Assembly (NCBI GenBank): GCA_963705505.1
Contig: CAVPJU010000008.1
Span: 64,001-128,000, forward strand
From: an uncultured bacterium
Lineage (GTDB): Bacteria; Desulfobacterota_D; UBA1144; Nemesobacterales; UBA2774
Length of the DNA: 64,000 nt
Reading direction: 5' to 3'
The notes under the pieces were generated by a model that was given only the letters and a program-made list of their open reading frames with translations, was not told the origin of the DNA and ran no database searches. Position 1 is the stretch's first letter, and the number at the start of each line of letters is the position of its first letter. Shown piece after piece: positions 1 through 64,000 of this stretch. A program made the translations under genes and the position numbers.

Positions 1-36
1 GTCTGCCAACTCCTTTTCTATATCTGAACGCTTCAT
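1..36 (-). CDS. 5' end of a CDS running off the window (MKRSDIEKELAD...), possibly HU/IHF family
   Basis: ATG at 36 with GGGAG RBS upstream; the 12 residues resemble an HU/IHF N-terminal helix. Confidence 0.3.
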   Translation of the reverse strand, partial: MKRSDIEKELAD

Positions 37-204
37 AGCTCGACTCCCAACCATTTTAGTCCACCGTAACGCCCGCCCCGCACCTACACTTCCAATTTAG
101 ATAATTCTCAAGTGTTTGTCAAGTGTTAGATTGATTCGGAATTAAATATTTTTCCGCGCCTTAAATGCGGCATTACACTCAGGCCGGCCTTGTTTTCTCT
201 TGAA

Positions 205-1623
205 TTAAGCCTTTATCTTCTTTTTTGCGCCGCCCGCAGCCCTCGCTTCCCTGCCGCCGGCTTTTTGCCCCGCGCGCCCGCGCGCCTCCTGGTGGTGGCT
301 CAGGAACTTATTCAGGTGCATGTCCGAGTACGAGCCCTTGGGATAGTACTTGTCGTAGAACTCGACGTCTATGTTCATCGCCTGGAATACGAGCCTCATA
401 TACATCGGATCGACGAATGCGGGGAACCTTCCGTACGTGTCGTATATATAATTCGCGACGTCTTTCACGATCTGTATCGTGTTCTCGGTAGGCTTCGGCG
501 CCCTCATAAGGTGCTTGTCGGGTTCTGTATAAGGGAAGGGTTTTTCGGGCTTCCACGCTTCGCTCTTGTGATGGTGAAACGCATCGATCGCCTCGTCCAT
601 GTTTTTATAATAAGGCGGGCAGTAGGATTCGAATACACCGTCCTTTCCGACGGGGACGGTAGGCGGGGGGTCTATAACCCCTTTCTTCGGCTGTATGAAC
701 CTGAAACCGAGCCCCTTAAAGAGATGGGGCGCCGCGCCCATCGCGAACCTTGGTATGAACCCGCTGAACGTCCAGCCGGCAAGGCCCAGCGCCTGGAGCG
801 CAAGGCTCATGTTCTGGCATATAAACGCCTGCTCCACGTTGAGCCCCGTGAGTATCCTCACCTCGAGGTCAAAGAGCGACATCTTCACGCTGTCCTTGAG
901 CCTCCCCTTCGCTATCCACTTCTCGACGCCCGCGGGCTTCCCCGTGAGGTCGTCTATGATCGTGAACCCGTAGGTGTAGCTGCAGTAGAGGTGAAGGAGG
1001 TTGAGGTACTCCTCCGTTACGTCCGTAACGGGGATGAAGACGGACGTCCCCGGCTTGTTAGTATTCCACTCGTTGAATTCGAAGAGGCCCGGCATGCGGT
1101 CGGGGAGGTCGGCCCTCCCGTCCTCGAGCTTTACGAGGCTCTCGCGGTATAGCTCGAGAATCCTCTCGATCCTCTCGTTGCGGCTCATGCGGAAGAACAT
1201 GTCGAGCTCGTGGTTCTTGGGCAGCATGTGCTTTACGTTCACATGGTAAAGCCCCTTGTCGTTTGTGAAAAAAAGCTCAGTCCCGTGGTTGTTGCACGCC
1301 GAAGGCCACGTGCGTCCCGTCCACTGGCAGAGGAGGTCTATCCCCGTTTCGGGAGGCAGGTCGGCGAGGCAGAGACCGGTGAGACCCGTCCCCGCCCATA
1401 CTAAAAGCGCCTCTTCCATCTCCTCGAGCGGTATCGGTTCGTGGCGGGATTCGAACCCGAGAGTCGTGTCCACGAGCTTCATACCGAGGCCGAATCTACG
1501 GGAGCGCCTGTTGAATATAGAGTCGAATAGCGGGTAGTTAAGCGCCTGCTCGTACCTTTTGCTTAGAACGAATTTCCCGTTCCCCTTCCCGTTTTCGCCC
1601 TTATTTCTGCCGACCTTAGCCAT
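205..1623 (-). CDS. Long nitroreductase-fold (FMN-binding) hypothetical protein
   Basis: RRSRRF motif near N-terminus, GRTWPSA, EQAFICQNMSLALQALGL; GGAG RBS before ATG 1623. Confidence 0.6.
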   Translation of the reverse strand: MAKVGRNKGENGKGNGKFVLSKRYEQALNYPLFDSIFNRRSRRFGLGMKLVDTTLGFESRHEPIPLEEMEEALLVWAGTGLTGLCLADLPPETGIDLLCQWTGRTWPSACNNHGTELFFTNDKGLYHVNVKHMLPKNHELDMFFRMSRNERIERILELYRESLVKLEDGRADLPDRMPGLFEFNEWNTNKPGTSVFIPVTDVTEEYLNLLHLYCSYTYGFTIIDDLTGKPAGVEKWIAKGRLKDSVKMSLFDLEVRILTGLNVEQAFICQNMSLALQALGLAGWTFSGFIPRFAMGAAPHLFKGLGFRFIQPKKGVIDPPPTVPVGKDGVFESYCPPYYKNMDEAIDAFHHHKSEAWKPEKPFPYTEPDKHLMRAPKPTENTIQIVKDVANYIYDTYGRFPAFVDPMYMRLVFQAMNIDVEFYDKYYPKGSYSDMHLNKFLSHHQEARGRAGQKAGGREARAAGGAKKKIKA

Positions 1624-1824
1624 AGTATTCCTCCGGATTAATAACAAAAAATTATAAGCGGTAAATCATCCCCCCAATTAGAAACTTTAAAATAACTTGA
1701 CAGAAAATGCAAGGTAGTAAGGAGCCCCGTGAGGCGACGTCCGTTTTAGACCGGGTCATGCGGGCATCCCTTTGTCAATCAGGCTGATTGCCCGATACGG
1801 ACAAGAAGCGGAAGCTACGGCAAA

Positions 1825-2694
1825 TTATATGGATCTCCCCGTCAACAGCCGTTTCTCCGAAGGCGATTTCGACCCGCCGTCGGATTCTATCGTGACGATG
1901 AATTTTTCTATCTTTTCCGTCTTCCCGTATTTTTTTAACGAATCGACCTTCACGACACTGTTCCCTTCCTCGTCCACCTTGAAAACTCCGATGCTCTTGG
2001 GCACCCCTTCCACGACAACCCACCACTCGTAGGTCTTTCCGGGCGGCGCATCGGGAAGATGAAGACAGTAAAGGAGCGCGTCGTTCTCTTCTCTGTCCCA
2101 GAGCACCCTGCCCGCGGCGTGTACTTCGGGCTTTGTAGTTTGGAGTTTTATAAGTACTATCTCCGGGTCCTTCATGAACTCCGTTACCTCTTTCAAGCTC
2201 GCGAGCTTGGCCTGGAGCCCTCCGACCATACCCTCCCTCTCCGCCAGCAGGTTCTTGAGCGACTTTATCTCCTCCTCCTGGCCCGAGACCTTCCCCTCGA
2301 GATTCCCCACAATGGCTTTCTCTTCCTTAAGCGTCCCCCTGAGCGATAAGTTGTTCATAAAAAGAAAGACGATCACCGCTGCCGCAATAGCACCGCTAAG
2401 ACCGAACCATATCGAGCCGAGCCCTTTGAACAGTCCGCCGCTCCCCGCGGGCTCGCGCCTGACCGCGGTCTTCCTCGCGTACTCCAGAATCTCGCGCCTG
2501 ACTTCAGGCCCGGGCATGACCGCCCCCGCCGAATAAGGGAGCAGAGATGCCACCCTTTCGTATTCCCTCAAAAGCTCCCTCGCACGGGGCGTGTCCTCGC
2601 CTATCAGACGCTCCGCTTCCCTGAGCTCCTCCCCTTCCAGCACACCGAGCACATAGAGGGGAATCAATTCTTCCAGTCTCGAGTTATCAGTCAT
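1825..2694 (-). CDS. Anti-sigma factor, RskA (anti-SigK) family
   Basis: N-terminal ELIPLYVLGVLE, one TM helix, coiled coil, C-terminal LPDAPPGKTYEWW...VTIESDGGSKSPS. Confidence 0.85.
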   Translation of the reverse strand: MTDNSRLEELIPLYVLGVLEGEELREAERLIGEDTPRARELLREYERVASLLPYSAGAVMPGPEVRREILEYARKTAVRREPAGSGGLFKGLGSIWFGLSGAIAAAVIVFLFMNNLSLRGTLKEEKAIVGNLEGKVSGQEEEIKSLKNLLAEREGMVGGLQAKLASLKEVTEFMKDPEIVLIKLQTTKPEVHAAGRVLWDREENDALLYCLHLPDAPPGKTYEWWVVVEGVPKSIGVFKVDEEGNSVVKVDSLKKYGKTEKIEKFIVTIESDGGSKSPSEKRLLTGRSI

Positions 2695-2763
2695 ATATCT
2701 ATCAATTTTTAACGATTATCCAAGGCTTTACAAATAATATAAAACAAGCCGGCGTCCAATTAA

Positions 2764-2792
2764 ATATACGGATGTGAAAGAGTTTCGGTTTA
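2764..2792 (-). promoter_or_regulatory. Putative ECF-sigma promoter AAACC-N16-CGTATAT upstream of the anti-sigma gene
   Basis: Same motif and spacing recur upstream of msrA. Confidence 0.5.
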
Positions 2793-2984
2793 ACCGGGCG
2801 TACGTATATTATAACCGCTTAGAACCGCACGGGAGAACGTTGCCCGGCCCCGGCGACCCGTGAAAGCGAAGATAAAAACCGCACGGGAAAATATGCCAAA
2901 TATGTTATAGTCGTGTAACACAATTTTTTCAGATCGGGTTTATCCTTTATTAAGTCGTTTAATAATCAGGGACGCGGTGGACGG

Positions 2985-3569
2985 ATGACAATGCCTTCGG
3001 CTGATACGACAGGCTTACCCGAAATCGAGCGGGAGCTGAGAGAGCTCCTGAGAAAAATCGCGCGCGGCTGCGAGTCGGCGTTCGGCAAGCTCTACGACAG
3101 GACAATAGCCCAGGTCTACGGCCTCGCCCTTAAGATTCTGAGAAGCAAAACCGAAGCGGACGAAGTATCGGTCGATGTATTCAAGCAGATATGGGACAAG
3201 GCTTTCGATTACACGCCCGACCGCGGTACCCCTACAGCTTGGCTCATCATGCTCACGAGGAGCCGGGCGATCGACAGGCTGAGGTCGGATACGAAGAGGA
3301 GAAGCCTCCAGGACCCTCTGCACGACGACATCCCCTCCCCCGCCGACCCTCCGGATGAAAGCACCGAGACGAGAGAGAAACGCGCACTCATCGAAAGAGC
3401 CCTTTCCGAGCTCACCCCCAAGCAGCGGGAATCCATAGAGCTCGCATATTTTTACGGGCTTACGCAGACGGAGATATCGGACCGCATGAAAGAGCCCCTC
3501 GGCACTGTAAAGAGCTGGATGAGGGCGGGGATGGCGAGGCTCCGCGATATAATCGGCTCGGGATACTAA
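2985..3569 (+). CDS. ECF RNA polymerase sigma factor (SigK-like)
   Basis: Region 2 (AWLIMLTRSRAIDRLR) and region 4 (LTQTEIS...PLGTVKSWMR) motifs. Confidence 0.92.
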   Translation: MTMPSADTTGLPEIERELRELLRKIARGCESAFGKLYDRTIAQVYGLALKILRSKTEADEVSVDVFKQIWDKAFDYTPDRGTPTAWLIMLTRSRAIDRLRSDTKRRSLQDPLHDDIPSPADPPDESTETREKRALIERALSELTPKQRESIELAYFYGLTQTEISDRMKEPLGTVKSWMRAGMARLRDIIGSGY

Positions 3570-3584
3570 CGAGTCGTCCCGGCC

Positions 3585-3935
3585 TCAAAGAGGCAGACCG
3601 AGCTTCCTCCCGAGAGCGGCATAGGCGAGATAAAAAACCACCATCACCACTGCAGACACGGCCATAGACAGCCAGAAATTGAAATTATGCCTAAGGAGCC
3701 AGGGGAGTATCAAAAAGAAAAGCAGAGTCGGCAGCACGAGCCAGAATATTGCGACGGAGAGGTCGGCGATGCGTCCCGCATCCTTCGTATCCGTATAGAG
3801 CCAGACCATCGCAAGGAGAGAGGTCAGGGGGAGAGCCGCGAGCATAGCGGCGAAAGCCGTGTGCCTTTTGCCCAGCTCAGATACCCCGACGATTATTACC
3901 GCGGTTAAAATGGTCTTGATGACGATATATAACAT
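3585..3935 (-). CDS. DUF3147-like small membrane protein
   Basis: Four TM segments, AALPLTSLLAMVWLY motif. Confidence 0.7.
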   Translation of the reverse strand: MLYIVIKTILTAVIIVGVSELGKRHTAFAAMLAALPLTSLLAMVWLYTDTKDAGRIADLSVAIFWLVLPTLLFFLILPWLLRHNFNFWLSMAVSAVVMVVFYLAYAALGRKLGLPL

Positions 3936-4071
3936 CGCTGCACCTTCCCACCTTATATAATTGGTATTAAAATACTCCCAGTCCGCTATGCTTACAATGA
4001 CCGGGACTACGGGATTAAAAGAGCCGGAAACAGCCGGGCTCGATAACGCTTAACGCATCGGAGGTAGAGGC

Positions 4072-5037
4072 TTGAGAGTAATTTCTTACATTATTGGTGA
4101 CAATCTGCTTCTTGAGGAAGAGACATCGGCGTTGGCTCTCTCCGATAGATTAAAAGACGGCAAGCCGAGATGGGTCGATATAGTAAGCCCGAACGACGAC
4201 GAGCTCAGGAATCTCATCAAGCCTCTGGTCCTGGACGATACGATAATCGAGGAATTTATCCTGAAGGAGCGCAGCCTGCCCGTTGCGCATTCGGAAAACG
4301 AGCTCTACTTCGAATTCCCGATTATAAGGGACATGGTTACGTTCGATCACGAATACATAGCATTCCTCTGCATGCCGTCTCTGCTCATTACGATCCACGA
4401 CAATGAAATCGAGGTGCTGAACAAGCTGTCCCAGGACCTCTGCAAACACCTACACCTGCAAAGGGCTACGATAGCTTCACTCCTCTTCAACCTCACGGCC
4501 GAGCTCGTGGAAAAAAACTACTTCCTCTATATGGACCAGCGGGAAAAGATCACAAAGCTGAGCAACAAGGTTATGAAGGGACAGAACTCGATCGACGTCA
4601 GGACGATCCTTCATTTAAAGAAGAATATAGGGCGCATAAACATCATGATCGAAGACCAGCTCTACTGTATAAACACCATACAGATATACGAAGGAGTGGC
4701 TTTCGATATCGGCAAGCAGCGGAGAAACTTCGACAACCTCGAGGACGAGGTGCGTAACGGGTTCAGGTTCCTGAGCAGGTATGAGAACAGGCTCGAGGAC
4801 ATACACAAGCACTATGAGCTCATGCTCCAGGAGAAGACCAACAACAGGCTCAAGGTGCTGACCATAGTGGCGGCGATATTCCTGCCCCTTAACCTCGTAG
4901 CCGGAATCTACGGAATGAACTTTCAGTATATACCCACCCTCGATTGGGCTTTCGGATATCACGCCGCGCTTGGCTTAATGGTTTTAGTCGCCTTCTCAAT
5001 GGTTTACTACTTCTACCGCACCGGCTGGTTTAAGTGA
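4072..5037 (+). CDS. corA: CorA-family Mg2+/Co2+ transporter
   Basis: GIYGMNF signature between two C-terminal TM helices. Confidence 0.88.
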   Translation: MRVISYIIGDNLLLEEETSALALSDRLKDGKPRWVDIVSPNDDELRNLIKPLVLDDTIIEEFILKERSLPVAHSENELYFEFPIIRDMVTFDHEYIAFLCMPSLLITIHDNEIEVLNKLSQDLCKHLHLQRATIASLLFNLTAELVEKNYFLYMDQREKITKLSNKVMKGQNSIDVRTILHLKKNIGRINIMIEDQLYCINTIQIYEGVAFDIGKQRRNFDNLEDEVRNGFRFLSRYENRLEDIHKHYELMLQEKTNNRLKVLTIVAAIFLPLNLVAGIYGMNFQYIPTLDWAFGYHAALGLMVLVAFSMVYYFYRTGWFK

Positions 5038-5410
5038 CGTGCTCAAACAGGGTAGAAATCTATCTCTTGCTTTTTCCTTCCCCGACATTACAGAATTTGC
5101 GTTAAAAAAATAGATTGTTAACGCGTATAAAAATGTTTTACGGGACGATTCCGAGCAAGCAAGGAATCGGACGCCATTCGCTAAGTGCAATAATGTCATG
5201 AGTCTTGTTTCGCTAAGCCTTAATACTAATTGGGGTGGAATTAAAACATTTTAGCGTTAACATGAGATTTTTAGCAAATTCTGTATAGTCTTGATTTTTG
5301 CTTCTTTGTATCAAGACAAAGAAGAAAGAAAATTTGCCTTTGCTTTTCCTTTTGCCTTAGTATTCCCATGTCGCTTCTCACGAAGAGTTATCTGCAAATA
5401 TAATTTAGGT

Positions 5411-5590
5411 GCCCCCTCACCCTTCACCCTCTCCCCACTATGTGGGAGAGGGAAATTGATGTGCGGGCTCTTGCCTGACGTTGGTTCTGTGCATGACGGG
5501 AAGAAAAAGAAAAATCCACCCTAACCCTCCTTTACAAAGGAGGGAATTAAAAGATTAAAGACGAGATGCTGAAATAAATTCAGCATGACG
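5411..5590. repeat. Cluster of REP-like palindromes
   Basis: CCCTCTCCCC-ACTATGT-GGGAGAGGG; CCCTCCTTT-AC-AAAGGAGGG; ATGCTGAA-ATAAA-TTCAGCAT. Confidence 0.7.
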
Positions 5591-5730
5591 GTGAAAGATC
5601 CCTGCGAAGGTGCAAAGTCCGTCATTTCAATATGCCCTTCCAAACAATCAAACCCCAATTCCCCAGAACCTGATGTAAAATATAAGTCAGCCTCAATAAA
5701 AATTCCTTAAAGAGAGCGTGAAGGAAGCGA

Positions 5731-7965
5731 ATGAATTTCGAGCGAATGTTCCTGTCAACAACCGTCCTGATCCCCCTCGCTCTCGTCATAGTCGTCACCA
5801 TAGTCCTCACTTTCTTCCCGCTGGCAGGTGCGCTCGGCTTCGAGTTCTCAGCCGTTACGGGGTTCGTACTCTCGTTCATATCGGTATTCATATCGGCTGA
5901 GCTTATAGGAAGCGACAATAAACTCCACTCGGCAGGCAAAAGGATTTCCGACAGGGTATCGTCCATACTCCTCATTAACTTCGTGTTCCTGGGCGTCGTC
6001 TATCTTATCGGGCTCTTAAGCTCGCTCTTCAAAGGGGACTGCTTCATAAAGGAGGGAACGATTTTCTTCCTGCTCATTCCCGTCGTGAGCGTGTTCTTCT
6101 CCGCCTCCCTGGGACTCCTCGCCGGGTTCATCACGAAGAGACGGGGCTTCTTCGCGGGAGCGCTCATACTTATCGGGATATTCGTATATTCGCTGCTCAA
6201 GCTCTACAGAGACCCCTCGCTCTTTGTTTACAACCCGCTCTTCGGGTTCTTCCCCGGCCCTATATACGACGAGGCAATCCCGGTCACGCTCACGCTCGTG
6301 ACGTACAGGGGGATAACCGCCCTCTGGGGATTCCTTTTTCTGATACTCCTGACCCTGGCAAACGGTTTTAGCTACAGGCGGGTCGGAGCCTGGGATTTCG
6401 TAAAGCTCCTCACCGTGGGAATTTCCCTCTTCGTCGCGTATTCCCACGAGCACGAGATCGGAATAAGCTACAGCCGCGAGTACATAACCGGGGAAATACT
6501 CCCCGCGTCGGTGGAAACGGACCATTTCATCATTTACTACGACCCCGCGTCGCCCGAGGCAAAGCATATCGCGCTCATAGCCGGAGACCACGAATGGAGG
6601 TACGCCGAGCTCAGCAAATTCCTTAAGACCGACTCTCACGAAAAGATACGCTCCTACATCTATCCCGATGAGGAGACGCGGAAAAGAGTGGTCGGGGCGG
6701 GCGAGACGACGATCGCAAACCCGATTCACAAGGAGATACACCTCGTCTACGAAACCTTCCCCCAGCCGGTGCTCAAGCACGAGCTCACCCACGTAATGGC
6801 CGGGGACTTCGGGACGGAGATTCTCAGGATGAGCCCCAAGGTCGGCCTCCTCGAAGGGCTCGCAGTGGCCGCTGACTGGAGCGGGGACAGCTACAACCCT
6901 CACCAGTGGTCAAAGGCCATAATCAGGAACGGCATGGCGCCCGACATGGAAGAGATAACGGGTTTCGGGTTCTGGTACGCGCCCCCGGGTCTGAGCTATA
7001 CGCTCATGGGCTCCTTCTCCAGATACCTTATAGACACGTACGGGATCGAGAAATTCAAGACCGTTTACAGGACGGGCGATTTTTCCGTATACGGAAAGAG
7101 CCTCCCGGAGCTCGTCGCCGACTGGAAAAAGTTCCTCGAAGGCGTGGACACGCCCGAAGAGGCATTTGCGATAGCGAAAGCCAGGTTCGGCGCGCCCAGC
7201 ATTTTTACAGCCGCGTGCCCGAGGAGGGTAGCCGCGCTCAAGGCCGAAGGTTTTAAATACTACGCCGGCGACGATTACTGGAGGGCGCGCGAGTCGTTCA
7301 GCAAGGCGCTCCTCTATGACGGGAGCGACCCAGTGCTACTTAACGGGCTTGCGTACTCGAATTATTACCAAGGGGACTACGATAAGGCCGCCCGCGTAGC
7401 GGACTCCGGAGCACAGCTCTCCCAGGTTGACAGGGCGGCTCTCGAAAACCTGAAGGGGAACGCGCTCTGGCAGTCGGGCAATAAGGAGCAGGCGGAGAAT
7501 ATCTTCCGGTCCGTTCGAATGAATCCCCTGCCCCAGGACCTCAAGAGGGAGATCGACATAAAGGTCTCCGCGATCGGGGAAGGGGACGGAGCGGGCGAGA
7601 GCATACGCGAGTTCTTCTCCACGAGGGACAGGGCCATCCAGGCGGCCTCTCTCTCGGAGTCGATATTGAATTCCCCTGAGTACCCGCCGCCTTATTATCT
7701 GCTGGGCAGGCTGTTCTTCAACTCAGGCGAGTACGAAAGGGCGATACCTTATCTTTCCATGGCGGAATACCTCGGGCTTCCCTCGGACGAGATCACGGAC
7801 GAGAACCTCCGTATCCTCGGCATATCCCTCTTCGCCTCGGGAAGGTATGACGAAGCGGCGGGGATATTCACGCGTATCGCCTCCGGCGGCGACAGTGAAA
7901 AAAAGGAGTACGCCCTCGACTTCCTCGAAAGGATAGGGTGGGCCCGGACGAACCGTTTGAAGTAA
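5731..7965 (+). CDS. Membrane protein with gluzincin (peptidase MA-like) domain and TPR repeats
   Basis: About 7 N-terminal TM helices, HELTH...EGLA zinc motif, C-terminal TPR-like helices. Confidence 0.7.
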   Translation: MNFERMFLSTTVLIPLALVIVVTIVLTFFPLAGALGFEFSAVTGFVLSFISVFISAELIGSDNKLHSAGKRISDRVSSILLINFVFLGVVYLIGLLSSLFKGDCFIKEGTIFFLLIPVVSVFFSASLGLLAGFITKRRGFFAGALILIGIFVYSLLKLYRDPSLFVYNPLFGFFPGPIYDEAIPVTLTLVTYRGITALWGFLFLILLTLANGFSYRRVGAWDFVKLLTVGISLFVAYSHEHEIGISYSREYITGEILPASVETDHFIIYYDPASPEAKHIALIAGDHEWRYAELSKFLKTDSHEKIRSYIYPDEETRKRVVGAGETTIANPIHKEIHLVYETFPQPVLKHELTHVMAGDFGTEILRMSPKVGLLEGLAVAADWSGDSYNPHQWSKAIIRNGMAPDMEEITGFGFWYAPPGLSYTLMGSFSRYLIDTYGIEKFKTVYRTGDFSVYGKSLPELVADWKKFLEGVDTPEEAFAIAKARFGAPSIFTAACPRRVAALKAEGFKYYAGDDYWRARESFSKALLYDGSDPVLLNGLAYSNYYQGDYDKAARVADSGAQLSQVDRAALENLKGNALWQSGNKEQAENIFRSVRMNPLPQDLKREIDIKVSAIGEGDGAGESIREFFSTRDRAIQAASLSESILNSPEYPPPYYLLGRLFFNSGEYERAIPYLSMAEYLGLPSDEITDENLRILGISLFASGRYDEAAGIFTRIASGGDSEKKEYALDFLERIGWARTNRLK

Positions 7966-7998
7966 TCGTTTAATCCTATATAATCTTAGCTTCCGAAA

Positions 7999-8484
7999 AT
8001 GAAGAGATACAGAACCGCTGTCATCATTACCGCCCTGGTAGTCATAATCGACCAGATCTCCAAATGGCTCGTGGTCAGGTACGTGCCGCTTTACGGGAAG
8101 GTAAGCCTGCTGCCCTTCCTCGACGTCACCCATATCAGGAACCCCGGGGCAGCGTTCGGTATCTTCCGCGAGATGCCCGAATCCCTGAGGCTCCCGTTAT
8201 TCATTGCCGTCCTCATTACGGCGGTCATAGTCATAATCTACTTCCTCTCCAAGACAGGGACGGGCGACAGGCTCCTCGTCTTCTCGCTCTCTTTAATACT
8301 GGGCGGCGCGATAGGGAACTCGATAGACAGGTTCACGCTCCGGTACGTAACGGATTTCATCGACTTCCACTGGTTCGGGAACCCGGCTCTCCACTGGCCC
8401 CCTTTCAACCTCTCGGATTCCGCTATCACGATCGGTGTTATACTCATATTGCTCGACACTTTCATACTTAAACGGGGCAGGTAG
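7999..8484 (+). CDS. lspA: Lipoprotein signal peptidase II
   Basis: DQISK, NPGAAFG, GAIGNSIDR, VTDFI, FNLSD motifs. Confidence 0.95.
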   Translation: MKRYRTAVIITALVVIIDQISKWLVVRYVPLYGKVSLLPFLDVTHIRNPGAAFGIFREMPESLRLPLFIAVLITAVIVIIYFLSKTGTGDRLLVFSLSLILGGAIGNSIDRFTLRYVTDFIDFHWFGNPALHWPPFNLSDSAITIGVILILLDTFILKRGR

Positions 8485-8486
8485 CA

Positions 8487-9119
8487 ATGTTTACGGGGAT
8501 TGTAGAGGACATAGGGACGGTCACGGAGATAAAGCGCCGCTCGAAAGAATCCACACTCTCGATCGCGGCAAACAGGATCGATTTAAAAGAAGTCAGGCCG
8601 GGCGACAGCATATCCGTGAACGGCGCGTGCCTCACCGTAACTTCACTCGGCGGCAATACGTTCACCATGGACGCGTCCCGCGAGACCCTTTCGAGAACCA
8701 ACCTCGGGAGGCTCAGGGCAGGCAGCAGAGTGAACCTCGAGCGCTCCTTGAGGGCCGGGGACAGGATGGGCGGGCACATAGTGAACGGGCACGTCGACGG
8801 TGTCGGAAGAGTCAAAGCGAAAAAGAAGAGAGGGAAGTCTATAGAATTCCGGTTCACAGTCCCTGAGGACCTTTCGAGATATATCGTACAAAAAGGCTCT
8901 GTCGCCATAGACGGCGTTAGCCTGACAGTAAACTCGGCCGGCGGAGACGAATTCGCGGTGAATATAATCCCCTATACGCTTTCGGAAACTACCTTCGGCG
9001 GCCTTAAAACCGGAAGCCGCGTAAATATAGAATGCGATATAATCGGCAAGTATGTGGAAAAGTTCATGACGGGCGCCCGAGAAAAGGAGACCGTCTACCA
9101 ATCTCCCGATGAGTCCTGA
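8487..9119 (+). CDS. ribE: Riboflavin synthase alpha chain
   Basis: MFTGIVE start, GDSISVNGACLTV, GGHIVNGHVDG. Confidence 0.95.
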   Translation: MFTGIVEDIGTVTEIKRRSKESTLSIAANRIDLKEVRPGDSISVNGACLTVTSLGGNTFTMDASRETLSRTNLGRLRAGSRVNLERSLRAGDRMGGHIVNGHVDGVGRVKAKKKRGKSIEFRFTVPEDLSRYIVQKGSVAIDGVSLTVNSAGGDEFAVNIIPYTLSETTFGGLKTGSRVNIECDIIGKYVEKFMTGAREKETVYQSPDES

Positions 9120-9633
9120 ACGGAGGAATTTGAGGAACATTTTTCTTGTCGGCTTCATGGGGGCGGGCAAGACCACGGTCGGCAGGATATTGGCCGGGAG
9201 ACTCGGGTACAGGTACTGCGACTCCGACAAGGTCATAGAGACGAAAGCCGGAAAAACGATCCCCGAGATATTCTCGGGGCTCGGGGAAGACCGTTTCAGG
9301 GAGCTCGAGTCGGAGACGCTCGAATCCCTGTCCGGGAAAATAAAGCAGGTGATCGCAACGGGGGGCGGGGCCGTGATGAGGGACAGGAACTGGGATGCGA
9401 TGAAAAAGGGCGGAGTCACCGTTTATCTCAAAGCCCCTGCCGAAGTGATATGGAACCGCATAAAACACAGCAAGACCAGGCCCCTTCTCAATGTCGATAA
9501 CCCTCTCGAGGCCGCAAAGGATCTGCTGGAAAAACGCATTCCCTTCTACGAAAAGGCCGACCTTACGGTGGACACGGAGAGCCTCTCCGTCGATGAAATC
9601 GCTTCCGAAATCATAAAAAAGCTCCGTATTTAA
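9109..9633 (+). CDS. aroK: Shikimate kinase
   Basis: GFMGAGKTTVG P-loop, FRELE, VIATGGG, RPLL. Confidence 0.95.
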   Translation: MSPERRNLRNIFLVGFMGAGKTTVGRILAGRLGYRYCDSDKVIETKAGKTIPEIFSGLGEDRFRELESETLESLSGKIKQVIATGGGAVMRDRNWDAMKKGGVTVYLKAPAEVIWNRIKHSKTRPLLNVDNPLEAAKDLLEKRIPFYEKADLTVDTESLSVDEIASEIIKKLRI

Positions 9634-9690
9634 AGCGGTAATGTTAAGCCGTTTGTTCTTCACGGAAAAATTGATTAAGATTACGGAGCT

Positions 9691-10380
9691 ATGCAGATGC
9701 GTTCCCCGAAACCCGAGGGCAGCAAGAAGAAAAGCCACGAGCTCGGCTCCGAGGACTGGATAGATATATCGGTGCCGCTCTCGGACGGCATGGTGCGCTG
9801 GCCCGGCGACCCTCCCGTGAGGATATTCCGCCTTCAGGACATGGAGAAGGGGGACGATTGCAACCTTACCGCCCTCTCGATGACCGTACATACGGCGACG
9901 CATATGGACGCCCCCTCTCACTTCACGAAATTGAGGACAGGCATAGATAAAATGCCCCTTTCGGCAGTCGTCGGAAACGTGCGTGTAATAGAAATAGACG
10001 ACAGGGAAACTATCGGCGTCGGAGAAGTACGCCCCCACCGCATAAGAAAGGGAGAGCGCATACTGTTCAAGACCCGGAACTCGAAAAGGAAGTGGGACAA
10101 AAAGCCATTCGATGAAAAATTCGTCCACCTCTCGACCGAAGCCGCGATGTACCTGGTCGACCGTCAGGTCCAGACCATAGGGGTCGATTACCTGTCGATA
10201 GGGGGATATGAGGGGAACGTCGCCGAGGTCCATCACATAATCCTGAACGCCAGGATATGGGTCATAGAGGGACTCGACCTCTCGCGGGTCGAGCCGGGGG
10301 ATTACGAGCTCATCTGCCTCCCTATAAAGATAGAGAACTGCGAAGGCGCCCCCGCCCGCGCGCTCCTGCGCCCGGTTTAG
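9691..10380 (+). CDS. Cyclase / kynurenine formamidase (KynB-like) family
   Basis: HTATHMDAP metal motif, GVDYLS, PIKIENCEGAPARA. Confidence 0.88.
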   Translation: MQMRSPKPEGSKKKSHELGSEDWIDISVPLSDGMVRWPGDPPVRIFRLQDMEKGDDCNLTALSMTVHTATHMDAPSHFTKLRTGIDKMPLSAVVGNVRVIEIDDRETIGVGEVRPHRIRKGERILFKTRNSKRKWDKKPFDEKFVHLSTEAAMYLVDRQVQTIGVDYLSIGGYEGNVAEVHHIILNARIWVIEGLDLSRVEPGDYELICLPIKIENCEGAPARALLRPV

Positions 10381-10405
10381 ATATAACACGCTCTTCTCAC
10401 CATAT

Positions 10406-10491
10406 TGTCATTTCGAACCAGAGTGTGAGAAATCTATCTTTTGTGTTTCAATTTCTTAAAGACAGATTTCTCGTTTGCACTCGAAATGACA
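10406..10491. repeat. REP-like inverted doublet
   Basis: TGTCATTTCGA...GAGAAATCT / AGATTTCTC...TCGAAATGACA. Confidence 0.75.
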
Positions 10492-10533
10492 GCGTATGTT
10501 AGATTGATAAAACGGCAAGGCGAGAACGAAGCT

Positions 10534-10625
10534 CCCCTTCCTCCTCTGCACCAGCCAACACACGAATCCAACCCGTTCGTCCCGAGCAGGAGCCTGTCCT
10601 GAGTTTATCGAAGGATCGAAGGACG
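10534..10625. repeat. Dispersed repeat (inverted copy at 13322-13367) followed by nested CCTGAG..TCGAAGG-type palindromes
   Basis: 35-bp exact reverse-complement match to the 13.3-kb copy. Confidence 0.75.
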
Positions 10626-10740
10626 CACGCCGGCTCAATTTCAGGACGGGAGCGCGGACATCAGCACCAACCCTCCGATACCACATAACACCCCGATTAT
10701 GTATCATTTACGAAAGAACAATAAAAAAGGGAGGCCCCAC

Positions 10741-12054
10741 ATGTACGACGGCTCACCGCTTGAATTCTATATAAAGAAATTCTCCGACTACGACCCCATA
10801 ATCTCCGCGCACGTGATAGAGACAATGGACGTCGAGGAGAGCGCGGAGGTGTTCAAGAGCCTGCCCGTGAGCGTATCGAAGACAATTTTCGAGAACCTCC
10901 AGAACGAGTACGCGGCGAAGCTCCTGGGCCTGCTCCCCGACGAAATAGCCGGGGAGATCATCCGCAGCATAGAGCCGATTAAGGTCTCGCTCATTGTGAG
11001 CGTATGCCCCATGGCGCTTAAGGACAAGATCGCCCACAACCTCACGGAGAAGCAAAAGCGCGAGATAGGAGAGCTCCTCGAATACCCCAGGGACAGCGTG
11101 GGTTATATGATGAGCCCCATTTTCCTGGCGCTCCGGGAGGACCTCAGGATATCCGACGCCGTGAACAAGATTAAGCTCCTGGCGGGGCAGGATAATACAC
11201 CCCTCTCCTATGTTTACGTTGTGGACGCGGATTTCAAGCTCGCGGGAGTGCTCAGCATGAGGGACCTGCTCATCGGCGAGCCTCATAAGAAACTCTCGGA
11301 GGTGATGATTAAAAACGTCTTTTACTTAAACGCGTTCATGGGCCTGGAAGACGCGGCGAGCATAGTATCGAAGCAGAAGTTCTTCGCCGTGCCCGTCGTC
11401 GACAGTAACCAGAAGCTCGTCGGCATAGTGAACACGAGCCAGCTGCTGAGCGACATGCAGGAGGAATATTCGACCGACATACAGACGATATTCGGCGTCT
11501 CGAGCGACGAAAGGCCTTTTTCAAGCACGCTTTTTTCGCTCAAAAAGAGGCTCCCGTGGCTGAACATAAACCTCGCGACCGCCTTCCTCGCGGGAGGCGT
11601 GGTGGCGATATTCGAGAGCACCATAGCGAAATTGACGGTGCTTGCGGTCTTCCTGCCCATAGTCGCAAGCCAGGGAGGGAACGGGGGCGCCCAGTCCCTC
11701 GCCGTCGTGATGAGGGGGCTCGTGATGCGGGAGATATCGAAGAGCGACTTCCCGAAGCTCCTCTGGAAGGAGGTAAAGCTCGGGCTCATCAACGGGATAA
11801 TCACCGGTCTCATTACTGCGCTCATAGCATACCTATGGCAGGGGGACGTTATGCTCGGAGTGGTAGTTGGGCTTGCAATGATTATAAGCCTTCTGATCGC
11901 GGGCCTCTCGGGGGCCATGATACCGATAGGGCTCAAATCCCTGGGCTACGACCCGGCGCAGTCGTCCATGATCATTCTTACGACCGTGACGGATATAATC
12001 GGGTTTGCGGCATTTCTGGGATTAGCTACAATTCTATTCAGTTTGAGTAGATGA
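10741..12054 (+). CDS. mgtE: Magnesium transporter MgtE
   Basis: N-domain, CBS pair, KRLPWL, GGNGGAQS, DPAQSS...TTVTD; GGAGG RBS before ATG 10741. Confidence 0.93.
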   Translation: MYDGSPLEFYIKKFSDYDPIISAHVIETMDVEESAEVFKSLPVSVSKTIFENLQNEYAAKLLGLLPDEIAGEIIRSIEPIKVSLIVSVCPMALKDKIAHNLTEKQKREIGELLEYPRDSVGYMMSPIFLALREDLRISDAVNKIKLLAGQDNTPLSYVYVVDADFKLAGVLSMRDLLIGEPHKKLSEVMIKNVFYLNAFMGLEDAASIVSKQKFFAVPVVDSNQKLVGIVNTSQLLSDMQEEYSTDIQTIFGVSSDERPFSSTLFSLKKRLPWLNINLATAFLAGGVVAIFESTIAKLTVLAVFLPIVASQGGNGGAQSLAVVMRGLVMREISKSDFPKLLWKEVKLGLINGIITGLITALIAYLWQGDVMLGVVVGLAMIISLLIAGLSGAMIPIGLKSLGYDPAQSSMIILTTVTDIIGFAAFLGLATILFSLSR

Positions 12055-12069
12055 GTGGGACCATCCGGG

Positions 12070-12597
12070 ATGGCGAAGAAAAAAATAAAACTGCTCATAG
12101 GAAGAAAGGAAAAGGTCGATTTCCCGAAGTTGAAGCTCTTCGGGATAGACGCAAAGGTGGACACGGGGGCTTATACCTCGGCGATCCATTGCGACAGCAT
12201 AAGGGCGGTGAGAAAAGGCGGCGAGAGGTTCGTGAGATTCAGGCTGCTCGACCCCTCCCACCCCGCTTATGACGGGAAGGAGATCAGGAAGCCCCTCCTC
12301 GGAAGAAGGAAGATAAAGAACTCCTTCGGTCAGACCGAATTCAGGTACATCATAAAAACGCTGATCGAGATTTTCGACAGGAAGTTCGACATAGAGCTCT
12401 CGCTCTCGGACAGGTCCAAAATGGAGCACCCGATACTGCTAGGGAGGAAATTCATACAGGATAAATTTGTCGTGGACGTATCCAGGTTCGACCTTTCGAA
12501 GAGAAAAAAAGCTATCGCTATCAATGAAAACGGGAGACCGGCCGGCGGGAAATCCGGAAAGCGCACTGACGCAGGAAAACCGGAAGCCGAATCCTGA
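12070..12597 (+). CDS. RimK-associated retropepsin-like protease ('ATP-dependent zinc protease' family)
   Basis: IGRKE, AKVDTGAYTSAIH, DRSKMEHPILLGRKF. Confidence 0.85.
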   Translation: MAKKKIKLLIGRKEKVDFPKLKLFGIDAKVDTGAYTSAIHCDSIRAVRKGGERFVRFRLLDPSHPAYDGKEIRKPLLGRRKIKNSFGQTEFRYIIKTLIEIFDRKFDIELSLSDRSKMEHPILLGRKFIQDKFVVDVSRFDLSKRKKAIAINENGRPAGGKSGKRTDAGKPEAES

Positions 12598-12625
12598 AGA
12601 TTCGATCCGGCGAAGCTCTACCAAC

Positions 12626-12826
12626 CTAGCCCGTCACCTCGACCGCCTCATTCATGAGCGCTTCGGGGAACCTTGCGACCCTGCCGTCCACGAACTGCAC
12701 CCTGTAGGACTTCCCGTGGGCGAGATCGAACTCCTCCACTATCGTTCCCTTGAGCCCCTCCTCGAACCGCTCTTTCTTGCCCTCGATCGACCGCTTCAGT
12801 ACTACCTTCAACCCTTTTTTATACAT
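12626..12826 (-). CDS. Small hypothetical protein (66 aa, beta-rich)
   Basis: GAGGT RBS before ATG 12826; codon style like neighbours. Confidence 0.55.
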   Translation of the reverse strand: MYKKGLKVVLKRSIEGKKERFEEGLKGTIVEEFDLAHGKSYRVQFVDGRVARFPEALMNEAVEVTG

Positions 12827-12929
12827 CCCGCACCTCTGGTCCACGGAATAAAACGAATGAGAATATATACAAATCCGGGGCTCTTTTGCAAATTGGACGA
12901 AAAAAATCTAAACCGCGGCGCAAACGGTA

Positions 12930-13370
12930 GTAAGCCCTTCGACTATGCTCAGGATAAACTCCGCGCGGCAAACAAGCCTTTTCTTTAACTTTCCTCTCCC
13001 CACTGTGGGAGAGAACTATTTCGACGAAGAGGAGAAATAGGATGCCATTACCATAACAGCACTTAAGCTAATTGAGCTCTGCCTCATTGTTCCCTAATCC
13101 AAATTAAGGTGAGGGGGGTACCTCAACCTTTTTGTCATTCCCGCGAAAGCGGGAATCCACTTCTTTATTGTTTCCCCATTTTATAAAAACCTAAATCCCC
13201 CTTTAAAAAGGGGGAAAACAATTTTTTAAGCCTGTAATTCCCTCCTTTTATAAAGGAGGGTTAGGGTGGATTTTTTCTTACTATTCGTGTGTAGCTTTCG
13301 ACCCTTCGACAAGCTCAGGGTGAACGGGTTAAGATTCGTGTGTTGGCTGGTGCAGAGGAGGAAGGGGGAA
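12930..13370. repeat. Mosaic of several REP-like palindrome families
   Basis: CCCTTCGAC..GCTCAGG (twice), CTCTCCCCACTGTGGGAGAG, GTCATTCCCGCGAAAGCGGGAATCCA, CCCCCTTTAAAAAGGGGG, CCCTCCTTTTATAAAGGAGGG. Confidence 0.8.
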
Positions 13371-13474
13371 ATCGAATATGAGCACACATTGTGTGCCCCT
13401 GCCGTGCCCGCTTCTACTACTCCCTTACATTGAATCCCTAAAAGTTATATAATGTGATGACGGAGGTGACGCCG

Positions 13475-14182
13475 ATGGCAGAGTTCCTCGATAAGCTGAA
13501 AGTCAGGATTGACAAGGGCATCACGACAGTCAATGTCAAGTCTAAGGAAATAATAGAGAGGCAGAAGATCAGGCTCCATCTGTCGGAGCTCGAGGCCGAG
13601 AAAAAGCTCGTATTTCAGGAGCTGGGAAATCTGACGTACGGCTACTATCAGTCCTGCGGAGGAGAACCGGATTTCACGGGCGGGAAAAAGGTTTCACCCG
13701 CCGATGTGCCCCCGACGCTCGACAAGTGGGACGAGTCCGTTCTCGAAGTGCTGGGGGATATCTCGAAAGGCGCGCTCAAAAACATCCTGTTCGAGGATAC
13801 GGCCAAGCAGTTCAAGGTCACCGCGAAGACCCTCTACGAGGAAGTTGAAAAGCTCATTCCGGAATCTGAGAAAAAAGGCCAGAACCTCCAGTGGCTCGGC
13901 CGAGTGCTCGGGAAATTCGGGCTTGCGGCGAAGAAGGTTTCAAAGAGGATAGACGGCGAGCGCGAGACCGTATACGTGTTCGACAAAGAGAAAACACGCT
14001 CGATCCTCGAAAGCGCGGCTCTACGGGCGGGAAAAAGCGAGACTCCCGAAAAACCCGGGAAGGACGTTACCGGCGCTCCCGACATGAACGCTATACTCGC
14101 CGGGTGTAAAAAGCTGGCCGAGATAGATTCCAAGATTGACAAGCTTGAAAAACAGCTGAGGAAGATAGGTGAAAAGGATTAA
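13475..14182 (+). CDS. Hypothetical protein with coiled-coil ends and a central globular domain
   Basis: GGAGGTGA RBS; uninterrupted 235-aa ORF. Confidence 0.7.
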   Translation: MAEFLDKLKVRIDKGITTVNVKSKEIIERQKIRLHLSELEAEKKLVFQELGNLTYGYYQSCGGEPDFTGGKKVSPADVPPTLDKWDESVLEVLGDISKGALKNILFEDTAKQFKVTAKTLYEEVEKLIPESEKKGQNLQWLGRVLGKFGLAAKKVSKRIDGERETVYVFDKEKTRSILESAALRAGKSETPEKPGKDVTGAPDMNAILAGCKKLAEIDSKIDKLEKQLRKIGEKD

Positions 14183-14212
14183 GAAGTAAGCCTTTACATC
14201 GATGAAGCCGGA

Positions 14213-14542
14213 TCAGAGCGCTTTTCCGACGACCCTCTCGATCTCACCCTTGGGCACCGCGCCTATAATCTGCTCGACGGCCATCCCCCCCTTGAAAATT
14301 ATGATCGTGGGAATGCTTCTTATTCCGAACTTCATTGTCGTCTGCTGGTTTTCGTCAACGTTGAGCTTTCCAACCTTCAGCCTCCCCTGATAAGAAGAAG
14401 AAATCTCCTCGACTATGGGTGCGATCGCCCGGCAGGGTCCGCACCAGGGGGCCCAGAAATCAACCAGCACGGGTGTCTCGCTCTTGATCACTTCCGTGTC
14501 GAAGTTAGAGTCGCTTAATTCGATAATTCCGTTGGCGGCCAT
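14213..14542 (-). CDS. trxA: Thioredoxin
   Basis: FWAPWCGPC, IRSIPT. Confidence 0.97.
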   Translation of the reverse strand: MAANGIIELSDSNFDTEVIKSETPVLVDFWAPWCGPCRAIAPIVEEISSSYQGRLKVGKLNVDENQQTTMKFGIRSIPTIIIFKGGMAVEQIIGAVPKGEIERVVGKAL

Positions 14543-14625
14543 AAAAATCTCCTTTCGTATAAACTGAAAAGTATTATATCAGAAATCTTAACCGTGTCAC
14601 ATATTCACACGTTTCGCAGCCGGCG

Positions 14626-16182
14626 TTACCGGGATTCCACTTTGTACTCGTGGGTATTGTTTTTGGGCCCGAAGTCCTCGATCTGAACGCTGTTTTTCTC
14701 GAGGATAGTCCCCTTGGCGTACTCGAGCTCGGCAAGCGAGATGTTATAGCTCGTAATTGCCGTGATCTCCCTCACGCCCGCGTCTATGAGGTCCCTCTGT
14801 GCCTCGAGCACCTCGCGCGTCGTGCCGATGCCGACGTTTAACCTCTCCTGCTCGTTATTAACGACTTCCTTCGCAAGGTCTGTCGACACCTTAGCGGCAT
14901 CGATTGCCCGGAGGCTGTTCTGTATCTGTCTTATAGCGCTCCTGACGTCGAGGGCCACGTCCTCCTTCGTCTGGCTCAATACTATGACGCTCCTGTCGAG
15001 GTCCGCCGAAGCCTTTATATAATTACCCTTCGCCGTCCTGTTGAAGATCGGGTAGCTGAAGATGCCGAGCACCTGCCACGTAGTGAAATCGCCTCCCCAG
15101 ATCTGCCTGAAAGCGTCGCTCGGGCTGTTGAACTCGGGCGGTATAGGTTCGGGTTGATCACCAAAGCTCAGGCGGTCGGGGTTCTCGTCACCTCCGAGGC
15201 CCTGTAGCTGTATGCTCCCCTCGACGGCGAGACTCGGGAGCCTCTGGTTGGAATAGTATTTCTTCAGCGTCTTCTTGTTTTCTATATCGAGCTCGACCTG
15301 GTCTATTTCCGGGCGTTCCTCGTAAGCCACCTTAAGCGACTCGTCCTCGCTGAAATGGTAGACCTCCGTCGTAGGCTCATCGACTGCCGCGATCTTCTGG
15401 GCAAGGTCCATCGCCAGAAGGTTTTTCAGGTTATCCTGCGCGGCCTGAAGGACGTTCTCAGCCGTTATAACGTCGACTTCCCTCGCCGCTACCTCCGACT
15501 CCGCCTGCGTAACGGAGACAGGGGGTAGGACTCCGACATCGACCTGTATCTGGTTACGGTTCTTGAGGTCGATCGCGAGATCGAGCGCCGTCCTTTCGAG
15601 CTCCAGGTTCTTCTTCGCAGCCACAACGAGCCAGTAGCGCCTTTCCACCTCGAGGAGGACTTTGGAAACCTCTTTCTCAAGCTCCTTCTCCGAAATCTGG
15701 CTTGTCCTCTTGGCCGTGATAATGAAAGCCCTGTTCACGTCGAGCCCGAAGTTCTTCAAGAGCTCCTGCCCTATGCTGAAATTAACGTTGTTGAACCAGT
15801 TGGGGCTCAGGTCTTCGAGCGGGTTGTTTGTTTTCGTCCAGGTCGTAGAGAAATTAAGGAGGTTGTAAAATGTTCCGGTGGGGAGAGAACCCTGGACATT
15901 GGCTTCAGCGTTGAACTCCTTCTGTATGACCGTTCCGCTCGGGATGAATGTGCTCAGCTCCGGGGTTTGCCCGTCGTTAAAGAACGACACGAGGTTGATC
16001 AACGGGTCGAACACGCCTTCCTGCGTTTTGATCTCTCCCACAGAGACTTCGACATTCTTCTCCTGTATCTGAATGTCCCTGTTATTCTCGAGCGCGATCT
16101 TCACCGCGTCCCTGAGAGTGAGGTCGAGCACACCGCCCGTTCCTGTCATCGAGATCAAAATCAATAAAAGCGTCTTGGTCAT
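14626..16182 (-). CDS. TolC-family outer membrane efflux protein
   Basis: Signal peptide, LTLRDAVKIALENN, duplicated OEP helical repeats. Confidence 0.88.
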   Translation of the reverse strand: MTKTLLLILISMTGTGGVLDLTLRDAVKIALENNRDIQIQEKNVEVSVGEIKTQEGVFDPLINLVSFFNDGQTPELSTFIPSGTVIQKEFNAEANVQGSLPTGTFYNLLNFSTTWTKTNNPLEDLSPNWFNNVNFSIGQELLKNFGLDVNRAFIITAKRTSQISEKELEKEVSKVLLEVERRYWLVVAAKKNLELERTALDLAIDLKNRNQIQVDVGVLPPVSVTQAESEVAAREVDVITAENVLQAAQDNLKNLLAMDLAQKIAAVDEPTTEVYHFSEDESLKVAYEERPEIDQVELDIENKKTLKKYYSNQRLPSLAVEGSIQLQGLGGDENPDRLSFGDQPEPIPPEFNSPSDAFRQIWGGDFTTWQVLGIFSYPIFNRTAKGNYIKASADLDRSVIVLSQTKEDVALDVRSAIRQIQNSLRAIDAAKVSTDLAKEVVNNEQERLNVGIGTTREVLEAQRDLIDAGVREITAITSYNISLAELEYAKGTILEKNSVQIEDFGPKNNTHEYKVESR

Positions 16183-16301
16183 CTTTACCTCCTGTACAGG
16201 TAACTCTACCGGGGGTATTCATTTATCAATCCGGGCAACTATATATAATTGATCAAATAGGGTTTTTCAATCGGTCACTTTGCTCGTTTCGCCGGGTATT
16301 C

Positions 16302-16346
16302 TTGACACCCCGAACCATGACTGGTAATTTGTAAGTAATTACTTAC
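16302..16346 (+). promoter_or_regulatory. Sigma70 promoter (TTGACA-17-TAATTT) with adjacent 16-bp palindrome GTAAGTAATTACTTAC (likely TetR operator)
   Basis: Perfect palindrome 16331-16346 immediately after the -10 box, between divergent tolC and tetR. Confidence 0.7.
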
Positions 16347-16371
16347 TTACAGCCTACAGGGATAAATCAAA

Positions 16372-17010
16372 ATGTCAACAGATAAGGCGCTTGAGAAAAC
16401 CGGATTAGCGGCCAGAGAGAAAGTAAACACCAGGGATAAAATACTCGAGGCTGCGATAAAACTTTTCTCGGAAAAAGGGTTCAACGGCACGACCACGAAA
16501 GAAGTCGCGGAGCTGGCCGAGGTGAACGAAGCCCTTATTTTCAGACACTTTTCCACGAAAAGGGAGCTCTACGGCGCTATAATCGAACGCAAGATACACG
16601 AGGAGCCGGGAATAGAGTTTTCGCTCGAAACCCACAGGGACTCCAAGGACGACCGCCTGGTATTTACGGCGATCGCTTCACGCATGTTCGAAAAATGCGG
16701 CAACGACCCTTCGTTCATGAGGCTGCTGCACTTCAGCGCGCTCGAGGGACACGACCTCTCCGACATGTTTTTCGATACCTACGTCGAGTACATCAACATG
16801 CTCCTCTCCGATTATATCGAGAGCAGGATATCGGACGGGGCTTTCAAGAACCTGAGCCCCTTTTATGCCTCAAAAGCATTTATCGGGATGGTAGTCAACC
16901 AGATAATCGTGCAGGAGCTGTTCGGGGAAAAGAAGAAAAATAAAGTTGACCTCGATCAAATGATCGGCACTTTCGTCGAAATTTTTCTCGAAGGCATAAA
17001 ATCTAAGTAA
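16372..17010 (+). CDS. TetR/AcrR family regulator
   Basis: ILEAAIKLFSEKGFNGTTTKEVAELAEVNEALIFRHF HTH. Confidence 0.95.
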   Translation: MSTDKALEKTGLAAREKVNTRDKILEAAIKLFSEKGFNGTTTKEVAELAEVNEALIFRHFSTKRELYGAIIERKIHEEPGIEFSLETHRDSKDDRLVFTAIASRMFEKCGNDPSFMRLLHFSALEGHDLSDMFFDTYVEYINMLLSDYIESRISDGAFKNLSPFYASKAFIGMVVNQIIVQELFGEKKKNKVDLDQMIGTFVEIFLEGIKSK

Positions 17011-17019
17011 AACTTAAAG

Positions 17020-17048
17020 CGCCCGTTTAATAAAGCAAAAACGGGCGT
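17020..17048. terminator. Hairpin after tetR
   Basis: CGCCCGTTT...AAACGGGCG inverted repeat. Confidence 0.45.
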
Positions 17049-17115
17049 ACACCTGAATTCTCCAAGATAAGAATACAAATCCGATTCCGGCAAACATCCG
17101 TAAGTAATAGGCGAT

Positions 17116-17991
17116 ATGAAAGCTACCGTCACTGACTGGATTCCTGTGCTATTCCTTCCTGCGCTGGCGATATTAATCGCGCGGCCCGCTTTGCCGAGCT
17201 GGGGTTTTCTTTTCGCGATCGCTTTCTCGATTTTCTACGGCTTCAAGTGGCTCACATACAGGAGGGCTCTGGCTAAAGGGGTAAGACCCGGATTTAAAAG
17301 GTCGCTCGGATATATATTCTGCTGGGTCGGTATGGACGCGGGAGCGTTCTTCGACAGGACGGTTAAAGTCCCGCGACCGTCGAGTGCCGAATGGATATTA
17401 GCTCTCTTCAAGACCGCTCTCGGCCTCTCCCTCTTCTTTCTTATCGCGCGCCTTTTTTATCCGTCACACACTCTCCTTGCGGGCTATATAGGACTAACGG
17501 GCTTCCTTCTGTTCACATTCTTCGGCTCCTTCCACGTCCTCTCACTCATCTGGAGGCGGCGCGGAGTGAACGCAGTGCCCATAATGAAATCACCCCTCGT
17601 CCCCTCGTCGCTTTCCGATTTCTGGAGCAGCAGGTGGAACCTTGCGTTCCGCGATATCGACCGCACGTTCGTATTCAGGCCCGTCCTCAGGAGTAAAGGC
17701 ATCGTCTGCGCTGTAATTGCGGCTTTCGTATTTTCGGGGATCCTCCACGACCTCCTCATCTCCCTACCCGCAGACGCCTGGTACGGCCTCCCCACCCTCT
17801 TTTTCCTGATTCAGGCCGGGGGAGTGTTCATCGAAAAATCGGAATTCGGAGTAAGCGCGGGTCTCAACCGGGGATTCAAAGGATGGCTCTACGCGGCTTT
17901 CTTTATTCTCGTACCGCTCGTCCTCCTCTTCCACCCGCCATCGATAGAGAATTCGATGGTCCCGTTCATGAAGACGCTCCGCGCGCTGTAA
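17116..17991 (+). CDS. Membrane-bound O-acyltransferase (MBOAT_2 / wax synthase-like)
   Basis: SLSDFWSSRWN and FVFSGILHD motifs, multiple TM helices. Confidence 0.8.
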   Translation: MKATVTDWIPVLFLPALAILIARPALPSWGFLFAIAFSIFYGFKWLTYRRALAKGVRPGFKRSLGYIFCWVGMDAGAFFDRTVKVPRPSSAEWILALFKTALGLSLFFLIARLFYPSHTLLAGYIGLTGFLLFTFFGSFHVLSLIWRRRGVNAVPIMKSPLVPSSLSDFWSSRWNLAFRDIDRTFVFRPVLRSKGIVCAVIAAFVFSGILHDLLISLPADAWYGLPTLFFLIQAGGVFIEKSEFGVSAGLNRGFKGWLYAAFFILVPLVLLFHPPSIENSMVPFMKTLRAL

Positions 17992-18054
17992 AGACCGAAT
18001 GGACTTCACCCTCCGCCGTCGTTAAACTGAACTCGGTTATACGGTTTACGAATC

Positions 18055-18663
18055 ATGCTCTTCTCCGCAAAGAATAAACTCGCGCTGTCCCTCATACTGA
18101 CGCTTGTATTCGCATCCGTTTCACTCTTTCTTAAACATTTATTCGGCCTCGAATGGAATTTATATATCGGTGAAGGGACCCTCATGCAATTCATTCTCGG
18201 TCTCGGCTCCATACTCGCCTCGGATCTCGTTATCAGCTTCGCGCTCGTCCTCTTGTTCCGTACAGCCTATGTCCGTCTCTGGATGGAAATGGCCGGATAT
18301 TTCAGCCCTCAGCGGTGGTACGTCATATTAGCAGGAGGCATGCTCGCCGGCAGCGAGGAGATTTTTTTCCGCGGGGTCTTAATTCAGTACATGATTCATG
18401 TGCTGGACTTCGAGACCGTCTACGCGGTCATATTATCAGCGGCAGTATTCGGCTTATTCCATATCATAAGGAAAAAACGCCTCGCGCTTTTTTCGCTCTG
18501 GGCGTTCTGGGAAGGTATAGTCCTCGGGGCGATCTATATTTATACGGACTCGCTTCCGGTCGTCGCGGCCGTACACGCGGCTCACGACGTGCTGGGTTTC
18601 ACACTCTTCTCCCTCCAGCGGAGGCGGGGGTTCCTGCCCCTGAAAAAGAAACCGGGGTTTTGA
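18055..18663 (+). CDS. CPBP (CAAX/Abi) intramembrane metalloprotease
   Basis: EEIFFRG, FGLFH, HAAHD motifs. Confidence 0.85.
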   Translation: MLFSAKNKLALSLILTLVFASVSLFLKHLFGLEWNLYIGEGTLMQFILGLGSILASDLVISFALVLLFRTAYVRLWMEMAGYFSPQRWYVILAGGMLAGSEEIFFRGVLIQYMIHVLDFETVYAVILSAAVFGLFHIIRKKRLALFSLWAFWEGIVLGAIYIYTDSLPVVAAVHAAHDVLGFTLFSLQRRRGFLPLKKKPGF

Positions 18664-18726
18664 GAAGCCGTGTACATGGTAAAATGTATCGCCTTGGAAT
18701 AACGAATCGAAGCCGTGGAGTATTAA

Positions 18727-19728
18727 ATGAACTATGAATCGGAATTAAAAGCGGCAGTCGAGGCCGTACACAAGGCTTCAAAGCTGTGCATAAGAGTGCA
18801 GTCCTCACTCGTATCCGAAGAGACTGTAAGAAAGAAGGACGATTCCCCCGTCACCGTCGCCGACTTCGGCGCGCAGGCAGTGATATGTCACGAGCTCATG
18901 AAAGCCTTCCCCGATATTCCGATCGTAGCTGAAGAGGACTCATCGGAATTGAGGGCGGAAGGGGGAAACGCACTCGCCGCCCGCGTGCTCGAATACGCGT
19001 CCGAGGTATTCCCCGGGATGGACGAAGCGAGCCTCATCGCGGCTATAGACTCAGGGGACTACGGCGGAGGGGAGAGCGGCAGGTTCTGGACACTCGACCC
19101 CATAGACGGGACTAAGGGTTTTTTAAGGGGGGAGCAGTATGCCGTAGCTCTTGCGCTCATCGAAGACGGGCAGGTCGTGATAGGCGTCCTCGGGTGCCCC
19201 AACCTGCCCCTTGATCTCAAAAACCCTGAATCGCAAACGGGCTGCATCCTGACGGCTGTGAGAGGGGAAGGCTCATCCATGCGCCCGCTCGAGCACAATA
19301 CGCCCAAACACATAGCGGTCTCCGATATCGATGATCCGAAACACGCGCCATTCTGCGAGTCGGTCGAATCGTCCCACTCCTCGCACGGCGATTCGGCGCG
19401 CATAGCGGAGCTTCTGGGCGTAAAGGCGCCGCCGATAAGGATAGACAGCCAGTGCAAATACGCGGTGCTCGCAAGGGGCGACGCTTCGATATACCTGAGG
19501 CTCCCGACGAAAAAAGATTACGTCGAGAAGATATGGGACCATGCGGCAGGCTCGATAATAGTCGAGGAAGCGGGCGGCATTGTTACGGATGTGAACGGTA
19601 AAACTCTCGATTTCTCCCTGGGCAGGACTCTTTCCGGCAATAAAGGGATAGTCGGGACGAACGGCCTCATTCATGAGAAGGTGCTCGCCGCGGTCGCGGA
19701 AGTCCTCGACTCCGATCAGGCAAGCTGA
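18727..19728 (+). CDS. 3'(2'),5'-bisphosphate nucleotidase, HAL2/SAL1 type
   Basis: KKDDSPVTVADF, WTLDPIDGTKGFLRGEQYA, DSQCKY, EKIWDHAAG. Confidence 0.9.
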   Translation: MNYESELKAAVEAVHKASKLCIRVQSSLVSEETVRKKDDSPVTVADFGAQAVICHELMKAFPDIPIVAEEDSSELRAEGGNALAARVLEYASEVFPGMDEASLIAAIDSGDYGGGESGRFWTLDPIDGTKGFLRGEQYAVALALIEDGQVVIGVLGCPNLPLDLKNPESQTGCILTAVRGEGSSMRPLEHNTPKHIAVSDIDDPKHAPFCESVESSHSSHGDSARIAELLGVKAPPIRIDSQCKYAVLARGDASIYLRLPTKKDYVEKIWDHAAGSIIVEEAGGIVTDVNGKTLDFSLGRTLSGNKGIVGTNGLIHEKVLAAVAEVLDSDQAS

Positions 19729-19739
19729 CGGAATAAAAT

Positions 19740-20733
19740 TTAATCCCTGTATTTAAAATTAGCCGAAACCTCGTCGAGGTAAGCGAGGTCTTCGTCGGAA
19801 AGCCTGAAATTCATGGACGCGGCGTTATCCCGCGCCTGCCCCACGCTCGTAGCTCCGGGTATGACGACGATTGTATCTCCGTGAAAATTCATGAGCCAGT
19901 TAAGGGCGGCCTGAGAGGGGGTCGCGTTATATTTAGCTGCTACGGTCTTCAGGGCCTCCGCGACAGGTCTTGACCTCTCCAAACGCTCCCTGTTGAGAGA
20001 GCCGTAGAACCTCCTGAAAAAGTTCTTCTCCCTCAGGAGCTCCGGGCGGTCGTGGAACTTCCCGGTCAGCATCCCGCGCGCAAGCGGCGAGTACGCAATG
20101 ATCGTAACGCCCAGGTCTTTAGCCGCATCGAGCACCCCGTTCGTCTCGATCTCCCGTCTTATCATACTGTAGTTCACCTGGTTAGAGACGAGAGTGAGAC
20201 CGAGGCGCGAAAGCTCGAGATGAGCCTTCCTCATCCCGTCTGCAGAGAAGTTGCTCACCCCAGCGTATCTCACCTTGCCGTTCCCGGCGAGCTTCGCCAT
20301 TTCCCTCATCTGAGACCCGATCGAGGAAAACGAAAACGGGTTATGTATCTGGTGCAGGTCTATGTAGTCAGTGTTAAGGAAGCGGAGCCTGTCGTCTATG
20401 GATTTACCTATCGATCCCGCAGTCCTGAGTGCGGGCCACCATTTGGTCGCGACGACTACGCTGTCCCTCTTGATATTCAGCTCCCCGAGCGAGCGCGAAA
20501 GGGCTTTCTCCGATTCCCCCCACCCGTAGAGCTCGGCCGTGTCGAACCAGTTAATCCCGCCTTCGACCGATACGCGGACGATCTCCCTTATGTCCTGAGC
20601 GGTCAGGGGCGGCCACAGGAGGCCCGACAGTCCCTTCCCCCTGCTGAACTGGACGCATCCGAGACCCGACCGGGGAAACGAACATGCCCGATGTACCTAA
20701 CCTCCTTTGCTCACGCGTGTGCTCACCTTTCAT
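19740..20733 (-). pseudogene. Aldo/keto reductase with a one-base frameshift near 20665 (possible assembly error)
   Basis: RRLGTSGMFVSPVG continues in a shifted frame as LGCVQF...FDTAELYG...VATK...GVSNF...AYSPLARG. Confidence 0.8.
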
Positions 20734-20783
20734 GAACTGCGGCCTCGCTTTCAATAAACGGGGAATTTAAATATAATAGCCAC

Positions 20784-21554
20784 ATGACCCCCAAAAGACG
20801 AATAATCGATCTCGGTATCACCGTAGAGCCCGCTCCCGGCCCGGAGCACCAGAGGCTCGAGATAAAATATGAAAAGCACGAAGATACAGCCGAATACATG
20901 ATGATGCGGTTCGAATGCGAAAGAGGCGACCTCCCCGGCGGGCTCGGCTGGGCAAACGAATACGTCACGCTCGGCACTCACGTCGGCACTCACATGGACG
21001 CCCCCTGGCACTATCACCCCGTTTCCGAAGGAAAGAGGGCGAAGACAATAGACGAGCTGCCCGTAGAATGGTTTTACGGGGACGGCGTCGTTATAGACAT
21101 GAGGCATAAAAAACCGGGCGATCTAATTTCGACTGACGATCTCAAACGATCCCTCCGTGAGATGAATTATCTACTGAAACCATTCGATATAGTCCTCGTC
21201 ATGACCGGTGCTGACAAGCTCTGGGGCAGGGAGGAATACTGGTCTCAGTTCCCGGGGCTGGGAAAGGAGTCCACTCTCTGGCTCGCGTCTCAGGGGGTGA
21301 AGGTTATGGGGACTGATTCCGCGGGGTGGGACAGGCCCTTCCGGACAATGGTGGATGAGTTCAAGAGGACGGGTGATTCGAGCGTCATATGGGGGGCCCA
21401 TTTCGCGGGCATAGACAGGGAATACTGCCAGATAGAGAAGCTCACTAACCTCGACCTGCTCCCTCCGCACGGGTTTAAGGTCGTATGCCCTCCGATAAAA
21501 ATACTTAACGCGAGCGCCGGATGGGTGAGGCCGATAGCTATCGTTGAAGCTTAG
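20784..21554 (+). CDS. Cyclase family metal-dependent hydrolase
   Basis: HVGTHMDAPWH, GTDSAGWD, IEKLTNL, PIKILNASAGWVR. Confidence 0.88.
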   Translation: MTPKRRIIDLGITVEPAPGPEHQRLEIKYEKHEDTAEYMMMRFECERGDLPGGLGWANEYVTLGTHVGTHMDAPWHYHPVSEGKRAKTIDELPVEWFYGDGVVIDMRHKKPGDLISTDDLKRSLREMNYLLKPFDIVLVMTGADKLWGREEYWSQFPGLGKESTLWLASQGVKVMGTDSAGWDRPFRTMVDEFKRTGDSSVIWGAHFAGIDREYCQIEKLTNLDLLPPHGFKVVCPPIKILNASAGWVRPIAIVEA

Positions 21555-22101
21555 CCCTCTTTAACCCTCCCTCTTTCGGGGAGGCGAAAACGACTGTCCA
21601 GTAAGTCTTATTCTTCGTGTCCTTGTTGTGAAAGCACGCGCCGCCTATCTCCGTGTAGCTCGCCGTCATTATATTCTCGCAGTGCTCGGGGCTCCTTAAC
21701 CATGCCGCCACCACTTCTTCCGAGCTCTCCCGTCCGGCGGATATGTTCTCGCCGACGCTCATCCACTCGTAGTCAAGCTTCTCCACCCTCTCATCCACAT
21801 GGCTCCCGTCGGAGCCCGCATGGCTTACGAAGTCCCCGGTCGCCATATCGACGGAATGGTCCAGAGCGACCCTTGCCAGGGTGGGATTCCACGTGACCTG
21901 TCCTGCGGGGGTGAATATTTTATAGCCGCAGTTCCGGCTCTGCGCCCTCGCCCTGTTTATGAGGAAGAGCATCTTTTCCTTGGTGACTTCGAAATCCTCG
22001 CAACGGTAGGAGTCGTTCGCGAGGACGTAAACGATTTCGTTATTTTTCCCGCAGCCGCTGAGAAACATAACGACTGCCGTTATGGTTAGCAGTCTCGTCA
22101 A
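21538..22101 (-). CDS. CAP/SCP domain lipoprotein
   Basis: Lipobox LSGC; HSVDM, GENISAG, WLRSPEHCENIM. Confidence 0.88.
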   Translation of the reverse strand: MTRLLTITAVVMFLSGCGKNNEIVYVLANDSYRCEDFEVTKEKMLFLINRARAQSRNCGYKIFTPAGQVTWNPTLARVALDHSVDMATGDFVSHAGSDGSHVDERVEKLDYEWMSVGENISAGRESSEEVVAAWLRSPEHCENIMTASYTEIGGACFHNKDTKNKTYWTVVFASPKEGGLKRAKLQR

Positions 22102-22147
22102 CGGCTATATTATACTCGGTGCGCCTGAAAATAGCACCGGTTTTTCT

Positions 22148-22792
22148 TCAGTGACTGGCGGCTGCAGCCGCCCCCCAGTACTCCTTAATGAACCGGTCCC
22201 TGCCGGAGCCTGCCCTGTAAGTCTTATAAGTAACCGGGTCCTTGAGATAGAACTTCTGGTGATAGTCCTCAGCGGGGTAGAACTCAGTCGCCTCAACTAT
22301 TTCAACTACGATAGGCTTATCGAACCTGCCCGACTTATCGAGCTTTTCCTTCGAGGCTTCCGCGGCCTTCTTCTGGGCCTCGTTGTGGTAGAAGATCGCG
22401 GGCCTGTACTGCTTCCCCCTGTCGACGAACTGGCCGCCCGAGTCGGTAGGGTCTATATTCATCCAGTAAACGTCGAGAAGCTCATCGTACGTGACCTTCC
22501 CCGGATCGTAAACTATCTCAATCGATTCCGCGTGCCCCGTCTTGCCGTAAGACACCTGCTTGTATGTCGGGTCCTTTTCCGTCCCTCCCGTAAAGCCCAC
22601 TGTCGTTCTTACGACTCCGTTCAACTTGTCGAACGGGGGCTGGATACACCAGAAACACCCTCCCGCGAAGGTGGCAGTCTCAAAATTGGCACCCTGAGGC
22701 TGAGCCTTGCCGACGTTTTCATCCGCACGCAGGATACCGCCCAGCCCTAAAAGCAAGAGCGATACCAGAATTACCGAAAGTTTTCTCATCAC
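22148..22792 (-). CDS. msrA: Exported peptide-methionine (S)-S-oxide reductase
   Basis: Signal peptide; FAGGCFWC, TGHAE, FYPAEDYHQ. Confidence 0.95.
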   Translation of the reverse strand: MMRKLSVILVSLLLLGLGGILRADENVGKAQPQGANFETATFAGGCFWCIQPPFDKLNGVVRTTVGFTGGTEKDPTYKQVSYGKTGHAESIEIVYDPGKVTYDELLDVYWMNIDPTDSGGQFVDRGKQYRPAIFYHNEAQKKAAEASKEKLDKSGRFDKPIVVEIVEATEFYPAEDYHQKFYLKDPVTYKTYRAGSGRDRFIKEYWGAAAAASH

Positions 22793-22854
22793 TGTCTCCT
22801 GTTCCGTTTTAGAATCCCTTCAACAACCGGGCCTCTTTAATACATGCAGGATAT

Positions 22855-22883
22855 ATATACGCTTTTTAAAGGGAAAAGGTTTC
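22855..22883 (-). promoter_or_regulatory. Putative ECF-sigma promoter AAACC-N16-CGTATAT upstream of msrA
   Basis: Same motif and spacing as at 2764-2792. Confidence 0.5.
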
Positions 22884-22973
22884 AGGGAGCTTCGATTTCG
22901 GAGTCGAATTTCTTCCGGTCCCGGAAAAATCGGAATGCCGGAGGCACGATACTAACCGCCGTCCCCTTTCCGT

Positions 22974-24347
22974 TCAGCTGAGGAGTCCCCACTTCTTCAT
23001 CCGGTAGCGGAGCACCTCGCGTGTGATTCCGAGCATTTCGGCGGTCCTGGTCTGGTTCCAGTTGTTGAGGTCGAGCGCTTTTGTTATGACCTTCTTTTCA
23101 ATTTTGTACAGTGAAGCTTCTTCTCTAGGGACGTCTATAACCATCTTTTCGTCAGAATTCTGCACCCTGAGGCTATCCCCCTCCTCGAGCATTATATACT
23201 TCGGATTAAGGACTCCGTCCTCGCTAAGGAGTACAGCCCTCTCGATCGTGCTCCGAAGCTCCCTCACGTTCCCCGGCCAGTTGTAATTCATGAACGTCTT
23301 CCTGACCTCATCCGGGATTACAGTGATATTCTTACTGAGGTCCGAGTTGAAGTATGCTACGAAATGATCCGTAATCGCAGGGATATCCTCCTTTCTGTCC
23401 CTGAGCGGGGGCATCTCGAAGCTTATCACCCTGAGCCGGTGATAAAGGTCCTCCCTGAACTCGCTGTGCTTTACCAGAGATTTGAGGTCATGGTTCGTGG
23501 CCGCTATGACGCAGAGGTCAACCGATATATCCCTGTTGCCGCCCAATCTCCTGAATGAGCGTTCCTCGACCGCTTTAACGAGCTTTGCCTGGAGGGCGAG
23601 GCTCATATCCCCTATCTCGTCGAGGAAGACCGTCCCCCTGTCCGCCTGCTCGAGTATCCCCTTCTTCATCTTTTTCGCGTCGGTAAATGCGCCGGCTTCA
23701 TGGCCGAAGAGCTCGCTCTCGAGGAGGGTCTCCGGTATAGCGGCGCAGTTGATCTCGATGAACGGGCCCTGTTTCCTTATTCCGTTGTAATGGAGTATCT
23801 TCGCCGCAAGCCCCTTCCCCGTACCGCTTTCGCCGGTAATCAGGATAGTCCGCGGGTCCGTCTCAGTGAGCTTCTTGAAGAGCTTGGCCAGTTCCCGTAT
23901 GGACTCGCTCGTTCCGATAAGGGATTCGAGGCCGTACTTCTCCTGAGCCCTCATCGCGGCGGCGCTCAGGCTGTTCTTGAGCTCGCTCGTCCTGAGCGCG
24001 TTACGGACCATTACTTTCAGCTTATCGAGCGGAAACGGCTTCTCTATAAAATCGTACGCCCCCACTCTTATAGCGGTGACTGCGACTTCCACGTTCCCGT
24101 GCGCGGTCATCATGATGGTCGTCGGCGGGCGTTCCCACTTCGAAAACGCCTTCAGGACCTCGAGTCCGTCCTTATCGGGGAGCTTGAGGTCGAGGAGGAC
24201 CAGGTCCGGGTCCTCCCTCTTCGCGAGGTCTATCCCTTCGCCGCCCTCAAAGGAGGTGATGACCGAATAGCCCTCCTGGGTGAGCGCCTTATGGAGCTGC
24301 TTACATAAAAGCCTTTCGTCTTCGATGATAAGTATGAGTGAACTCAT
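22974..24347 (-). CDS. Sigma-54-dependent response regulator (NtrC/AtoC family)
   Basis: Receiver domain, GESGTGK, GAFTDA, WPGNVREL, Fis-type HTH. Confidence 0.95.
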   Translation of the reverse strand: MSSLILIIEDERLLCKQLHKALTQEGYSVITSFEGGEGIDLAKREDPDLVLLDLKLPDKDGLEVLKAFSKWERPPTTIMMTAHGNVEVAVTAIRVGAYDFIEKPFPLDKLKVMVRNALRTSELKNSLSAAAMRAQEKYGLESLIGTSESIRELAKLFKKLTETDPRTILITGESGTGKGLAAKILHYNGIRKQGPFIEINCAAIPETLLESELFGHEAGAFTDAKKMKKGILEQADRGTVFLDEIGDMSLALQAKLVKAVEERSFRRLGGNRDISVDLCVIAATNHDLKSLVKHSEFREDLYHRLRVISFEMPPLRDRKEDIPAITDHFVAYFNSDLSKNITVIPDEVRKTFMNYNWPGNVRELRSTIERAVLLSEDGVLNPKYIMLEEGDSLRVQNSDEKMVIDVPREEASLYKIEKKVITKALDLNNWNQTRTAEMLGITREVLRYRMKKWGLLS

Positions 24348-24377
24348 ATATATTTTGCCTTCTGCTCACTTTTCGTA

Positions 24378-25709
24378 TTAATTAAGTTTACTGTGATTGG
24401 CGGCCTGCGCTCCGGAAGCCTTGTCCCGGGCTTCGAGCTCTATATTCAGATCGTTCGGTATTTCCACGACGAACGTTGACCCCTCGCCCACCCGGCTCGT
24501 GATGTGGAGCTTGCCTCTGTGAGCCTCCACTATTCTGCTCGAAATTGCAAGTCCGAGCCCCGTTCCCGTCTCCTTTGTCGAATAGAAAGGCTGGAGTATC
24601 TTTTCCATCTCCTCGTCTGGCACGCCGCACCCGGTATCGGAAACGGAGATCTCGACGGAGCCGTTACGGCTCCTGGTTGCGACCCTCACTTCACCGCTGC
24701 TCCCTGTAGCGTCTATGCCGTTTATAAGAAGATTCAGCACCACCTGCTCTATCTGCTCGTGGTCCACATAAAAATTGTTTCTGCAGGCGAGGTCTTTCTT
24801 GATGGTTACCCCTTTTTCCTTCGCCTTCATGCTTACGAGGTTGAGCGCCCTCTCGACTATGTCGTTCGGCGTGCATTCGATGAGCTGGAGGCTCTTCGGG
24901 TGTCCGAGCTGAAAGAGTCCCTTCACTATCCGCTCGAGCCTCGATATCTCATGGAGGATGTCCGTTATGGTCTGCCTGTGCTCCTCGTTCTCCGTCTCGT
25001 CCTTCATTAGCTCGAGCGCGAGCCCTATACCGGAAAGCGGGTTCCTCACCTCGTGGGCGACACCTGTCGCAAGCTCGCCTATCGCGGCCAGCTTCTCCGA
25101 CTTCATCAGCTCCCAGTGCTTCTCCTCTATCTCGCGCGTCGCCTGGGCGATCTCCGACTCCAGGAGCTCGTTAAACCTCCTCGTAGTCTCGAGGAGCTTC
25201 ATTATCTCCTCGTTCTTCATCTGAAGCTCCCTGTTCTTCCTGTCTATGTTGTCGATCATATTGTTGAACGCCTTCACGAGCGTATCTATCTCGCTCGATG
25301 TCTTGAGGTTTTTCAGCCGGACGGAATAATCCCCCGCGGCCACGGACTCGGCCGCGTTGAAGAGGCTCAGTATAGGTTTCGTTATCACTCTCGGAATAAA
25401 AATCGTAAGCACTATGCCGAACAGCATCGTGACGCCGACGACGGTCAGTATCATAACGTAGGAATACTTGATCTGTTTGTCCGAGATCCTTATAGCCTCG
25501 AGAAGCATCTCGTTCGCGAATATACCCTGCTTCCCCTCTTCCTTTTCACTGACGATCTTCGAGAGTGTATTGTAGCGGCCCCTGATGTTCGATGCCGTAT
25601 TGTCAAGGTTGTAGATGCTGTAAATGGACAGCCCGCTGACGAGCAGCATAAAGAAAAACATGAGAGCATATCCGAGTGTTATCTGTTTACTGAGGTTCAA
25701 GGGACTCAC
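24378..25709 (-). CDS. HAMP-domain sensor histidine kinase
   Basis: Two TM helices, HAMP, AHEVRNPL, NLLING, DTGCG, FYSTKETGTGLGL. Confidence 0.95.
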   Translation of the reverse strand: MSPLNLSKQITLGYALMFFFMLLVSGLSIYSIYNLDNTASNIRGRYNTLSKIVSEKEEGKQGIFANEMLLEAIRISDKQIKYSYVMILTVVGVTMLFGIVLTIFIPRVITKPILSLFNAAESVAAGDYSVRLKNLKTSSEIDTLVKAFNNMIDNIDRKNRELQMKNEEIMKLLETTRRFNELLESEIAQATREIEEKHWELMKSEKLAAIGELATGVAHEVRNPLSGIGLALELMKDETENEEHRQTITDILHEISRLERIVKGLFQLGHPKSLQLIECTPNDIVERALNLVSMKAKEKGVTIKKDLACRNNFYVDHEQIEQVVLNLLINGIDATGSSGEVRVATRSRNGSVEISVSDTGCGVPDEEMEKILQPFYSTKETGTGLGLAISSRIVEAHRGKLHITSRVGEGSTFVVEIPNDLNIELEARDKASGAQAANHSKLN

Positions 25710-26069
25710 ACCGCAAATTATCCGCTTATCTTTCCTTTAGAGAATTTTACCCGTTATTGACGGCAGCTCATATCGAAATTTCGACCGCCGTCATTAGATA
25801 TTAACACGCCGGGCCGGAAAACAGGCGCCGCCCCTTATTATAGGCCCGGCCCCCCTGAAAGATAAGAGTACCCGGATTATGGGAGACTCCTCGTAAAGAC
25901 GGATCCCGTCCGTTGCTGAAGAACGGGGGATTTTATACCGGACTGCCTGTCTTTACACGCCTTTTTCAAGCCCCCTCACCCTTCCGAAAAATTCCGCAAA
26001 CCCGTTATAGATAAATTCGGAGAATCTGGTAAAGTATATGCCCTTGGGTGCATATTCTTAACCTTTAAG

Positions 26070-26669
26070 ATGAACATCAGGCATTTTATACCGGTTTCTA
26101 TATTAGTTCCTTTCATGCTCATAGTTATTGCCGGCTGTTACCCTAAAACGGACGGGATGCAGGAACTTTACGACAGGCAGACCGCTCTCGAAGCCAAGAT
26201 AGACAAGCTTTCTCATGACCTGGAAACAGGGCTTTCCCAAATTGACCAGAACATCGACAAAGTGGAGGTCAGCCAGCAGAAGCTCACGGCAGACGTGGAG
26301 ACTCTTAAGGAGAAGAACGCCGCGGCGGAAAAGAAGGTTGAGAAGGTTGAGAATAAGAAAAACACGAAAAACAACAAAACCGCACAGGTAAAGCCTAAAG
26401 CGCCTGCGAATACCCCCGAATTCATATTTTCCAGGGCGGCTGCGAGTTATAACGACGGCCAGTTCGAGGACGCGATCCTGGAGTACCAGAGGCTCATCGA
26501 CACCTATCCCAGGGACAAGAGGGTCCCTGAAGCATACCTCAGACAAGGGCTTTCCCTCATTAACCTCGGAAGGAAGCAGGAAGCCAAGTACTTCCTCAAC
26601 ACCCTCATAGACAAATACCCCAACTCCAGCGAAGCAGAGACCGCCAGAGAGAAGCTGAAAACGATTTAA
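26070..26669 (+). CDS. CpoB/YbgF-like TPR lipoprotein
   Basis: Lipobox IAGC, coiled coil, TPR ending LIDKYPNSSEA. Confidence 0.75.
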   Translation: MNIRHFIPVSILVPFMLIVIAGCYPKTDGMQELYDRQTALEAKIDKLSHDLETGLSQIDQNIDKVEVSQQKLTADVETLKEKNAAAEKKVEKVENKKNTKNNKTAQVKPKAPANTPEFIFSRAAASYNDGQFEDAILEYQRLIDTYPRDKRVPEAYLRQGLSLINLGRKQEAKYFLNTLIDKYPNSSEAETAREKLKTI

Positions 26670-26905
26670 CGGTTCCCCGCTCCCGATACAAGGTCCCTTT
26701 TCCATTATTCCGTTATGCCGTGTGAAATAGAAGGTCCGCCCAGCGCGGCCCGGCAAGTTGTCCATCGATCAAACGAGGCTGCCGAGCCCGGACCCCGAAA
26801 ATTTTTCTCCTTTCAGGCCAGACACTTGTAGATGCAAGTATAGATATCCTGCATCCCTCCCGTTTTAAGATCATCACAATCGTAAAAATCATAAGGAGGT
26901 GCTTC

Positions 26906-27376
26906 ATGACGAAGCTCAATTTATTTGCGGCTGCTTTGTTAATGGTGTTCGGTCTCACCGCATTCGGCGGATCGGCCGTGCGCGCGGCTGACGGGACAGA
27001 GGTCGCGACCGCGGGTGATGGCGGATACGACGTTGTATCCTATTTCACGGAATCGAAGCCCGTGAGGGGGAACGGCAGGCACACGGCGGAGTATCAGGGC
27101 GTAACTTATCTTTTCTCGAGCGAGCAGAACAAGAATACGTTCGAGAAGGACCCTCAGAAATACCTTCCCGCTTTCGGCGGCTACTGCGCTTACGGGGTCG
27201 CGAGAGAGAAGAAATTCTGGGGAGACCCCGAAGTTTGGGAGATAGTGGACGGCACCCTTTACCTGAACCTGGATAAAAGCATCCAGCAGGAATGGGACAA
27301 GGACAAACCGGGATACATCACAAAAGCGAATTCGAACTGGAATACGATAAAGGATAAATCCCCCGGGGATCTTTGA
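26906..27376 (+). CDS. Exported YHS-domain protein
   Basis: Signal peptide; GYDVVSYF, YLFSS, PQKYLPAFGGYCAYG. Confidence 0.85.
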   Translation: MTKLNLFAAALLMVFGLTAFGGSAVRAADGTEVATAGDGGYDVVSYFTESKPVRGNGRHTAEYQGVTYLFSSEQNKNTFEKDPQKYLPAFGGYCAYGVAREKKFWGDPEVWEIVDGTLYLNLDKSIQQEWDKDKPGYITKANSNWNTIKDKSPGDL

Positions 27377-27410
27377 TCCTTATACAGCACTGTCAGCAGA
27401 AATACAGTCG

Positions 27411-27456
27411 GGAGGGCGTGGACAAGTACGGTCCGCGCTCTCCGTTTTAATTTTTG
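27411..27456 (+). terminator. Intrinsic terminator
   Basis: GGAGGGCGTGGAC / GTCCGCGCTCTCC stem followed by T-tract. Confidence 0.6.
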
Positions 27457-27508
27457 TTCGGAGTAATATGGGAATAGCCGATTCTTCGGGGTTATAGCCG
27501 GTTAAGAT

Positions 27509-28900
27509 TTACGCGGACTTTTTCGAGGCGGCGATCAGTACCGCCACCGCGCAGGACGCGAGCTTGGTGCGCAGCGAATCCGCCCTGCTTGCGAGTACTA
27601 TCGGGACGCGCGCCCCGAGGACTATCCCCGCACCCTCCGCCCTCGCCATGAACGTAAGCTGCTTCGCGAGCATGTTGCCGGCTTCGAGGTCGGGCACTAT
27701 CATTATGTCGGCGTCCCCCGCGACCTCCGACTTGATCCCCTTTATCTCGGCCGCCTCCCTGCTAATCGCGTTGTCGAACGCGAGCGGCCCGTCGAGTATC
27801 GCACCCGTTATCTGCCCCCTCTCGGCCATCTTGCAGAGCGCCGCGGCTTCGAGCGTCGAACGAATCTTCGACGTAACCGTCTCCACGGCCGAGAGTATCG
27901 CGACCTTGGGCGTCTCGACTCCGAGTATGTGCGCGAGCTCAATCGCGTTCTTGCATATATCCACCTTGTCGTCGAGCCCCGGATATATGTTTATAGCGGT
28001 GTCTGTAATTATAAGGGTCTTATGGTAAGTAGGGACGTCCATGATATAAGCGTGGCTCAACCGGCGCTCCGTCCTGAGCCCCGTATCGTGCTTGACGACT
28101 TCCGACATCAATTCGTCCGTATGCAGGCTGCCCTTCATGAGGACCGTGCACCCGCCTTCCCGGACGAGCCTCACGGCTTCCGCGGCGGAGGCGTGGCTGT
28201 GAGGCGTGTTGACGATCTTGAGCCCGGATATATCTATGCCGTTTTCCTCCGCCACCTTTTTTATCCTCTCTTCGGGGCCTACGAGCACAGGCTCTATCAG
28301 GTCCTCCTGCCAGGCGGTTACGACTGCCCTGAGCGAAGACTCATCGCAAGGGTGAGCGACCGCGGTAAGAGGGGTTTCGAGCTCGGCGCACTTCTCTATA
28401 AAGTGCTCGTACTTGTTATAGGTCTTTACTATTATCTCGGGGCTCTCCGCGAGGGGAACGGACACCTTCTCCACGGGGGCTATTACAGTTGCGGTACCCG
28501 TCATAACGGTCTCGCCCTTCTGGTTCCTGCAGAGACAGTCGAAGCTGACGACCTTGGTCTTCGGCTCTTTCCTGTTCGCCCTGATAGTCAGGGTTATCGT
28601 ATCCCCGACCTTGAGTGTCTTTAAGTAATCGAGCTTCTGCGATACAAAAACCGCACCCGGCCCGGGGAGCTCGGAACCGAGAAGGGTCGACGCCAGGAGG
28701 CCGCTCCATAGGCTCTGTGCGGCAAGTTTCCCCGAATTATATTTTTTCGCGTAACCCTCATCCAGGTGGATAGGGTCGAGGTCCCCCGTCAAAGCCGCAA
28801 ATTCCTCGAGGTCCTCCTTTTTCAGGGTCTTCGAAATACTCGCCGTATCCCCGATTTTTATCTCGTCAAAAGTCCTGTTCTCAAGCTTTTCGCCTGTCAT
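27509..28900 (-). CDS. Bifunctional MaoC enoyl-CoA hydratase / phosphate acyltransferase
   Basis: TGDLDPIHLD MaoC motif; MKGSLHT, DGPLAFDNA, PDLEAGN. Confidence 0.9.
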   Translation of the reverse strand: MTGEKLENRTFDEIKIGDTASISKTLKKEDLEEFAALTGDLDPIHLDEGYAKKYNSGKLAAQSLWSGLLASTLLGSELPGPGAVFVSQKLDYLKTLKVGDTITLTIRANRKEPKTKVVSFDCLCRNQKGETVMTGTATVIAPVEKVSVPLAESPEIIVKTYNKYEHFIEKCAELETPLTAVAHPCDESSLRAVVTAWQEDLIEPVLVGPEERIKKVAEENGIDISGLKIVNTPHSHASAAEAVRLVREGGCTVLMKGSLHTDELMSEVVKHDTGLRTERRLSHAYIMDVPTYHKTLIITDTAINIYPGLDDKVDICKNAIELAHILGVETPKVAILSAVETVTSKIRSTLEAAALCKMAERGQITGAILDGPLAFDNAISREAAEIKGIKSEVAGDADIMIVPDLEAGNMLAKQLTFMARAEGAGIVLGARVPIVLASRADSLRTKLASCAVAVLIAASKKSA

Positions 28901-29002
28901 TGCCTTCCTTTCCGCGTATTAATTATAACCCCTGTTTATCCACGGATTATTATGCCCGATTTATATGAACCGGATGTTAAGACGCTGATATGAACAAGAG
29001 CG

Positions 29003-29950
29003 CTAACTCCTGTGCATATTCTTTTTGTACCACTCGATTGTTTCAACGAGCCCTTCCATTAAGGGCATTTCGGATTCAAAGCCGAACTCCTCCTTTGCCC
29101 TTGAGACATCGAGATTCCTCCTCTCCTGGCCGTCGGGACGCGTAGTGTCCCATTCGACTTCCCCGTCATAACCGACCAGTTCCCTTATCATATAAACAAG
29201 CTCCCCTATCCTGATTTCCTCTCCCGAGCCCAAATTCACAGGGTCGCCTTTTTCGTATCTCTCGGCGGCCATTACTATCCCGCGCGCAGCGTCCTTTACA
29301 TAGAGGAACTCCCTGGAGGGATTTCCAGTGCCCCATGCCGTAACCTTTTTCAAGCCCTTTTCCTTTGCGTCGCAGAATTTAAGAATTAATGCCGGGATGA
29401 CATGGGCGTCTTCCGGATCGAAGCGGTCCCCGGGACCGTACAGGTTTACGGGCACCAGATATATCGCGTTAAAACCGTACTGTTTCCTGTAGGACTGCGC
29501 CTGAACAAGGAGAGCTCTCTTGGCCACGCCGTAAGGGGCATTCGTCTCCTCGGGATACCCGTCCCATAAATTCTCTTCCTTAAAGGGCACGGGCGAGAAC
29601 TTCGGATACGAACAGACCGTCCCGACGGCGACAAACTTTTCCACCCCCTTTTGTCTCGCCGCTTCCATAAGTTGTATCCCCATAACGGCGTTATCGTAAA
29701 AGAGCTCACCGGGGAACTTCAAATTAAAGCCTATCCCCCCCACCCTCGCCGCGAGATGAATAACTATGTCCGCATCGTCCACGGCTTTCAGACAATTCTC
29801 CCACTTCCTGAGATCGAGGTCCCGGCTCCGGGGGATTCTTACGTTCTCTCTATTCACCCCTCTCGCAGCAAGCTCCCCAGCGACGAAAGTGCCGAGAAAC
29901 CCGCTGCCGCCGGTCAGGAGTATTTTTTTCGAACTGAAATCCTTAACCAT
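29003..29950 (-). CDS. fcl: GDP-L-fucose synthase
   Basis: TGGSGFLG, HLAARVGGI, GYPEETNAPYGVAK, NLYGP. Confidence 0.93.
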   Translation of the reverse strand: MVKDFSSKKILLTGGSGFLGTFVAGELAARGVNRENVRIPRSRDLDLRKWENCLKAVDDADIVIHLAARVGGIGFNLKFPGELFYDNAVMGIQLMEAARQKGVEKFVAVGTVCSYPKFSPVPFKEENLWDGYPEETNAPYGVAKRALLVQAQSYRKQYGFNAIYLVPVNLYGPGDRFDPEDAHVIPALILKFCDAKEKGLKKVTAWGTGNPSREFLYVKDAARGIVMAAERYEKGDPVNLGSGEEIRIGELVYMIRELVGYDGEVEWDTTRPDGQERRNLDVSRAKEEFGFESEMPLMEGLVETIEWYKKNMHRS

Positions 29951-30014
29951 GTCCTCAAGCCACCGTTCATGTTATATGTGAAGAGATTAACACGCATCCG
30001 CCCGGCTGCTGTTA

Positions 30015-31058
30015 TTAATCTTTCTTCCACCATCTGTTCGGGAATTTTTCTTTCAGTATCCTGTCCCCTTCACCCACAGGCTCAAGACCCATGCTCCTCA
30101 TATCCGCGTCGACCATTATCCGTACTAGGTCCCCGAACCTGATTCGCGCATCCCAGCCCAGGATATCCTTTGCCCTGGCGCAATCCGCTCTCAGACTATG
30201 GACCTCGGTAGGCCTGAAATAGTTCGGATCGGTCTTGACGTACTTCTTCCAATCAAGACCGGCGTATGAGAAAGCCTCTTCGACGAGCTCCTTAACCGAA
30301 TGTGTCTCGCCTGTCCCGATCACCAAATCCCGCGGGCTCTCTTGCTGAAGCATCTTCCACATCATCCCGACATACTCCGGCGCATACCCCCAATCGCGTG
30401 TCGGCTCCATATCCCCCAGGAATATAGAGTCCTGCTTGCCTGACAGTATGTTCGATACCGCCTTCGTTATTTTTCTCGTTACGAATGTCTCTCCCCGTCT
30501 CGGGGATTCATGATTAAAAAGTATCCCGTTAACAGCGTAGAGACCGTACCCGTCCCTGTAGTTCACTACCGTCCAGTGAGCGAGCAGCTTCCCGCACGCG
30601 TAAGGGCTCCTCGGTCGGAAGTCCGTCGATTCGTTCTGCGGCGGAGGCGAAGCGCCGAACATCTCACTGCTCGACGCGAGGAAAAACCGGCACTTAATGC
30701 CGCTCCTCCTGACAGATTCGAGGATCCTTACCGCGCCGAGCCCCGTAATGTCACCGGTGTACTCGGGCATATCGAAACTCACCCTCACATGGCTCTGGGC
30801 GGCCAGGTGGTATATCTCGTCGGGCCGAATTTCGTATATCAGGTTCGTCAGGTTGCCGGAATCGCTCAAGTCCCCGTAGTGGAGATAGAGCCTGGCGTTA
30901 GGCTCGTGCGGATCGACGTATATGTGATCGATCCTCTCCGTATTGAAGCTGCTCGACCTTCTTATCAGACCGTGGGTTTCGTACCCTTTGGACAATAAGA
31001 ATTCCGCAAGGTATGACCCGTCCTGTCCCGTTATTCCCGTTATAAGAGCCTTTTTCAT
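30015..31058 (-). CDS. gmd: GDP-mannose 4,6-dehydratase
   Basis: [39 protein letters not shown]. Confidence 0.97.
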
Positions 31059-31289
31059 TATTAACCCCGGCAGGTCCTGATATCGAGCATGTATTCCCGG
31101 CTTAAGACATCAGCCGAAACCGATGTCTTAATTGCCGCCGGCTGCGAAAAGTATCATATTACAATATAAGAAGGAACCAGCAGCCTCTCCTTCGAATTAC
31201 GTCTCATTGCCGCACTTAAAGTGTATATCAAAATCTACGGAAGCCCGAAATTATTTGTGATCAAGCTGACCGTTCAGCCCGATGAGGAC

Positions 31290-32252
31290 TCAGACTATAA
31301 TTTCTTTCGCGTATAAGCTTGCATAGTGAGAGAACCAGGAGCCGGGAGGGAACCTCACCAGTATCTCGCTTTTCGCCAGTAAAAACATCTCGATTAAAGT
31401 GGCTGCCGCCGTTTCGACCGGCACTTCCTGATGGAGTTCTTTAGAGCCGTCGGAGCCGAAAACCTTTTCGAACACGACTACGTTATCAACCGCTCCGGTT
31501 ATAAAATCCTGAACCAGGCGTGAATCCGTGGATAGGAAAACAACGTATTCCGACCCTTGGATTTTTTTCAGAGACTCTTTTATTTTATTCAAACACACGG
31601 ATAAAGCCTCAGCCTGATTTTGCCAGTATTTCGTGTGATCGGATATCGGCATAGCCTTATTGTAATACCTTATATGTACCCCTATGACCTTTTTATTTTT
31701 AAAAAATTTATCCGCGAATTGATCTGCCTTTCTTTGAAATTCGGGCTTTAATTCAAGCGAATCGAAAAATGGCCTTAAATCGTCATTCGGTTTATAGCAG
31801 CCGTGCGTGATAATGATCTTCTCTTTCAGGTCCTCCGAATTATTCATGATCCGGTCCGTCGCCGCCTGCCGCATTTGAAATCTTCTTTTGAACAGGTTAT
31901 CGGCGCCAATGCCGGACTTGCTTAATACCTTATAAATAATCGACAGCGGATCGGGGAATGGGTGAAAAAAGTAAGGGTGTAATATCAGCAGGGCCGATAT
32001 GGTGTCGATACGGGATTCCGCGATTATGGGAACGCCTTCGATTGTCTCGGGAACATTGAAGAAGCGGCTGAAAGCGTTCTCTCCTTTATCGGCGAGATAG
32101 CGCGAAGGCTGCCAGAATATGACGAGGGCTCTATTCGTATCTTTCGCGTAGCGCCATGCGCTGGCCGCCGCCATGAGATTGTCGCCGAGGCCGCTGTTCC
32201 GGTGCGAAATAATTACTCTCGGATGTTTTTTGAGTAATTTCAGAAGGAACAT
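31290..32252 (-). CDS. NodZ-like alpha-1,6-fucosyltransferase (GT23)
   Basis: GLGDNL..ASAWRYA, NAF..FF, VIGVHIR, FLSTDS, LIEMFLLA...RFPPGSWFS recall rhizobial NodZ motifs. Confidence 0.8.
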   Translation of the reverse strand: MFLLKLLKKHPRVIISHRNSGLGDNLMAAASAWRYAKDTNRALVIFWQPSRYLADKGENAFSRFFNVPETIEGVPIIAESRIDTISALLILHPYFFHPFPDPLSIIYKVLSKSGIGADNLFKRRFQMRQAATDRIMNNSEDLKEKIIITHGCYKPNDDLRPFFDSLELKPEFQRKADQFADKFFKNKKVIGVHIRYYNKAMPISDHTKYWQNQAEALSVCLNKIKESLKKIQGSEYVVFLSTDSRLVQDFITGAVDNVVVFEKVFGSDGSKELHQEVPVETAAATLIEMFLLAKSEILVRFPPGSWFSHYASLYAKEIIV

Positions 32253-32731
32253 GTTTGACGTTATTATGACTGATTAAATGAAGTGGTTCTAAAGAATGGA
32301 AAGTTAAGATTTGTCCGTGAGAGCCTGAAGCAATGTACGGGGCAGGGAAACTTTCTATTGCAATTTCTCAACAGTCCTCAAATTGTTCAAACGGGGTGAT
32401 TAAGAGATCTCTACGAATCTCAGATCCACCCCGTCATATTGCATTCACTCATCTGTACTCAACCGAGCCTCGTCCGCGCATCCCCCCACGCGAGTCCGGT
32501 CCCCGGGGCATAAGACAATACGTATCTCATTTTTTTGCGAGATTAACTAATAATTTCAGCGGACAAAGCAGCTTTTTGCCAAGTCGAAATTTTGTGCAAT
32601 AACACACAAATGCGTCATTTGGCGCTAAATTCTCGGGCGTGGTAAACCGGGTATCGTTAACACCGCCCAAACTTTTTAAGTATGATAAATTAAGTATCGT
32701 AATGAGTTCGCTTTATCGAGGGGAATAAAAT

Positions 32732-33187
32732 ATGGCTTCCAAGAAAAAGTACCAGTCCCTATCACTTGGCGGTTATCTGTACAAGTTTCATGCAAAGGGC
32801 GAAGACACGGGGGGAGCTTACACATTTTTCGAAGCGTTTGTCCCGCCCAGGGACATAGGTCCGCCGCCGCACGTACACAGGAACGAGGACGTCGCATTCT
32901 ATATAATTGACGGCCTATTCACATTCTCACTCGACGGAGTTGAATTTAAAGCAAAAACGGGAGACTTCGTATTTCTGCCCAGGGGACTCACGCACTGGAA
33001 AAGGAATGAATCGGACTCTGTAGGAAAGATGGTCGTTATCTCGAACCCGTCGGGCTTCGAGAAGTATTTTGACAGAGCGGGGACCCTCGTGGAGGACGAT
33101 ACGGAAATGCCGCCGACGCCGACAAACGAGGAGCTCATAAGACTGGTACAGGAAGCCCCGAACTTCGGTATAGAGATGTTTCTCTGA
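32732..33187 (+). CDS. Cupin, quercetin 2,3-dioxygenase-like
   Basis: GEDTGGAY, GPPPHVH, GDFVFLPRGLTH, PSGFEKYF. Confidence 0.8.
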   Translation: MASKKKYQSLSLGGYLYKFHAKGEDTGGAYTFFEAFVPPRDIGPPPHVHRNEDVAFYIIDGLFTFSLDGVEFKAKTGDFVFLPRGLTHWKRNESDSVGKMVVISNPSGFEKYFDRAGTLVEDDTEMPPTPTNEELIRLVQEAPNFGIEMFL

Positions 33188-33251
33188 AGCCCGGGGCCCG
33201 AAATTCTAAAAGTGAATATATTTCAAGACCGATCTTTAGTGAGAGGGAGAA

Positions 33252-33713
33252 ATGCAAATGAATCCTATAAAGAAACATAAGTCAGTAGCTGTGGTCGGCA
33301 CAGTTTACAAATACCTCGCGACCGGAGAGGATACCGGAGGCGCATACGCGCTGTTTGAATCCCTTGTGCCCCCTAATGACCCAGGCCCGCCGCCCCATTT
33401 ACACCGGAACGAAGACGAAGGCTTCTACATCCTCGAAGGAGACTTCACGTTCTCATTGGGAGATAAGGAATACCACCTGAGGACGGGTGATTTCATTTTC
33501 CTCCCGCGCGGCATCAGGCACTCGTACAGGAACAATTCGGACACCGTGGCAAGGCAGCTGGTACTCGTCAACCCGTCAGGCTTCGAGAAATTCTTCGACG
33601 CCGTGGGCGAGCCGGTCGAGGACGATACAAAACTTCCTCCCCCTCCATCTAGTGAGCATATCCAGAAAATTATCGAGGAAGCCCCTAAATTCGGAATCGA
33701 GCTATTCCTCTGA
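33252..33713 (+). CDS. Cupin, quercetin 2,3-dioxygenase-like (tandem paralog)
   Basis: GEDTGGAY, GPPPHLHRNEDE, GDFIFLPRGIRH. Confidence 0.85.
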   Translation: MQMNPIKKHKSVAVVGTVYKYLATGEDTGGAYALFESLVPPNDPGPPPHLHRNEDEGFYILEGDFTFSLGDKEYHLRTGDFIFLPRGIRHSYRNNSDTVARQLVLVNPSGFEKFFDAVGEPVEDDTKLPPPPSSEHIQKIIEEAPKFGIELFL

Positions 33714-33748
33714 GAATCAAAGTCTCCCCGCTTTTACAGATGTTTCCC

Positions 33749-33789
33749 GGAAAAAGAAAACCTGCCGTCTTTAGCAGTAAGACGGCAGG
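33749..33789 (-). terminator. Intrinsic terminator of the porin transcript (possibly bidirectional)
   Basis: CCTGCCGTCTT / AAGACGGCAGG stem with T-tract on minus strand. Confidence 0.75.
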
Positions 33790-33828
33790 CTTATTAAAGG
33801 AGGGATGAGAGACTAGTTGTATCCTTAA

Positions 33829-35244
33829 CTAAAAATTAGCCTGGAGCTGTGCTCTCACTACATTCGCATCCACATCGGGAGCGTCCTGGGTAGCCTCGTT
33901 CCTCTGGAACGTATAATTCAGCTGGACCTTCCATCTGTGGTCATGCGAAATGTAGTAGTTTAATGCCGGTGTAAGCTCCCATTGCTTGCTGGGTAAGCTC
34001 GTATCCGGGGGGACGACTCCAGAGCTCGTATCGAAGTCTATCAATGCGTACCTCGCCGCCAGCTCTACCGTCTTCGGCAGCAGGAACACGCCCGCCTGTA
34101 CCCTGAACCCCTGGTCGTATGCCGTGCTCTGGCCGGTATCGGGATTGAGCCACCTGCCTTCGTATTCCGCCTCGACGTTGAAGTACTTCATTTTGAAGTT
34201 TATGTCACCCGTAATCTGCGTGAAGTCCGTCGTCTGGAACCCAAGCTGGCTGATCCTCGGGCAAACTCCGCCGTTCGGTACATCCCTGTCGCAGTTAAGC
34301 CCCGGTATTGTAGCCGCTGCAAAACCGACTGCGAATGTGGGGTTTTTAGCAAAGTTGGGAACTATGTCGTATGCTTTCGCGGTGGCAAAAGCTCCGTTCG
34401 CGTTGAACTTATAATCATCGTCTCCCGCCAGGCCCAACTGAACCCTGCCGACGTAGAGCAAGTTCGAGTCAAGGTTTGTAACGCCTTTTGAGCTGTTGTT
34501 CCCCTGCGCATTAAACACACCGGCGCTATACGAAAAGTTGTTCTTCGCCCCGATGCCGCCCATCAATGCCGCGCCCCGCGTCCTCTCAAGAGAAAATTGA
34601 TTGTTGACTATGGACCTTTCGATTATCTGCAGCGACGCCGTAGAAGTGAGCTCTTCCCTGTTGAAAGGGACCTTCCACTGTCCCACCCTGGGACCGATCT
34701 CCTTCTGATAGGCCGCGGTCAGATAAGCGTCCTTGAGGAGAGTACTGCTGGCCGGGTCTATCATTAACATATAATAGAACCAGGGCGCGAAAGCATACCC
34801 GTCCCACCTCAACTCGAATCTCCGAATGTTAAAATTGGTCTGCGTAAGCTTCTTGTCCGTATCATTCACAAAGAGCTGGATTTGAGCTAAGCTGCTGAAT
34901 CTCGTCTTAAACTTAAAACCTTTGTCGTCAGACGTCTCGAAAACAAAACCCTTATCATACTTAGCTAAAAACTTGTTATACCAGGCGTCTTTGTCCTGCT
35001 CCTTCCCCGCCGCAATCAGCTCGGCTGTCTTCTGCTGATCGGATGCCCTATCGGCCTGAAGATTGTCGATCTGCTGCTTCAACTCTTGTATCTGCTTCTG
35101 GTTCTGGAGCTGTATAATCTCGATCTGCTTCTTCAGCTCCTCTATCTGCTGCTTCGTCGACTGAGCATGCGAGCTCAAGGGGCAAAGCAGTATCAGGAAA
35201 AAGATAACCAGAGCCTCCTTGTTGCTTATAAACTTACTTATCAT
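33829..35244 (-). CDS. OprO/OprP-family anion-selective porin
   Basis: Signal peptide, N-terminal coiled coil, FNIRR, LKDAY, GQWKVPFNREELTS, C-terminal Phe. Confidence 0.8.
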   Translation of the reverse strand: MISKFISNKEALVIFFLILLCPLSSHAQSTKQQIEELKKQIEIIQLQNQKQIQELKQQIDNLQADRASDQQKTAELIAAGKEQDKDAWYNKFLAKYDKGFVFETSDDKGFKFKTRFSSLAQIQLFVNDTDKKLTQTNFNIRRFELRWDGYAFAPWFYYMLMIDPASSTLLKDAYLTAAYQKEIGPRVGQWKVPFNREELTSTASLQIIERSIVNNQFSLERTRGAALMGGIGAKNNFSYSAGVFNAQGNNSSKGVTNLDSNLLYVGRVQLGLAGDDDYKFNANGAFATAKAYDIVPNFAKNPTFAVGFAAATIPGLNCDRDVPNGGVCPRISQLGFQTTDFTQITGDINFKMKYFNVEAEYEGRWLNPDTGQSTAYDQGFRVQAGVFLLPKTVELAARYALIDFDTSSGVVPPDTSLPSKQWELTPALNYYISHDHRWKVQLNYTFQRNEATQDAPDVDANVVRAQLQANF

Positions 35245-35286
35245 CTTACTGATCCTCCTGTAATAGTTTTTTTTACCGCCGGTCGG

Positions 35287-35949
35287 TCATTTCAGATACG
35301 ACCCGCCTGCAGACTTTAAATCCGGTCGTCTGTACCTCGAATACCTGACACTCCTTTCATTCCTTAATCGATCCGTTATGGGCACGCCGAGCGCCAATGA
35401 CAGACCCCGCCTCAGGGGCTCCAGTTTCTCCCTGAATGCTCTGAGACCCTTCACATAAGCAGCCGGATTGTTTTGCCATAACTTGAAGTTGTCGAATACG
35501 CGTTTTAGCTTTTCCTTCGCTTCGGGCGAATCAAATCTCCAGTTAAAGTCCCCTTCGATCGGATAAAAGGTTTGAAAGAACAAAAGCTGCTTTATGACGC
35601 TCCGATGATCCTCGACATAATAAAGGTCAAAGAAGCCCGTCCGCGCCCAGCTGTACCCGCTGCCGAAGCTCTCGGCAAAATTGTCTTCCAGTCCTAAATT
35701 CTTCCCGGCGATTTTCGCGAGGTTCACATACACATAAGCCGCCTCCGGAGTGAAATATCCGTGCTCCGGAAATCCCTCGTCCAGCCGGTTGAGGCTGTTT
35801 ACCAGATAGAGCCCGCTATAATTTTTCGCGAACCTTGTGCCGGGTATCGCCCCGAAGTCCAATTCTCCGATGTCCCCGATTTCATTAAGCGAGGTACTGA
35901 TGTTCTCCCATTCCCGTTTTGCTATCCTGATAGTTTCTTCCGATTTCAT
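35287..35949 (-). CDS. Hypothetical protein
   Basis: 220-aa ORF, GGAG RBS, same strand as flanking transporter genes. Confidence 0.65.
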   Translation of the reverse strand: MKSEETIRIAKREWENISTSLNEIGDIGELDFGAIPGTRFAKNYSGLYLVNSLNRLDEGFPEHGYFTPEAAYVYVNLAKIAGKNLGLEDNFAESFGSGYSWARTGFFDLYYVEDHRSVIKQLLFFQTFYPIEGDFNWRFDSPEAKEKLKRVFDNFKLWQNNPAAYVKGLRAFREKLEPLRRGLSLALGVPITDRLRNERSVRYSRYRRPDLKSAGGSYLK

Positions 35950-36113
35950 TTTCTTCTCCGTGTAAATTTCCTTTTGCTTTTTTGCGCAGAACTCCCCCGT
36001 AAAGTTGTATTTATGAAAACCAACTTTTTAAGATTCGCGGAAATTCCCGCAACTCTCCCGTGCGCCCGTACACAAGCGTCAGACGACAGGATTCTCCGAT
36101 TGTCTGTCAGGAA

Positions 36114-36206
36114 TTAATTACAGTCAGGACAACAGTAGTACGTACCTCTCAGCTTAATGCGGTGATTAAGGGTTATGAGATTATTGAGAGATGGGTGCTT
36201 AAGCAT
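36114..36206 (-). CDS. 30-aa Cys-rich peptide MLKHPSLNNLITLNHRIKLRGTYYCCPDCN (putative leader/attenuator peptide)
   Basis: ATG overlaps the permease stop (ATGCTTAA); three TGT codons at the 3' end; followed by alternative hairpins. Confidence 0.5.
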   Translation of the reverse strand: MLKHPSLNNLITLNHRIKLRGTYYCCPDCN

Positions 36207-36960
36207 TGAGGAGCCCCCATCTTTCTCTTACCCGGTTCTCGAGCTTCGTGAACACGAACCTGTCGACCGTTATGCCTATTACGATGATGATTATCATAAC
36301 GGCCATCACCTGGCTTATGTCGTTGAGCTCCCTCCCCATTGTAAGGAGGTGTCCGAGCCCGATGCTTACATACAACAGCTCTCCCGCCATGAGAGCGCGC
36401 CACGCGAAAGACCAGCCCTGTTTGAGCCCGCTTATAATGGAGGGCATAGCCGCCGGAATTATCACCCTCGTATATAGGTTGAACCCTCCCGCCCCCATAG
36501 TCCTCGCGGCCCTGAGATATATGGGCGGAACATTCTTGACGCCGGAATCGACGCCGATTGTGATAGCGAAGAGCGAGCCCAGCACCACCACCATGACTAT
36601 AGCGTTTTCGCTCAGCCCGAACCAGAGGAGCGCTATAGGCAGCCAGCATATGCTCGGGAGCGCCTGGAACCCGAGAACGATCGTGCCTATCGTCTCGTCG
36701 AGCAGCTTCACCCTCCCGATTGCGAGACCGATGAGGACGCCGCCCACTATGGACAGCCCGAAACCTATCAGCACCCTCTTCATGCTGACCAGGATGCCGA
36801 TCGTGAAGCTGTTATCCTCGAATCCCGCAATCAGCGACTGCGCCACGCCCAGAGGAGAAGGGAACAGGTACGGGGGCCAGATGCGGAGTTCCGCAACACC
36901 CTGCCATATACCGATGAGGAGGACATAAAAAACGGTCAGTTTAATTATTTTCCCTTTCAT
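36199..36960 (-). CDS. ABC transporter permease, SsuC/TauC/NitT family
   Basis: LFPSP, QALPSICWLP..LWFG, RAARTMGA EAA-like loop. Confidence 0.92.
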   Translation of the reverse strand: MKGKIIKLTVFYVLLIGIWQGVAELRIWPPYLFPSPLGVAQSLIAGFEDNSFTIGILVSMKRVLIGFGLSIVGGVLIGLAIGRVKLLDETIGTIVLGFQALPSICWLPIALLWFGLSENAIVMVVVLGSLFAITIGVDSGVKNVPPIYLRAARTMGAGGFNLYTRVIIPAAMPSIISGLKQGWSFAWRALMAGELLYVSIGLGHLLTMGRELNDISQVMAVMIIIIVIGITVDRFVFTKLENRVRERWGLLNA

Positions 36961-38015
36961 CAGCTGGCCGCCTCTCTTATTTCTCCTGCAGCATCCTCAC
37001 CGTCGTCCCTTATCTCGTCCGTGATCCACTTGGTGTTGAGGAACACTTCCGGATTGCCGGGCTTCCTCGGCCTGTCGATTTCTATATCGTGCTCCGATTT
37101 AATCTTCCCGGGGTTCTTCGTGAAGACGAGCACCCTGTCCCCGAGGATTACGGCTTCCTCGACATTGTGCGTAACGAAAATAATGGTCTTATGGGACTCT
37201 ACCCATATCCTCTGAAGCTCGTCCTGAAGAGACTCTCTCGTCTGGATGTCGAGTGCGGCAAAAGGCTCGTCCATCAGCAGAATGGAAGGCTCCATGACGA
37301 GCGCCCTCGCAAGCGCGACCCGCTGTTTCATACCTCCCGAGAGTTGGTGGATATACGATTTATGGAACTTCTCGTCGAGCCCGACGAGCTTCAGATAATC
37401 GTATGCGAGCTCTCGTCTTATTTTTTGGGCAACCCTTCTCAATTTAAGCCCGAACTCCACGTTCTCGGTCACGGTCAGCCACGGAAAGAGGGCGCCCTCC
37501 TGGAAAACTACCACTCTATCGGAGCCGGGTCCCTCCACGCGCTTCCCGTCAGCGAGTATACGGCCGCTCGAAGGTTTATCGAGCCCCGCGATCAGGTTAA
37601 GCAGCGTGGACTTCCCGCACCCGGAAGACCCCACTATCGAGACGAATTCCCCGTCCCGTATCGTGAGGTTTATATCGCTCAGAGCGGAAACTTTACCTTC
37701 CTTCGTATTGAATGCTTTCGATACGTTTTCCACCCTGAGCCTCGCCTCTTTCTTCTCTACCTTCTGAATGAAAATATTCCAGAGCCCTTCCTGCTCCACG
37801 ACCCGGTAGGGATACCCCCTCCTCTCGCAGAACCTGGGTGCGTTCTCGAGCGCCGTCGCCTCGTGGTCCGATATCGCGAGAAGCACCGCGTCGTCGTCGA
37901 GCGCCCTGATCGTATCCCTTATTACGTTCAGGGGATGAGGGCATATCGCATCCCTCAAATCCAACACCCTGTCGGGCTTCAGTACTTCTAATTTCTTCAC
38001 CTGTTCCAAATGCAT
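36960..38015 (-). CDS. ABC ATP-binding protein (SsuB/TauB family) with N-terminal TusA/SirA-like domain
   Basis: VLDLRDAICPHP...WNIFIQK then GSSGCGKST, LSGGMKQR, LLMDEPF, FVTH. Confidence 0.88.
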   Translation of the reverse strand: MHLEQVKKLEVLKPDRVLDLRDAICPHPLNVIRDTIRALDDDAVLLAISDHEATALENAPRFCERRGYPYRVVEQEGLWNIFIQKVEKKEARLRVENVSKAFNTKEGKVSALSDINLTIRDGEFVSIVGSSGCGKSTLLNLIAGLDKPSSGRILADGKRVEGPGSDRVVVFQEGALFPWLTVTENVEFGLKLRRVAQKIRRELAYDYLKLVGLDEKFHKSYIHQLSGGMKQRVALARALVMEPSILLMDEPFAALDIQTRESLQDELQRIWVESHKTIIFVTHNVEEAVILGDRVLVFTKNPGKIKSEHDIEIDRPRKPGNPEVFLNTKWITDEIRDDGEDAAGEIREAAS

Positions 38016-38038
38016 CTGGTTTCCTTTTAGTCAGACGT

Positions 38039-39097
38039 TTATTTTTCCGCAGACTGCCGGTCGTTGATTTTTATCTCTTTGAGGCCTTTTTCCTTCAGTA
38101 TACCGTTCAAAATGGAGAGGTCATAAATATTCGAGAGGTCCGGCTCTTTCTTGCCGAGGAAACCAAGCTTGTAGGCGTCCTGTGCGGATTGGAAAAGGGA
38201 GCTCGCGATCGGGTCGTACGTAAACTGTATCCTAGGCAGGGCCGCGTCCAGAATGTTCTGGGGCAATGCTTTCCCGGTCTCCCTCTTGATCTCCTGATTA
38301 AGCACCACCTTCGCCTCATCGGGGTTTTTATTTATCCAGTCGGTTATCTGAAGATTGGTTTCAAGCCATGTCTTTACAAGGTCGGGATGCTCTTTCAGAA
38401 ACTTGGTGCTGACGATAATATGAGTGGTTACATATTGACCGTTCGGCCAGAGTTCTTTCTCGTCGAGGAAAAGCTCCCCGCCGCCGTCGGATATCAACCT
38501 CGAAACCCACGGTTCGACTGTCCATGCACCGTCTATCTCCTTTTTAATAAATAGAGTCAGCTGGTCCGGGTTTTCGAGCGGTATGACCTCGACGGTCCCC
38601 CCTTTCTCCTTAAGCTGATAACCGTTCTCGCCAAGCCAGTTCCTGAGAGCAACGTCCTGTGTGTTTCCTATGCTTGGTGTAGCGATCTTCTTCCCGTTAA
38701 AGTCCTTAGCCGACGTTATACCGGCATCCTTTCTCACGACGAGCCCCGCACCCCCGCTGGCAGCGCCTGATACAATTCTCAAAGCCTCACCGTCTGATTT
38801 TATGTACCCGTTGACGGCAGGGTTTGGTCCGATGTACGTAATATCGAGCTCCCCTGCAAAAAGTGCTTCGATAGCAGAGGTTCCTGAATTGAAGAGCTTC
38901 CAGTCTATATAAGCTTTATCCCCGAGCGCCTTCTCGAAATCTCCCCTCGCCTGCCCTATAACCCCCTGGGCATGGGTTACGTTCGGGAAATGACCCGCGC
39001 GTATCCTTACTTTATTATCCTGTGCTCCAAAACTCACAGCCGAGCCTATCAAGCCCAGCGCAAGTCCCGCAGCTAAAATCAATGACTTTAATTTCAT
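38039..39097 (-). CDS. ABC substrate-binding protein, SsuA/NitT family
   Basis: AAGGAGG RBS, signal peptide, GHFPNVTHA, YIGPNPA, GNTQDVALR, VEPW. Confidence 0.9.
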   Translation of the reverse strand: MKLKSLILAAGLALGLIGSAVSFGAQDNKVRIRAGHFPNVTHAQGVIGQARGDFEKALGDKAYIDWKLFNSGTSAIEALFAGELDITYIGPNPAVNGYIKSDGEALRIVSGAASGGAGLVVRKDAGITSAKDFNGKKIATPSIGNTQDVALRNWLGENGYQLKEKGGTVEVIPLENPDQLTLFIKKEIDGAWTVEPWVSRLISDGGGELFLDEKELWPNGQYVTTHIIVSTKFLKEHPDLVKTWLETNLQITDWINKNPDEAKVVLNQEIKRETGKALPQNILDAALPRIQFTYDPIASSLFQSAQDAYKLGFLGKKEPDLSNIYDLSILNGILKEKGLKEIKINDRQSAEK

Positions 39098-39134
39098 TAC
39101 GTTTTCCTCCTTAATTATCTTGGTGGAAATATAT

Positions 39135-39150
39135 TGCAAGCCCCGTGCCA
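39135..39150 (-). promoter_or_regulatory. Sigma-54 (-24/-12) promoter TGGCACGGGGCTTGCA
   Basis: Exact match to TGGCACG-N4-TTGC(A/T), about 40 nt upstream of the binding-protein start. Confidence 0.8.
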
Positions 39151-39253
39151 TAATCAAAATTCCCTTTATTTTAGAGCAATTCAGCCCGATTTAGGGTTCA
39201 AACGGTTACTTAATAATCATCCTGCGGTTACATACTGCACAGATGAATAATGC

Positions 39254-40390
39254 TTATGAGCCGATTATCTCAGTGATCGTGCGGGGATATCCGTGTGGCT
39301 CTGCCTTCAATCGTCCAAGTACTTCCCGACTCTCCGAGACAAGCATCCGCACAAGCTCCTCCGCCGTGCATCTCCTCGACATCGGGGAGCCCTGCCCCGC
39401 CCAGAGGGACATGAATTGAGGATCCCCCTTCGCCCTCGATGCGGTCCTGATGGGCCTCGTGAGATAATTCTGAATCGGATATGCAGGGACCTTATCCTCG
39501 AGCTTAACCATCTCATCGAAAAACCGGTTCTTTATACCCCGCGCGTACTTCCCCGTGTACACCCTCGTCAATACCGTGCTCGTATCCTCAGAATTCAGGA
39601 GCGCGTCGAGCCACGGCGCGGATACGGCAGCTTCCGTGCAGCTCAGGAACGCGGTGCCCATCTGTACGGCCGACGCGCCGAGCGCGAGAGCGGCTAAGAT
39701 ACCGCGTCCGTCCATTATCCCTCCCGAGCATATTACTGGCACGCCGACCTTGTCGGCTAACTGGGGAACGAGCGATATTCCGCCTATCATCGGCGCACCT
39801 CCCGTCGATGCGAACGTCCCCCTGTGCGCCCCCGCTTCGCTCCCCTGCGCAATGACTGGCGGTGCATCCTGCTTCTTCGAGCATCACTCCTTCGCCGACG
39901 CATGTGGCCGTGCCTATGACGGCAGCCTTCTTTCTCAGAAGCTCCTTTATGTGCTTACGCTTCGGGATTCCGAATGTGAAGCTGAATACAGGGACGTTGT
40001 TATCGAGAACTAGCTCCGAGCTGTTCCTCGAAGGAGAAGTCGGGCTCTTCTTCGGCTCCGGGTAAGTTGTGCTCCGACCTCCCCCGCGATCTCAGCGAGC
40101 TTCTTCATCACTCTCGCGGAGGTTTTCCTGCGCCTTATTTTCTCGGGCGCGAACAGGTTAACGGCAAAAGGTTTGTTCGTGAGCGTGCGTATCTTACGTA
40201 TCGCGGAATCTATCTCGCCGGGCGAAAGGTATCCTCCTGGGAACGAGCCCAATCCGCCCGCGTTAGAGACGGCGGCGACTAATTCAGGCGTCGTCGGCCC
40301 GCCCGCCATGGGCGCCTGAATTATCGGGTGCTCTATACCCAGCATATCGCGAAGTTTTTTTGTTTGCTCCGGCCAGAAATCCGAATTCAT
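39254..40390 (-). pseudogene. Nitronate monooxygenase family protein with several frameshifts
   Basis: PIIQAPMAGG...AVSNAGGLGS; QGSEAGAHRGTF; GGIMDGRG...AVQMGTAF...SLWAGQ spread over different frames. Confidence 0.8.
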
Positions 40391-40557
40391 AGTATCCCCC
40401 TAATAGAACGGCCAAAGATGATTGGCTTAGTTTACATGATAGAGATAAGGGATTGGTTTTACAATCGAAATACAGTCAGATTATTCCCAATAGCTATAAT
40501 TCAAAGCCACACAAATTATCTATTCTATAAATATTAAATCTATGTTAGAGTTATTAA

Positions 40558-41124
40558 ATGTATGCTAGATTTAAAAAAACCAGAAATGCGAATAATGATA
40601 TTCACTATGAATTTATTGAGCAAATATCTTTATTTGGTTGTAACAATGGGTTCATCCCACGGCTTCTACAATTAAAAACATCCCCCGGTCAAAATGAACC
40701 ATATTATTGGCATCTTAATATTGAGACAGAACTCATGAAAACTACAGAATATTCTAATTCAACATTCGTTATCGATTTAAAACCGAAACAAAATAAAACA
40801 AATCTTTCTCTTTATGAAGTCTTAGATGTTTGGGGACAATCAGATACAGGCTGGACACCTATATTATTGCATTTGTCTGGATTGTTTGTGGATGAAGACC
40901 CTAATTCTATAAACCGTAATTACTTCACCAGGAATGAAAGTCAAATTGACGGCCCAATATATGAAGTACTCTATCTTGATGGTTCAGTTGTGAACGGAAA
41001 ACTAATTGGCAAATGGACAGCACCGCCAGCAAGTCCCACCAACGCTACGCTTCTTTGGCCGAGTACGTTACAATATTTCGTGAGATGTATAAAGGAATGC
41101 TCACCCGGGGTGTTGAATTTTTGA
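40558..41124 (+). CDS. Low-GC hypothetical protein
   Basis: 188-aa ORF in a markedly AT-rich segment. Confidence 0.6.
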   Translation: MYARFKKTRNANNDIHYEFIEQISLFGCNNGFIPRLLQLKTSPGQNEPYYWHLNIETELMKTTEYSNSTFVIDLKPKQNKTNLSLYEVLDVWGQSDTGWTPILLHLSGLFVDEDPNSINRNYFTRNESQIDGPIYEVLYLDGSVVNGKLIGKWTAPPASPTNATLLWPSTLQYFVRCIKECSPGVLNF

Positions 41125-41158
41125 AAAGAACGAATGCCTTACCTTCACTATTTGCCGA

Positions 41159-41335
41159 CTATTTCCTGTACGCGTCCCGCCCTCTGTGTTCGAGCGGCGG
41201 AATGATATCGAAGAGCCTTATTTCAGGAGTGTAGAACGACATTATAGCGTCGACGTCTCCTCTCCGCATCGCCTCTCTCCAATTATCGATAAGGCTCCTA
41301 ATCTCCGTTTCTTGATTTGCTTTCTTTGTGCTCAT
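41159..41335 (-). pseudogene. Truncated YybH/SnoaL (NTF2-like) gene, 58 aa
   Basis: AAGGAG RBS; EIRSLIDNWREAMRRGDVDAIMSFY...FDIIPPLEHRGRDAYRK then stop. Confidence 0.65.
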
Positions 41336-41365
41336 AATTATTCTCCTTTATGTTTGTTTACAGAT

Positions 41366-41396
41366 ATACGACGAATGAGCGGGTGATTTCAGGACA
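41366..41396 (-). promoter_or_regulatory. Putative ECF promoter TGTCC-N16-TTCGTCGTAT
   Basis: Identical boxes and spacing at 42723-42753. Confidence 0.55.
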
Positions 41397-41575
41397 AACA
41401 CTTTGAATTTTTTTCATCCCCCGGACCTTCCCTTACTAATTATACGCGGTTCGATGTCCCGGAACTACCTAAAATTCAGGGTGGGTTCAAGATTCTAATC
41501 TGTAACACCCGTCTACTGAGCGGCGAATCGTTTCCACGCGATTGAGCCGCAATTCACGTTCGGCGAAGGTCGCGG

Positions 41576-42025
41576 TCAACCGGGTTTCGCGGCTGAGTTT
41601 TTCCCACATCTGCTCAGCAGCCAGGCATCCAGGCTGTACGCCATCGGGCCCGCAAGAAGTATGATGATCGAGCTCACCATCATGCTGAAGGGATATGAAG
41701 CGCCAGTTAGGAAGCCATTTGGAAGTGTGACGAGTGTCGCGACGAGCATATTGATCATTATGGCGAAAGCCGCCGGACGGGTGAGGAGACCGACGATCAG
41801 CAGAAACCCGCCTATGAACTCGGTATAGCAGCTCAGGTAAGCGAGGATCGGGTGAATGCCCATCTTCGAGACGAAGATATCTATGGTGGCTTCGATTCCC
41901 ATGCCGCCGAACCATCCAAACACCTTCCCGGCGCCAGCCAGGAAGAGGATGATACCAACAGTCAACCGCAGCAAAAGAAGCGAGACATCAAGTAGTCTGG
42001 TATTCGTTGCGGTTAATAGCTTCAT
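41576..42025 (-). CDS. DoxX family membrane protein
   Basis: LLLRLTVG, EFIGGFLLIVGLLTRPAA, GPMAYSLD. Confidence 0.88.
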   Translation of the reverse strand: MKLLTATNTRLLDVSLLLLRLTVGIILFLAGAGKVFGWFGGMGIEATIDIFVSKMGIHPILAYLSCYTEFIGGFLLIVGLLTRPAAFAIMINMLVATLVTLPNGFLTGASYPFSMMVSSIIILLAGPMAYSLDAWLLSRCGKNSAAKPG

Positions 42026-42211
42026 ATGGCGATCCTCCTGATTCGAATATTTTTTTCTCCCGGTCGGGAAATAATACGTTTTTCATTGTCTAACCTCCTA
42101 TAAGCAAAACTAACCCGCGGTTAGGTTGGCTCTGGCATGGGTGCGTCGAGAAACGCCTCGATCATCGAAACCAGCCAATCGGAGCAGCTTACTTACAACT
42201 TTTATATTAAC

Positions 42212-42589
42212 TCATTTCTCTTCGAGAACGGACAAAATATTTCCCGCGGGGTCTTTGAACCAGGCAATATATGGACCGCCATCACGGAAAATACCTTTTT
42301 CGTCCGTCTTGAGCTCGTCTTCATCATATATTTCAAAACGCACTCCCCGCTTATTTAACTCTTTTACGGCTTCTTCGATATTATCTACCGGGAAGTTAAG
42401 AATTGTGTGAGTTGCCGGAGTATGGTTAGGCTTGGGGTATATCAATATCATACAGCCGCCTGCAATGTGCAGATGCAACAGGCCATGCATTTCCGAAACC
42501 TCCAGCCCGAGTGTCCGGCTGTAAAACTCTTTGGCTTTTTGTATGTCGTTTACTGAAAAGCTGCTGAATGCTTTGGTGTTTTTGAACAT
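42212..42589 (-). CDS. VOC/glyoxalase family protein
   Basis: [31 protein letters not shown]. Confidence 0.9.
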
Positions 42590-42722
42590 TGGTTCTCTCC
42601 TATACTTAAATTTTGTATCAGTGGTTTTTAGAGGGCTCTTGAATTTAAGCTGCTTACCTCATCAACACTCCGCCGTTACAGAGAACCGCCCGGAAGAGCT
42701 GCGGTTTGATCCCGCTTCATCA

Positions 42723-42753
42723 ATACGACGAACAAGCAGGCGAATAATGGACA
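42723..42753 (-). promoter_or_regulatory. Putative ECF promoter TGTCC-N16-TTCGTCGTAT
   Basis: Repeat of 41366-41396 motif upstream of the VOC gene. Confidence 0.55.
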
Positions 42754-42895
42754 GTTTAATCGATTTTTTTCGCCGCCCGGGACTTTTTATGAGCCGCGAA
42801 CCTGCCGGGACAGAAGAGGACTAAAAAACCCCTTACATTATTAATCCGTAAGTGTTAAAATGTATGTACATATATAGGCAGCGGAGGTGATTTAC

Positions 42896-43054
42896 ATGAG
42901 GGAGGACATAGATATAAGACTTCTGGATTACTACTACTCCTACATTTCCAACCTAAACAACCCTGTGAGCGATTCCGATAGGCAGGAGAAATCGGAATCC
43001 GACCCTACTAAAACCGAGGAAAAGCAATCGCCCGGATCGAGCGATAAACATTAA
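42896..43054 (+). CDS. Small 52-aa hypothetical protein (MREDIDIRLLDYYYSYIS...)
   Basis: GGAGGTGA RBS 5 nt before ATG; absent from ORF track because of size. Confidence 0.5.
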   Translation: MREDIDIRLLDYYYSYISNLNNPVSDSDRQEKSESDPTKTEEKQSPGSSDKH

Positions 43055-43116
43055 GCTCGTATTCAGCTACAAGTTTCCCACACTCGCAATGACTGTTCCA
43101 GGTTCGTTCCATTTAC

Positions 43117-43705
43117 TCATGGAGTAATATCGTTCTCGACCCTTATAAAATCTACGGGCAAATCACGCCTCGGGACAGAAACTATATCGAACGGGAACCC
43201 CGGAGCAGGTGTAGGTATGTCGCTTATGTCGTCTCTTATGACGACAACGAGCTCAGTGTCAAACTCCAGAACCGCTTCTATAGCAGTACCGAACTCAGCG
43301 AAATCCCGAGTTGAAACAAGAACCATGTTATTAGAGAAATCCACGTTCGGAAGCTCGAAGAAACTGAAGAAACAACTGTTTCTGAACCTGTTCCAGTCCT
43401 CAGTCGTTTTAATTACCAATTGACTCTGCTCAAACGGACAATCCGTAGAATCTCGGATCGAAGATAGCAACCTCGTTTAAAATATCATCGATATTCAGGT
43501 CCCCTGCAAACCCCTCCATCCCCTCCTCTTCCGCTATAACTTCTTCTGTTGTTTGGTCGGTTACAACTGTGGTGTTCCCACCAGCATTCGCATCGAAGCA
43601 TGGGTCAGAAGAAGTCAGTATATAGCAGAAATTTTGCGAGTCGTTCTCGTCATTACACCCAATCATCAAAAGGATGAACGGAATAACGATTAAATATTTT
43701 TTCAT
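43117..43705 (-). pseudogene. Lipoprotein with PrcB C-terminal-like region, frameshift near 43460
   Basis: Lipobox MIGC; downstream frame LPNVDFSNNMVLV...PFDIVSVPR. Confidence 0.55.
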
Positions 43706-43900
43706 CTTCTGCCGCCCCCGCAAAGAAGCAAAAAGGATTTTTATGGCCTCTGAACACGTAGATAGTATCATTTATGAATCAATAATTCAAAATCTATTTA
43801 GTTTTAACATATAACACATCGTTCCCGCAAAAAAACTGCATAGAATATGGTATCTTATGTAAGACAGAAATCCCTAAATAAGAGAGGTTAAGATTCATTT

Positions 43901-44434
43901 ATGGAAGAAAAAATAGACCCTTCATTCATCCTCTACGCCGCATGCAGCGTGGACGGTTTCATAGCCCGGGAGGACGGCTCTGCCGACTGGCTCTCCCAAT
44001 GGGACCCCTCCGAGGCCGGATACAACGACTTTGTCGATTCCGTCGAGGGGCTGGTGATGGGTGCCAAAACATACGAGCAGGTACTGACATTCGGAGACTG
44101 GCCTTACGGAGATAAACCCTGCTTCGTCCTCTCGAATCAAGCCCGGAAGCCCGTCCGGGATTGCATCGAGTTCTTTGCCGGGAATGTCGATGAGATCGTC
44201 AACCTCCTGCGTGATAGGGATTTGAAACGCATCTGGATCGTAGGCGGGTCCAGCATCTACACCCAATTCCACAGGAAAAAACTGATCGACGATTACTTTA
44301 TCGCGACAGTACCCGTCTTACTCGGCTCCGGCATACCTATCATCCAGGCATGCGATATGGAAGTATGGCTCAGGCTCATAAGCAGCCGCACTTTCGCTTC
44401 GGGTCTCGTACTCAACCATTATCAATCAATTTAG
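43901..44434 (+). CDS. Dihydrofolate reductase-like (RibD C-terminal) protein
   Basis: ACSVDGFIA, VMGAKTYE, IWIVGG, PVLLGSG. Confidence 0.88.
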   Translation: MEEKIDPSFILYAACSVDGFIAREDGSADWLSQWDPSEAGYNDFVDSVEGLVMGAKTYEQVLTFGDWPYGDKPCFVLSNQARKPVRDCIEFFAGNVDEIVNLLRDRDLKRIWIVGGSSIYTQFHRKKLIDDYFIATVPVLLGSGIPIIQACDMEVWLRLISSRTFASGLVLNHYQSI

Positions 44435-44560
44435 CAATCTCTGCGAAATCCCTCGGTGTAAGTTTATTAACAAACCATCCCGGCTTTGCCATATCGGTAA
44501 TTGCCAAAGCACCTTCCCAATTCTATAATCCAAAGAATCTGATAAATCGGAGGTGTCATC

Positions 44561-45256
44561 ATGTTCGTCAGTCACAGGGAGAGGCACCGTACGCAGCGCA
44601 TAGGCTGGCTCCGCGCGGCTGTTCTGGGCGCTAATGACGGAATCGTTTCGACGGCTAGTCTCGTGGTAGGCGTTGCGGCATCACATGCCACGCACAGTGC
44701 CGTTTTGATTGCTGGTGTCGCGGGACTGGCAGCCGGCGCCCTGTCCATGGCCGCAGGTGAATACGTGTCCGTAAGCTCGCAGGCGGACACCGAGCGCGCC
44801 GACCTCGAGCGTGAGCGCACGGAGCTCGCTACCGATGTGGAAAGCGAGCGGGATGAGCTCACTTCGATATACATAGACCGTGGACTCGAACCCGCGCTCG
44901 CGAGAGAGGTAGCTCTTCAGCTCATGGCGAAAGACCCGCTTGCGGCGCATGCCCGGGACGAGCTCGGCATCTCCGACATTGTAAGCGCGCGTCCCATACA
45001 GGCCGCTCTGACGTCCGCAATAACTTTCGCCGCGGGCGCCGCGCTGCCGTTGCTGGCCGTTATCGTTTCACCGCTCGCTTATGCAGTCCCTATTGTTTCG
45101 GGGACGTCTCTTTTATTTCTCGCGCTCCTCGGCTCATTAGCCGCCTACACCGGCGGCGCCCCGGTTCTGACGGGCGCGGTGCGCGTAACGTTCTGGGGAG
45201 CTCTCGCAATGGGGCTCACGGCGGGAGTCGGCGCTCTTTTCGGAACGGCTGTCTAA
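44561..45256 (+). CDS. VIT1/CCC1 iron/manganese transporter
   Basis: WLRAAVLGANDGIVS, SMAAGEYVSV, HARDELG. Confidence 0.93.
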   Translation: MFVSHRERHRTQRIGWLRAAVLGANDGIVSTASLVVGVAASHATHSAVLIAGVAGLAAGALSMAAGEYVSVSSQADTERADLERERTELATDVESERDELTSIYIDRGLEPALAREVALQLMAKDPLAAHARDELGISDIVSARPIQAALTSAITFAAGAALPLLAVIVSPLAYAVPIVSGTSLLFLALLGSLAAYTGGAPVLTGAVRVTFWGALAMGLTAGVGALFGTAV

Positions 45257-45287
45257 GATTCGCTAGCCTCGATGAACCGCGTGCTCC

Positions 45288-45725
45288 TCAGCTTTCGGTC
45301 ATCGACCAGATAAGCGCGAGCACCTCGGTTACGTTCACCACGGACCCGCCGCCGATGTCAGCCGTGTGGACTTCGATCGTCTCGCCGAAAATGTTGTATA
45401 TCGGCCTCTCGGCAGTTCCCTGAAGGCTGTGCCTCAACAGGTCTATAGGACGCTCCGCGTCGCCGTAATCCTGATGCCAGGAATTAAATACGACCATGTC
45501 GTGAGTAGTTTTATGCCGGACGATCGCCCGAGCCTTGTATTTCCCCTCTGCGGGCACCCACTCTATGGTCGAAAACGGCCACAGCTCGTACTCCGTCACT
45601 TCGGGCTGGAAGTTGTAGTTCTTCTTTTCCCCGATCGCGGCAGTGAATTTCAAGACGGCGGAATCGAATTTCGCCCCGCCGATCTTTTTTATCGACATTT
45701 TCGAAATACCGCTCTTACGCGCCAT
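45288..45725 (-). CDS. Hypothetical protein downstream of the c-di-GMP riboswitch
   Basis: 145-aa ORF, GGAGG RBS. Confidence 0.65.
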   Translation of the reverse strand: MARKSGISKMSIKKIGGAKFDSAVLKFTAAIGEKKNYNFQPEVTEYELWPFSTIEWVPAEGKYKARAIVRHKTTHDMVVFNSWHQDYGDAERPIDLLRHSLQGTAERPIYNIFGETIEVHTADIGGGSVVNVTEVLALIWSMTES

Positions 45726-45834
45726 TGCCTGCCTCCGTTACGGATTTATTTAAGGACAGACCGATTGGGGAGACTGGAAGCAAAGGGAGTAAATCCAGGA
45801 AGGTGCGTGTAGTAGCTCGACTTATTCAGATTCA

Positions 45835-45921
45835 CTATAGCAATCCAGCCGCCGTAAACGAGGAGTCCTTAGGCCTGTGACTTTGCGTCCCATTCTTTCA
45901 AATGGTTTGCCCTTCTAGTTA
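45835..45921 (-). ncRNA. Cyclic-di-GMP-I (GEMM) riboswitch
   Basis: Minus strand AGGGCAAACCATTTGAAAGAATGGGACGCAAAGTCACAGGCCTAAG...ACGGCGGCTGGATTGCT has the GCAAACC / GAAA loop / GGACGCAAAG / CTAA receptor pattern. Confidence 0.88.
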
Positions 45922-46014
45922 ATAATCATTCTAATACAGGTCCCTTTCCGATGTCAAACGATTTAATATACGAGAGATCTATGCACTGAGTTGGAGATTG
46001 AGCGGGTAATTTTT

Positions 46015-46048
46015 TGGTAGCGTGGGGAGGATTTGAACCTCCGACCTT
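46015..46048 (-). repeat. Duplicated 3' end of tRNA-fMet (att-like)
   Basis: 33 of 34 nt identical to 46937-46970. Confidence 0.85.
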
Positions 46049-46085
46049 TCCCCGTTCGTTATTTACATGCTGACGCCGCTCTTCT

Positions 46086-46373
46086 TCATCGTCCCACCGA
46101 GCGGCCGCGGTCAATTTCAGAAAGTATATGAGCAGCCGCCGATTCCGCCCAATTTTCGGTGAGAGGTGCTTCTGTAAGCCATTTGGTCATCATACTCGGC
46201 GCGGCGAAGTCCCCGAGCCTTCCGAGGACGTATGCGGCATAAAACGTAGCCCACTCCTCATGGCGCACACCATGTAAAATAGTCCGCTCGTATTCGTGAT
46301 GCGCGGCGCCTGCCGCTTTCAGTGCTTCCGTAAGCCCTTCTTTGGTCGGTAGATTAGTCGTCGATTTGGTCAC
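46086..46373 (-). CDS. Small hypothetical protein (ALKAAGAAHHEYE...WATFYAAYVLGRLGDF); start uncertain
   Basis: Protein-like ORF lying between two tRNA-end repeats. Confidence 0.55.
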   Translation of the reverse strand: MTKSTTNLPTKEGLTEALKAAGAAHHEYERTILHGVRHEEWATFYAAYVLGRLGDFAAPSMMTKWLTEAPLTENWAESAAAHILSEIDRGRSVGR

Positions 46374-46404
46374 GAGGGAATAATAACCGATGTAGCCCCG
46401 AAGG

Positions 46405-46420
46405 TGGTAGCGGGGGGAGG
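46405..46420 (-). repeat. Second copy of tRNA-fMet 3' end (16 nt)
   Basis: TGGTAGCGGGGGGAGG identical to 46937-46952. Confidence 0.65.
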
Positions 46421-46548
46421 CATCGGAATAGAATGAATACACGATACTTAAACATTCATAAATGGATTATCGGACAATATTATATCTCCGGTCCAGCGGG
46501 TAAAATAAATAATTCTGCATATACGGCTCACCGTAAGGAGGGAAAATC

Positions 46549-46764
46549 ATGAAACCGTCCAACCTCGACCGCCTCGTTTTCCGCATCGCCGGGGTTTTCG
46601 TTCTTGCCAGCCTGGCGCTCGGATACTTTGTCCATCCGGCATGGTTTTTATTCACGGCCTTTGTCGGACTGAACATGTTTCAGGCCTCTTTTACCGGGTT
46701 TTGTCCGCTGGCCAAAGTATTGAAGAAAATGGGAGTCAAGACAGGAATCGCATTCCCTGAATAA
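46549..46764 (+). CDS. DUF2892 (YgaP-like) membrane protein
   Basis: [36 protein letters not shown]. Confidence 0.85.
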
Positions 46765-46936
46765 ATTTAAGATAATAAAAAAAACGAACGGAATTGCATA
46801 CCCCGCGCTTTCTCAAAACGTACCGGAAAGGCAGCCTAGTCAAACCTTTACCCATTTTTCATACTTTGTTACTGACACATCCACCGATATTATTAATAGC
46901 TGATAGTTGAAGTACGGCTCAAGTTTCTGAAATTAT

Positions 46937-47013
<77 letters not shown>

Positions 47014-47166
47014 TCAGATTAGGAAGAGTAAGGGTATGGGATATTCCCCCTACTGTCAAGTTTTCCCCCCGGCACACGCAGGATTCTCTTATTTCATTGA
47101 CAATTACGCGTAATAAATATAGATTAAATTAACAGGTGGGATTATTACACTAGAGGAGAATATGAG

Positions 47167-47595
47167 ATGAAAATGTTTAGCGCATTTTTCCTTGCCGCGG
47201 CTGTAATTCTTTCGGTTTCGGTGTTCACCGGCTGCAAAAACGAGAGCACAGTGCAGGAAACCGGTCAGAATCAGACAGAGCTCGAGCAGACACAAAAAGA
47301 GCTCCAACAGATAAAGCAGGACAGCACCGAACTCGATAAATACGTAACCAACCTGAAAACGGAAATAAACAATCTCAAGATCCAAAACCAGAGGCTCATC
47401 GCCCAAACTAAAAGGCTCGAGGCCGAGATAATCGATCTCAAGCTCGATCTCGGGCAAATACCGGCATCCGATTCCGCCAATATGCTGGACAAGGACGCGG
47501 AGCCTGCCGATGCTTCAAAGAATACCGGAACGGAACAGTCAGAACCTGCATCCCAGACGCCCCCCGACGGGGATAACGAGGCCGAGGGAAAATAG
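47167..47595 (+). CDS. Coiled-coil lipoprotein
   Basis: Lipobox FTGC, heptad repeats, disordered tail. Confidence 0.7.
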   Translation: MKMFSAFFLAAAVILSVSVFTGCKNESTVQETGQNQTELEQTQKELQQIKQDSTELDKYVTNLKTEINNLKIQNQRLIAQTKRLEAEIIDLKLDLGQIPASDSANMLDKDAEPADASKNTGTEQSEPASQTPPDGDNEAEGK

Positions 47596-47626
47596 AAGAA
47601 AATCCACGGGTCGATTCACAAACAGA

Positions 47627-48466
47627 TCAACCTTTCAGGGAAGTTACGGTCTTAAATTCGAGTATCCTGTCAAGCCTGAATGTGCATCTCTCCTTCCGCA
47701 AGTGGCAGAACGCATGGATGTATGTGCTTTCCTTGCCGACGCTTATATCGAAAGGCTCGATGACACGCGTGGTCGTCTCCTCGTTGTAGGCCGATAGATA
47801 CTTTATCCGCAGCTTCCCCCTGACCCTTAAAGCCTGCTCGATCTCGGCGGGAAGCACCAGCTGGTTGCTGATCTCGAGCTCGACCGATTTCCCCTGGAGC
47901 TTGATTATGTCCTTCAACCTCTTGAGCCTGATCCCCCTCCTCCCGAGGTCGGTGAGGAAATACTGGAAGACGTCCCTCGTCGTCATTACGTCGGCCAGCG
48001 CCCTGTGCCCGCTCTCGGCGGGGAGCCCGATATACTTGGCTATCTGACCCAGGCTGTTGCTCGGGAACGTGTAGTACCTCCTCGCTATCCCGAGCGTGTC
48101 TATGACATTGCTTTCGGGGAGCGTGAGCCTCAGGTTGCCCAGCTCCACATTAAGGAACCCGATGTCGAACTTCGCATTGTGGGCGACTATGACCGCGTCC
48201 CTGATGAAGCCGAGCACGTCCCTCGCGATGTCCCTGAAAAAAGGCGCTCTCCTCACCATCAGGTCCGTAATCCCGTGCACGGACACGGCGCCCGGCGGGA
48301 TCGACCTGCCGGGGTTCACGAGCGTCACGAACTCGTCGACGACACTGCCGTTTACCGTCTTTATCACCGCTATCTCGCAAATCCTGTCCCCCTGGGAGGG
48401 GTCGAGGCCGGTTGTTTCTACATCGAGGAAAGCGAAAGGCACTTCGGAAGGGTTCTGGTAAAGCAC
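47627..48466 (-). CDS. DEDDh 3'-5' exonuclease (DnaQ-like) fused to a C-terminal WYL domain
   Basis: LDVETTG, AHNAKFD, HRALAD; IKYLS...TTRVIEP...YIHAFCHLRKERCTFRLDRI. Confidence 0.88.
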   Translation of the reverse strand: MLYQNPSEVPFAFLDVETTGLDPSQGDRICEIAVIKTVNGSVVDEFVTLVNPGRSIPPGAVSVHGITDLMVRRAPFFRDIARDVLGFIRDAVIVAHNAKFDIGFLNVELGNLRLTLPESNVIDTLGIARRYYTFPSNSLGQIAKYIGLPAESGHRALADVMTTRDVFQYFLTDLGRRGIRLKRLKDIIKLQGKSVELEISNQLVLPAEIEQALRVRGKLRIKYLSAYNEETTTRVIEPFDISVGKESTYIHAFCHLRKERCTFRLDRILEFKTVTSLKG

Positions 48467-48574
48467 AGCGTACTCCTTTTAGATTGTAAATAGTACCATG
48501 AAAGCCCGGATATTTGAAAGGATATGAATAAAAGGATGAATGGGGTTTTTATTCGGGGATCGTATCAGCGGCCG

Positions 48575-49495
48575 TTAAAGAGCACTCAGTACCTTCTCGC
48601 CGCCTCTATTCAGTATGAGCTCGGCGATACGTCCCCCAAGCTCTTCTGCTTCAGTCACGTCGTCCTCGGAGCTTTCCCTGATTACGATAGTTCCGTCCGG
48701 GGAAGCGAGGATGCCGGTCACTCTCAGAGAATCCCCCTCGACTTCCGCGTGGCACCCGACGGGGACATTGCAGTCGCCCCCGATCCTTCTTAGGAAAGCC
48801 CTCTCGGAGACCCCCGCAGCCCACGTCTCCCAGTGGTTGATCTTTGAGATCAGATCGAGCGTCTCTCTTTCCCCATCCCTGCATTCAACGGCGATTATCC
48901 CCTGCCCGGGCGCGGGCACCATTACGTGAGCGGGTATTATTTCGGCTGCCTCCCCGATAAGACCCATACGACCGAGACCCGCGGCGGCGAGCACTATCGC
49001 ATCGTATTCCCCGCCTTCTTTAAGCTTGCGGAGCCTCGTATCCACGTTCCCCCTTATCGGCGTTATCCGCAGCGCCGGCATCAGGCTCAGCAGCTGTGCG
49101 CCCCTCCTTAGACTCCCCGTGCCGACCCTCGCGTCCTCCGGAAGCTCCGAGAGCCTGAGCTTCCCCTTCGAGACGAGCGCGTCCCTCGGGTCATGTCTTT
49201 CGGGGACGGCTCCAATTATGAGGCCCTCGGGCAGGATTGCGGGCAGGTCTTTCATGCTGTGAACGGCGATGTCTATGGCTCCCGAGAGCAGAGCTTCCTC
49301 TATCTCCTTCACGAACACCCCCTTCCCCCCGATCTCAGCCAGCGGGGAATCCAGGTTCCTGTCGCCCGTCGTTTTTATTATATGGATTTCCGGCCGAAGC
49401 TCCGGGGAAGAGGCTAAGAGGAGGTCCTTTATGAAATTCGCCTGCCAGAGGGCAAGCATGCTCCCCCTAGTTCCAATCCTGAACGCTCGCTTCAT
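48575..49495 (-). CDS. hemC: Hydroxymethylbilane synthase
   Basis: IGTRGSMLALWQ, GGKGVFVKE, AVHSMKD, RGNVDTRL. Confidence 0.96.
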   Translation of the reverse strand: MKRAFRIGTRGSMLALWQANFIKDLLLASSPELRPEIHIIKTTGDRNLDSPLAEIGGKGVFVKEIEEALLSGAIDIAVHSMKDLPAILPEGLIIGAVPERHDPRDALVSKGKLRLSELPEDARVGTGSLRRGAQLLSLMPALRITPIRGNVDTRLRKLKEGGEYDAIVLAAAGLGRMGLIGEAAEIIPAHVMVPAPGQGIIAVECRDGERETLDLISKINHWETWAAGVSERAFLRRIGGDCNVPVGCHAEVEGDSLRVTGILASPDGTIVIRESSEDDVTEAEELGGRIAELILNRGGEKVLSAL

Positions 49496-50792
49496 CTTCC
49501 TCTTCATCGGTCAGGAGTATGATTTCGGTCTCGAGCTCGAAGAGCTTCTTTACCGAATCCACGTAGAGCGCCCCGAGCGACGTCGAGGCTTCTTTCTTTA
49601 GGTTGGTGAGCGGGCCGTGCAGGATCTTGCTTATGATACGGGACGCCATCAGCCTGATTACGTCCCTCTCCTTATCGGAATAATTTTCGAGCTTGGCAAG
49701 AGCCCTCTCGACTTCGCTCTTTTTTATCTGCTCGAACCTCTTTTTGAGGTCGATGATCGCGGGGACTACCTTCAGGCCGTTGAGCCAGGACTGAAACGCC
49801 TTTTCCACTTCGATTACTATCTCTTCCGCCTTCTCGGCGTTGTCCTTTCTTGACTTGATATTCTCATCGAGCACGTTTTTAAGATCGTCTATGTCGTAGA
49901 GATATACATCCGCAAGCTCCCCTATCCTCGGGTCTATATCGCGGGGGACGGCTATATCGATCATGAACATGGGCTCGTTGTTCCGCAGCTTGAGGGCTTC
50001 CTTTATATGGTGGGGCTTGATTATAAATTCCGACGCCCCGGTCGCGGTAATGACAATGTCCACGTCCTTGAGGCTGTAAAAAATCTCTTCGAACATTATG
50101 GGCCTTCCGTTGAGCCTCTCGGCCAGCATCGAAGCGTTCTCGAAGTGCCTGCTCGCTATGATAAGATCCCCGACGCCTGCCTTGATTAGGTTCCTCGCGG
50201 CAAGCTCGGCCATCTCGCCCGAGCCCACGAGCAGGACCTTCCTGCGGGTGAGCTTGTCGAATATCCTCTTCGCGAGCTCTACAGCCACATAGCTCACGGA
50301 TACCGCCCTCGCGCCGATCCCGCTCTCCGTCCTCACCCTCTTCGCGACGAAAAACGCCGAATGAGAAAGCCTGTTGAGTATGAGCCCGGCGGTGCCCTTC
50401 AGAGCCGCGGTTTTATAAGCCTCTTTTATCTGTCCCAGAATCTGAGGCTCGCCTACGACCATCGAGTCTATCCCTGAGGCGACTTTATAGAAATGCCTTA
50501 CGGCCATATGGCCTATGGAGACGTAAAGATAAGGAGCGAACACATCCTGAGAAATCGAATGGAACTCGGAGAGGAATTCCTTCACGCTCTCGACGCACCC
50601 GTCGGAGTTCTCCGAAAACGCGTAGACTTCGACCCTGTTGCATGTGGAAACTATCATGCATTCCTCGACATGCTGCTTGGAGGAAAGCATCATAAGCCCG
50701 GATTCGAGCTCTTCCTGGTTGAATGAAAAGCGCTCTCTTATCTCGACCGGTGCGGTCTTATGGCTGAGTCCGACGACTATGATGCGCTGCAT
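49467..50792 (-). CDS. hemA: Glutamyl-tRNA reductase
   Basis: GLSHKTAPVEIRE, STCNRVE, GIDSMVVGEPQILGQ, DIAVPRD. Confidence 0.97.
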   Translation of the reverse strand: MQRIIVVGLSHKTAPVEIRERFSFNQEELESGLMMLSSKQHVEECMIVSTCNRVEVYAFSENSDGCVESVKEFLSEFHSISQDVFAPYLYVSIGHMAVRHFYKVASGIDSMVVGEPQILGQIKEAYKTAALKGTAGLILNRLSHSAFFVAKRVRTESGIGARAVSVSYVAVELAKRIFDKLTRRKVLLVGSGEMAELAARNLIKAGVGDLIIASRHFENASMLAERLNGRPIMFEEIFYSLKDVDIVITATGASEFIIKPHHIKEALKLRNNEPMFMIDIAVPRDIDPRIGELADVYLYDIDDLKNVLDENIKSRKDNAEKAEEIVIEVEKAFQSWLNGLKVVPAIIDLKKRFEQIKKSEVERALAKLENYSDKERDVIRLMASRIISKILHGPLTNLKKEASTSLGALYVDSVKKLFELETEIILLTDEEEDEASVQDWN

Positions 50793-50867
50793 CCGAATGG
50801 TCCCGTGTATTACAGTCTCAGGTGTTAATTATATACGACCTTCATATTATTTCTATCCCCGCCGCCA

Positions 50868-51422
50868 TCAGCCCTGCTTCCCTATAAAACTCAGGAATTC
50901 GCCCCTCGTCCTCTCGTCCTTCTTGAAAGCCCCCCGCATCGAGCTCGTGATCATGCTGGCGTCGGCTTTCATGATCCCCCTCATCGCCATGCAGAGGTGG
51001 TGAGCCTCCGCCACTACAGCGACCCCGAGAGGGTCAAGCTCCTCCATTAGGAAGTCCGCTATCTGCGCGGTCATCCTTTCCTGCACCTGGAGCCTCCTCG
51101 AAAACACCTCCACTATCCTCGGTATCTTGCTGAGCCCGACTATCTTCCCGTTCGGTATATAGCCGACGTTGCACTTCCCGAAAAAGGGGAGCATGTGGTG
51201 CTCGCAGAGGCTGTAGAACTCTATATCCTTCACGACGACCATTTCGTCGTACTCTATGTCGAAGAGGGCTTCTTTGATTATATCGTGGGGTGAGCTCTTA
51301 TATCCCGAAGTAAGCTCCTCGAACATCCTCGCCATCCTCACGGGCGTGTCCCGGAGCCCTTCCCTTTCCGGGTCCTCACCTACCTGAATAAGTATCTCCC
51401 TTACGGCGTTCTCAACGCTCAT
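50868..51422 (-). CDS. folE: GTP cyclohydrolase I
   Basis: GEDPEREGL, SLCEHHMLPF, GLSKIPR, RRLQVQER, HLCMAMRG. Confidence 0.97.
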   Translation of the reverse strand: MSVENAVREILIQVGEDPEREGLRDTPVRMARMFEELTSGYKSSPHDIIKEALFDIEYDEMVVVKDIEFYSLCEHHMLPFFGKCNVGYIPNGKIVGLSKIPRIVEVFSRRLQVQERMTAQIADFLMEELDPLGVAVVAEAHHLCMAMRGIMKADASMITSSMRGAFKKDERTRGEFLSFIGKQG

Positions 51423-51843
51423 ACGGATAACCCTCCTCTTCGAAGAATTCGAAATAACTGCTCGACGTCTCGCTCAGCCTGAGGTGGACGAGTCTTTCCG
51501 GGAGACGCGACCTGAGCCGCTCCCATAAGTATTGCGCTATATTCTCCCCCGTGGGCTGCCGCTCCGTGAAATATGGCACTTCGATGTCGAGCCGCTTGTA
51601 GTCGAGCTCTTCGAGCGCCTGCCCGACGGCGCGGTCGAGCTCAACGGGGCTTATGACCATGCCGGTCCCGGGGTCTATATTCCCGGCGACCTTCACATCG
51701 AGATAATAATCGTGCCCGTGCCCGTTCGGGTTGGAGCAGGTATCGAATATTCTGAGATTCTCCTCGTCCGATAGCCCCTTTATATAGAGCCTGTGCCCCG
51801 CGGAAAAGCGGTACGTTTTCGTTACGGAAGCTATTTCCTTTAT
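51412..51843 (-). CDS. 6-pyruvoyl-tetrahydropterin synthase domain 2 (CX5HGH); start unclear
   Basis: FSAGHRL, CSNPNGHGHDY, PTGENIA, LSETS; ATA after a GGAGG RBS, or fused to the upstream ORF. Confidence 0.75.
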   Translation of the reverse strand: MKEIASVTKTYRFSAGHRLYIKGLSDEENLRIFDTCSNPNGHGHDYYLDVKVAGNIDPGTGMVISPVELDRAVGQALEELDYKRLDIEVPYFTERQPTGENIAQYLWERLRSRLPERLVHLRLSETSSSYFEFFEEEGYPYER

Positions 51844-51845
51844 GT

Positions 51846-52268
51846 TTATTCCCTCCAGTAATCGACGTACAGGTCCGGCGTCTCGTAGAGTCTTATCCTG
51901 TATAGGCCGCATTTCGGGTTCCCCCCGAGCTTCTCCTCGAAGATTTCCCAGAGCACACGAGCGATATTTTCCGTGGTGGGGATTAAATCTTTGAAGTGCG
52001 GGTTATCGTCGTTTAAGTGCTTGTGATCGAACCCCGTGAGCACGTCCTTCATCAGGGTCTTGAGGTCGTAGAGGTTGATTATCATCCCGGTTTCGGGATC
52101 GACCTCCCCCTCAACCGTCACCTCGAGGCCGTAGTTATGGCCGTGCCCGTAAGGCCCCGCCGACTTCCCGAACACCTCGCGGTTCTTCTCTTCGCTCCAT
52201 TCGGGGTTCCAGTAGCGGTGAGAGGCGGAAAATTCCATTTTCTTTGTAAGGAGTTTCTTATAACCCAT
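51846..52268 (-). CDS. 6-pyruvoyl-tetrahydropterin synthase domain 1 (SX5HGH)
   Basis: FSASHR, SAGPYGHGHNY, FDHKHLN, PTTENIA, LYETP. Confidence 0.8.
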   Translation of the reverse strand: MGYKKLLTKKMEFSASHRYWNPEWSEEKNREVFGKSAGPYGHGHNYGLEVTVEGEVDPETGMIINLYDLKTLMKDVLTGFDHKHLNDDNPHFKDLIPTTENIARVLWEIFEEKLGGNPKCGLYRIRLYETPDLYVDYWRE

Positions 52269-52366
52269 CCCAAATTCCCTTATATCCGGCGACCGATTAG
52301 GATAGCATAGTTAATTGACGCTACCAACTTCCTTTAGGGGATTGTGTGAGGTAACCTTTTTTATAC

Positions 52367-55300
52367 ATGAGGAGCGCCGATTCAAGGGAAAATCTCGAGA
52401 GGCTCATAGGCGGACTCGAAAAAAAGAGGAAAAGGTTCCTCCTTCTCAGGGGGCTTGCAGGCGCGGCTCTCGTATCCCTCACAGCCCTGACCGCCGTTTC
52501 GCTCCTCTCGCTTCCATTTAGCGGCCATCTTTATTACTCCCTGTTAAAAACCGCGCTCGTATTAAGCCTGGCATTAGGCATATACAGGTTTATTTACATA
52601 CCTCTTTTCAGAAACAAATCCGGCGGGGATATGCTGGGCGAGCTCGAGAGAAGCTCCCGCGGACTGGGTGAGGACACCCTCAACGCGGCCGAGCTTAACC
52701 GGGCGTCAGGGGATAATGCGTCAGGAACCTCTCAGGACCTCGCCTCGGCACACATCGGCTACGTCGCGGGAAGGCTCGAATCCCTCGACTTCAGATCGAT
52801 TTTCCCTCTGCGTAAGCTTAAAAAATTCGCTCTTCCGTTAGCAGGCGCGGCCCTTGTGACCGCGACAGTGATTTATTTCACTCCGCGGGAGTTCCTCTCG
52901 TACGTATTCAGCCCCGAACTCACCCCCTCGTCGGGCGGTCCCTCTCTCGAGCTTGCGGATATAGAGATAAGCCTCGACTATCCCGGCTATACGAAAGTGC
53001 CCCCCAAAACACTCAAGAACGGTACAGGGGACATCGAAGCGCTTAAGGGAACGAGGGTCAGGTTCGAAGCAAAGCCGCTCAGCGCATTCAACACCGGCAA
53101 GCTCATAACCGAGAGCGGAGCCTCTTACCCCGTAACAACTAAGGACGGAAAGATTACCGCCGAATTCACGGTACTCGGAAACGGGAGCTACCAGATAACG
53201 GAAGGGACCGGAGGCCTTAAGACCAGGCAATTCAAGATAACGTCATATCAGGACAAGAAACCGGAGATAAAGATAGAGAGCCCTCAGGGAGACGAGATAG
53301 AATCGGGCCCCGACGGGAGGGTGGATATAGTCTACGAAGCCAAGGATGATTACGGGCTCACCGAGTTCAGGCTCACATCGGAAGGAGAGGCCGGGAAGTC
53401 CGGCAAGCTCATAGGAAAGGCGAAGGATTCCCCGGGGACATACAAAGAGAGCTACACCCTTGACGCAGGGGGGCTTGATTTCGGGGGCGGGGATACGCTG
53501 AAACTCCGTGTCGAGGCCCTGGATAACGATTCCGTGTCCGGGCCCAATGTCGGGGTCTCGAACGCGATAACGGTCAAGCTCAAGGACGCGGCCAAGAGAC
53601 ACACCGACGTCATGAACTATGCCGGGCAGCTCATGGAGGAGATGATAGACACACTCGGGGACGAGATCGAAATCTCCGGCGGTGCGAAGACACGCGCACC
53701 GGCTGAAAATCCGGAAACAATAACAGCGCGCAATGATACTACTCCCACAAGCTCCGTCAACATCGACGAGATGCTCGGCACCCAGCAGAAGCTCACGGGG
53801 AAAATAGAAAGCGCATCCGTCACTCTTAAAAAAGCGCTCGAAAGCATGAAGGAAGACGACCGCTCCGATTACACATACTTCGCCGGTCTCTCGAATATGG
53901 ACGTGAGGATAGACGAGCTGCTCGACGAGCGCAGGGGTATTCTCGATAACTTCGCGAACGTCGATGTGCCCAGAGTGGGAAGGCTCATGAAAAGGGAGAT
54001 TACTGAGTTCGAGGAAGACATACTGTTCCTCGACTCGATGATAAAGGGCGAGAAACTCCGGGACTCGCTCCTTGCGGGGAAAGATCTCATGAAGGAATAC
54101 TCGGAGCTGTCCGACCTCCTATCGAAACTTAAAGAGACGGGCGACGAAGCGCTCAAATCGGAAATACAGAAGAAGCTCGATGAGCTGAAAAAACTGATGG
54201 CGCAGCTCACCGAGAAAATGACCGCCATGAGCGGGGACATACAGGAGGCGTTTCTCAACCGCGACGCATTCAAATCGATGGACATGCAGAAGAAGCTCGA
54301 TGAGATCGCCAAGCTCATGGAGGAGGGCAATATTGAGAAGGCCATGCAGATGCTGGCACAGCTCCAGAATAGCCTCCAGGGCATGATCGCTTCGCTCGAA
54401 AGCGGCTACCAGTCGTTCAGCATGTCGTCCCTGTCGCAGGACATGTCCAAGCTGAACGAGCTCATAGCGAGGATCGATGGGCTCGAGAGAGAGGAATCGG
54501 GGTTGAAGGACAGGACCCAGGGGCTTAAGGAATCTCTCCTGAAGAACCCGGGCTCCGAGAGCGATAACCTGCGCAAGTTCATAGATAAGGAAAAGGAAAG
54601 GGTCGAAGAGATAAAAAAGAACCTTTCACAGGCCAAATCCAAGGTCACGAAAGACGGGGAGAGCGAAAGCTCTCCCGAAGGCACATACCTCCTCGACAGC
54701 CTCATGCAGAAGGCGGAGGAGCTCAAAAACTGGCTCGACTCCATGGAATTGAAAGAGGCTTACAAGAACGCAAGTAATGTCGAGGAAACATCGAAGGGGC
54801 TCCTCGACCTTGGCGACGCAGGCGTCGGCAACCTGAAGGACGCCAGGGCGGAGATAGGGAATTCGCAGCAGATCGCGGGCCAGGTCGCCCGTGACCTCGA
54901 GAAGTTCCTCGGCTCCGGGGAAGAAGCGCCCGCGTCCTCGGGGATGGCGAAGAGGCAGGACGAAATAAAAGATGAGACGGGGGGTCTATCGGAGGATCTC
55001 GAGAAACTCAGCAAGGAAATGCTCTTTAGCCCCGGAATAGGCGAAGACCTGGGCGACGCGGAAAACCACATGGGCAGGGCTTCCGATAACCTCAACGGCA
55101 ATGAGCTCTCAAAAGCCATCTCGAGTCAGGACGAAGCCGTCAAGTCGCTTAAGGAAGCGAAGGAGAAAGCGGAGGACATGCTTCAGAAGATGCAGGCGAG
55201 CGCGCAGGGAAACGGCTCCTCAGTTCCCATGGTGCTCGGGCAGCAGCAGAACCAACAGGGGCCGCAGGGAGTGGATACGGGGTATGTCGAGATTCCCGAA

Positions 55301-55420
55301 GCAGCCGAGACGGAGATCGGGAAAGAATTTAAGGAGAAGATATTACAGGCCATGAAAGGGGGCTCGCCCGAAGGTTACAGCGAGCTCAACAAGAAATACT
55401 ACGACAGGATTATAAAATGA
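52367..55420 (+). CDS. DUF4175-like membrane-anchored coiled-coil protein
   Basis: N-terminal TMs, YPGYT, DKKPEI, AKDDYGL, EALDND.VSGP, long coiled coil, terminal YYDRI. Confidence 0.75.
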   Translation: MRSADSRENLERLIGGLEKKRKRFLLLRGLAGAALVSLTALTAVSLLSLPFSGHLYYSLLKTALVLSLALGIYRFIYIPLFRNKSGGDMLGELERSSRGLGEDTLNAAELNRASGDNASGTSQDLASAHIGYVAGRLESLDFRSIFPLRKLKKFALPLAGAALVTATVIYFTPREFLSYVFSPELTPSSGGPSLELADIEISLDYPGYTKVPPKTLKNGTGDIEALKGTRVRFEAKPLSAFNTGKLITESGASYPVTTKDGKITAEFTVLGNGSYQITEGTGGLKTRQFKITSYQDKKPEIKIESPQGDEIESGPDGRVDIVYEAKDDYGLTEFRLTSEGEAGKSGKLIGKAKDSPGTYKESYTLDAGGLDFGGGDTLKLRVEALDNDSVSGPNVGVSNAITVKLKDAAKRHTDVMNYAGQLMEEMIDTLGDEIEISGGAKTRAPAENPETITARNDTTPTSSVNIDEMLGTQQKLTGKIESASVTLKKALESMKEDDRSDYTYFAGLSNMDVRIDELLDERRGILDNFANVDVPRVGRLMKREITEFEEDILFLDSMIKGEKLRDSLLAGKDLMKEYSELSDLLSKLKETGDEALKSEIQKKLDELKKLMAQLTEKMTAMSGDIQEAFLNRDAFKSMDMQKKLDEIAKLMEEGNIEKAMQMLAQLQNSLQGMIASLESGYQSFSMSSLSQDMSKLNELIARIDGLEREESGLKDRTQGLKESLLKNPGSESDNLRKFIDKEKERVEEIKKNLSQAKSKVTKDGESESSPEGTYLLDSLMQKAEELKNWLDSMELKEAYKNASNVEETSKGLLDLGDAGVGNLKDARAEIGNSQQIAGQVARDLEKFLGSGEEAPASSGMAKRQDEIKDETGGLSEDLEKLSKEMLFSPGIGEDLGDAENHMGRASDNLNGNELSKAISSQDEAVKSLKEAKEKAEDMLQKMQASAQGNGSSVPMVLGQQQNQQGPQGVDTGYVEIPEAAETEIGKEFKEKILQAMKGGSPEGYSELNKKYYDRIIK

Positions 55421-57048
55421 GCTCCCGCGTTATATCTGTAAATACATTACTTACACTCCTGATGCTCCTGTCATCCGTGGCGTGGGCGGAACGGGCGTTT
55501 GCCGAAACGGAGGGCTTCATACCGTTACTCCAGGAAGCTGAAGCCGACATAAAGGAGTGGAAGATAAGGGAAGCGTCCGAGAAGGCGGACAGGGCGCTCG
55601 AGCTCGCTGGCGAAGGCGAGGAAAAGCACGACGCGTATTATCTCAAGGCTGTTGTCGAATTCTATAAGGGCAATTACGGAGAAGCCCAGAAGTACGCCGA
55701 AAAGACACTAAACGCAGTCCGGTCGGGAGAAAAGAAGGAAGAAGACGGGTTCATGGATTTCATAAAGCACGTCGCGCAAAAGAAGCCCGATTTCAAGGAA
55801 GTGAAATCCGAGCACTTCACTATAAGGTACGCGCACCCGAAGGACTACATAATAGCCGAGTACGGAAAAGAAGTGCTCGAGAAATCCCGCTATGAGATCG
55901 GCCTCGACCTCGAGGAATACCCGGATGACCCGGTGATAGTCGAGATATACCCCGACCTCGAAAGCTTCACGATAGCCTCCACGCTGCCTCCGGAAAACGT
56001 AGAGAAGACGGGCGTCGTCGGCATATGCAAGTTCAACAGGGTAATGATACTGTCCCCCCGCGTCCTTCCGCGGGGCTACACCTGGTCCGATACCCTCGCT
56101 CACGAATACACCCACTACCTCATATTCCTCAAGAGCGAGAACACGGTCCCCGTGTGGCTCCACGAGGGCATAGCGAAGTTCGAGGAGACGAGGTGGAGGG
56201 AGAAGAAGCGGAACGTGTTCAGCCCGTTCTACGAGACCATACTCGCGGACGCGCTTGCAAAGAACGACCTCGTGCCGATCGAAAAGATGCATCCGTCGCT
56301 CGCGCTACTTGACAGCGCACGCGAAGCGCAGCTTGCGTTCGCGCAGGCGGCAACCAGCATCAGCTATATCGTCGACAAGTGGGGAAACGGCGGGCTCGTA
56401 GATCTGCTCGAGGCTATGAAAGCTGAAGACGACTACAAAGCGGCGCTCACGGACGTGACGGGCCTCGACTTCGATACATATTACAGATCATGGAAAAATT
56501 ATCTGAAAGGAAAACACCTGACCGAAAAGATACCGGGCATGAAGGTAAAGGGAATCAGGATAAGCAATAAAGACGGGGAAACCGGAGACGGGAGCGAAGA
56601 CTTGGTCGATATAGATAACGGGAAGGCGCGGGGCCACACCAGGCTGGGTGACCTTCTCAAGACGAGGGGGAGGCTCCGCTCCGCATCTTACGAATATGAA
56701 AAGGCGCTCGGCTTCGACCCGGGCTCGCCCCTCATATCCACACGCCTCGCCTCCGTGCTTAACGGTTCGGGCGAAACCGACAAGGCGCTTGGCATACTCG
56801 ACCCGCTTATAGAAATTTATCCCGAAAATATGGACATATACCTCGTTCTCGGAAGAATATATCTCGAAAAAGAGAACATGCAGAAGGCGGAGGAATCGTA
56901 TAAGACCGCGATTTCCATAAACCCGTTCGACCCAGAGATACACACCGCCCTCGTTTCGATCTACGAGAAATCCGGCAGGAAGGACGAAGCGGAAAGGGAG
57001 AAGAAAATTCTCAACATACTATCGCAAAAGGAAGAAGATCATGAATAA
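55417..57048 (+). CDS. Exported TPR protein with peptidase MA-like metallopeptidase domain
   Basis: Signal peptide, LAHEYTH, PVWLHEGIA, TPR repeats. Confidence 0.8.
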   Translation: MSSRVISVNTLLTLLMLLSSVAWAERAFAETEGFIPLLQEAEADIKEWKIREASEKADRALELAGEGEEKHDAYYLKAVVEFYKGNYGEAQKYAEKTLNAVRSGEKKEEDGFMDFIKHVAQKKPDFKEVKSEHFTIRYAHPKDYIIAEYGKEVLEKSRYEIGLDLEEYPDDPVIVEIYPDLESFTIASTLPPENVEKTGVVGICKFNRVMILSPRVLPRGYTWSDTLAHEYTHYLIFLKSENTVPVWLHEGIAKFEETRWREKKRNVFSPFYETILADALAKNDLVPIEKMHPSLALLDSAREAQLAFAQAATSISYIVDKWGNGGLVDLLEAMKAEDDYKAALTDVTGLDFDTYYRSWKNYLKGKHLTEKIPGMKVKGIRISNKDGETGDGSEDLVDIDNGKARGHTRLGDLLKTRGRLRSASYEYEKALGFDPGSPLISTRLASVLNGSGETDKALGILDPLIEIYPENMDIYLVLGRIYLEKENMQKAEESYKTAISINPFDPEIHTALVSIYEKSGRKDEAEREKKILNILSQKEEDHE

Positions 57049-58072
57049 CGAACTCGAATCGAGAGAAGACAGAGAGAGGGTGGAAGAGCTCGCTAAAGTC
57101 AGGAGCGAAATAGTGCGCGAGATAGGGAAGGTCATAGTGGGACAGGAGAAGGTGATAGACCATCTCCTCATATCCCTCATGTCTTCGGGGCATTCGCTAT
57201 TCGTCGGAGTCCCGGGGCTCGCGAAGACGCTGCTTGTGAGCACGCTGTCGGATGTGCTCAATCTCAGGTTCAACAGGGTCCAGTTCACGCCCGACCTCAT
57301 GCCTTCAGACATCACGGGCTCCGAGGTGCTTGAGAAGGACCCGGTCTCGGACCAGAGGTTCTTCAGATTCATACACGGCCCCATTTTCTGCAACATACTG
57401 CTCGCGGACGAGATAAACAGGGCCTCGCCCAAGACCCAGGCGGCGCTCCTTCAGGCGATGCAGGAGAAAAAGGTCACCGTGGGCGGGGAGACCTACCCGA
57501 TAGCAGCCCCTTTCCTCGTGTTCGCCACACAGAACCCGATAGAGCAGGAGGGGACATACCCTCTCCCCGAGGCGGAGCTAGACAGGTTCATGTTCCAGAT
57601 AGACGTCACCTACCCGTCCTACGAAGAAGAGGTCGAGATAGTGAAGACGACCACGGGCACTTATAAACCGGAGCCGACCAAGATCCTCGACTCGAAAAAA
57701 ATTATCGAATACCAGGAGCTCGTACACCGCGTCCCCGTCTCGGACCACGTGGCGGCTTACGCCGTGAGGGTCGCGAGGGCGACGAGGCCCGACGACCCGG
57801 GTACTCCCGAGTCCGTGAGGCAAGGGGTTTCGTGGGGTGTGGGGCCGAGGGCTTCTCAGTACTTGATACTCGGCAGCAAGGCGCGCGCGGTCCTCTCAGG
57901 GAGATACACACCCACGACAGAGGACGTGAAGGCTATAGCCCCTGCCGTGCTCAAGCACAGGGTGGTGCTGAATTTCAGGGCGGAAGCCGAAGGCATAAGG
58001 CCCGACGATATTATTCGGGAGATCCTGGATAAGATTGACCCTCTCGGGGACGCTCATCTCCGAGCTTCCTGA
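57041..58072 (+). CDS. MoxR family AAA+ ATPase
   Basis: GVPGLAKT, RVQFTPDLMPSD, LADEINRASPKTQ, TQNPIEQEGTYPLPEA. Confidence 0.95.
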   Translation: MNNELESREDRERVEELAKVRSEIVREIGKVIVGQEKVIDHLLISLMSSGHSLFVGVPGLAKTLLVSTLSDVLNLRFNRVQFTPDLMPSDITGSEVLEKDPVSDQRFFRFIHGPIFCNILLADEINRASPKTQAALLQAMQEKKVTVGGETYPIAAPFLVFATQNPIEQEGTYPLPEAELDRFMFQIDVTYPSYEEEVEIVKTTTGTYKPEPTKILDSKKIIEYQELVHRVPVSDHVAAYAVRVARATRPDDPGTPESVRQGVSWGVGPRASQYLILGSKARAVLSGRYTPTTEDVKAIAPAVLKHRVVLNFRAEAEGIRPDDIIREILDKIDPLGDAHLRAS

Positions 58073-59594
58073 CGACGGCCGTATTGGGGAATTTATTTTG
58101 CAGAAGCGCCTCGACTGAGGGCTCCATTCTCGAGAGGAACGGTTTCGGGAATATTCCCATCACGAACATCATGATCGCGATAGGCAGAAGGACCAGTATC
58201 TCTCTCAGGTTTATATCCTTGAGTATCTTATTCTCGGGCTTGTCGAGAGGGCCGAACATCACGTTCTGATACGCCATAAGCATGTAAACGGCGCCCAATA
58301 TTATGCCCGTCGCTCCGAGCGCGGCGTAGATATAATTAAACTCGAAAGTGCCCAAAAGTATCAGGAACTCGCCCACGAACCCGTTGAGCAGCGGGAGCCC
58401 TATAGAAGAGAGTGTCGCGAGCATGAAGAACGCGGCGAACACGGGCATCGCCTTCGCTATCCCGCCGAACTCGGCGATCTTTTTCGTATGACGCCTCTCG
58501 TATATCATCCCCACGATGAGGAAGAGCGCCCCCGTAGAAAGCCCGTGGTTTAACATCTGGTATATACCGCCCTCGACGCCCTGCAAGTTAAGCACGAACA
58601 GGCCGAGCATGACCATTCCCATGTGGCTCACGCTCGAATACGCGACGAGCTTTTTCAAGTCCTTCTGAGCGAAGGCGACAAACGCGCCGTATATTATGCC
58701 GATTATCGCAATTGCTATCAGAACGGGGAGGTATTTCTCGACCGCCTGCGGGAAAAACGGCAGGAGGAACCTCAGAAATCCGTATGTCCCCATCTTTAGC
58801 AGCACGCCCGCAAGTATGACGCTTCCCGCGGTAGGGGCTTCCACGTGCGCGTCGGGGAGCCACGTGTGGAACGGGAACATCGGCACCTTGATAGCGAAGG
58901 CAAGGAAGAACGCCAGGAAGGTAAGCCCCTGAGGGCTCAGAATCCCGTAAAACGGTATGTTCAGCTTATAGAAATCGAGCACGTCCATCGAGGGCGCGCC
59001 GAATTGTTTTATGTGCTGGAAGAACAAATAAAAGATGGCTATAAGCATGAGGGCGCTTCCGAAAGCCGTGTAGAGGAAGAACTTAACGGCTGCGTATATC
59101 CTCCTCTCCGTCCCCCAAATCCCGATCATTAAGTACATCGGTATGAGTACCGCCTCCCAGAATACGAAAAACAGGATCATATCGAGCGCGGCGAAAGTCC
59201 CTATGAGGGCGGTTTCGAGTATCAGCATGAGTACGAGGAACTCCCTCATCCCCTTATGTATCGCGTGCCAGGAGCTCAAAATCGTGATAGGCATTATGAA
59301 AGTAGTCAGCAGAACGAGGAACAGGCTTATGCCGTCGAGCCCCACGTGGTAGCTAACGCCCAGGCTGGCGATCCACGGTATTTTCGTCTCGAACTGCATC
59401 CCGGGAAATCCCCCGGCGAACGAGGTGAATAAAGGGATAGAAAGAAGGAACTCTATAATGGTAACAACCAGAGCCCCTTGCTTCATCTTTTCTTCGGAGT
59501 CTTTGTAGATATACGACAGGAGCAGGACGACCGGAATCCCCACGAGCGGGAAAAATATGACTAGAGACAGGTTTCCGCTGAATACAGATTCCAT
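58011..59594 (-). CDS. nuoM: NADH-quinone oxidoreductase subunit M
   Basis: GLDGIS, FWEAVLIPMY, FAIKVPMFPFHTWLPDAHVEAPT, LLKMG, AYSSVSHMG. Confidence 0.93.
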   Translation of the reverse strand: MESVFSGNLSLVIFFPLVGIPVVLLLSYIYKDSEEKMKQGALVVTIIEFLLSIPLFTSFAGGFPGMQFETKIPWIASLGVSYHVGLDGISLFLVLLTTFIMPITILSSWHAIHKGMREFLVLMLILETALIGTFAALDMILFFVFWEAVLIPMYLMIGIWGTERRIYAAVKFFLYTAFGSALMLIAIFYLFFQHIKQFGAPSMDVLDFYKLNIPFYGILSPQGLTFLAFFLAFAIKVPMFPFHTWLPDAHVEAPTAGSVILAGVLLKMGTYGFLRFLLPFFPQAVEKYLPVLIAIAIIGIIYGAFVAFAQKDLKKLVAYSSVSHMGMVMLGLFVLNLQGVEGGIYQMLNHGLSTGALFLIVGMIYERRHTKKIAEFGGIAKAMPVFAAFFMLATLSSIGLPLLNGFVGEFLILLGTFEFNYIYAALGATGIILGAVYMLMAYQNVMFGPLDKPENKILKDINLREILVLLPIAIMMFVMGIFPKPFLSRMEPSVEALLQNKFPNTAVVRKLGDERPREGQSYPGSPE

Positions 59595-59798
59595 TTAAGG
59601 TTAATTCCTCAGTCCGAAGGTATAGAAGCCGATAACAGGGGTGTAAATATACTTGAGGCGAAGGATGTTTCAAGAATAAAGAATTATGTGCGAAACGGGC
59701 TTAAAGCATATATAGAAATAAATATAAATGTGCTAATATAGAGATATTAACTAACGATTACTTTCCATCCAAGCGAAAGTATCAGGGGGGAAAATCAG

Positions 59799-60606
59799 AT
59801 GCCTAAAGTAAAAGCCAACGGTATAAGTATCAATTACGAGAAAACGGGACAGGGAGAGCCCCTTATAATGATCCCTTATCTGAGCGCCGACAACGCCTGC
59901 TACGCCTTCCAGACGCCCGAGTATGGAAAGAGCTTCGAATGCATCTCGTTAGACCCGAGAGGGGCGGGAGAGACCGACAAACCTGAGGGGCCCTACTCGA
60001 TGGAGCTGTTCGCCGACGACGTAGCGGCTTTTATGGACGCGCTCGGAGTAAAGAGCGCGCACGTGATGGGCGTTTCTTTAGGTGCGGCGACGGCGATGTG
60101 GCTCGCGGCGAAATATCCGGCGAAGGTCAAATCGCTCTCCGTTACACAGCGGGTGGACGAAGTCAGACCCGTTTTTGCAGACTGTAGTGGAAGGCTGGCG
60201 CGTGACCGCCAAGGCGCTTGGCAATGTCGCGGAGGCTGTCATCCTGGGTATTTTCCCCTGGTGTTTCACGCCCGTGCTTTACGCCTCGAAGCCCGAATAC
60301 ATAAAGGCCCTATCCGATTTTGTGAGGAGCAGACCGGCTCAGCCCGTGGACGCGTTCCTGAGGCAGAGCGAAGCCGTTCTGGCGCACGACTGCGAGGCCC
60401 AGCTCGGCAAAATCAAAGCGCCGACCCTTATAACATTCGGCGAGTACGATATGGTATGCTCGACCCGTTTCGCCGACAGGATGAAGAAAAACATCAAAAA
60501 TTCCGAGCTGTTAATTTTTAAGGACTGCGCACACGCCGGGCTATACGAGAATGTAGAAGAGTTCAACAAGAAGACAATGGATTTCCTGGTAAAGCATTCG
60601 GGGTAG
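59799..60606 (+). pseudogene. Alpha/beta hydrolase with a one-base frameshift near 60141
   Basis: DPRGAGET, GVSLG nucleophile; shifted frame LHSGW...APTLITFGEYD...CAH. Confidence 0.8.
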
Positions 60607-60609
60607 ATT

Positions 60610-60900
60610 TCAGGCTCGTGCCTGATAGCGCTCTACTTTGATTTTATTGGCGGCTTTTCTGGCCTGGGCGATATCATAGGATGTCTGCATTCTGAGCAAT
60701 GTATCCATCCTGAGGCCGAAAGCCTTTTCAAAGCGTAAGGCCATTTCAGGCGACAATGATGCCCTGCCGTTTAAAAGTCTGGATAAGGCAGGCCTGGTCA
60801 CACCAAGTATTTTAGACGCGGCTGTGACAGTCAGATTGAGAGGGTCTACAACCTCCTCTTTTAGAAAAACGCCCGGATGCGGCGGGTTATACATACGCAT
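60610..60900 (-). CDS. higA: HigA family antitoxin
   Basis: PPHPG.FLKE, LGVTRPALSRLLNG, SPEMALR, LRMQTSYD. Confidence 0.92.
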   Translation of the reverse strand: MRMYNPPHPGVFLKEEVVDPLNLTVTAASKILGVTRPALSRLLNGRASLSPEMALRFEKAFGLRMDTLLRMQTSYDIAQARKAANKIKVERYQARA

Positions 60901-60911
60901 TGCACTACCTC

Positions 60912-61201
60912 CTAATGATACTCTTCAAAGTCCAAATCATAAATTTCGTTTTCTTCGGGATCGTAGCAGAATGTTAATCTCCAGTTTTGCGTTACGCTCA
61001 TGCTCCAAGTTCCTTTCCGATTCCCTTTCAATTGATGGATCTTCCACATCGGCAGGGCTTCAAGCTCGCCAGCTTCTCCATATCCTGCAAAAAACCCAGC
61101 ATATTAACGAGTTTCGTCACCGCTTGCGCCGGAACACCCTTCGGCTCGCCCTGTAAATAGAGCCTTTTCAGACCCTTGTGCACGATATTTCTGATCTTCA
61201 C
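60912..61201 (-). pseudogene. higB: HigB/RelE toxin with frameshifts
   Basis: GTG start KIRNIVHKGLKRLY...; shifted frames WKIHQLKGNRKGTWSMSV and NWRLTF...DLDFEEYH. Confidence 0.8.
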
Positions 61202-61660
61202 AATTTATTGTAACTCGTAAGTTTACACTTTACAAGATGAAAGTTTGTTCTTTATCGGAATTGTGCCGCGAACCTGGACGGCGCCCACGCCGGGCCTAGG
61301 AGGGACGGCGAAGAGTGCAACAAATAGACGAGGACTCTCGAAGGCATCGGGGAAGAACTAGAGAATTGAAACGAAATTAGGAAAGATGTTTACAACGATC
61401 ATGAATTCGTGGCCTAAGTAAATAGGCTTGTAGTTAGATCGCAAGAAAATGGTAACGGAAGCACTTTCTCTTGAGCGTCTTACTTATCTAGTTGTTCTGC
61501 ACTCGCAACTCCCAGCAATGATGTTAGCTTTTCATTAATATAATGATCTTATTAGCGAATTGCTATGGCGCGTCAGTACCAACTTAGTGATATGGATAAT
61601 TTTTCGAAATAGAAGCGAGAGTATGTTACTGGTAAGTGGGTTTCAGATAATTCTTCGGAA

Positions 61661-62146
61661 TCAATGCGTCAGACTCTTTCTAAAATTGTGAAGCCATTCC
61701 AGCTTTTCACTACGTCTGAACATTGACAGTTCTTGGGCGGCATTAACGTCTGATGCATAATATTCGTTGAATAGCCAGTGCATCGTAGAATTGGTAATGC
61801 TTTTCTTAGACCGAGAATTTCGCATAGTGTGAGTTTTAGGCTTCGCGCGTAATATCGGCGTTGAGAATCTCCAAGCTTGATCGCATCCTTGGATAGGCAC
61901 CTTGTAAATTTCCTTCCATGGTTCTTCTCCCAATCGATACCGATGAAGTCTATCTTTTGGTTGTCTTCCGGAAATTGCAAGATTTGCAGATCCTTTTAAG
62001 GCTTCTATCATCGAACGGTATAAAACGAGATGAGACTCCCGTGCCACTCGAAACATGCTAGGTCGTGAACGCTTCATCTCAAACTTGATATGAAACAAAC
62101 CGTTCTTGATAAGACTAAGATTGTCTATTGATTGGTATATTGGCAT
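61661..62146 (-). CDS. Low-GC hypothetical protein, probably frameshifted, with an RxxxxH motif
   Basis: ORF ends LEWLHNFRKSLTH; protein-like sequence (IPKNY) continues out of frame. Confidence 0.4.
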   Translation of the reverse strand: MPIYQSIDNLSLIKNGLFHIKFEMKRSRPSMFRVARESHLVLYRSMIEALKGSANLAISGRQPKDRLHRYRLGEEPWKEIYKVPIQGCDQAWRFSTPILRAKPKTHTMRNSRSKKSITNSTMHWLFNEYYASDVNAAQELSMFRRSEKLEWLHNFRKSLTH

Positions 62147-62216
62147 TGAACCTTCTTATCTTGGGATTTCTCGAATTACACAAAATTCCCGTATGCCACA
62201 TGAAGCAGAAATGTAA

Positions 62217-62993
62217 TCACCGGACACGCCTCAGAACGGTAAGAACAATCTGGTTACGCTGACCCTTCTCAAGCTCTTCGCTGACTCTTGCGGAAGCTTT
62301 GACTGTCGGATGTTCTGGGTCTATTGAAATATCTTGTAGCCTTCCCGTATAACCAAATCGCTCGACAAACTGAGCATAATGAAGTCCGAACTTCTGTATA
62401 AAGCGTCCAATGGCAACACTGAAAAGCACGTGAATGCCCACACCTGACGGACTTGTACCTTTCATCTGGCGTAGAGCTACATTTACATCATCGTCTACAT
62501 GTGCCCCCCCGCCTTTATCAGCAATGGATCTTATTATCTCGCGAAGTGAAAGAACCGAAGGGTAGTCCGTGAGTGATTGATCCATCCAATCATCAAGCGG
62601 CAGCATCATAGCTCCCGAACCGAATTCAAGGTCTGCTACCTGGAGCCCATTTTCATACGTGGTGATGAGAAACGGCATTCGGGCAAGACGGAATTCTTGA
62701 CCCGGCGGATGCTGAACATCCAACTGAGCTTGTACACCATCAAGGAGATCCGTTTTAGACGGTTCCAAATATTCTATTGGACGTAAAATACCAAATTTGA
62801 GATCAGGGAAGACTCTAGAAAGCAATGGAGGTTTGTCGCAGAGTAGAATCCGCAATTGCCCCGCGAGAGGACGATACATATGAATGGCTCCATTGTAGTA
62901 ATTCGCCAAACAGGTATCGACAACAGCAAAGCATTCCTTTAGTTCTTCGTGCCGCCGTTGCTTTTTCCTAGTATCCTCTGAAATTGTTTCCAT
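62217..62993 (-). CDS. Low-GC hypothetical protein
   Basis: 258-aa ORF with LAGQLRILLCD and IADKGGGAHVD. Confidence 0.65.
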   Translation of the reverse strand: METISEDTRKKQRRHEELKECFAVVDTCLANYYNGAIHMYRPLAGQLRILLCDKPPLLSRVFPDLKFGILRPIEYLEPSKTDLLDGVQAQLDVQHPPGQEFRLARMPFLITTYENGLQVADLEFGSGAMMLPLDDWMDQSLTDYPSVLSLREIIRSIADKGGGAHVDDDVNVALRQMKGTSPSGVGIHVLFSVAIGRFIQKFGLHYAQFVERFGYTGRLQDISIDPEHPTVKASARVSEELEKGQRNQIVLTVLRRVR

Positions 62994-63105
62994 TTTGCGC
63001 CTATATTTTTCATCTCAATATTTATTTTACTAGAACATTGAGGTTTTCTCACTGCCTGTGTCAGGACTAGAAGTTAGACTTTAAAAGACTTAGAATTGAG
63101 ATACT

Positions 63106-63538
63106 TCACCCGCACTCCCCGCACACGCCGTGGAGGTAGAGCTGCAGGGGATTCGATGCGGACGTTGCCGAGCATGGATTTTTCCGTATCCAGCTCGTAT
63201 GTGAAGTCCTTGAGATATACGTCTATTACCTTCCCGCATTTCTCGCAGACGAAGTGGTGGTGCTCTTCGAGGTTGGTATCGTACCTCGTGGAAGGGCCGC
63301 CGAGGTCGAGGTGCGAGAGAAGCCCGGCTTCGACGAGCTGCTCCATGTTCCTGTAAACGGTCGCGGGCGAGAGCATCGGGTACTCGGCTTTCGCCTTCTG
63401 ATATATCTCGTCGGCGGTCATGTGGAGGTTATCCCCGGCGAGGATATGGAATATAACCATCCTTTGCGGGGTGAGCTTTAACCCCTTCTCTTTAGACCTT
63501 TTTATCAATTTTTCCAGTTTAAACGCTTTCTCTCTCAC
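63106..63538 (-). CDS. Fur-family regulator, PerR-like; one extra base near 63150 shifts the C-terminus
   Basis: LTPQR, ATVYRN, HHHFVCEKCG; corrected end LQLYLHGVCGECG-stop restores the second CxxC. Confidence 0.85.
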
Positions 63539-63594
63539 AATTTTTACAGTTTACCCGCGAATTGCCGGGTTGTAAATGCATAATTTTTGCATAT

Positions 63595-63625
63595 AAGAAT
63601 AATTATTACTTGATAATTGATATCG
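63595..63625. promoter_or_regulatory. Putative Per/Fur boxes between perR and dps
   Basis: AATAATTATT palindrome and GATAATTGATATC. Confidence 0.5.
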
Positions 63626-63681
63626 CTCAGTTATCTTATTATCCTATATTCCAGAGACAAAAACAGGAGGCATGCAAAATC

Positions 63682-64000
63682 ATGATAAATATAGGAATAG
63701 AAGACAAAAACAGCGCGCAGGTAGTGAAGATACTGACGAGGGTGCTTGCAGATGAATATGTGCTCTACACGAAGACCAGGGGCTACCACTGGAACGTGAT
63801 AGGGATGCAGTTTAACGATTTGCACAAGTTCTTCGAGGCCCAGTACACGGCTCTCGAGCAGATAATCGACGACGTCGCCGAAAGGGCGAGGACAGTCGGC
63901 GGGCACGCGCTCGGCTCTTTACAGGAGATGCTCGATAACAAGACTCTCGAAGAGGACACGACAAAGGGCACAGACTCCGCGCACATGGTACGTTCGCTGC
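63682..64000 (+). CDS. dps: Dps family protein (partial, runs off window)
   Basis: AGGAGG RBS; LADEYVLYTKTRGYHWNV..FNDLHKFFEAQY...DDVAER. Confidence 0.93.
   Translation, partial: MINIGIEDKNSAQVVKILTRVLADEYVLYTKTRGYHWNVIGMQFNDLHKFFEAQYTALEQIIDDVAERARTVGGHALGSLQEMLDNKTLEEDTTKGTDSAHMVRSL

Follow-up and report, generated by a model that had tools for sequence, protein, structure and literature searches.

The gene at 36960..38015 (minus strand) of the 64,000-nucleotide stretch of DNA analysed here, hereafter the window, is a genuine, conserved single gene whose product places a TusA-family domain with its active-site cysteine ahead of an importer ATPase. This design is rare, conserved and apparently undescribed, and it suggests that the handling or sensing of sulfur is part of the transporter. 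It combines two known kinds of arrangement, in which sulfur importers work with partners of the TusA family and importer ATPases carry accessory domains. The initial annotation of the window did not know the architecture as characterised, and no description of a TusA-ABC ATPase protein was found in the literature searched, which covered TusA, TusA fusions and YeeE/YeeD and left subscription reviews of TusA outside its scope. YeeE-YeeD is the only channel type for which the hand-off of sulfur from a transporter to a protein-bound relay is known. A carrier domain on an ABC motor would provide a second, genetically compact case for such a hand-off or for persulfide-based feedback on transport, and it marks out, among the NitT/TauT importers, a subfamily from bacteria of soil and sediment.

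Domain architecture of the fused protein

The reading frame of 351 aa, identified from the list of open reading frames, the Pfam families TusA and ABC_tran and an AlphaFold2 model, begins with ATG and has an AAGGA motif 7 nt upstream of this start. Its TusA-family domain comprises residues 17-85 (37761..37967, minus strand) and matches PF01206 with E 4e-12 and 46.2 bits against a Pfam gathering score of 28.6; a genome-wide search with the family placed it at the same position, with 49.4 bits. The initial annotation had proposed a TusA/SirA-like domain running in frame into a complete ABC ATPase, and both families are indeed found in one frame that holds the peptides it quoted, the HMM search it named as a check giving the match above. 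The CPxP motif it claimed is seen as C25-P-H-P, with the Cys25 codon at 37941-37943 (minus strand). Among PDB chains, residues 13-78 align by phmmer to E. coli TusA/YhhP (1dcj and 3lvj, E 6e-6), Cys25 falling on the cysteine of the TusA CPEP motif and Cys63 on the second TusA cysteine, while weaker matches of the N-terminal 86 residues include Ta1170, the YeeD part of a YeeE-YeeD crystal construct (E 0.046) and YedF. All the NCBIfam equivalogs matched by the domain stay below their cut-offs (TusA 33.5 versus 78; YedF 24.5 versus 79 and 23.7 versus 110), and the YeeD model did not match it at E up to 1. Because no equivalog cut-off is reached, the domain is best regarded as a separate branch of the TusA family.

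The TusA/SirA fold is a two-layer alpha/beta structure with the order strand-helix-strand-helix-strand-strand. In the AlphaFold2 model of the full-length protein, built from 31 sequences (mean pLDDT 83.7, pTM 0.77), the N-terminal domain is predicted to consist of E16-19, H28-37, E44-49, H52-66, E70-75 and E78-84, and PMC11073785 describes the TusA-type fold with two helices and four strands. Between strand E78-84, the last of the TusA domain, and strand E93-104, the first of the nucleotide-binding domain, the model leaves a short linker, residues 86-92 (VEKKEAR; 37740..37760, minus strand), whose length of about 7 residues is fixed in the main clade of the alignment and extended by 2-7 residues in two distant clades. 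The nucleotide-binding domain that follows (36963..37739, minus strand) is of the NitT/TauT type and matches PF00005 (ABC_tran) at residues 112-253 with 121.8 bits. The protein has the Walker A motif, Q-loop, LSGGMKQR signature, Walker B motif, D-loop and H-loop, each of them invariant across the alignment, and these intact catalytic motifs predict a working motor. The best NCBIfam models of the domain are SaoA, ntrCD and TauB, and the substrate-defined equivalogs all score under their cut-offs (SaoA 263.7 versus 360; NtrCD 242.9 versus 291.8; TauB 237.6 versus 357; SsuB 192.3 versus 395). The closest solved chains are CmpD and NrtD, with E 1e-63, Foldseek TM scores of 0.86-0.91 on the target and 41-43% identity.

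Conservation and authenticity of the fusion

PF01206 and PF00005 occur together in 51 of the best-scoring 120 relatives (90%-identity clusters), at 46-93% identity, and the names attached to some of these fused relatives are Dadabacteria, Thermodesulfobacteriota, Deltaproteobacteria, Actinomycetota/Actinobacteria and Nitrospiria. Cys25 is invariant in all 31 aligned fused proteins, down to 46% identity, as are D50, P60, W79 and I83, with H51 and C63 nearly so. It is also kept in three further copies from a second phylum, the constraint thus spanning three deep clades, and the motif variants of the distant clades (CPYP, CSCP and CACP) retain the cysteine. Such invariance is compatible both with a domain that accepts sulfur and with one that gates the ATPase.

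A whole-genome search of 41 genomes of the same order found full-length fused copies in 11 of them, a count that includes the genome of the window itself, one copy cut by contig ends and a genome of 7% contamination in which there are three copies. In the second phylum, which holds a Nitrospirae-named record, fused copies were present in 3 of 401 evenly drawn genomes. The rarity of the architecture is also seen among 71,356 representatives, where the TusA part is covered by 3-5 of the best 150 matches (E up to 1e-30), three of them with one stretch from profile position 30 or earlier (P0050, P0150 and P0161) and two more, of about 350 aa, with two stretches. A region search with residues 1-95 returned 15 proteins from 80 candidates, all of them fused to ABC_tran, and is too insensitive to serve as a census.

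The join itself, for which the initial annotation had singled out positions 37730-37780 as the place to check, is spanned without gaps by contigs from two sequencing runs of different studies. The Logan contig of run X1, which may be the source sample, is 691 nt long and covers 37167-37857 with 0 gaps, and that of run X4 is 270 nt long and covers 37696-37965, again with 0 gaps, so that both span the domain junction at 37739-37763. No insertion or deletion is listed for the Logan contigs at 37470-38029, and a stop after the peptide IQK, the mark of two genes merged by an indel, is absent from homologues and contigs alike. Among 24 runs, no RNA run is listed as containing the sequence. That assembly or gene calling has merged two genes, a small tusA and one for an ATPase, might seem to be indicated by three of the best 120 relatives that lie inside the fused clade and have no TusA domain (P0040, P0043 and P0044), but these are only 243-284 aa long and are probably cut, the contigs that carry two of them measuring 1060 and 1252 nt. 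Set against 51 fused clusters, two phyla and the junction-spanning contigs of two studies, the probability of such an artefact is negligible, and this explanation is refuted for practical purposes.

Operon and genomic surroundings

The fused ATPase belongs to a binding-protein-dependent NitT/TauT-family ABC importer, encoded on the minus strand in the order binding protein, fused ATPase, permease, 220-aa protein and porin. The periplasmic substrate-binding protein (38039..39157; NMT1_2) carries a signal peptide and probably starts at Met21 (39097), its relatives being 350-354 aa long; it exceeds the cut-off of the SsuA family model TIGR01728 (192.7 bits versus 163.5), and its closest solved chain is TauA (6ssy, E 1.7e-15). 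The start of the permease gene (36199..36960; BPD_transp_1) overlaps the ATPase stop in ATGA, and the best NCBIfam model of its product, SaoP, does not reach its cut-off (136.3 bits versus 295). The conserved 220-aa protein (35287..35949), which has no signal peptide and no Pfam or NCBIfam match, is lineage-specific, being found in 21 clusters only, none with a Pfam family. It is modelled as all-helical (pLDDT 69.6), with no PDB sequence match (best E 0.66), a best Foldseek E of 0.22 and a best VIA-align Z of 5.4, which is within noise for helical proteins, and the predicted complex of this protein with the fused ATPase, scored at 0.00, speaks neither for nor against an interaction. The last gene encodes an outer-membrane porin of the phosphate-selective OprO/P type (33829..35244; Porin_O_P, 65.2 bits) and is followed by a terminator-like hairpin of 14 pairs (33758..33792, also on the minus strand), a consensus match only, which likely marks the end of the transcription unit. 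Rfam gave no match at 33000-42000.

All nine related loci from the same order keep the trio of binding protein, fused ATPase and permease, with the 220-aa gene in six of the nine and the porin in seven. The three loci of the second phylum are mutually syntenic, with genes for QueC, GTP cyclohydrolase I, FolB, MsrA, the fused ATPase, the permease, an EVE protein, a DUF1499 protein and MutS; a binding protein lies beside the fused ATPase in one of them and is absent from the other two, and nothing beyond the transporter genes is held in common with the window. As the neighbourhoods of the second phylum and of the same order share only transporter genes, no enzyme partner is conserved. The operon contains no gene for a desulfonating enzyme, and no SsuD, SsuE or TauD gene lies beside it. 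Elsewhere in the genome, which is 93.6% complete, there are a sulfite reductase-type gene, a PAPS reductase-type gene, four rhodanese matches and 15 luciferase-like monooxygenase genes, none of the latter in the operon; no gene of the DsrE family was found in this genome, and its best selD candidate stays under the cut-off (80.8 versus 125). A YeeE-like Sulf_transp gene (C1:6507-7297) has no TusA gene beside it. The sole other TusA gene of the genome precedes genes for a PALP (cysteine-synthase-like) enzyme and a JAB-domain protein, and these neighbours are possibly a sink for carrier-bound sulfur.

Evolution of the fusion and its unfused relatives

The fused proteins fall into three groups, namely the main clade, a CSCP/CACP clade and a CPHP/CPYP clade that includes the second phylum. 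In trees of the ATPase, fused and unfused proteins are interleaved within one transporter subfamily, though the deep branches are weak; the ABC tree needs 4-6 label changes, of which the starred branches force 1, and an AU test that left out P0040, P0043, P0044 and 25 near-duplicate main-clade rows was compatible with all fused rows forming one clade (p 0.335). In the tree of the TusA domain, each of the three groups is monophyletic and the groups lie close together. Both one old fusion with later losses and a few separate fusions would fit these trees, and the interleaving of fused and unfused ATPases in one subfamily implies that the domain is dispensable for transport as such.

Among unfused relatives, the operon L196 encodes an ATPase, a binding protein and a permease that are 54%, 49% and 56% identical to the corresponding proteins of the window, and a single-domain rhodanese and an Rrf2 regulator are encoded directly upstream of its transporter. 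With this rhodanese, a sulfur transferase of another kind is found next to a transporter of this subfamily, at one locus; no relative of it was found by BLAST (E up to 1e-6) at the 19 other unfused loci of the second phylum, one of which has a TusA-like ORF nearby. No TusA-like ORF lay within 8 kb of any of 79 unfused NitT/TauT ATPase loci from many phyla, which were collected by scanning genome contigs with the full alignment and hold ordinary ATPases, none of them fused. Metagenome contigs scanned with the N-terminal domains of the CSCP/CACP clade gave 80 loci with 84 TusA-like ORFs, all free-standing and none fused, and only 3 of these loci had any ABC ATPase (29-36% identical). Because unfused ATPases and free-standing TusA genes are without such neighbours, the link to TusA appears specific to the fused proteins.

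The permease contains a cysteine, Cys105 (LPSICWLP), which is present in 10 of 10 permeases of same-order fused operons versus 0 of 59 beside unfused ATPases, 49 of which have the otherwise conserved Ala in its place. The cysteine aligns to NrtB Ala133, beside the gate residues Pro131 and Leu132, and Pro131 and the gate residue Leu132 of NrtB are reported to line the nitrate cavity (PMC10945777). As a YeeE-style relay partner this cysteine was considered and rejected, since the three fused operons of the second phylum have Ala at this position and the unfused L196 has Cys; Cys105 is a clade trait, not a correlate of fusion.

Possible functions of the tethered domain

The initial annotation had proposed that the domain takes sulfur from the imported substrate or gates the ATPase by persulfidation, and the support for either mechanism is circumstantial, consisting of the invariance of Cys25 over three deep clades, the SsuA-family binding protein and the rhodanese gene beside one unfused relative. 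The reading ranked first, which is held tentatively and with somewhat less than even confidence, is that the tethered TusA domain acts as sulfur acceptor for an imported sulfane-sulfur anion, as YeeD does for YeeE. The imported compound would be an anion whose sulfane sulfur can be transferred, for example thiosulfate or an organic thiosulfonate. On the cytoplasmic side, Cys25 would bind this sulfur, as a persulfide or as a thiosulfonate adduct, and pass it on to sulfur assimilation. Through the fusion, each transporter would have two acceptor cysteines positioned at its exit, and uptake would be coupled to immediate consumption of the substrate. To our knowledge, sulfur carriage on the CPxP cysteine is the only known chemistry of the TusA family. 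Support for an acceptor comes from the recurrence of the fusion, the invariance of Cys25 and its position on the catalytic cysteine of TusA, the intact ATPase motifs, the anion-selective type of porin in seven of nine related loci and the PALP/JAB neighbours of the other TusA gene as a possible sulfur sink; the binding protein, as it passes the SsuA-family cut-off, may in addition have a pocket for an -SO3 head group. YeeD, a member of the TusA family, is reported to be required for YeeE-mediated thiosulfate uptake, its CPxP cysteine reacting with thiosulfate, and natural YeeE-YeeD single proteins are reported from some bacteria (PMC11073785); the statement of the initial annotation that TsuB acts with the thiosulfate transporter TsuA agrees with this account.

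Several observations weaken the case for a sulfur acceptor. No partner enzyme is common to the two phyla whose gene contexts were read, the rhodanese neighbour is found at one locus and at none of 19 others, the 79 unfused loci are without a TusA-like ORF, the linker measures only about 7 residues, and permease Cys105 does not track the fusion. Binding proteins of the SsuA/TauA type typically bind sulfonates, which also counts against an acceptor, and oxidised sulfonate sulfur is not passed to a TusA cysteine unless a desulfonating enzyme takes part, so that the lack of such an enzyme in the operon is a further weakness. For the subfamily as a whole, the probable substrate is a sulfur anion in a reduced or mixed-valence state, not a plain sulfonate. 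An arrangement close to group translocation, in which substrate sulfur would be taken covalently onto a carrier cysteine of the ATPase subunit and uptake and the first step of assimilation would be one machine, is a real possibility, though less likely than not. If this is so, the importer would be the first of the binding-protein-dependent ABC type to include a carrier domain that processes the substrate, and the principle of YeeE-YeeD would apply to primary active transport as well.

Ranked second, as a real possibility though not a likely one, is that the TusA domain senses the level of sulfane sulfur, a persulfide or disulfide at Cys25 altering ATPase closure and thereby shutting or opening import as feedback. 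Extra domains on importer ATPases are usually allosteric regulators, which counts in favour of such a gate, but we know of no TusA-family protein that acts as a sensor. The short, fixed linker may indicate rigid docking of the modelled domain on the ATPase, and the alternation of fused and unfused proteins in one subfamily with similar binding proteins would suit an accessory control module. The regulatory domain of NrtC/CmpC, the nearest solved relatives, is reported to control transport (PMC10945777; PMC13287603). Known regulatory domains, however, lie C-terminal to the ATPase and have small molecules as ligands, and the TusA domain here is N-terminal. The interleaving of fused and unfused ATPases, together with the lack of a conserved downstream sulfur acceptor, somewhat favours a gate over an acceptor, and the rhodanese neighbour of L196 and the chemistry of the TusA family somewhat favour an acceptor over a gate.

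Two further explanations carry less weight. A docking or chaperone role that involves no substrate sulfur chemistry, in which the domain would bring a partner such as a cysteine desulfurase to the membrane or would persist as a structural remnant, is improbable: TusA proteins are described as binding partners via the cysteine face (PMC11073785) and no partner is fixed in the neighbourhood, as such a role would allow, but the conservation of the TusA signature residues C25, D50, H51, P60, C63 and W79 over three clades argues for kept activity. Uptake of selenium or other chalcogen oxyanions, with a YedF-like selenium handler on an importer of selenite-like anions, is more improbable still. It might be indicated by the YedF models as second and third NCBIfam matches of the domain (24.5 and 23.7 bits), by a weak match of the porin to ExtI, the porin of a selenite/tellurite operon (28.7 bits), by a gene of the selenium-binding-protein-56 family 500 nt downstream of the related locus L022, and by the SAO system, which has selenocysteine in its permease, supplying the best NCBIfam models of the transporter. 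These scores, however, are far under the curated cut-offs (79, 110, 150 and 295-360), the 93.6% complete genome has no selD over cut-off, and the selenocysteine of SaoP occupies another gate position (aligned to MetI Met163) than Cys105.

Comparison with known systems

The SAO importer SaoA/SaoP/SaoX resembles the system described here in being of the NitT/TauT type and in providing the best NCBIfam models for ATPase and permease, and SaoP is reported to carry a chalcogen residue (Sec/Cys) at the permease gate, at a different gate position from Cys105 (bioRxiv 10.1101/2022.07.06.499078). SaoA is without an extra domain, and the scores here are well below the SaoA and SaoP cut-offs (263.7 versus 360; 136.3 versus 295). 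SsuABC and TauABC share the gene order binding protein, ATPase and permease, and the binding protein here matches the SsuA family and is nearest to TauA, but all three components fall under the SsuB, SsuC and TauA-C equivalog cut-offs and, unlike the fused ATPase, SsuB and TauB have no TusA domain.

Regulatory domains of known folds are carried by ATPases of the MalK, MetN and ModC type. In these, as in NrtC, the extra domain is C-terminal with a ligand-binding fold, in contrast to the N-terminal TusA-family domain found here. NrtABCD and CmpABCD (PDB 8wm7, 8wm8 and 9u9z) belong to the same transporter family and, according to PMC10945777, have one ATPase subunit with a fused domain that controls transport. 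The extra domain of NrtC/CmpC, however, is C-terminal, has a binding-protein fold and binds an anion or PII, whereas the one here is N-terminal and belongs to the TusA family, with its conserved cysteine.

E. coli TusA and the DsrE-TusA relay proteins share with the fused domain the fold family, the CPxP cysteine and a second conserved cysteine, but are free proteins of 80 aa, whereas the domain here is part of a 351-aa ATPase. E. coli TusA serves in tRNA thiolation and in molybdenum cofactor formation, and DsrE-TusA relays are found in sulfur oxidisers. The YeeE/YeeD (TsuA/TsuB) system likewise ties a CPxP-bearing TusA-family domain to the cytoplasmic side of an importer and is reported to occur as a natural transporter fusion (PMC11073785). 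YeeE is a channel that lacks an ATPase and contains a cysteine relay of its own, whereas the importer described here is an ABC transporter with a BPD_transp_1 permease, and the YeeE-YeeD fusion is made with the membrane subunit, whereas the TusA domain here, which the YeeD model does not match, is carried by the ATPase.

Permease gate residues

The permease of the operon carries a cysteine, Cys105 (codon at 36646-36648, - strand), beside the TM3 gate, at a position where alanine is conserved. The same replacement of the conserved alanine is found in the permease (L196:5088-5846) of L196, an unfused operon of another phylum, that of a record titled Nitrospirae; Cys105 is a trait of the transporter subfamily and not of the TusA fusion. 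The gate position corresponding to Leu216 of NrtB, the nitrate importer permease, is occupied by Arg188 in the window permease and by histidine in the other phylum.

Loci of the other phylum

The unfused sister operon (L196:5088-8469, - strand) comprises genes for a rhodanese, an Rrf2 regulator, a binding protein, a plain ATPase and the permease. In the three fused loci of this phylum (L193, L194 and L195), the fused ATPase gene is immediately preceded by one for the methionine sulfoxide reductase MsrA, and two of the three have no adjoining binding-protein gene. Other unfused NitT/TauT operons there, including L205, L210 and L211, are directly adjoined by OprO/P-like porin genes, recognised by weak BLAST matches (23-26% identity).

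Genes around the operon and in related genomes

The operon also encodes a cytoplasmic protein of 220 residues (35287-35949, - strand) with the motifs GYFTPEAAYV and GSGYSWVRTG, whose gene is kept beside the transporter in six of nine related loci, in one of them at 41% identity. Only 21 clusters of this protein are known; it matched no family in Pfam or NCBIfam, and a search with its predicted structure gave no fold match. Two tandem cupin genes (32732-33713, + strand) adjoin the porin gene and keep this position in L015, L016 and L023. A nitronate monooxygenase gene adjoining the operon (39254-40390, - strand) is broken by at least three frame changes relative to an intact 364-residue relative, residues 1-108 being read in the first frame, about 109-125 in the second, 126-185 in the third and the remainder in the first again; an intact gene is adjacent in L015 and L016, and the enzyme is also encoded in L023. 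In L022, from one related genome, the operon is followed (3744-6145, + strand) by an ORF of 132 residues, a gene of the selenium-binding-protein-56 family, to which methanethiol oxidases belong, and an OsmC-like gene. The related genome G009 holds the fused gene in three copies (on C2, C14 and C13), one with an in-frame TAG, and since its contamination is estimated at 7%, the copies may stem from more than one strain.

Comparison with carrier-protein-dependent cysteine synthesis

The only free TusA gene of the window's genome overlaps a PALP (cysteine-synthase-like) gene, which is followed by a JAB-domain gene, an arrangement (L001:1477-3067, on C6, + strand) reminiscent of carrier-protein-dependent cysteine synthesis.
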